A stretch of 9,306 nt of DNA, taken from the NCBI RefSeq assembly GCF_003334255.1, contig NZ_QOWU01000089.1; one strand, given 5' to 3'. Shown in pieces: positions 1 through 9,306 of the stretch (the stretch's first letter is position 1; each line of letters begins with the position of its first letter). The notes below the pieces were generated by a model. That model made no database searches. It was given only the letters and a program-made list of their open reading frames with translations, and was not told the origin of the DNA. The translations under genes were made by a program, and so were the position numbers. Source of the DNA: Escherichia coli. Lineage in GTDB: Bacteria > Pseudomonadota > Gammaproteobacteria > Enterobacterales > Enterobacteriaceae.

Positions 1-74
1 TGATGGAAATGGAAGCCACGCAAGCACCTTAAAATCACCATCATACACTAAATCAGTAAGTTGGCAGCATTACC
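1..74 (-). mobile_element. IS1-family insertion sequence, terminal fragment (element body continues off the left edge of the window); terminal inverted repeat at 52-74; InsA start codon at complement 17-19
   Basis: Positions 52-74 (atcagtaagttggcagcattacc) are the reverse complement of the IS1 terminal inverted repeat GGT(G/A)ATGCTGCCAACTTACTGAT as I recall it (one mismatch to the left repeat). The minus strand of 1-51 continues as IS1-like internal sequence, with GTG GCT TCC ATT TCC ATC (M-A-S-I-S-I, an InsA-like N-terminus) starting at complement 19. Recognition is from memory, not a search. Confidence 0.8.
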
Positions 75-220
75 GAAATCCCCATCCTTTAGGGCAGTGA
101 GGATGTCAATAATAGCAGACCACATCATGAGTCATTCTGACCGACACATGCCAGAAGCAGAGGCTCCATCCCATTTTATACCTACCTTATAACACTTAGA
201 AAAACAACATGTTAAAAATG

Positions 221-275
221 TCTATTGGAAACAATTTTATTTCCAATTGTAATGATAACCATTCTCATATTAATA
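221..275 (+). promoter_or_regulatory. fecI promoter region with overlapping Fur box (Fur box core about 248-266)
   Basis: TTGGAA (225-230), a 17-bp spacer, then TGTAAT (248-253) resembles a sigma70 -35/-10 pair. TGTAATGATAACCATTCTC (248-266) matches the 19-bp Fur consensus GATAATGATAATCATTATC at about 15 of 19 positions and overlaps the -10. This is consistent with the established Fur/iron repression of fecIR. Exact promoter elements are inferred, not mapped. Confidence 0.6.
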
Positions 276-310
276 TGACTACGTGATAATTAACTTTTGA
301 TGCACTCCGC

Positions 311-828
311 ATGTCTGACCGCGCCACTACCACAGCTTCCTTAACGTTCGAGTCGCTTTATGGCACACATCACGGCTGGTTGAAAAGCTGGCTGACGCGC
401 AAACTCCAGTCTGCTTTTGATGCAGATGACATTGCCCAGGACACTTTTTTGCGGGTAATGGTCAGCGAAACGCTCTCGACGATCCGCGATCCTCGCTCCT
501 TCCTCTGCACTATCGCCAAACGCGTGATGGTGGACCTGTTTCGCCGAAACGCGCTGGAAAAAGCGTATCTGGAGATGCTGGCGCTTATGCCGGAGGGGGG
601 AGCTCCTTCACCTGAGGAACGCGAAAGCCAACTCGAGACCCTACAACTCCTCGACAGCATGCTGGACGGGCTAAACGGCAAAACACGTGAAGCGTTTCTG
701 CTTTCGCAACTGGATGGTCTGACATACAGCGAGATTGCGCACAAACTCGGTGTTTCCATCAGCTCCGTGAAAAAATACGTGGCGAAAGCCGTCGAGCACT
801 GCCTGCTGTTCCGTCTGGAGTATGGGTT

Positions 829-832
<4 letters not shown>
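311..832 (+). CDS. fecI: ECF (extracytoplasmic-function) RNA polymerase sigma factor FecI (sigma-19), 173 aa
   Basis: ORF of 173 aa beginning [28 protein letters not shown], with a C-terminal helix-turn-helix-like segment ([24 protein letters not shown]) typical of sigma region 4. Length and sequence agree with FecI as I recall it. The stop overlaps the fecR start (ATGA at 829-832). Confidence 0.97.
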
Positions 833-4193
<3,361 letters not shown>

Positions 4194-4202
4194 TGTGTTA
4201 AC

Positions 4203-4222
4203 GCCCGGCTTGCCGGGCTTTT
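4203..4222 (+). terminator. Intra-operon stem-loop plus T-tract between fecA and fecB (attenuator-like, rho-independent terminator structure)
   Basis: GCCCGG-CTTG-CCGGGC forms a 6-bp all-GC stem with a tetraloop (4203-4218), followed directly by TTTT (4219-4222), 10 nt after the fecA stop and about 16 nt before the fecB start. It probably gives partial termination that sets the fecA to fecBCDE ratio. Confidence 0.6.
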
Positions 4223-4237
4223 AGCTGGAATGTGATT

Positions 4238-5140
4238 ATGTTGGCATTTATCCGTTTTCTTTTTGCAGGCCTGCTGCTGGTGATCAGCCACGCCTTTGCC
4301 GCCATGGTTCAGGACGAACACGGCACGTTTACACTCGAAAAAACGCCACAACGGATTGTGGTGCTGGAACTCTCGTTCGCCGATGCGCTGGCCGCCGTGG
4401 ACGTCAGCCCGATCGGTATTGCCGACGATAACGATGCAAAACGCATCCTGCCCGAAGTGCGTGCGCACCTGAAACCGTGGCAGTCCGTCGGAACGCGCGC
4501 GCAGCCGAGCCTGGAAGCCATTGCCGCTCTGAAACCAGACCTGATCATTGCCGACAGCAGTCGCCATGCGGGGGTTTACATCGCCTTGCAGCAAATCGCG
4601 CCGGTACTGCTGCTTAAGTCCCGCAACGAAACCTACGCTGAAAATTTGCAATCTGCGGCTATCATCGGCGAAATGGTGGGTAAAAAGCGAGAGATGCAGG
4701 CACGTCTGGAACAACATAAAGAGAGGATGGCGCAGTGGGCCAGCCAGCTTCCCAAAGGGACACGCGTGGCCTTTGGCACATCACGCGAACAGCAATTCAA
4801 CCTGCATACTCAGGAGACCTGGACCGGCAGCGTGCTGGCCTCTCTGGGGCTGAACGTTCCCGCTGCGATGGCGGGTGCGTCCATGCCGTCCATCGGCCTG
4901 GAGCAACTGCTGGCGGTCAATCCTGCCTGGCTGCTGGTTGCCCACTATCGCGAAGAGAGCATTGTTAAACGCTGGCAACAAGATCCGCTCTGGCAGATGT
5001 TAACCGCCGCGCAGAAGCAGCAGGTTGCTTCGGTCGACAGTAACACCTGGGCGCGGATGCGCGGTATTTTTGCTGCAGAGCGTATTGCCGCTGACACGGT
5101 AAAAATCTTCCACCATCAGCCGCTTACCGTTGTGAAATGA
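4238..5140 (+). CDS. fecB: Periplasmic ferric citrate-binding protein FecB (ABC transporter substrate-binding protein), 300 aa from ATG 4238
   Basis: ORF with an N-terminal signal peptide (MLAFIRFLFAGLLLVISHAFA) and a body typical of class III periplasmic siderophore/citrate binding proteins. The ORF track starts at GTG 4232, but ATG 4238 has better spacing to a GGA(A) Shine-Dalgarno-like element at 4227-4230 and gives the 300-aa product. The stop overlaps the fecC start. Confidence 0.93.
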   Translation: MLAFIRFLFAGLLLVISHAFAAMVQDEHGTFTLEKTPQRIVVLELSFADALAAVDVSPIGIADDNDAKRILPEVRAHLKPWQSVGTRAQPSLEAIAALKPDLIIADSSRHAGVYIALQQIAPVLLLKSRNETYAENLQSAAIIGEMVGKKREMQARLEQHKERMAQWASQLPKGTRVAFGTSREQQFNLHTQETWTGSVLASLGLNVPAAMAGASMPSIGLEQLLAVNPAWLLVAHYREESIVKRWQQDPLWQMLTAAQKQQVASVDSNTWARMRGIFAAERIAADTVKIFHHQPLTVVK

Positions 5141-6135
5141 CCGCGATAAAACACCCGGTGCTGCTGTGGGGGCTTCCCGTTGCAGCACTTATTATTATTT
5201 TCTGGCTGAGTCTGTTTTGCTACTCGGCCATTCCTGTTTCCGGAGCAGATGCAACCCGCGCCCTGCTGCCTGGACACACGCCAACGCTACCAGAAGCGCT
5301 GGTGCAAAACCTTCGTTTGCCACGAAGCCTGGTCGCCGTTCTGATCGGCGCAAGCCTGGCGCTCGCGGGCACGCTGCTGCAAACCCTGACCCACAACCCA
5401 ATGGCCTCTCCTTCACTGCTCGGCATTAACAGCGGCGCGGCACTGGCTATGGCGCTTACCAGCGCGCTGAGTCCGACGCCGATTGCAGGCTATTCTCTGT
5501 CGTTCATCGCGGCATGCGGGGGCGGCGTGAGCTGGCTGCTGGTCATGACCGCAGGAGGCGGATTTCGTCATACCCATGACAGAAACAAACTGATCCTCGC
5601 GGGTATCGCGCTGTCGGCCTTTTGTATGGGCCTTACCCGCATCACCCTGCTGCTGGCCGAAGATCATGCTTACGGCATCTTTTACTGGCTGGCAGGCGGA
5701 GTGTCCCACGCCCGCTGGCAGGATGTCTGGCAGCTCTTGCCGGTGGTGGTCACTGCAGTCCCTGTCGTGTTGCTGCTGGCGAATCAACTGAACCTGCTCA
5801 ACCTCAGCGACAGCACCGCCCATACGCTGGGAGTGAACCTGACGAGGCTACGTTTGGTCATCAATATGTTAGTGCTGCTTCTGGTTGGTGCGTGCGTCAG
5901 CGTGGCAGGTCCGGTGGCGTTTATCGGTCTGCTGGTGCCACATCTGGCGCGCTTCTGGGCAGGCTTCGATCAGCGCAACGTACTGCCAGTGAGCATGCTG
6001 CTGGGGGCCACGCTGATGCTGCTGGCAGATGTACTCGCACGCGCGCTGGCCTTCCCCGGAGATCTGCCCGCAGGCGCAGTGCTGGCGCTGATTGGCAGCC
6101 CTTGCTTTGTCTGGCTTGTGAGGAGGCGAGGATGA
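5137..6135 (+). CDS. fecC: Ferric citrate ABC transporter permease FecC (FecCD/BtuC family), 332 aa
   Basis: ORF of 332 aa, highly hydrophobic with multiple predicted transmembrane helices and the FecCD-family signature region (GxxLAxxGxLLQ...NPxAxPxLLG). ATGA overlap with the fecB stop at 5137-5140 and with the fecD start at 6132-6135. Confidence 0.97.
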   Translation: MTAIKHPVLLWGLPVAALIIIFWLSLFCYSAIPVSGADATRALLPGHTPTLPEALVQNLRLPRSLVAVLIGASLALAGTLLQTLTHNPMASPSLLGINSGAALAMALTSALSPTPIAGYSLSFIAACGGGVSWLLVMTAGGGFRHTHDRNKLILAGIALSAFCMGLTRITLLLAEDHAYGIFYWLAGGVSHARWQDVWQLLPVVVTAVPVVLLLANQLNLLNLSDSTAHTLGVNLTRLRLVINMLVLLLVGACVSVAGPVAFIGLLVPHLARFWAGFDQRNVLPVSMLLGATLMLLADVLARALAFPGDLPAGAVLALIGSPCFVWLVRRRG

Positions 6136-7088
6136 AAATTGCGCTGGTTATTTTCATCACCCTTGCCCTGGCGGGCTGTGCGCTGTTATCACTCCATATG
6201 GGAGTGATCCCCGTGCCGTGGCGCGCGCTGCTGACCGACTGGCAGGCCGGACGCGAGCATTATTATGTATTGATGGAGTACCGACTGCCGCGCTTGCTGC
6301 TGGCACTGTTTGTCGGTGCAGCCCTCGCCGTGGCGGGCGTGCTGATACAGGGGATTGTGCGCAACCCTCTGGCATCACCGGATATTCTCGGCGTTAACCA
6401 TGCCGCCAGCCTGGCCTCTGTGGGGGCTCTACTTCTTATGCCGTCACTGCCCGTGATGGTGCTGCCGCTGCTGGCCTTTGCGGGCGGCATGGCGGGGTTG
6501 ATATTACTGAAGATGCTGGCAAAGACCCACCAGCCGATGAAGCTGGCGCTCACCGGCGTGGCGCTTTCTGCATGCTGGGCCAGCCTGACGGATTATCTGA
6601 TGCTCTCGCGCCCACAGGATGTGAACAACGCCCTGCTGTGGCTGACCGGCAGCTTATGGGGCCGTGACTGGAGCTTTGTGAAGATTGCCATCCCGCTGAT
6701 GATTTTATTTCTGCCGCTGAGCCTGAGTTTTTGCCGCGATCTCGACCTCCTTGCACTCGGCGATGCGCGCGCCACCACGCTCGGTGTGTCGGTGCCCCAT
6801 ACCCGATTCTGGGCTTTGTTACTAGCTGTCGCCATGACATCTACCGGCGTGGCCGCCTGCGGCCCGATTAGCTTTATTGGTCTCGTGGTGCCGCATATGA
6901 TGCGTAGCATCACCGGTGGACGTCACCGCAGACTGCTGCCTGTTTCAGCCCTGACAGGTGCGTTGCTGTTGGTGGTTGCCGATCTGCTGGCGAGAATTAT
7001 TCATCCCCCACTGGAGCTCCCGGTTGGCGTGCTGACCGCCATTATCGGTGCGCCGTGGTTTGTCTGGTTGCTTGTGAGAATGCGATAA
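6132..7088 (+). CDS. fecD: Ferric citrate ABC transporter permease FecD (FecCD/BtuC family), 318 aa
   Basis: True start is ATG 6132 (MKIALVIFITLALAGCALL...), preceded by GAGGAGG (6121-6127). The 488-aa ORF in the track (5622-7088) is the same frame read through upstream across fecC, out of frame with fecC. Paralogous to FecC (conserved ...RNPLASPDILG... motif). Confidence 0.96.
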   Translation: MKIALVIFITLALAGCALLSLHMGVIPVPWRALLTDWQAGREHYYVLMEYRLPRLLLALFVGAALAVAGVLIQGIVRNPLASPDILGVNHAASLASVGALLLMPSLPVMVLPLLAFAGGMAGLILLKMLAKTHQPMKLALTGVALSACWASLTDYLMLSRPQDVNNALLWLTGSLWGRDWSFVKIAIPLMILFLPLSLSFCRDLDLLALGDARATTLGVSVPHTRFWALLLAVAMTSTGVAACGPISFIGLVVPHMMRSITGGRHRRLLPVSALTGALLLVVADLLARIIHPPLELPVGVLTAIIGAPWFVWLLVRMR

Positions 7089-7856
7089 ATGACTTTACGA
7101 ACTGAAAATCTGACGGTCAGTTACGGGACAGACAAGGTACTTAACGACGTTTCACTCTCACTGCCAACGGGGAAGATCACCGCCCTGATCGGTCCTAACG
7201 GTTGCGGGAAATCGACGCTGTTAAACTGTTTTTCGCGGCTTTTAATGCCGCAGTCTGGCACCGTATTTCTCGGCGATAATCCCATAAATATGCTCTCATC
7301 GCGCCAGTTGGCCCGCAGGCTTTCGCTGCTGCCTCAGCACCATTTAACGCCAGAGGGGATCACAGTCCAGGAGCTGGTTTCGTATGGTCGTAATCCCTGG
7401 CTGTCACTCTGGGGGCGTCTCTCCGCTGAAGACAATGCACGAGTTAATGTCGCCATGAACCAGACCCGGATCAATCATCTTGCCGTTCGTCGGTTAACCG
7501 AGCTTTCCGGCGGTCAGCGCCAGCGCGCATTTCTGGCGATGGTCCTGGCCCAGAATACGCCCGTTGTATTACTTGATGAGCCAACCACCTATCTTGATAT
7601 CAATCACCAGGTGGACCTGATGCGGTTGATGGGCGAACTCCGGACTCAGGGGAAAACGGTGGTCGCTGTGCTGCACGACCTTAATCAGGCTAGCCGGTAC
7701 TGCGATCAACTGGTGGTAATGGCAAACGGACATATTATGGCGCAAGGCACACCAGAAGAGGTGATGACCCCAGGATTGCTGAGAACAGTATTCAGCGTGG
7801 AAGCGGAAATACACCCCGAGCCGGTATCTGGCAGGCCGATGTGCCTAATGAGGTAG
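7089..7856 (+). CDS. fecE: Ferric citrate ABC transporter ATP-binding protein FecE, 255 aa
   Basis: Walker A GPNGCGKST, ABC signature LSGGQRQR, Walker B VVLLDEPT and H-loop VLHDLN are all present. The start ATG immediately follows the fecD TAA (TAAATG at 7086-7091). Confidence 0.97.
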   Translation: MTLRTENLTVSYGTDKVLNDVSLSLPTGKITALIGPNGCGKSTLLNCFSRLLMPQSGTVFLGDNPINMLSSRQLARRLSLLPQHHLTPEGITVQELVSYGRNPWLSLWGRLSAEDNARVNVAMNQTRINHLAVRRLTELSGGQRQRAFLAMVLAQNTPVVLLDEPTTYLDINHQVDLMRLMGELRTQGKTVVAVLHDLNQASRYCDQLVVMANGHIMAQGTPEEVMTPGLLRTVFSVEAEIHPEPVSGRPMCLMR

Positions 7857-7918
7857 ATTGCACAGGCCGTAAGAACCAAACCACGACTGAATGAAACTGG
7901 ACTGGCGCCAGCAAGCCT

Positions 7919-7943
7919 GTTCAGACTGGGGCTGAACTTTTCC
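7919..7943 (+). terminator. Weak candidate rho-independent terminator downstream of fecE
   Basis: GTTCAG (7919-7924), loop ACTGGGG, CTGAAC (7932-7937), then TTTTCC (7938-7943), about 60 nt after the fecE stop. The stem is short and not GC-rich, so this is tentative. Confidence 0.3.
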
Positions 7944-8194
7944 GGACTCTGAAAGATTACCAATACTCATCGTCCATCCGCTTGCTTTAGGCTGACAGGT
8001 TCATAATCAACGCAAACCAGAGCTGTACAGGCTTGGGCGCGGCTTTCAAACCAGTCGTGATCACGGCAATCAATTTTGAACTCTGCTTAACGGACATTTC
8101 TGTATAACCCTTACGGCAACGAAAAACGCGAAGTTAAAATTTTAGAAACCCAAAAACGTGACATGACTAAGTTTAGATTTCAGGGGGGGAGATC

Positions 8195-8220
8195 AAAAAA
8201 TTTCGCTCTGTGCCAGAGCG
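8195..8220 (-). terminator. Candidate minus-strand hairpin with trailing T-run
   Basis: CGCTCTG-TGC-CAGAGCG is a perfect 7-bp inverted repeat (8204-8220). Read on the minus strand it is followed by AAA then TTTTTT (complement of 8195-8203). It could terminate a minus-strand transcript entering from the right. Unverified. Confidence 0.25.
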
Positions 8221-8413
8221 GACATTCACGGAGCTGGTTCATTACCAATGAGGTTGGGCTTTTGAGGATAAATCAATGATCAGACGCCAACGTAAATCAA
8301 AAGCAACCCTGGAACGGAATTGCTAATCCAGTTTCTGACCATCGATTTTTCTAAAAAGTGTGCGTTTGCTACTACTTAGGTAGGTGCAGCTTTCTTAATC
8401 ACCGGCAGCCACG

Positions 8414-8745
8414 TTATACAGGCCAGTTGATGGATCGATTGTTATCAATGATATCTTTATGAGTCGGTGTCTCACCCAGCTTACCGAAGCTGGCATAAAG
8501 TGAAGGCAGACGGGCCCGTCCTTCTCCCTTTTTCGCCAGAGGGAAAGCGCGAAGCATGGTGGCAGCCTCCCAGTCACAACAATAGGATGGTGTGCACGGC
8601 TGCTGACGCCATGATTCAGCGATAGAGCCGGAAAATACGGGGTCAAAGCCGGTATCATTAACCAGAGTCATCGTGACCTGTACTGCGGCTGGATGATCTC
8701 CTGCTACTGCAACTGCTAGGCGACCGCGGCTCCCTTCAGGTAGTC
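8414..8745 (-). pseudogene. N-terminally truncated ORF of unknown function abutting the IS3-family element end (about 110 codons of native sequence; frame stays open into the IS terminal repeat)
   Basis: Minus-strand frame ...LPEGSRGRLAVAVAGDHPAAVQVTMTLVNDTGFDPVFSGSIAESWRQQPCTPSYCCDWEAATMLRAFPLAKKGEGRARLPSLYASFGKLGETPTHKDIIDNNRSINWPV-stop (stop at complement 8414-8416). The track ORF 8414-8827 begins with a Met inside the IS end, so the native 5' part appears to have been replaced by the insertion. I do not recognise a family. Confidence 0.35.
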
Positions 8746-9232
<487 letters not shown>

Positions 9233-9239
9233 TAGAGTA

Positions 9240-9275
9240 AGAGGCAGGGCGTAGTCGGACTATTTCCCTGCCTCT
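9240..9275. repeat. Perfect 10-bp inverted repeat (AGAGGCAGGG ... CCCTGCCTCT) with a 16-nt spacer, just beyond the point where IS3-family homology ends
   Basis: Read directly: 9240-9249 AGAGGCAGGG and 9266-9275 CCCTGCCTCT are exact reverse complements, separated by CGTAGTCGGACTATTT. Confidence 0.7.
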
Positions 9276-9306
9276 CCTCCCCGAACCGGACGTGCACCTT
9301 TCAGCG

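Follow-up and report, generated by a model that had tools for sequence, protein, structure and literature searches.

Does the end of an IS1 element lying next to the fecI promoter influence the genes behind it, or does it merely record how the locus was assembled? The question arises at the left edge of the 9,306-nt stretch of Escherichia coli DNA analysed here (the window), where an IS end at position 74 is separated by ~150 bp from TTGGAA (225-230), the putative -35 element of fecI. This closeness was pointed out in an earlier interpretation made from the letters alone (the sequence-only reading) and is correct; the same reading suggested that the element belongs to a divergent IS1 lineage and could affect fecIR expression or reflect the assembly of the locus. 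We consider it very likely that the element, which is IS1F, is an immobilised relic inherited with fecIR-fecABCDE, with little effect on fecIR. The main features of the window are as follows.

74 to 1, minus strand: left end of IS1F, with 100% identity to IS1F-annotated elements
74 to 52, minus strand: IRL of IS1F, the 23-bp terminal inverted repeat, read directly
67 to 62 and 45 to 40, minus strand: pIRL-like promoter from a promoter scan (-35 CTGCCA, 16 nt, -10 TATGAT)
19 to 17, minus strand: GTG start codon of insA, with codons M-A-S-I-S-I down to base 2
75 to 110, plus strand: relic of an IS200/IS605-family tnpB 3' tail and right-end hairpin (GAAATCCCC..hairpin..GAGGATGTCAAT)
106 to 174, minus strand: ykiE, a small ORF of 22 codons annotated by PGAP in all matching genomes
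225 to 230 and 248 to 253, plus strand: candidate fecI promoter (TTGGAA, 17 nt, TGTAAT) proposed in the sequence-only reading
242 to 286, plus strand: Fur operator of fecIR, identical to the published 45-bp EMSA oligomer
248 to 266, plus strand: core Fur box TGTAATGATAACCATTCTC
311 to 832, plus strand: fecI, ECF sigma factor
829 to 1782, 1869 to 4193 and onwards up to 7856, plus strand: fecR, fecA and fecBCDE, respectively

Between fecE and the downstream border of the fec module lies an 85-aa conserved hypothetical gene (8414-8671, minus strand; WP_000177060.1), which travels with the module. The border itself is a fragment of an IS3-family transposase (~8754-9241, minus strand), and the very end of the window (to 9306, minus strand) corresponds to the 3' end of a group II intron in the best-matching genome, with ltrA just beyond the window. 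The group II intron was not matched in a gathering-mode Rfam scan of the whole window.

The reverse complement of positions 1-74 (GGTAATGCTGCCAACTTACTGATTTAGTGTATGATGGTGATTTTAAGGTGCTTGCGTGGCTTCCATTTCCATCA) reads, from 74 down to 1, as the terminal repeat GGTAATGCTGCCAACTTACTGAT, followed by TTAGTGTATGATGGTGATTTTAAGGTGCTTGC and the first codons of insA, GTG GCT TCC ATT TCC ATC A. In a megablast search of complete E. coli genomes these 74 bp are identical to IS1F-type copies (74/74, E = 3e-29), while IS1A-annotated copies match at 65/74 positions (87.8%, E = 3e-14), and PGAP labels the matching elements 'IS1-like element IS1F family transposase'. The comparison with annotated IS1 copies, in line with the alignment proposed as a check in the sequence-only reading, thus gives a match far above chance and confirms that positions 1-74 belong to IS1F and form its left end. 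K-12 has four IS1 types, of which IS1F is one. Beyond these 74 bp the element lies outside the window, and its full sequence was read in five fec contexts: a K-12 derivative (L001, 2307-3074), ST131 (L003, 5233-6000), BL21 (L004, 5233-6000), the bovine strain E2865 (L005, 5307-6074) and A27 (L006, 1733-2500). In these related loci, outside the window, IS1F is 768 bp long and contains insA, encoding an InsA of 91 aa, the A6C -1 frameshift site TTAAAAAACTC and the insB' frame. Its terminal repeats of ~23 bp begin with GGT(A/G)ATG, the IRL being GGTAATGCTGCCAACTTACTGAT and the IRR, taken from the same five loci, GGTAATGACTCCAACTTACTGAT.

The terminal repeat had been described as a variant mixing features of the left and right repeats, and this is borne out, as each repeat of IS1F resembles the opposite IS1A repeat at one base: the IRL is GGTAATGCTGCC..ACTGAT in IS1F and GGTGATGCTGCC..ACTGAT in IS1A, while the IRR is GGTAATGACTCC..ACTGAT in IS1F and GGTAATGACTCC..ATTGAT in IS1A. 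The proposed InsA N-terminus, MASISI, also stands, since the start codon is GTG (19-17) and the codons after it read A-S-I-S-I. Over the whole element IS1F differs from IS1A-type copies at 72-73 of 768 bp (90.2-90.6% identity), the fec-linked copies showing 66-73 mismatches to IS1A, so the suspicion of a divergent IS1 lineage was right, yet this lineage is already known as IS1F. The IS1F of K-12 has been described as having 73 mismatches to IS1A and as adjoining the fec operons, from which it is divergently transcribed, and its transposition was not detected (PMC12428005). The fec-linked copies differ at 3-10 positions from intact IS1F-type copies, which have the same repeats and MASISI start and are found on an O157:H7 chromosome and on one plasmid (L011, L012). 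Because such intact copies occur elsewhere, the IS1F lineage is real and comprises more than one decayed copy.

How firmly this element is attached to fecI can be seen when positions 1-310 are searched by megablast in 5426 complete E. coli genomes. The whole segment is present in 2597 of them, mostly at 100% identity, and the fecI upstream region in 2751, which means that the IS1 junction is found in ~94% (2597/2751) of the genomes with this region. The other side of IS1F is far less uniform. The yjhU-IS1F junction of K-12 occurs in only 359 genomes and is thus a minority state, while the alternative far flank is found in 1662; in many other genomes the yjhU flank continues into a sugar-transporter gene exactly at the point where IS1F starts in K-12. 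The location of the whole module varies too: in K-12 it neighbours yjhU, in BL21 it lies by rbsD/kup, and ST131 and E2865 carry it in an IS66/phytase-like island. Since the flanks differ at a constant junction, the fec-side junction is old and fixed and the opposite flank has undergone more than one replacement, we infer by IS1-mediated adjacent deletion or by IS1-IS1 recombination.

A few records depart from this arrangement. In NZ_CP029741.1 (AR_0085) the match to the fecI upstream region ends at window position 295, with a second match elsewhere in the record, so the region ~15 bp before the fecI start codon may have been rearranged or have received an insertion in that strain. A frameshifted IS1A-like copy of 766 bp (L002, 2113-2878) lies upstream of fecI in a Klebsiella-type cluster on an E. 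coli plasmid and is a second, independent association of IS1 with the fec border. On an Enterobacter plasmid the homology is lost near window position 118, beside an IS21 gene.

The IS1F copy next to fec can hardly be active. In all five contexts a TAG codon replaces a conserved TGG in the InsAB' transposase frame (the stop falls between VVV and MTDGW), and in ST131 and BL21 a glutamine codon of the element has become a further stop; PGAP flags the fec-linked copies with 'internal stop'. The intact IS1F copies L011 and L012 have neither stop, with tryptophan at the position of the common one, and the fec-linked copies differ from each other by 0-6 bases, or 0-5 when counted as mismatches over the whole element. 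The stop and the far flank were seen in genomes with fec regions 99.9-100% identical to that of the window, the best match to the whole window being 99.9%. A target-site duplication of 8-9 bp, sought at both known left flanks, is absent in all five contexts: the fec-side flank is GAAATCCCC, while the far flank is AACATGGTC in the K-12 type and TCGGGAGGA in the other four. At an IS1A control locus (L013) an 8-bp duplication, GAAATTAA, is present on both sides. The missing duplication points to a later rearrangement and does not exclude the element from the IS1 family. With its TAG stop, the lack of a duplication and a far flank that varies by lineage, the fec-linked IS1F is best described as a dead, inherited relic.

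The fec side of the junction holds traces of another mobile element, best seen in a rare set of E. coli IncF plasmids (represented by 7 complete-genome records and by 5 entries of PLSDB) with an E. coli-type fec cluster in which the similarity to the window breaks exactly at position 75 and no IS1 is found there. In one of them (L007, 2090-2536) the same bases continue leftwards for ~400 bp as a tnpB pseudogene with a frameshift. When its frames are stitched together, the translation matches NF040570 with E = 6e-20 over profile positions 281-388 of 389, the C-terminal third of the RNA-guided nuclease TnpB, with a score that is below the curated cut-off because the gene is a fragment, and it matches PF07282, the RuvC/zinc-ribbon C-terminal region, with E = 4.7e-12. 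The fragment is itself cut by a fragment of an integrase gene. Intact tnpB genes on Pseudomonas and Acinetobacter plasmids end in NILALGHERPGEGIPGV and NILALGHERLAVGIPHLAKA, each followed by the stop codon, and that of L007 ends likewise in NILAVGYCSLTAEIPIL. The two intact genes, L007 and the window have in common the motif (G/A)AATCCCC-hairpin-G(G/A)GA(G/A)(G/A)ATGTCAA(T/G), which the Klebsiella-type locus shares from TCCCC onwards, and TCCCC..hairpin..G.GAG.ATGTCAA is invariant in these five sequences, two of them intact tnpB 3' ends. Right after GTCAA(T/G), at window position 110, the fec loci and the intact elements cease to be similar, and for this reason we assign positions 75-110 as the last 36 bp of an IS200/IS605-type element.

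As the tnpB homology crosses the breakpoint at position 75 only in L007, this locus represents the uninterrupted state and the arrangement with IS1F is derived. Loss of IS1F by deletion in L007 was also considered and rejected, since both the tnpB frame and the DNA homology run straight across position 75. Neither tnpA (the Y1 transposase) nor the left end of the IS200/IS605-type element was found in the window or in L007. Rfam searches of window 1-400 in E-value mode, and of the window, L007 and L008 in gathering mode, gave chance-level matches only, with neither an omega-RNA nor the IS605-orfB motif detected, and an NCBIfam search with the short tail peptides alone gave no match. In the literature searched we found no paper linking fecI with IS605 or tnpB, which is weak evidence that the observation is new.

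The small gene ykiE (174 to 106, minus strand), which overlaps the edge of this relic, is transcribed towards IS1F and divergently from fecI. It is listed among validated small proteins as ykiE-insA-7 (PMC7815308). Its peptide is not conserved, because in Klebsiella-type fec loci a 1-nt insertion frameshifts the gene and leaves ~15 codons. The RNA of positions 125 to 55 is predicted to form a hairpin of -23.2 kcal/mol (z = -3.0 relative to shuffled sequences), in which the opening bases of the IS1F repeat would pair with the tnpB-relic region. The PMC7815308 supplement records an RNA 3' end of the ykiE transcript at MG1655 4518479(+), 48 nt upstream of insA-7; by our mapping it falls at minus-strand positions 66-67 of the window, no more than a few bases from the predicted hairpin's foot. 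The hairpin is not a canonical intrinsic terminator, since a U-run is absent. It is conceivable, and we put it forward tentatively, that the hybrid hairpin created where IS1F cut the fossil right end of tnpB acts as a de novo terminator or stabiliser separating ykiE transcription from insA.

What, then, of fecIR expression? In an alignment of six fec contexts positions 233-276 and 281-313 are invariant even in the divergent Klebsiella plasmid fec cluster L015, which is 83-85% identical to the window, while TTGGAA (225-230) is replaced there. At positions 248-266, 15 of 19 bases match the Fur consensus GATAATGATAATCATTATC. The 45-bp oligomer corresponding to window 242-286 was shifted by Fur in EMSA, and a single base change equivalent to position 269 raised promoter activity 8-fold (PMC2928814). 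The pair TTGGAA-17 nt-TGTAAT is a plausible candidate for a sigma-70 promoter, but its -35 hexamer is changed in L015 while the stretches at 233-276 and 281-313 are kept, which suggests that the true promoter hexamers may lie further downstream. Two alternative pairs can be proposed there, namely TTGTAA (247-252) and TAATAT (271-276) at a spacing of 18 nt, as read from the sequence, and TTCTCA (262-267) and GATAAT (285-290) at 17 nt, from a promoter scan. A mapped fecI transcription start was not found in the papers and supplements searched.

The comparison of fecI upstream regions with and without IS1, suggested in the sequence-only reading, shows that the Fur operator and the rest of positions 111-310 are conserved in the absence of IS1. 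In addition, insA transcription points away from fecI, and a promoter scan for an outward promoter from the IS end found no plus-strand promoter-like site in positions 1-260. A hybrid outward promoter starting from TTGGCA (61-66) was considered and rejected, as there is no acceptable -10 element at 16-18 nt. Since the Fur-controlled promoter is at least 150 bp away and is unchanged without IS1, insA points away and no outward promoter is found, IS1F probably has little or no effect on fecIR transcription, and judged from the sequence such an effect is unsupported. IS1 ends are bound by IHF and InsA, so that, through DNA architecture, the end may still act at long range on a promoter at a distance of 150 bp.

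These data allow us to weigh the other ways in which the junction could be explained. If the variant positions had arisen during sequencing or assembly of an ordinary IS1A/IS1R copy, there would be no divergent element to account for, but the same 310 bp are found in thousands of independently assembled complete genomes, and the differences run across the whole element, at the 72-73 positions that define an annotated isoform. Because the IS1-fecI junction recurs in 2597 complete genomes, the variant bases are real and this explanation can practically be dismissed. A regulatory role for the IS1F end, as an outward or hybrid promoter, through bending by IHF or InsA, or as an insulator, with selection driving its near-fixation, would fit the retention of the junction in ~94% of fec-positive E. 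coli. IS1 ends reportedly form hybrid promoters with the -35 element in the terminal repeat (Prentki et al. 1986), and TTGGCA at 61-66 does face outward. However, TTGGCA is not followed by a usable -10 and the scan found no plus-strand promoter in 1-260, positions 111-310 with the Fur operator are conserved in complete fec clusters without IS1, such clusters being common on plasmids of Klebsiella, Enterobacter and E. coli, and linkage to a dead, non-excising element explains the retention equally well. We therefore regard a regulatory role of the IS1F end as very improbable.

Somewhat better placed, though still unlikely in our opinion, is the idea that IS1F still functions as an arm of a transposon, composite or one-ended, that moves fec with transposase supplied in trans by other IS1 copies. 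Both terminal repeats of IS1F are intact, the fec module is found at different chromosomal sites in K-12, BL21 and ST131/E2865, many genomes contain intact copies of both IS1F and IS1A (the median number of IS1-end matches is 10 per genome), and the far flank switches exactly at the IS1F boundary. Against this, the module is bordered downstream in the window by an IS3-family fragment and a group II intron, with no second IS1 there, the duplication around IS1F is absent, and transposition of IS1F was undetected in K-12 despite the presence of other IS1 copies (PMC12428005). Moreover, the islands concerned hold many other mobile elements able to move the region. The reading of IS1F as an immobilised relic inherited with the fec genes is in our view much the more probable, and the proposal that the insertion reflects the assembly of the locus is supported by the junction common to ~94% of the genomes, by the lack of a duplication and by the interruption of an older tnpB relic.

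In the history that we propose, a tnpB-type IS200/IS605 element would have come first and would already have been a relic when a single IS1F copy inserted into it, in an ancestor of the E. coli-type fec module. Adjacent deletion by IS1 or IS1-IS1 recombination would then have replaced the far flank at least twice, and the transposase would have died afterwards, or may have been dead already. Since then IS1F has probably been a passive passenger at the left border of the mobile fec module.

Much of this picture is not new. The fec cluster is widely regarded as horizontally mobile, and IS1F has stood beside fecIR on the K-12 map for decades. IS1F itself, its place by fecIR, its divergence and its failure to transpose were already known, as the position, divergence and lack of transposition are published (PMC12428005) and fec is treated as mobile. 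What the present analysis adds is the stop codon common to the copies examined, the lack of a duplication, the existence of two different far flanks and the tnpB relic at the junction, which leave the concepts unchanged but make the history of the module's left border clearer: a tnpB-type element, then IS1F, then flank replacement. The fec genes have been linked to mastitis and, on plasmids, to reduced susceptibility to cefiderocol, and given these links the history of the left border helps in tracing the spread of fec. The classical studies of fec regulation in K-12 all used the IS1F-linked arrangement.

Comparison with known systems places the locus more precisely. The closest is the IS1F of K-12 (insA-7/insB-7, in the KpLE2 region), to which the window is identical over the 74 bp of the element and over the next 236 bp to fecI, with the same orientation, divergent from fecI. 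The window is not K-12 itself, as a comparison with the K-12 derivative over 3310 bp gives 5 mismatches and the window ends differently downstream, with an IS3 fragment and a group II intron. With canonical IS1 (the IS1A/IS1E/IS1R type) IS1F shares the length of 768 bp, the 23-bp imperfect repeats, the GTG start of insA 55 nt from the end, the A6C site and the InsAB' organisation. It differs by ~9.5% at the nucleotide level, by one base change in each terminal repeat and by an InsA reading MASISIRC..TE in place of MASVSISC..TD, while the premature stop and the absence of a target duplication set apart only the fec-linked IS1F from canonical IS1. Klebsiella-type plasmid fec clusters (pKPN-like and pLVPK-like) have the same gene order as the window and a conserved Fur operator, the identity between position 79 and fecI being 95-96%, while the divergent type is 83-85% identical from ~190 onwards. 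However, they lack IS1F at the position-75 site and carry other IS debris further upstream, the border being formed either by an IS1A-like copy in the opposite orientation 130 bp further out (L002) or by fragments of IS21-family elements and integrases (L008, L014). Finally, window positions 75-110 align with the last codons of tnpB and the right-end hairpin of IS200/IS605-family elements up to GTCAA(T/G), but only these 36 bp survive in the window, where tnpA, tnpB and the left end are all missing, so that in comparison with these elements the segment is a fossil.

Follow-up and report, generated by a model that had tools for sequence, protein, structure and literature searches.

A hairpin between fecA and fecB of Escherichia coli as a probable leaky terminator and protector of the fecA mRNA 3' end

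Leaky intrinsic terminators inside operons act as attenuating 'valves' between cistrons, as in rpsU-dnaG-rpoD. The fec operon of Escherichia coli holds an element of this general kind: a GC stem-loop followed by a U-run lies between cistrons of one promoter, read-through is partial, and the upstream gene is expressed more highly. It departs from such terminators in its U-tract, which has just four U followed by AGCU, and we know of no regulatory input on fec read-through. A second point of comparison is malE-malF, reportedly the paradigm of REP/BIME-mediated differential mRNA stability since the work of Newbury and colleagues in 1987. REP sequences share a conserved palindrome of ~35 nt and are scattered through the genome in many copies. 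By analogy with malE-malF, the fec hairpin would be a stable intercistronic structure right behind the strongly expressed gene that opens a transport operon, where it would shield the upstream mRNA from 3'-5' decay. The orthologous spacers of Enterobacter, Kluyvera, Citrobacter and a Klebsiella plasmid carry REP-like palindromes without U-runs. The E. coli hairpin itself was considered as a REP member and rejected: it is single-copy, 16 nt long, followed by a U-run and unlike E. coli REP sequences such as that in the Term-seq row at 25802.

The protective stem-loops of Rho-dependent transcripts offer a third comparison. Dar & Sorek 2018 (PMC6061677) reported that stable stem-loops set steady-state 3' ends with or without U-tracts, that U-less hairpins define these ends through exonuclease trimming, and that the two forms interconvert in evolution via their U content. 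The fec hairpins are similar in that a stem-loop sets the 3' end and the U content varies; unlike the Rho-dependent stem-loops, the E. coli fecA site has a proximal U-run and is not among the Rho-dependent regions listed by Adams et al. 2021.

The closest described system is the element itself. Enz, Braun & Crosa 1995 (Gene 163:13-18), as summarised in a review by one of its authors (Braun 2022, PMC9249621), described a hairpin 3' of fecA that lowers fecBCDE transcripts and accompanies a stable 2.5-kb fecA mRNA; it is the same element at the same locus, without any difference. According to the review, the 2.5-kb fecA mRNA was detected in Northern blots and required ferric citrate, FecIR and low iron, the polycistronic fecABCDE mRNA was seen by RT-PCR only, and the hairpin 3' of fecA is the stated cause of this pattern. 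The same text says both that a 6-kb transcript is 'trimmed' to the more stable 2.5-kb fecA mRNA and that the hairpin 'downregulates transcription'. The hairpin and its effect are thus already known, reported in 1995 and followed by mapping of the 3' end in 2021, so the element opens no new question; the first-pass annotation had called it known biology in outline, which agrees with the 1995 work as the review relates it. Its remark that the element is rarely annotated holds for RefSeq records, but not for the literature and the Term-seq tables. Only mildly new is the cross-species pattern, in which the hairpin appears fixed in position and varied in sequence, with an optional U-tract.

The fecA-fecB spacer and its RNA 3' end

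The window, by which we mean the whole 9,306-nt stretch of DNA analysed, was identified through the RefSeq annotation of identical or near-identical E. coli records as the fecIRABCDE ferric-citrate locus of E. coli. The 1 kb around the hairpin matches strain MS7163 at 100% identity, and 2749 E. coli records match it at 99% or more. Its features are as follows.

311-832, + strand: fecI (RefSeq annotation)
829-1782, + strand: fecR (RefSeq annotation)
1869-4193, + strand: fecA, TonB-dependent ferric-dicitrate receptor, the cistron upstream of the hairpin, with an mRNA that ends there (ORF list, RefSeq)
4191-4193, + strand: fecA stop codon TGA (sequence)
4194-4237, + strand: fecA-fecB intercistronic spacer, 44 nt (sequence, RefSeq)
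4203-4208, + strand: hairpin 5' arm GCCCGG (sequence, folding, covariation in relatives)
4209-4212, + strand: hairpin loop CTTG (sequence, folding)
4213-4218, + strand: hairpin 3' arm CCGGGC (sequence, folding, covariation)
4219-4222, + strand: T-run TTTT (sequence)
4219-4226, + strand: short U-tract and release region, TTTTAGCT, recognised as a T-run; its last base is the Term-seq 3' end
4227-4231, + strand: putative, weak fecB Shine-Dalgarno GGAAT, inferred from its place ~7-8 nt 5' of the ATG; adjoins the mapped 3' end (4226)
4238-5140, + strand: fecB, periplasmic binding protein gene, the first poorly expressed downstream cistron (ORF list, RefSeq; ATG at 4238)
5137-6135, + strand: fecC (RefSeq annotation)
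6132-7088, + strand: fecD (RefSeq annotation)
7089-7856, + strand: fecE (RefSeq annotation)

Between the two genes the sequence runs TGA (4191-4193), TGTGTTAAC, GCCCGG, CTTG, CCGGGC, TTTT, AGCTGGAATGTGATT and ATG (4238). The first-pass annotation had described a 6-bp all-GC stem, a tetraloop and TTTT in the 44-nt gap, and every detail of this matches the sequence; the gene identities and the 44-nt gap agree with RefSeq. The stem consists of six G-C/C-G pairs (4203-4208 with 4213-4218) and the stem-loop has an energy of -11.2 kcal/mol; in composition, stem length and loop size it has the form of an intrinsic terminator (GC-rich, stem of ~5-14 bp, loop of 3-8 nt). In RNA the loop reads G(CUUG)C, the context of the stable CUUG tetraloop. 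A seventh pair is possible between the C and G of the loop, and relatives whose hairpin is 18 nt long have a full C-G pair there. In intrinsic terminators the stem is directly followed by 7-8 U-rich nt. The U-tract here was accepted by the scan; of its 8 nt, 5 are U, four of them proximal, and its distal half is not U-rich. From a tract of this sequence a weak or leaky terminator would be expected. A d'Aubenton-Carafa-type terminator score was positive, at +9.7.

In a consensus scan the fecA-fecB hairpin, on the + strand, was the sole terminator-like site of the window with all-GC pairs, and no promoter-like site that could serve fecB was found in the spacer. The reverse complement forms the same stem and has no T-run. 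The Rfam covariance models gave no match at 4194-4237, even at E <= 1. A longer helix outside the stem, between the fecA stop region and the Shine-Dalgarno region of fecB, was tried and discarded as weak and G.U-rich (z = -0.96). At the position of the putative fecB Shine-Dalgarno, orthologous spacers have CTGGAG or CAGGAG.

Taken alone, the E. coli hairpin goes only modestly beyond chance. An equally stable perfect hairpin occurs in 2.1% of length-matched (50-nt) coding windows of the same locus, the MFE of the spacer is lower than that of 95.7% of dinucleotide shuffles (p = 0.043), and in a 61-nt context the MFE z is only -0.96. Nine further perfect hairpins of the window's + strand equal or exceed it in stability, though with long loops and G.U pairs. 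What speaks for a real element is therefore context, cross-species comparison and experiment: the hairpin, T-run and intergenic position combined, recurrence across species and the published experiments.

Within E. coli the element hardly varies. The 75 nt around the hairpin match K-12 MG1655 exactly and are identical in 2707 of 2762 E. coli records; the median count is 1 place per genome, in every case between fecA and fecB, and being single-copy and nearly invariant it is therefore no dispersed repeat. The one variant inspected, from strain 1332KP, has GCTCGG as its 5' arm. This C->T change turns a C-G pair into a G.U wobble, so that pairing is kept in a weaker hairpin (-8.2 vs -11.2 kcal/mol).

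A 3' end has been mapped at the hairpin by Term-seq. Adams et al. 2021 (PMC7815308, supplementary file 1, sheet LB 0.4) list a 'primary' fecA 3' end at MG1655 4514320(-), in a 61-mer that includes the hairpin; a scripted mapping placed this end at window 4226, in ...CCGGGCUUUUAGCU-3', 8 nt past the last base of the stem. For this mapping the table was calibrated on sgrS and thrL, which put the 3' end at base 51 of each 61-mer. The distance lies within the ~7-9 nt past the stem at which an intrinsic terminator has its 3' end in vivo (literature data, our own mapping). Neither fecA nor fecB appears in the table of bicyclomycin-sensitive Rho regions of the same study, in which their expression was possibly low, and the SMRT-Cappable-seq and TERMITe supplements contained no data on fec termination efficiency or full-length fec transcripts.

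The same sample has a further Term-seq 3' end, classed as ORF-internal, at window 5193 (+; MG1655 4513353(-); PMC7815308), 56 nt into fecC and preceded by GGGGGCTTCCCGTTGCAGCACTTATT, with a Rho score of 1.09 ('No'). Some RNA therefore passes the fecA hairpin, and position 5193 could be a second point of attenuation or of stalled decay. Another 3' end from this work, also classed as internal, lies at window 322 (+; MG1655 4518224(-)), 12 nt into fecI, and may reflect promoter-proximal termination, pausing or decay.

Hairpins in the fecA-fecB spacers of other Enterobacterales

One genome per species was scanned with a FecB alignment (A1), which gave 46 loci. A fecA homologue precedes fecB in 40 of them, with spacers of 43-225 nt; together with the window and two Klebsiella plasmids these made up the 43 spacers compared. 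Nearly all contain a strong hairpin. Against shuffled sequences the spacer MFE had a median z of -2.3, with p <= 0.05 in 27 of the 43. Over the spacers, a median of 0.9% of length-matched coding windows held a perfect hairpin of equal stability. The hairpin sequences are not conserved. Loops range from 3 to 13 nt, and at least nine types were found.

GCCCGG-N4-CCGGGC followed by TTTT: E. coli, a Klebsiella plasmid and Pseudenterobacter
GCCGGGC-N4-GCCCGGC: Photorhabdus and Enterobacter sp. BIGb0383 with a T-rich tail, Pectobacterium without the tail
Longer-looped versions: Rahnella and Erwinia
REP-like palindromes: Enterobacter soli, Klebsiella sp. BIGb0407 and Silvania
Stems of 12-17 bp joined to REP-like sequence: Kluyvera, Citrobacter, E. 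cloacae and plasmid pKCTC2242
Other long stems: Klebsiella michiganensis, K. spallanzanii and K. indica
Double hairpins: Raoultella
An 11-bp stem: Xenorhabdus
An ERIC-like insertion with a hairpin: Citrobacter sp. MGH106

A T-rich tail with a terminator-like score is found in only ~15-17 of the 40 species, 11 of them Photorhabdus, and in ~23-25 of the 40 the hairpin has no U-run; the conserved function is therefore not canonical intrinsic termination everywhere. The conserved feature would be the hairpin and the U-tract an option, which fits a combined partial terminator and 3'-end stabiliser, and in other genera exonuclease protection may be the main mode. Comparing the MFE of the two strands revealed no significant asymmetry across the spacers (22 vs 21, p = 0.18), and so no evidence of a + strand structure at the RNA level; strand specificity has to be drawn from the T-run and the mapped RNA end.

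To follow the base pairs through evolution we used 14 sequences of the class with a 7-bp stem, trimmed and structurally registered (alignment A4), in place of a MAFFT alignment of hairpins and flanks (A2), which had mis-registered the near-palindromic arms. In A4 all 98 of 98 cells are in standard pairs, and both sides have changed in three of the seven pairs: C-G/G-C at pair 4 and C-G/U-A at pairs 3 and 7. Covariation scored 0.294, against 0.140 for shuffles, a level that 0 of 500 shuffled sets attained, and in slid registers only 24-57% of the cells were paired. Base pairs are thus kept by compensatory changes, as in a structured RNA, within a small set of mutually related sequences that were picked for folding and so carry an ascertainment bias.

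The REP-like spacers (e.g. GTAGGCCGGGTAAGCGCAACGCCACCCGGC) have stems of 12-17 bp and no T-run, and belong to Enterobacter, Kluyvera, Citrobacter and the Klebsiella plasmid pKCTC2242 (L004 at 2943-3000, L005, L006, L007, L010, L011, L044 and L002). In pKCTC2242 fecB is truncated after ~120 nt. Within the fetched loci, that is, only ~7 kb searched per genome, the REP-like motifs are confined to the spacers. The spacer of Citrobacter sp. MGH106 (L012, 2776-3000), at 225 nt, contains an ERIC/IRU core-like CCCCTGGAGCTTACACAAGTAAGTGACTGGGGTGAG and an 11-bp hairpin; its likeness to ERIC/IRU was judged against the E. coli Term-seq row at 127845. The labels REP and ERIC are presumptive, given for resemblance to E. 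coli examples.

Several loci depart from the common arrangement. In Pantoea (L039 and L042) the fecA stop and the fecB start abut or overlap, with spacers of -1 and 2 nt, and there is no intercistronic hairpin. In Pectobacterium zantedeschiae and P. aroidearum (L020 and L023, 2880-3003) fecB has no preceding fecA; ~50 nt of a degraded fecA 3' end remain, 3' of a divergently oriented 540-aa ORF. The hairpins of these two fecA-less loci persist in weaker form (-8.3 and -7.4 vs -13.5 to -15.0 kcal/mol), which may suggest relaxed selection, though the two loci probably represent a single evolutionary event. In Pectobacterium sp. PL152 (L046, 2815-3000) the fecA frame stops ~110 nt before the conserved C-terminal coding sequence, which is resumed in another frame, suggesting that fecA is frameshifted or that the sequence contains an error.

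A broader model can be drawn from this comparison, to which we give somewhat less than an even chance. Across Enterobacterales, selection would keep some stable hairpin after fecA and not one terminator sequence. The hairpin would act as a modular valve for receptor-to-transporter stoichiometry, repeatedly rebuilt or replaced (as a minimal GC hairpin with or without a U-run, a REP-like or ERIC-like element, or double hairpins), switching between intrinsic termination and Rho- or exonuclease-dependent definition of the 3' end, becoming weaker on loss of fecA (P. zantedeschiae, P. aroidearum) and being absent in Pantoea. The conserved hairpin with its optional U-tract would make a modest example of terminator turnover in evolution.

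Termination, 3'-end protection and alternative explanations

For E. coli we consider it probable that the hairpin, which lies inside fecABCDE directly after fecA, works both as an intrinsic (Rho-independent) terminator of the leaky kind and as a protector of the RNA 3' end. Polymerase coming from the FecI-dependent fecA promoter would transcribe the GC stem and the short U-tract (UUUUAGCU), and many complexes would release their RNA ~8 nt past the stem, at window 4226. Because the U-tract is short, with four proximal U and a non-U distal half, a fraction would read through into fecBCDE. The hairpin, now at the 3' end, would shield the fecA mRNA from 3'-5' exonucleases, and read-through RNA, once cut or degraded further on, would be shortened to that same hairpin. 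The outcome would be an abundant, stable 2.5-kb fecA mRNA, scarce fecBCDE mRNA, and receptor in large excess over the ABC transporter. The hairpin with its U-run, the 2.5-kb fecA mRNA, the polycistronic RNA seen by RT-PCR only and the 3' end at stem + 8 are sequence features or published results; how termination and trimming or stabilisation share the work, and why the terminator would leak, is inferred. Expression of fecBCDE needs read-through because the promoter of fecABCDE is described solely upstream of fecA (PMC9249621).

Such a hairpin explains how abundant FecA, an outer-membrane receptor that is also a signal sensor, and little FecBCDE can come from one FecI-dependent promoter. Marking it would be of use in annotation, in reading fec RNA-seq and reporter data (fecA-lacZ vs fecB-lacZ) and in engineering, and the effects of fec loci on virulence and cefiderocol susceptibility lend it some current relevance.

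Intrinsic terminators release RNA ~8 nt past the stem, and it is the four proximal U that matter most. Four proximal U after a G(CUUG)C-capped stem, together with a 3' end at stem + 8, thus argue for genuine termination. A 3' end ~8 nt past the stem, however, is also compatible with an exonuclease that stalls at the stem, and this counts against our preferred reading; the 'trimmed' 6-kb transcript of PMC9249621 would likewise make processing, not termination, the main route. That wording and the many U-less hairpins argue for exonuclease protection as a contributor, and since more than half of the relatives have the hairpin without a U-run, protection of the 3' end from exonucleases is probably part of the mechanism. 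The first-pass annotation had proposed partial termination, with fecA expressed above fecBCDE from one FecI-dependent promoter. The Northern and RT-PCR results, as given in PMC9249621, and the 3' end at 4226 (PMC7815308) support this proposal; pure partial termination is less certain, as exonuclease protection probably has a share in the effect.

Carried to its extreme, the processing argument would make the hairpin purely a 3'-end stabiliser or processing barrier without any termination. Polymerase would then read into fecBCDE, the downstream part of the 6-kb transcript would be lost through endonuclease cleavage and PNPase/RNase II, or through Rho termination further downstream, and decay would halt at the hairpin and leave a stable fecA mRNA, like REP elements in malEFG. 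The short E. coli U-tract speaks for this, as do the strong U-less hairpins in more than half of the relatives, some of them REP- or ERIC-like palindromes, and the finding that hairpins of this kind set 3' ends by exonuclease trimming (Dar & Sorek, PMC6061677). We nevertheless regard it as unlikely: four proximal U are present, the 3' end lies 8 nt past the stem, where intrinsic terminators release, no Rho-dependent region has been reported at fecA or fecB (PMC7815308), and PMC9249621 has the hairpin 'downregulate' transcription. More improbable still, and by a wide measure, is that the palindrome is neutral, the spacer being a permissive place that gathers GC-rich palindromes or selfish repeats (REP, ERIC), while the difference between fecA and fecBCDE would come mainly from translation efficiency and segmental mRNA decay. 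The weak fecB Shine-Dalgarno, the slight significance of the E. coli hairpin alone, the REP- and ERIC-like elements that other genera have in the same spacer, the Pantoea loci without any spacer and the weaker hairpins that survive in fecA-less Pectobacterium would all suit a neutral palindrome; against it stand an RNA 3' end mapped exactly where expected, a fecA-sized mRNA, compensatory changes with no pair broken, and a single-copy sequence nearly invariant in ~2750 E. coli genomes.

The inverted repeat might also be read at the level of DNA, as an operator-like protein-binding site and not an RNA structure. It is a perfect 6+6 repeat, and across species the + strand has no MFE advantage over the - strand; both points speak for such a site. 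The arms, however, vary between species with pairing kept, including by G.U wobbles (as in E. coli 1332KP), the loops range from 3 to 13 nt, and the T-run and the RNA 3' end are strand-specific, so that we give a DNA operator almost no credence. We know of no regulator that binds the fecA-fecB inverted repeat.

Other observations in the window

On the + strand 3' of fecE (7857-8400) no strong terminator-like site directly follows the gene. The nearest terminator candidates on that strand, at 8054 and 8361, are both weak, and the T-run of a 9-bp hairpin at 8202-8222 lies on the - strand. At the end of the window (9232-9306, - strand) there is a partial match to the Rfam Intron_gpII model (group II intron, region of domains V-VI), which at 37.9 bits falls short of the gathering score of 40 (E = 1e-4) and is cut off by the window edge. 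It falls in a region annotated in strain MS7163 as a degraded IS3-family transposase pseudogene, which would fit an IS element carrying the remnant of an inserted group II intron.

Follow-up and report, generated by a model that had tools for sequence, protein, structure and literature searches.

Related systems

The closest described relative of the locus considered here is the ferric-citrate system fecIR-fecABCDE of E. coli K-12 (Staudenmaier et al. 1989; Enz et al. 1995; Braun 2022, PMC9249621). A polycistronic fecABCDE transcript has been reported for this system (PMC9249621). According to the Braun review, which cites Enz et al. (1995), a fecA mRNA of 2.5 kb prevails over the full transcript of 6 kb, and a hairpin 3' of fecA downregulates the poorly transcribed fecBCDE genes (PMC9249621). 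Hairpins of this kind belong to a wider class of intercistronic attenuators and mRNA stabilisers, in which REP or terminator-like stems follow a highly expressed first gene.

Two other described phenomena are relevant to the way in which the genes of such an operon are translated. The first is translational coupling at gene pairs that overlap by 4 nt or 1 nt, spacings of -4 and -1 (Huber et al. 2019, PMC6728339; Huber et al. 2023, PMC10666635). Native E. coli pairs with a spacing of -4 are tightly coupled by termination-reinitiation, and the coupling collapses when the spacing exceeds about 20 nt (PMC10666635). Tightly spaced pairs are also 4.5-fold enriched for genes that code for the subunits of heteromeric complexes (PMC10666635). 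The second phenomenon concerns ambiguous AUGUG and GUGUG start sites and the A4 (AUGUGA) frame correction (Kohl et al. 2022, PMC9841429). In E. coli reporters, AUGUGA motifs can allow ribosomes to terminate and then reinitiate at the 3' GUG in an RF2-dependent manner (PMC9841429). Furthermore, initiation has been profiled in vitro for every E. coli K-12 gene, independently of expression, by INRI-seq, in which peaks are assigned within a window of +/-3 nt (PMC9825163).

Identity and layout of the locus

The window, that is, the whole stretch of 9,306 nucleotides that was analysed, contains the fecIRABCDE locus of E. coli, as is evident from nucleotide matches and from synteny with annotated fec loci. 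Positions 3900-5300 (1401 nt, about 1.4 kb) match the ATCC 11775 chromosome of E. coli with 100% identity. Of 5426 complete E. coli genomes, 2762 contain the same segment, which also occurs on about 1300 plasmids, mostly of Klebsiella. The RefSeq annotation of the identical locus gives the order fecI, R, A, B, C, D, E with boundaries equal to those of the window, and the annotations of the K-12-type, BL21 and Klebsiella plasmid alleles agree with it.

All features for which coordinates are given here lie on the + strand. The genes fecI (311-832), encoding an ECF sigma factor, and fecR (829-1782), encoding the sigma regulator, are placed by the list of open reading frames, the junction sequence and the RefSeq annotation. 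The gene for the TonB-dependent ferric-citrate receptor, fecA (1869-4193), is likewise placed by the list of open reading frames, the sequence and RefSeq. It is followed by fecB (4238-5140), which encodes the periplasmic ferric-citrate binding protein of 300 aa and is delimited by the RefSeq CDS start, the orthologues and the NCBIfam model NF008501. The permease gene fecC (5137-6135) rests on the list of open reading frames, the junction sequence, RefSeq and NF008407; the second permease gene fecD (6132-7088) and the ATPase gene fecE (7089-7856) rest on the junction sequence, RefSeq, and NF007299 and NF008409, respectively.

NCBIfam models were scanned with FecB, FecC, FecD and FecE, while the identity of FecI, FecR and FecA is taken from the RefSeq annotation. 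All four proteins score above the cut-offs: FecB 499.5 bits with NF008501 (cut-off 320), FecC 607.8 bits with the equivalog NF008407 (cut-off 396), FecD 585.3 bits with NF007299 (cut-off 406), residues 1-318 being aligned to 1-318, and FecE 486 bits with NF008409 (cut-off 375).

The window shares with the K-12 locus all genes, their order and junctions, the fecB start and the hairpin between fecA and fecB. Over 181 nt spanning the start of fecB, a single base differs from the K-12 type, a difference that turns mature residue 2 from Thr into Met. The locus is a natural allele, of the ATCC 11775 type, with no substantive difference from that of K-12. It is the classical system of ferric-citrate uptake and signalling, and nothing in it is novel.

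For comparison, 31 orthologous fec loci were fetched from other species, belonging to the genera Enterobacter, Kluyvera, Citrobacter, Silvania, Pseudenterobacter, Xenorhabdus, Photorhabdus, Pectobacterium, Erwinia, Pantoea and Serratia. The FecB proteins of these loci are 60 to 88% identical to that of the window. The start of fecB was compared in the 29 orthologous loci usable for this purpose. For the gene junctions the window was added to the set, giving 32 loci, and spurious tblastn values at L012, L026 and L027, which arose because the paralogues FecC and FecD hit each other, were ignored. The strength of Shine-Dalgarno (SD) sequences is expressed as the duplex energy with the 9-nt anti-SD.

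The start codon of fecB

The longest reading frame of fecB in the list of open reading frames extends from 4232 to 5140, starts with GTG and encodes 302 aa. The preliminary description had noted this frame correctly, and had also pointed to ATG 4238, two codons further on, as the better start; positions 4232-4240 read GTGATTATG. The only SD-like element in front of fecB is GGA at 4227-4229, a weak SD core that is situated 2 nt 5' of GTG 4232 and 8 nt 5' of ATG 4238, so that the claim of a better spacing for the ATG holds. The best pairing with the anti-SD, formed by UGGAA at -3.3 kcal/mol, is 7 nt from ATG 4238 and far too near to the GTG. A value of -8.4 kcal/mol, obtained for ATG 4238 with a 13-nt 16S tail, was rejected, since the underlying GUGAUU:GAUCAC pairing abuts the start codon and has a non-functional geometry. 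Most orthologues possess a GGAG-type SD, 4-7 nt in front of the conserved ATG, with a median of -5.9 kcal/mol as against -3.3 in the window. As the E. coli SD is weak, spacing alone is no strong discriminator between the two starts.

The comparison with other species discriminates better. Among the 29 orthologues, 27 have an ATG at the codon that corresponds to 4238. In 11 Photorhabdus loci there is an in-frame stop one codon 5' of this ATG, and in the Pectobacterium loci an in-frame stop is found 4-6 codons 5' of it, with no start-type codon between; therefore, the ATG is the only possible fecB start in these loci. When the 302-aa translation is compared with the NF008501 profile, position 1 of the model falls on residue 3, which is the Met encoded by ATG 4238. 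The 300-aa form of FecB is found on at least 1000 contigs and the 302-aa form on 2, both of them GenBank entries of E. coli H736.

It could be imagined that GTG 4232 is nevertheless the true start, or a substantial second one, giving a 302-aa precursor with a signal peptide of 23 residues. This codon opens the longest reading frame, it gave rise to the 302-aa FecB in the two GenBank records, and it is retained in the K-12-type, BL21 and Klebsiella plasmid alleles. These alleles are at least 98.8% identical, too alike to be informative, and the retention thus carries no evolutionary weight. In the Klebsiella allele, moreover, the codon following the GTG is changed from ATT to ACT, which alters what would be the second residue of the longer form. 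Outside this group, a start-type codon at the -6 position occurs in only 2 of the 29 orthologues, Pseudenterobacter (TTG) and Xenorhabdus koppenhoeferi (GTG), while many others have a stop between this position and the ATG. A sub-threshold INRI-seq peak near positions -8 and -6 of fecB, discussed below, speaks for some initiation at the GTG; against it stand the distance of a mere 2 nt from the only SD-like element and the beginning of the FecB profile at the ATG-encoded Met. On the 5' side of ATG 4238 the reading frame stays open over 12 codons, and the probability that such a stretch contains at least one ATG, GTG or TTG by chance is 0.45. The presence of GTG 4232 (4232-4234) therefore needs no special explanation. 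On balance, a role as true or second start is very unlikely, and this longest-frame alternative, poorly conserved as it is, is not regarded as the functional start.

The preferred reading, then, is that the annotated ATG 4238 is almost certainly the start of fecB. The gene would be translated from this codon, positioned by the weak GGA, and GTG 4232 would represent a chance in-frame codon of the untranslated spacer between fecA and fecB. Spacing, conservation, RefSeq annotation and profile boundary all point in the same direction; the use of this start in vivo is what we infer from them.

The signal peptide of FecB

The preliminary description had also favoured the ATG because it would give a typical signal peptide. 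By a manual rule based on signal-peptide features, the codons 4238-4300 encode the signal peptide MLAFIRFLFAGLLLVISHAFA, followed by A as the first mature residue. It is composed of MLAFIR, the hydrophobic stretch FLFAGLLLVI with a mean Kyte-Doolittle value of 3.09, and SHAFA, with A at both -3 and -1. The features of a Sec-type peptide cleaved by signal peptidase I, namely a charged n-region, an h-region of about 10 residues and small residues at -3 and -1, are present in the ATG form and in the GTG form alike. The peptide of 23 residues made from GTG 4232 has the same h- and c-regions, with one positive charge, a 10-residue core and the AFA motif, and would work equally well, a point in favour of the longer form. 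The argument from the signal peptide thus does not discriminate between the two starts. The alignment of FecB with a solved homologue, 8y4v, begins at FecB residue 24.

Both precursors, which differ by Met-Ile, are predicted to be cleaved between AFA and A and would yield the same mature FecB; the N-terminal sequencing that had been proposed as a check is thus uninformative about the start. Likewise, occasional use of the GTG would leave the product unaltered, as signal peptidase would generate the same mature protein.

A start-stop motif in front of fecB

The sequence AATGTGA at 4229-4235 contains two overlapping canonical start codons. ATG 4230, which is out of frame and lies 8 nt 5' of fecB, is followed directly by TGA, so that the AUGUGA motif (4230-4235), recognized from the sequence, forms a start-stop that overlaps the in-frame GTG 4232. 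It shares with the sites described by Kohl et al. (2022, PMC9841429) the AUGUGA motif with a GUG in the frame of the gene. Unlike those sites, the fecB motif differs from the annotated start, lacks a well-spaced SD, has a conserved AUG 3 nt further on, and is itself unconserved.

It is possible to speculate that ribosomes start at AUG 4230, terminate immediately at the UGA, and then start again at either GUG 4232 or AUG 4238, which would feed or throttle fecB. The motif is exactly of the class for which termination-reinitiation has been shown with reporters (PMC9841429), and ATG -8 of fecB is listed as a candidate site by INRI-seq (PMC9825163). The entry in Table S3 of that study ('ATG, -8, out of frame') has a signal of 5.3 CPM, is at threshold in only 1 of 5 replicates, falls below the calling threshold and is flagged FALSE, thus failing the authors' own criteria (PMC9825163). 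Because peaks are assigned within +/-3 nt, this weak peak fits 4230 (ATG -8) and 4232 (GTG -6) equally well. In vivo, the Ribo-RET signal is 0 at the alternative fec-gene sites of Table S3 (PMC9825163). Among the supplementary TRAINSPOTTER N-terminomics data there is no entry for a fec gene. Furthermore, no SD is found at a usable distance 5' of 4230: GGA abuts the AUG at 0 nt, with 2 nt to the GUG, and what lies further upstream is a hairpin with its U-run. Finally, no orthologue beyond the group of E. coli and Klebsiella plasmid alleles has the motif. A functional role for it is unlikely, and reinitiation that controls fecB through this start-stop appears highly improbable.

The fecA leader

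A tiny upstream open reading frame (uORF), ATGATGATGGGGAAGGTATGA, encoding MMMGKV and a stop, is located at 1852-1872 (+) in the leader of fecA, and its TGA overlaps the fecA ATG as ATGA. Its ATGs are at 1852, 1855 and 1858. A short ATG-initiated uORF with a stop that overlaps or abuts the fecA start occurs in 23 of 26 informative loci, among them those of Photorhabdus, Pectobacterium, Xenorhabdus and one Citrobacter in which the N-terminus of FecA is different. The three Erwinia/Pantoea loci have an upstream ATG in frame with fecA instead. INRI-seq calls a non-annotated initiation at ATG -14 of fecA, position 1855 of the window, in 5 of 5 replicates with 16.7 CPM (PMC9825163, Table S3). Since the A at +4 of fecA in part dictates the stop of the uORF, and since the fecA SD lies within this segment, conservation alone is no proof of function. 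A literature search on a uORF of fecA returned nothing relevant.

The two small elements could be regarded as a pair of minimal-ORF controls, the leader uORF of 4-6 codons loading fecA by reinitiation and AUGUGA feeding or throttling fecB. Such a double control is rather unlikely. Of the two candidates the fecA uORF is the stronger, as it retains one or more in-frame ATGs and an overlapping or abutting stop in 23 of 26 loci of several genera and is called in 5 of 5 INRI-seq replicates. Both are mildly useful by-products of the analysis for those interested in post-transcriptional control of iron uptake.

The hairpin between fecA and fecB

Between fecA and fecB, a terminator scan and RNA folding identify a terminator-like attenuator at 4203-4222, composed of the hairpin GCCCGGC-TTG-CCGGGC followed by TTTT. 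In the terminator scan, positions 4203-4218 form 6 GC pairs with a 4-nt loop, followed by the TTTT run; the structure is a GC-rich stem-loop with a U-run. The extended stem folds at -13.5 kcal/mol. The element at 4203-4222 ends 4 nt 5' of GGA, directly before the ribosome-binding site of fecB. Apart from this hairpin there appears to be no structure masking the start, as the RNA fold of 4185-4270 is no more stable than that of shuffled sequences (z = -0.35).

A strong hairpin, with energies from -11 to -29 kcal/mol, is observed in all 28 fecA-fecB spacers that were folded (the window and 27 orthologues), although the sequences differ. In about half of the orthologues the hairpin is followed by a U-run, while the others have longer, REP-like stems. 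The locus thus shares with the intercistronic attenuators a GC hairpin and a U-run after fecA; the U-run is a feature of only about half of the orthologues, and this hairpin has already been described at the fec locus. As described in the literature, the main step in dosage from fecA to fecBCDE is set by this hairpin (PMC9249621), which had been missed in the preliminary description.

The terminator-like hairpin would lower the expression of fecBCDE relative to that of fecA. Given the gap of 44 nt and the hairpin, fecB is uncoupled from fecA and must initiate de novo, on its weak SD, behind the hairpin.

Gene junctions and probable translational coupling

The other genes of the operon are joined more closely. 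The preliminary description had listed ATGA overlaps at 829-832 (fecI/fecR), 5137-5140 (fecB/fecC) and 6132-6135 (fecC/fecD) and TAAATG at 7086-7091 (fecD/fecE), and these coordinates are all correct. The spacing is thus -4 at fecI/fecR, fecB/fecC and fecC/fecD and 0 at fecD/fecE, which is the spacing of coupled pairs. Across the comparison set the fecB/fecC junction is -4 in 29 of 32 loci (single loci have -1 and +6, and one value is spurious), at fecC/fecD 23 of 30 loci show -4 and another 4 show -1, and the fecD/fecE gap is 0 in 26 of 29 and +2 in 3. The fecI/fecR junction is less uniform, with -4 in 13 of 25 loci and values from -1 to +2 in the rest. Overall, the geometry of the junctions is constant in the window and the 31 other loci while the adjoining bases diverge. 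Genome-wide, 24% of the co-directional E. coli gene pairs are spaced within -8 to +6 nt (PMC10666635), and against this background the tight fec junctions are mildly enriched (P(>=4 of 6) = 0.033). It is conservation across 31 species, not enrichment, that constitutes the main evidence for these junctions.

The SD sequences at the junctions are very different from each other. For fecR there is a GGAG 8 nt before the start, with a duplex energy of -5.9 kcal/mol. In all of 28 loci fecC lacks an SD: no value is better than -2.4 kcal/mol, and the median of -0.6 is weaker than the background of -2.2 at random positions. The 3' end of fecC, on the other hand, contains a strong SD for fecD, GAGGAGG at 6120-6126, with duplex energies from -12.2 to -14.2 kcal/mol; in 19 of 19 loci this SD is -5.8 or stronger (median -10.3). 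The SD of fecE is weak, with a median of -2.7.

These observations have to be weighed against the view that the overlaps merely reflect genome compaction and that each fec cistron is initiated independently, with no functional coupling. The own SDs of fecD, which is very strong, and of fecR, which is decent, would fit independent initiation, and -4 is the commonest spacing in E. coli whatever the function of the genes (PMC10666635). Moreover, a literature search returned no fec-specific coupling experiment. Yet FecC must be made, from a cistron that is SD-less in 28 of 28 loci and pairs less well than random positions; the geometry of the junctions has been held across 31 species while the flanks diverged; and the native E. 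coli -4 pairs that have been tested are tightly coupled (PMC10666635). Independent initiation throughout is therefore unlikely.

Translational coupling at the fec junctions, by contrast, is plausible and well founded on the sequence data. The fec locus shares with the pairs studied by Huber and co-workers (PMC6728339; PMC10666635) the ATGA overlaps and zero gaps between genes for subunits of one complex, and an SD-less gene, fecC. It differs from them in that coupling in fec is predicted from its sequence and in that fecD, having a strong SD, may not depend on coupling. The lack of an own SD in front of fecC fits coupling by termination-reinitiation, and for this gene coupling is probably obligatory. 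Junctions of -4, -4 and 0 nt would let terminating ribosomes reinitiate on the next cistron, which would matter most from fecB to fecC, while the strong internal SD may serve fecD in addition to coupling. We infer actual reinitiation from the conserved ATGA and TAAATG junctions together with the SD-less fecC.

Subunit stoichiometry

From the coupled junctions, a fixed stoichiometry of the transporter subunits had been deduced. This does not follow. The SDs range from none at fecC through weak at fecE to very strong at fecD, and the hairpin sets the main dosage step; with SD strengths that vary so widely between the junctions, a fixed stoichiometry goes beyond the evidence. As a type II ABC importer, the complex needs two FecE per FecC and FecD, binding proteins are usually made in excess, and the efficiency of reinitiation is generally below 100%. 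As to the protein ratios that would result, coupling would co-regulate the subunits and would probably cap FecC at or below the level of FecB, without fixing a ratio of 1:1:1:1.

Conclusions

Taken together, we consider it highly probable, at about 0.88, that this is a classical fec locus in which fecB starts at ATG 4238, GTG 4232 is a chance codon, fecB is initiated de novo behind the attenuator hairpin, and the downstream genes are coupled by reinitiation without a fixed 1:1:1:1 ratio. The locus is already well studied, and beyond confirming the standard annotation the check carries little weight. For that annotation it means that the start of fecB at ATG, giving 300 aa, is right and that the longest-frame call of 302 aa in two GenBank records is wrong. 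For the family, the fec junctions and the SD-less fecC, conserved across the Enterobacterales, seem to offer a textbook-style case of likely termination-reinitiation in the operon of an ABC importer.

Short open reading frames and signals in the fec operon

The fecA leader contains a tiny upstream open reading frame (uORF) on the plus strand, ATGATGATGGGGAAGGTATGA (MMMGKV*; 1852-1872), the TGA of which overlaps the fecA ATG as ATGA. A fecA-leader uORF with a stop codon that overlaps or abuts is conserved in 23 of 26 loci. Furthermore, in vitro initiation profiling of E. coli K-12 (INRI-seq) called the ATG at position -14 of fecA as an initiation site in all five replicates (PMC9825163, Table S3). 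A literature search found no report of this uORF.

A second short element, the start-stop AUGUGA (4230-4235, plus strand), precedes the fecB start by 8 nt. Its ATG is out of frame with fecB and runs directly into a TGA codon, and the element overlaps GTG 4232, the codon proposed as an alternative fecB start. The INRI-seq signal at this motif is sub-threshold and was seen in one of five replicates (PMC9825163, Table S3), and the motif is not conserved among the orthologues compared. Between fecA and fecB lies a terminator-like GC hairpin with a TTTT tract (4203-4222, plus strand); each of the 28 fecA-fecB spacers examined has a strong hairpin, and the role of this element as an attenuator of fecBCDE is already known (PMC9249621).

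At the fecI start (311, plus strand; upstream region 290-310), Shine-Dalgarno pairing is essentially nil, with an energy of +0.6 kcal/mol in the window and a median of +0.4 kcal/mol over 25 loci. A mechanical ORF listing also gives a frame of 488 amino acids from TTG 5622 (5622-7088, plus strand): the 170 codons upstream of the fecD ATG are open in the fecD frame, within fecC and in another frame than that of fecC. The long open frame probably reflects the base composition of a GC-rich gene for a membrane protein.

Variation in fecB

The codon for residue 2 of mature FecB (4304-4306, plus strand) encodes Met in the window (AAMVQ) and Thr in the K-12, BL21 and Klebsiella-plasmid alleles (AATVQ), a difference of one ACG to ATG change; most orthologues have Thr or Val. 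The fecB start of Xenorhabdus koppenhoeferi (locus L013, about 4995-5006) is ambiguous and unlike that of the remainder of the family, with ATT in the conserved start position, GTG at -6 and TTG at +3.

Genomic context

In the identical locus of ATCC 11775, remnants of insertion sequences bracket the fec cluster (flanks 1-200 and 7857-9306), with IS1F and IS3 upstream and IS3 and IS30 downstream. The annotation of that strain also places the small-protein gene ykiE at about 106-174 in window coordinates, on the minus strand. About 1300 plasmids, most of them from Klebsiella, carry fec. Taken together, the remnants on both flanks and the carriage on plasmids are consistent with a mobile island.

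Follow-up and report, generated by a model that had tools for sequence, protein, structure and literature searches.

The fecE-yjhV spacer of Escherichia coli as probable junction DNA of a mobile island, with an ISKpn21-like relic and the 3' flank of a truncated oxidoreductase gene

The fecE-yjhV spacer and its distribution

The question raised by this locus is what the DNA that separates fecE from yjhV in Escherichia coli consists of and whether it contains a gene of its own. The window analyzed here, meaning the whole stretch of 9,306 nucleotides, contains the E. coli ferric citrate locus fecIRABCDE on its plus strand and is the reverse complement of K-12 MG1655 around 4.51 Mb. The last gene of the operon and the spacer behind it are located as follows.

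7089-7856, plus strand: fecE, the last gene of fecABCDE, taken from the open reading frame (ORF) list and named fecE in the annotations of K-12 and strain SK1144
7857-8413 (K-12 4510134-4510689): the spacer, a gap between the convergent genes fecE and yjhV inside the fec/KpLE2 mobile island

No annotation of the spacer was present in RefSeq K-12, in the inspected PGAP-annotated genomes, or in any of the listed matching records. An earlier note, made from the letters of the sequence, had suggested that it could hold a small RNA, a small protein, or the decayed remains of whatever gene was present before an insertion sequence (IS) arrived. No earlier resolution of the spacer into its sources was found in searchable records or papers. 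The literature on yjhV concerned a promoter in the insM-yjhV spacer or lists of virulence genes, with none on the fecE-yjhV spacer, and among the papers listed, nothing relevant was found on a small RNA at the fecE intergenic region.

The general description given in the earlier note was borne out. The spacer is AT richer than the operon, with a G+C content of 0.456 versus 0.58 in fecI-fecE, and the ORF list for both strands contained no ORF of at least 60 amino acids inside 7857-8413. Two ORFs touch only the edges of the spacer.

7706-7963, minus strand: ORF with a TTG start at 7963, running antisense into fecE
8395-8658, minus strand: ORF overlapping the right edge

The distribution of the spacer was examined by blastn. 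Of the 5,426 complete E. coli genomes, 2,736 carried the 557-bp sequence, typically as a single copy and nearly always with an identity of at least 99%. As all of the E. coli copies are nearly identical, conservation within the species is uninformative in either direction. The whole spacer was also present in 13 plasmid records. More than 1,400 other plasmids matched just query bases 142 to 220, in sequences annotated as "ISNCY-like element ISKpn21 family transposase." A search of the E. coli genomes in a more distant mode added only matches of these same 79 bases to ISKpn21 transposase genes, and a single ISKpn21-like match was obtained among phages. Positions 8100-8232 were confined, within E. 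coli, to fec-carrying genomes. On the question of conservation outside fec-carrying strains, which the earlier note had raised, the ISKpn21-like stretch recurs in plasmids, and the rest of the spacer was not seen elsewhere in the E. coli genomes.

Sources of the spacer segments

The spacer was divided into segments A to E, which are listed here with the features that adjoin them on the right.

7857-7874, plus strand: segment A, the tail of the transferable fec module
7875-7997, no strand assigned: segment B, orphan DNA of ~120 bp
7998-8077, minus strand: segment C, a 24-codon relic of an ISNCY-family (ISKpn21-like) transposase, corresponding to residues 148 to 171 of 467, around the DHDWFE...CTALV motif
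8078-8229, minus strand: segment D, an AT-rich remnant with ISKpn21-type end-repeat motifs, which also contains a 7-bp hairpin and a G tract
8230-8413, minus strand: segment E, the native 3' flank (184 bp) of an NADP oxidoreductase gene that survives as its C-terminal stump, yjhV
8414-8743, minus strand: the yjhV pseudogene (K-12 annotation), the C-terminal ~109 codons of the NADP oxidoreductase (NAD_binding_2, F420_oxidored)
8746-9231, minus strand: a remnant of IS911 (IS3 family; K-12 mobile-element annotation), through which the oxidoreductase gene lost its 5' part

To define the left end of the spacer, the locus was compared with its counterparts in other genera. Enterobacter soli (L005) and Citrobacter portucalensis (L006) carry fec loci that remain homologous as far as position 7872 and then diverge completely; beyond this point there is unrelated DNA with different neighboring genes in each genus. 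The fec loci of Silvania and Photorhabdus diverged at or before the fecE stop codon. By these alignments, the right-hand boundary of the transferable fec module is located ~16 to 18 bp past the fecE stop codon, and the remaining spacer lies outside fec. The analysis of the spacer thereby marks the exact right edge of the module.

At the right end, the DNA directly beyond 8413 does not yet belong to an IS. It is the yjhV pseudogene, and the IS911 remnant begins only at ~8746, with IS3/IS911 matches starting at ~8743 to 8753. The yjhV ORF gave no Pfam or NCBIfam match above threshold, and its homologues include proteins of 181 to 210 amino acids (P0017 and P0034) with PF03446 and PF03807. The pseudogene ends at the natural C terminus of the family (...NRSINWPV, compared to ...NRALNWPV in Raoultella).

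Collinearity with Raoultella identified the DNA beyond this stop codon. Positions 8745 down to 8230 were collinear with two Raoultella loci that are 98.8% identical to each other, namely, a genome locus (L086, positions 5416 to 5934; 85% identity) and a 694-kb contig (L093; 86% identity), and both alignments ended at 8230. The full-length oxidoreductase gene is intact in L093 and encodes ~248 amino acids. Homology thus runs from the coding region through the stop codon and into the flank of an intact orthologue. Past the 8230 breakpoint, the Raoultella sequence leads into the promoter region of a gene for an HxlR-family regulator. In more distant orthologues (L085, L089, and L090), the coding region was shared and the flank was not, and pattern scans of metagenomes for relatives of the flank yielded only one further locus of the Raoultella type.

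Relative to Raoultella, the identity was 91% in the coding part and 76 to 77% in the flank. Differences in the coding part numbered 8, 1, and 19 at codon positions 1, 2, and 3, respectively, and the divergence at 4-fold degenerate sites was 20%. With a divergence of 23% against these 20%, the flank overall appears to evolve at about the neutral rate. The right-hand 184 bp of the spacer is IS-truncated gene debris of the same kind as the yjhV/IS911 remnant of KpLE2 in K-12; unlike that remnant, the flank and the ISNCY relic beside it are unannotated in RefSeq K-12 and in the PGAP genomes. The relationship to Raoultella suggests that the DNA beside fec came from a Klebsiella/Raoultella-like chromosome.

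Segment C was recognized by four independent searches, which agreed in assigning it to an ISNCY transposase relic. At the DNA level, blastn detected 80% identity over 80 nt to the ISKpn21 transposase genes of the >1,400 plasmids. At the protein level, residues 148 to 171 of the ISKpn21 transposase (467 amino acids; locus L003) matched the segment at 17 of 24 positions (tblastn, E = 2e-6), and the same residues were matched by the NCBIfam model NF033594 (ISNCY family transposase) with E = 1.7e-4, or E = 0.0024 in the six-frame scan. The fourth match was to PHROG 151 (transposase; E = 0.0097). Six-frame scanning of the spacer against NCBIfam and PHROGs detected no protein family besides the transposase.

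Apart from residues 148 to 171, no part of the transposase was detectable, and stop codons are present on both sides in the frame of the relic. An intact DDE transposase gene of ~467 codons, as is characteristic of the ISNCY family, is therefore not what remains here: the relic keeps ~5% of the protein. In comparison with ISKpn21 itself, an element of Klebsiella and of enterobacterial plasmids, the relic has also lost the outer inverted-repeat tips, the accompanying DUF6904 gene, and ~2 kb of sequence from an element 2.3 kb long. The relic is incapable of transposition.

Segment D resembles the ends of such elements. The ends of ISKpn21 consist of 33-bp terminal inverted repeats and subterminal repeats of the form GGCTCAATT..(A/G)ATGTCCG, and the ends of a second ISNCY element, from plasmid pT28R-1, are built in the same way. 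In both elements, the octamer AATGTCCG forms the core of the terminal repeats and of the subterminal ones. It occurs exactly twice in the 9,306-bp window, where 0.34 occurrences would be expected by chance, and both copies lie in segment D on the minus strand (8219-8226 and 8091-8098), upstream of the transposase relic and pointing the same way. Longer matches take in both copies. On the minus strand, 8100 down to 8088 (GAAATGTCCGTTA) is identical over all 13 nt to an inner stretch of the ISKpn21 left inverted repeat (IRL). The minus-strand sequence 8226 down to 8218 (AATGTCCGC) is an exact 9-mer corresponding to positions 26 to 34 of the right inverted repeat (IRR), and a hand alignment extended this match to 8208, with 16 of 19 positions shared and one gap over IRR positions 26 to 44 (AATGTCCGCTCTGGCACA versus AATGTCCGCCTGTGGCTCA).

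The order of these matches is collinear with the IS, in that positions 26 to 44 correspond to 8226-8208 and positions ~548 to 627 to 8076-7998, so that the end motif precedes the transposase fragment. At least ~370 nt are missing between the two. Of the GGCTCAATT..AATGTCCG ends, the core octamer was thus found twice in one orientation; the tips lack their outer ~25 nt, and an opposite end was not found. Since the outer ~25 nt of an ISKpn21-type end are lacking at the 8230 junction, the relic does not represent a clean insertion. Segment D probably represents what is left of the transposase-proximal end of the insertion sequence that gave rise to segment C. We infer from these short matches that C and D derive from one gutted ISKpn21-like element, a conclusion that is weaker than the assignment of segment C alone.

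Positions 8230-8262 were considered as the missing IS tip on the basis of a resemblance to TTGGTAATG...GCTC. This candidate was ruled out by 22 ungapped identities with Raoultella over the 33 positions, which is far above chance.

Segment B matched nothing beyond this locus among the E. coli genomes, plasmids, and phages and had no protein-family match in six frames (NCBIfam and PHROGs). A protein search in which the frame of the relic was extended across it returned only spurious E. coli ORFs. An imperfect long-range inverted repeat connects segment B (left arm, 7905-7924) with the inside of the transposase relic (right arm, 8021-8040), and the fold of 7905-8040 is a long hairpin with a z score of -2.4. 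The repeat may be a small inverted duplication or may have arisen by chance. For segment D, blastn searches of the E. coli genomes, plasmids, and phages and six-frame searches of NCBIfam and PHROGs returned nothing beyond the ISNCY relic. The origin of segment B and of most of segment D, for which no relative was found, is assumed.

Putative order of events in the island

Taken together, the sources of the segments favor a reading, to which we give a probability of about 0.8, in which the spacer is nonfunctional junction DNA in a mobile genomic island, built by successive rearrangements and with no gene of its own. The suggestion of decayed remains in the earlier note was correct to the extent that the spacer contains an ISNCY/ISKpn21-like transposase relic with IS-end-like motifs and the native 3' flank of a truncated oxidoreductase gene. 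The history is more involved than that of a single gene preceding an IS: two or more distinct insertion sequences come together here with the edge of the fec module.

The order of the rearrangements, as we infer it, would run from right to left. IS911 would have removed the 5' part of an NADP oxidoreductase gene from a Klebsiella/Raoultella-like chromosome, with the yjhV stump and its 184-bp flank (8413 down to 8230) left behind. An ISKpn21-like ISNCY element may then have been situated in that flank and later been gutted by deletions, leaving as its residue (8229 down to 7998) the end-repeat motifs, the AT-rich stretch with the hairpin, and the 24-codon transposase piece. Next to this would come the ~120 bp of untraceable DNA (7997 down to 7875), followed by the junction with the 3' boundary of the fec module, 18 bp past the fecE stop codon. 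The whole block would then have spread with fec, almost unchanged, through about half of the sequenced E. coli strains.

The biological weight of this result is small, and its use is mainly that of an annotation refinement for a stretch present in about half of sequenced E. coli, including K-12. The fecE-yjhV gap can be labeled as an ISNCY (ISKpn21-like) relic and the 3' flank of the yjhV pseudogene, and one further insertion-sequence event is added to the history of the KpLE2/fec island. The result also serves as a caution that the small ORFs and the hairpin of the spacer should not be taken for genes.

Hairpin, small ORFs, and G tract

The small features that had been noticed in the spacer were examined individually. 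Their positions are as follows.

8204-8220 (K-12 ~4510327-4510343), minus strand: perfect hairpin of 7 bp, of which 5 are G-C, around a 3-nt loop; AAATTTTTTG follows on the minus strand
7987-8097, minus strand: 36-codon ORF overlying the transposase relic in a different frame
8276-8326, plus strand: 16-codon ORF (MIRRQRKSKATLERNC) inside segment E
8163-8279, plus strand: 38-codon ORF that spans the G run
8183-8189, plus strand: G tract, G7 here and G6 in K-12

The hairpin was present as described (CGCTCTG/TGC/CAGAGCG). Read on the minus strand from 8220 to 8204 and on through AAATTTTTTG, it passed a terminator scan, and the features of an intrinsic terminator were found on the minus strand only; on the plus strand, there is no T run 3' of the hairpin. 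The stem was retained in the fold of the spacer, in which individual hairpins were unexceptional. A perfect hairpin of at least 7 bp with a loop of 3 to 8 nt occurred in 13% of shuffled spacers, and the hairpin alone is not beyond chance. It overlaps the first AATGTCCG end motif, and the Raoultella homology stops just short of it. As a minus-strand signal, it looks like a candidate intrinsic terminator for transcripts arriving from the yjhV/IS911 side. In its 7-bp stem with 5 G-C pairs, its 3-nt loop, the following AAATTTTTTG, and its position between the convergent genes fecE and yjhV, it resembles the Rho-independent terminators found between convergent genes. Unlike these, it has a short stem and three A residues between the stem and the T run, and it is located 194 nt past the yjhV stop codon, in IS-derived sequence, and is not kept in the Raoultella locus. 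The sole likely activity of the spacer would be passive, in that this hairpin and its U tract may halt transcription arriving from yjhV/IS911 before it continues antisense into fecE. The remaining spacer would then presumably form the untranslated 3' trailer of the fecABCDE mRNA.

On the plus strand, the candidates at 8054 (a stem of 5 bp) and at 8361 (a stem rich in G-T pairs) were weak. A GTTCAG/CTGAAC stem followed by TTTT just past fecE was considered as the plus-strand terminator of fecABCDE and was rejected, being unsupported by folding.

These observations bear on whether the spacer has a function in the fec operon and is kept as its transcription terminator or as an mRNA stability element. 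The spacer always accompanies fecE in E. coli, and terminator-like sites are enriched in the convergent zone (5 in 7600-8900 versus 1.1 expected), an enrichment that is itself expected between convergent genes and at IS ends. The fec operons of Enterobacter, Citrobacter, Silvania, and Photorhabdus, however, share nothing beyond the first 16 to 18 nt past the stop codon, and the spacer is therefore not an ancestral part of fec. Given also the weakness of the plus-strand candidates and the fact that the first 94 nt past fecE fold no better than shuffled sequences (z = +0.5 and +1.4), a maintained role in the operon appears extremely unlikely. A regulatory RNA, either a small RNA (sRNA) derived from the 3' untranslated region (UTR) of fecABCDE or a minus-strand RNA ending at 8220-8204, which would act on fec or other targets, is very improbable. 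As there is no convincing plus-strand terminator, a long 3' region past fecE is probably transcribed upon fec induction, and this, together with the minus-strand hairpin and its T run, the long hairpin of 7905-8040, and the minus-strand fold of the whole spacer (z = -1.95, compared to -0.94 on the plus strand), speaks for such an RNA. A long untranslated stretch past the last gene of an inducible operon is shared with the 3'-UTR-derived sRNAs CpxQ, SdhX, and UhpU. Unlike these, the spacer has no suitable plus-strand terminator, conserved seed region, or family match, and its sequence is mosaic debris of recent origin and not a 3' UTR under conservation. The Rfam scan (Rfam 15, E values up to 10) that the earlier note had proposed gave only chance-level matches inside the spacer, to eukaryotic microRNA and snoRNA models at 17 to 22 bits against thresholds of 50 to 107, and the sequence belongs to no known RNA family in that collection. 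A regulatory RNA would consist of IS debris and orphan DNA restricted to the fec locus; its terminator is not conserved in Raoultella and has a hairpin of a kind that arises in 13% of shuffles, and all copies are at least 99% identical and hence without compensatory variation. In segment E, RNAalifold with three sequences from two lineages found invariant stem arms and essentially no informative covariation. A promoter scan found no sigma-70-like promoter in the spacer, and no conservation beyond the neutral rate was observed, so that the small RNA of the earlier note found no backing. Supplement files of a K-12 3'-end mapping study, in which fec was not induced, contained no mention of fecE or yjhV.

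The proposal of a small protein rested on two ORFs, and neither gained support. The 36-codon ORF exists with the translation reported and with AAGGG 10 nt upstream. It has no relatives outside nearly identical E. coli sequences, and its frame offset from the relic (8097 - 8077 = 20) is not a multiple of 3, which marks it as a chance ORF. The 16-codon ORF was also confirmed together with its GAGG motif (8264-8267), which is located 8 nt before the ATG. Retention of the reading frame together with an excess of synonymous changes, as expected of a small protein, was found for none of the 36-, 16-, and 38-codon ORFs. That the 16-codon ORF is a real gene for a small protein or leader peptide from the original oxidoreductase/HxlR-regulator locus, still translatable in E. 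coli, is very improbable in our estimate. Its start codon, stop codon, and length and a GAGGA Shine-Dalgarno motif upstream are kept in the Raoultella contig L093 (MIRRQRKPKASLERIC), its region is 90% identical compared to 77% for the whole flank, and the block formed by the motif, the ORF, and the sequence downstream (8263-8358) shows somewhat higher conservation with Raoultella (87%) than does the remainder of the flank. The differences from L093, however, comprise 3 nonsynonymous and 2 synonymous changes, as would be expected without selection on a 16-codon peptide, and K-12 itself carries the change L12M. Against 20% at neutral sites, the ORF has diverged by 10% and the core 8263-8358 by 13%, a deficit of ~1.6 to 1.8 standard deviations (SD) in regions that were picked after the data had been seen; for the ORF, the 5 differences in 51 nt compared to ~10 expected (~1.8 SD) are not significant, and the comparison involves two lineages only. 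Any original promoter of the ORF is gone, as the native upstream DNA was replaced by the IS relic 46 nt before the ATG (breakpoint 8230), and the spacer contains no promoter-like site in its place. The supplement of one K-12 small-ORF ribosome-profiling study contains no entry at 4,510,1xx to 4,510,6xx. Neither this study nor the 3'-end mapping study used fec-inducing conditions, and the negative expression results are weak for that reason. The ~95-bp core 8263-8358 is made up of the Shine-Dalgarno motif, the basic ORF of 16 codons, and, downstream, a conserved block able to pair with the region of the ORF start. It is similarly very doubtful that it forms a functional small gene or a cis-regulatory RNA element from an ancestral HxlR-regulated oxidoreductase locus that was carried along with the fec island. 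An apparent frameshift of the ORF in Raoultella L086 was considered and dropped as an observation, since the ORF is intact in L093 and the L086 assembly splits both the oxidoreductase gene and a LysR gene; the extra G in L086 is probably an assembly error.

Junction DNA without a gene of its own, the reading preferred here, is also consistent with the behavior of the G tract. This G7 run was confirmed and is the sole run of G or C of at least 7 in the window. A 133-base query (8100-8232) was compared with 30 evenly spaced genomes, 29 of which spanned the query from end to end: 17 copies were one base shorter than the query, 11 had the full length, and 1 was one base longer, with the missing base mapped to the G run for K-12 only. 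Length variation of this type fits slippage in unconstrained DNA. Changes in the G run also shift the frame of the 38-codon plus-strand ORF between strains.

Right-hand edge of the fec module and repeats in the spacer

Comparison with the fec loci of Enterobacter soli (L005) and Citrobacter portucalensis (L006) located a sharp right-hand edge of the fec module ∼16 to 18 bp past the fecE stop codon (7857-7874). Beyond this edge, the DNA was unrelated among the three species.

DNA following the fec edge
Enterobacter soli (L005): type VI secretion-like genes
Citrobacter portucalensis (L006): TetR-like regulator and MFS transporter
E. coli: IS debris

Two repeat features were detected in the E. 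coli spacer between fecE and yjhV.

Repeat features of the spacer
8183-8189: G run, G7 in the source strain and G6 in K-12
7905-7924 / 8021-8040: GCGCCAGCAAGCCTGTTCAG / AGCTGTACAGGCTTGGGCGC, the two arms of a long-range, imperfect inverted repeat

The length of the G-run region was examined in 29 full-length matches evenly spaced across E. coli genomes, with the indel being placed in the G run itself for K-12 only. Eleven of these matches equalled the source strain in length, a further 17 were shorter by one base, and a single match was longer by one base. The inverted repeat closes a 136-nt hairpin (fold z = -2.4), and its right arm sits within the ISNCY transposase relic; this repeat could reflect either a small duplication in inverted orientation or chance.

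yjhV, its Raoultella orthologue and the 3' flank

Comparison of yjhV (8414-8743) with two Raoultella oxidoreductase loci, L086 and L093, indicated that the E. coli pseudogene represents ∼109 codons from the C-terminal end of a ∼248-aa NADP oxidoreductase, the intact orthologue of which adjoins divergent HxlR-family regulator genes in Raoultella. Differences between yjhV and the Raoultella gene numbered 8, 1 and 19 at codon positions 1, 2 and 3, respectively, a pattern showing, on the evidence of codon positions, that most of this divergence arose under purifying selection. Such selection suggests in turn that the truncation of yjhV in E. coli was recent or that most of the changes occurred on the Raoultella side.

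A conserved segment was present beside the 16-codon ORF (8276-8326).

Conserved segment of the yjhV flank
8331-8358: near-invariant block CTGACCATCGATTTTTCTAAAAAG, 25 to 28 nt

This block was nearly unchanged between E. coli and Raoultella, whereas the surrounding flank was ∼77% identical in this comparison of two lineages. Pairing is possible between the block and the region in which the 16-codon ORF starts (ATGATCAGA against TCTGACCAT).

The Raoultella terrigena assembly GCA_901420665.1 (L086) seems to contain single-base indel errors. At this locus, the oxidoreductase is broken into 181 and 47 aa, a LysR gene is in two pieces, and one additional G is present within the 16-codon ORF. In L093, which is 98.8% identical to L086, this ORF lacks the additional G and the oxidoreductase is a single ORF. 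L086 by itself is unsafe ground for frameshift arguments.

A candidate group II intron at the window end

An Rfam scan detected a match to RF00029 that is cut by the window end; its score was 37.9 bits, where the threshold is 40 (E = 2e-5).

Candidate intron feature
9232-9306, minus strand: candidate group II intron 3' end, domains V/VI (Rfam RF00029)

This segment looks like the 3' end of such an intron. As sequence comparison indicated that homology to the window stops at 9231 in both K-12 and SK1144, and no intron match was found in SK1144 at the position corresponding to 9232 onward, the source strain seems to have a group II intron as an insertion within the IS911 remnant that lies downstream of yjhV.

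Follow-up and report, generated by a model that had tools for sequence, protein, structure and literature searches.

What does the abrupt loss of insertion sequence (IS) homology at the right-hand end of this Escherichia coli stretch represent? The whole stretch of DNA that was analyzed, hereafter called the window, is 9306 nucleotides (nt) long. According to the annotation of genomes that are 99.8–99.9% identical to it, the plus strand carries fecI, fecR and fecABCDE; these are followed by a small hypothetical ORF and, on the minus strand, by a transposase remnant of the IS3 family (IS911-like). The small ORF, located between fecE and the IS end (8414–8671, minus strand), is annotated as hypothetical protein WP_000177057.1 in every sister genome that was inspected, K-12 among them. 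A preliminary description of the window noted that transposase-like sequence stops close to the right-hand end and that a perfect inverted repeat of 10 bp lies just beyond. It left the choice between the edge of a second mobile element that truncated the first, a deletion scar, a recombination site and a structured RNA element. We conclude with near certainty that window positions 9232–9306, read on the minus strand, are the 3′ end of the mobile group II intron E.c.I4 (class A, with a protein without endonuclease domain), inserted in sense orientation in orfB of the IS911-like element downstream of fecE. The suggested second mobile element does exist, and it is this intron.

The end of the IS homology is genuine, and three independent results agree in placing the break in the minus-strand IS911-like homology at 9231|9232. 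First, the alignment of K-12 BW2952 to the window covers positions 4171–9231 with 99.66% identity and ends at 9231. Past this point, K-12 continues its IS911 sequence (...CCAGA|TATAGGTCACATCACC...), whereas the window continues as ...CCAGA|GTAGAGTAAGAGG... Second, of 5426 complete E. coli genomes searched with a junction probe of 135 nt (window 9172–9306), 1079 contain a full-length match. Partial matches that comprise query positions 1–60 only (window 9172–9231) represent intron-free IS911/ISEc52 copies; those that comprise query positions 59/60–135 only represent the right-hand sequence joined to other IS3-family genes. Third, the match to Rfam family RF00029 has its 3′ limit at window position 9232. 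The break had thus been recognized correctly in the preliminary description, but its start at 9233 was set one base to the right of the actual boundary. Likewise, coding potential had been said to stop in all three minus-strand frames: the transposase homology ends indeed, but one minus-strand frame is open across the junction. No contiguous IS911 sequence runs through 9233–9306, and the junction is therefore real. As this IS911-type 3′ exon/intron junction is carried by the 1079 genomes mentioned above and is absent from K-12, the fec-linked IS911::E.c.I4 junction could be used as a lineage marker.

The nature of the sequence to the right of the break follows from its structure. In the window, E.c.I4 is represented by its last 75 nt only, and the full-length description is derived from a sister genome, E. 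coli ATCC 43896 (NZ_CP024278; L001), which shares 99.8% identity with the window in the corresponding region (2699 is added to an L001 coordinate to obtain the window coordinate). When the window alone is searched, RF00029 (Intron_gpII, domains V–VI) gives a 5′-truncated match with 37.9 bits (E = 3.5e-6), 2 bits below the Rfam gathering score of 40. The window-only match remains under this threshold because domain V lacks its first 10 nt, which lie beyond the window end at 9306. Once these are supplied by L001, the full model is matched at L001 6533–6619 on the minus strand, equivalent to window 9232–9318, with 64.9 bits (E = 6e-11). The full 34-nt domain V in L001 reads GAGCCGGAUGCGCU-GAAA-GGUGC-AC-GUCCGGUUC, with the AGC triad, the 2-nt bulge and the GNRA tetraloop all present, and the 24 nt of domain V that lie in the window are identical to it. 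The fold of the complete domains V–VI has a free energy of -48.2 kcal/mol (z = -6.45). In the predicted structure, the bulged adenosine lies 7 nt from the 3′ end of an intron terminating in AC, which corresponds to the canonical branch-point geometry (7–8 nt upstream, AY end). A search of the whole intron with the Rfam D1–D4 group II models gave no match at the E-value threshold; only the domain V/VI models and a chance match to a CRISPR-DR model (E = 0.9) were returned. All features are collected in Table 1.

Table 1. Features of the 3′ end of E.c.I4 and of the adjoining exon (window coordinates; RNA sequences are given in the sense of the intron).
Feature	Position	Strand	Composition or remark	Evidence
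3′ exon, being the 3′ part of the IS911-like element (IS3 family, annotated IS911/ISEc52-like)	8746..9231	-	C-terminal part of orfB and diverged right terminal inverted repeat	PGAP 'IS3 family transposase' pseudogene in near-identical genomes, translation, terminal-repeat alignment
3′ splice site, being the intron insertion junction	9231..9232	-	Last intron base 9232, first 3′-exon base 9231	K-12 empty-site alignment, probe split at query 60/61, RF00029 end, uninterrupted spliced exons elsewhere
Last 75 nt of group II intron E.c.I4	9232..9306	-	Remainder of the intron beyond the window end	Identical to the last 75 nt in L001 and in E.c.I4-2b of E24377A; RF00029, 37.9 bits
Terminal AC of the intron	9233-9232	-		
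Domain VI	9234..9280	-	15-bp stem (4 + 11 bp) split by one bulged A; 16-nt loop	Minimum-free-energy fold and Rfam consensus structure
Predicted bulged branch-point adenosine (T on the plus strand)	9238	-	7th nt from the intron 3′ end	Aligned with the bulged A in the CUAC consensus of RF00029; single bulged nt in the fold
Left arm of the inverted repeat	9240..9249	.	On the intron RNA, 3′ strand of the upper domain VI helix (CCCUGCCUCU)	
Right arm of the inverted repeat	9266..9275	.	On the intron RNA, 5′ strand of the upper domain VI helix (AGAGGCAGGG)	
Linker between domains V and VI	9282-9281	-	2 nt	
Domain V, 3′ 24 of 34 nt	9283..9306	-	CGCU, GAAA tetraloop, GGUGC, AC bulge, GUCCGGUUC	Rfam alignments, fold
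Domain V 5′ strand with the AGC catalytic triad	Would-be 9307-9316, past the window end	-		

Beyond the point that corresponds to the window end, L001 continues with ltrA on the minus strand and then with the N-terminal half of an IS3-family transposase. The intron runs from 8802 to 6533 on the minus strand of L001, is 2270 nt long and has the ends GUGUGC...CUCUAC. Its 5′ end, which lies beyond the window, is GUGUG in L001, L003 and L005–L008 and hence conforms to the GUGYG consensus. The encoded protein is an intact reverse transcriptase/maturase ORF of 502 amino acids with RVT_1 (2e-34) and GIIM (1e-10) domains and a TIGR04416 score of 341 bits (cut-off 300). Pfam detected only RVT_1 and GIIM in this 502-residue protein and no nuclease or HNH domain, which agrees with an assignment to ORF class A. 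In at least one near-identical genome, that of SCU-104, the ltrA of the same intron copy is disrupted by IS421.

Joining the sequences that flank the intron in L001 gives ...GTGACCTATA|TCTGGACGGG... and restores the reading frame. Many E. coli genomes contain the 401 nt of joined exon sequence in one piece and with 100% identity, and in K-12 BW2952 the E.c.I4 site of the orthologous IS copy at the fec locus is empty. The intron insertion is not accompanied by a target-site duplication, and no base is added or missing where the exons meet. This absence of lost or duplicated bases rules out both a deletion scar and a transposon end. Moreover, the other half of the IS resumes straight after the 2270-nt intron in near-identical genomes, so the IS is interrupted and was not truncated by a second element as initially suggested.

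These data bear directly on the alternative that the repeat is the terminal inverted repeat, or the edge, of another IS or of a MITE that truncated IS911. While the IS homology does stop abruptly at 9231/9232 with unrelated sequence beyond it, the inserted element encodes a reverse transcriptase/maturase instead of a transposase over its 2270 nt with GUGUG...AC ends. Both arms of the repeat fall within 36 nt at one end of the element only, 8 nt inside it, and have no partner at the other intron end; the two ends themselves (GTGTGC... and ...CTCTAC) do not match. Together with the exact exon join, the missing target-site duplication and the merely interrupted IS911, this makes an IS or MITE terminus extremely improbable. 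An abrupt change in homology would equally arise if a deletion, or recombination at a specific site, had joined IS911 to unrelated DNA, and the window does stop before the far side of such a join. Yet, a junction common to 1079 complete genomes, a missing IS half that is found exactly one intron length away in sister genomes and exons whose joined sequence exists elsewhere leave this explanation with hardly any probability. In addition, other IS3-family genes are joined to this intron end at the equivalent codon, which points to targeted insertion and not to deletion.

With the intron end established as such, the inverted repeat can be interpreted. Its two arms, AGAGGCAGGG (9240–9249) and CCCTGCCTCT (9266–9275), are perfectly complementary over 10 bp with a spacer of 16 nt, at exactly the coordinates originally given. 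It is the sole perfect 10-mer inverted repeat with a loop of 3–30 nt in the whole window of 9306 nt. Dinucleotide shuffles of the whole window contain on average 0.40 such repeats, with at least one in 25% of the shuffles, so that the repeat by itself is only mildly unusual for a scan of this extent. When the 75-nt segment itself is shuffled, such a repeat appears in only 0.135% of the cases. The minus-strand RNA of 9232–9284 folds with -26.7 kcal/mol (z = -4.6), and none of 200 shuffles folds as well. The repeat is the upper part of the 15-bp stem of domain VI of the group II intron, as both the Rfam match and the minimum-free-energy fold indicate, and the earlier suggestion of a structured RNA element hence applies as well. 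A weak Rfam match of the window to mir-9201 (17.6 bits, E = 0.38) is a chance hairpin match. It is very unlikely that the hairpin is instead an ordinary intrinsic terminator, such as one serving minus-strand ltrA or a plus-strand gene: it is indeed stable, G+C-rich and located some 40–90 nt downstream of the ltrA stop codon, but the stem is not followed by a run of U (T in the DNA) on either the minus strand (UACUCUAC|UCUGG) or the plus strand (CCUCCCCGAACC), a terminator scan of 8900–9306 on both strands returned 0 sites, and the hairpin fits the domain VI consensus including the bulged A.

The intron in the window can be assigned to a known copy of E.c.I4. The L001 intron is identical to E.c.I4-2b of strain E24377A (NC_009801 4848623–4850892) at 2267 of 2270 positions (99.87%), and window 9232–9306 matches E.c.I4-2b at 75 out of 75 positions. 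The proteins of both introns have the same accession (WP_001189123.1). In E24377A, E.c.I4-2b also lies within an IS3-family remnant beside fecE. The intron of the window is therefore the same orthologous insertion that has already been catalogued at the fec-linked IS911 locus, and as such it is already known. The original description of E.c.I4 is reportedly that of Dai and Zimmerly in 2002, and the name E.c.I4 is the one used in the Zimmerly database. E.c.I4-2b is listed at NC_009801 4848623–4850893 (Leclercq and Cordaux 2012, PMC3522654, Table S3); this copy is present in E. coli E24377A and 55989, and a further one, E.c.I4-2a, in ED1a (PMC3522654). The class A assignment of the E.c.I4 ORF, without D/En region, has likewise been published (PMC3552965).

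The IS911-like element that hosts the intron shows several signs of decay. Its right terminal repeat at 8746–8772 has diverged, reading TGTTGTGGTCAACTAAAACTGGCCTCC compared to TGAAGTGGCACACTGAATTTGGCCACC at the left end in L001, with the terminal TGAA changed to TGTT. Given this terminal change, the copy is probably immobile, judging by its sequence. At position 9161, the window has a T where L001 has a C, which is the sole difference between them in 8700–9306. On the minus strand, this change turns the Trp codon in the stretch ...KPVGWAMS... of the IS911-like orfB into a TAG stop, a further inactivating lesion in an IS copy that was already frameshifted. With regard to annotation, the PGAP pseudogene 'IS3 family transposase' spans L001 6055–6542, equivalent to window 8754–9241, and thus extends around 10 nt into the intron. 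A feature for the intron RNA is absent from the annotation of the RefSeq records examined.

Other mobile elements have entered the same region. In K-12 BW2952 (L009 5434–7179), the fec-linked IS911-like copy is interrupted further upstream by IS30, and in E24377A an IS66 element is situated between the IS remnant and fecE. The fec-linked locus is a hotspot of nested mobile elements. Elsewhere, one of the compared E.c.I4 copies (L008; NZ_CP062203.1 3028705–3035231) has chimeric exons, with a 5′ exon that is IS911-like (WCGDVTYI) and a 3′ exon that is ISEc24-like (RTWQGWLYLAVVIDLFARN). This chimera suggests recombination between intron copies residing in different IS elements. An IS629/IS911 chimera has been reported in strain 55989 (PMC3522654).

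Copies of E.c.I4 that are more than 99.6% identical occur at the same codon position in four IS3-family genes, i.e., those of the IS911-like element, ISEc31, ISEc24 and one further member. In all four, the codon that comes after D(V/I/F)TY is split by the insertion behind its first base. We take this site to be the conserved region of IS3-family transposases that surrounds the first Asp of the DDE motif. The recurrence of one codon position across four genes supports targeted homing. Intron positions 263–269 (UGUGGGU) can pair, by Watson–Crick or G–U pairs, with positions -7 to -1 of the four targets in 27 of the 28 cells, and the next best 7-mer leaves 7 non-pairs. From its pairing potential with these targets, UGUGGGU is a candidate EBS1. 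For EBS2, the search returned several equally weak candidates (intron positions 59, 191, 277, 392 and 511). The minimum-free-energy and centroid structures of intron 1–673 differ widely; since this fold is unreliable, the EBS loops were not positioned from it. It is conceivable, albeit somewhat unlikely, that the G/U-rich candidate EBS1 is an adaptation: wobble pairing may read synonymous and near-synonymous codon variants in the surroundings of the first catalytic DDE Asp (D-V/I/F-T-Y-I/V), by which E.c.I4 would home into many diverged IS3-family genes and inactivate each of them at its catalytic core. Both the candidate EBS1 and this adaptive reading are derived from four targets only. The targeting of multiple IS by E.c.I4 as such has already been published: the intron has specific insertion positions within the IS3-like transposases of IS629, IS911, ISEc16 and ISEc31 (PMC3522654).

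By analogy with established group II intron biology, the following life cycle can be proposed. The intron RNA would splice from the transposase transcript as a lariat, aided by its own reverse transcriptase/maturase, with the 2′-OH of the bulged A at 9238 presumably initiating the first, branching step. The resulting RNA–protein particle would then reverse-splice into the DNA of intron-less IS3-family transposase genes, guided by EBS–IBS pairing. As the intron protein has no endonuclease domain, cDNA synthesis would probably be primed by the nascent strand at the replication fork.

As both the retroelement that ends here and the locus that it occupies are already catalogued, the value of this identification lies mainly in a correct annotation. 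More generally, a point at which IS homology is abruptly lost and a strong hairpin comes next can be the boundary of a group II intron. Compared to E.c.I4-2b, the intron of the window shares both the host gene (an IS911-like orfB) and the fecE-linked chromosomal locus, and nothing of substance sets the two apart, apart from the extra nonsense change at 9161 in the host IS of the window. Outside E. coli, the class A intron S.f.I1 of Shigella flexneri has an ORF that is 99% identical to that of E.c.I4 (PMC3552965, PMC4244168). With respect to the RF00029 consensus, the full domains V–VI, as seen in L001, have the AGC triad, the GAAA tetraloop, the AC bulge and the bulged branch A in common, but domain VI of E.c.I4 is longer, with an insertion of 10 nt on its 5′ strand. 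It is this extension that gives rise to the conspicuous 10-bp repeat. Among the experimentally studied bacterial group II introns, Ll.LtrB and RmInt1 have the same overall architecture and presumed retrohoming mechanism as E.c.I4, but belong to other ORF and RNA classes. RmInt1 resembles E.c.I4 further in that its protein lacks an endonuclease domain and its target is an insertion sequence.
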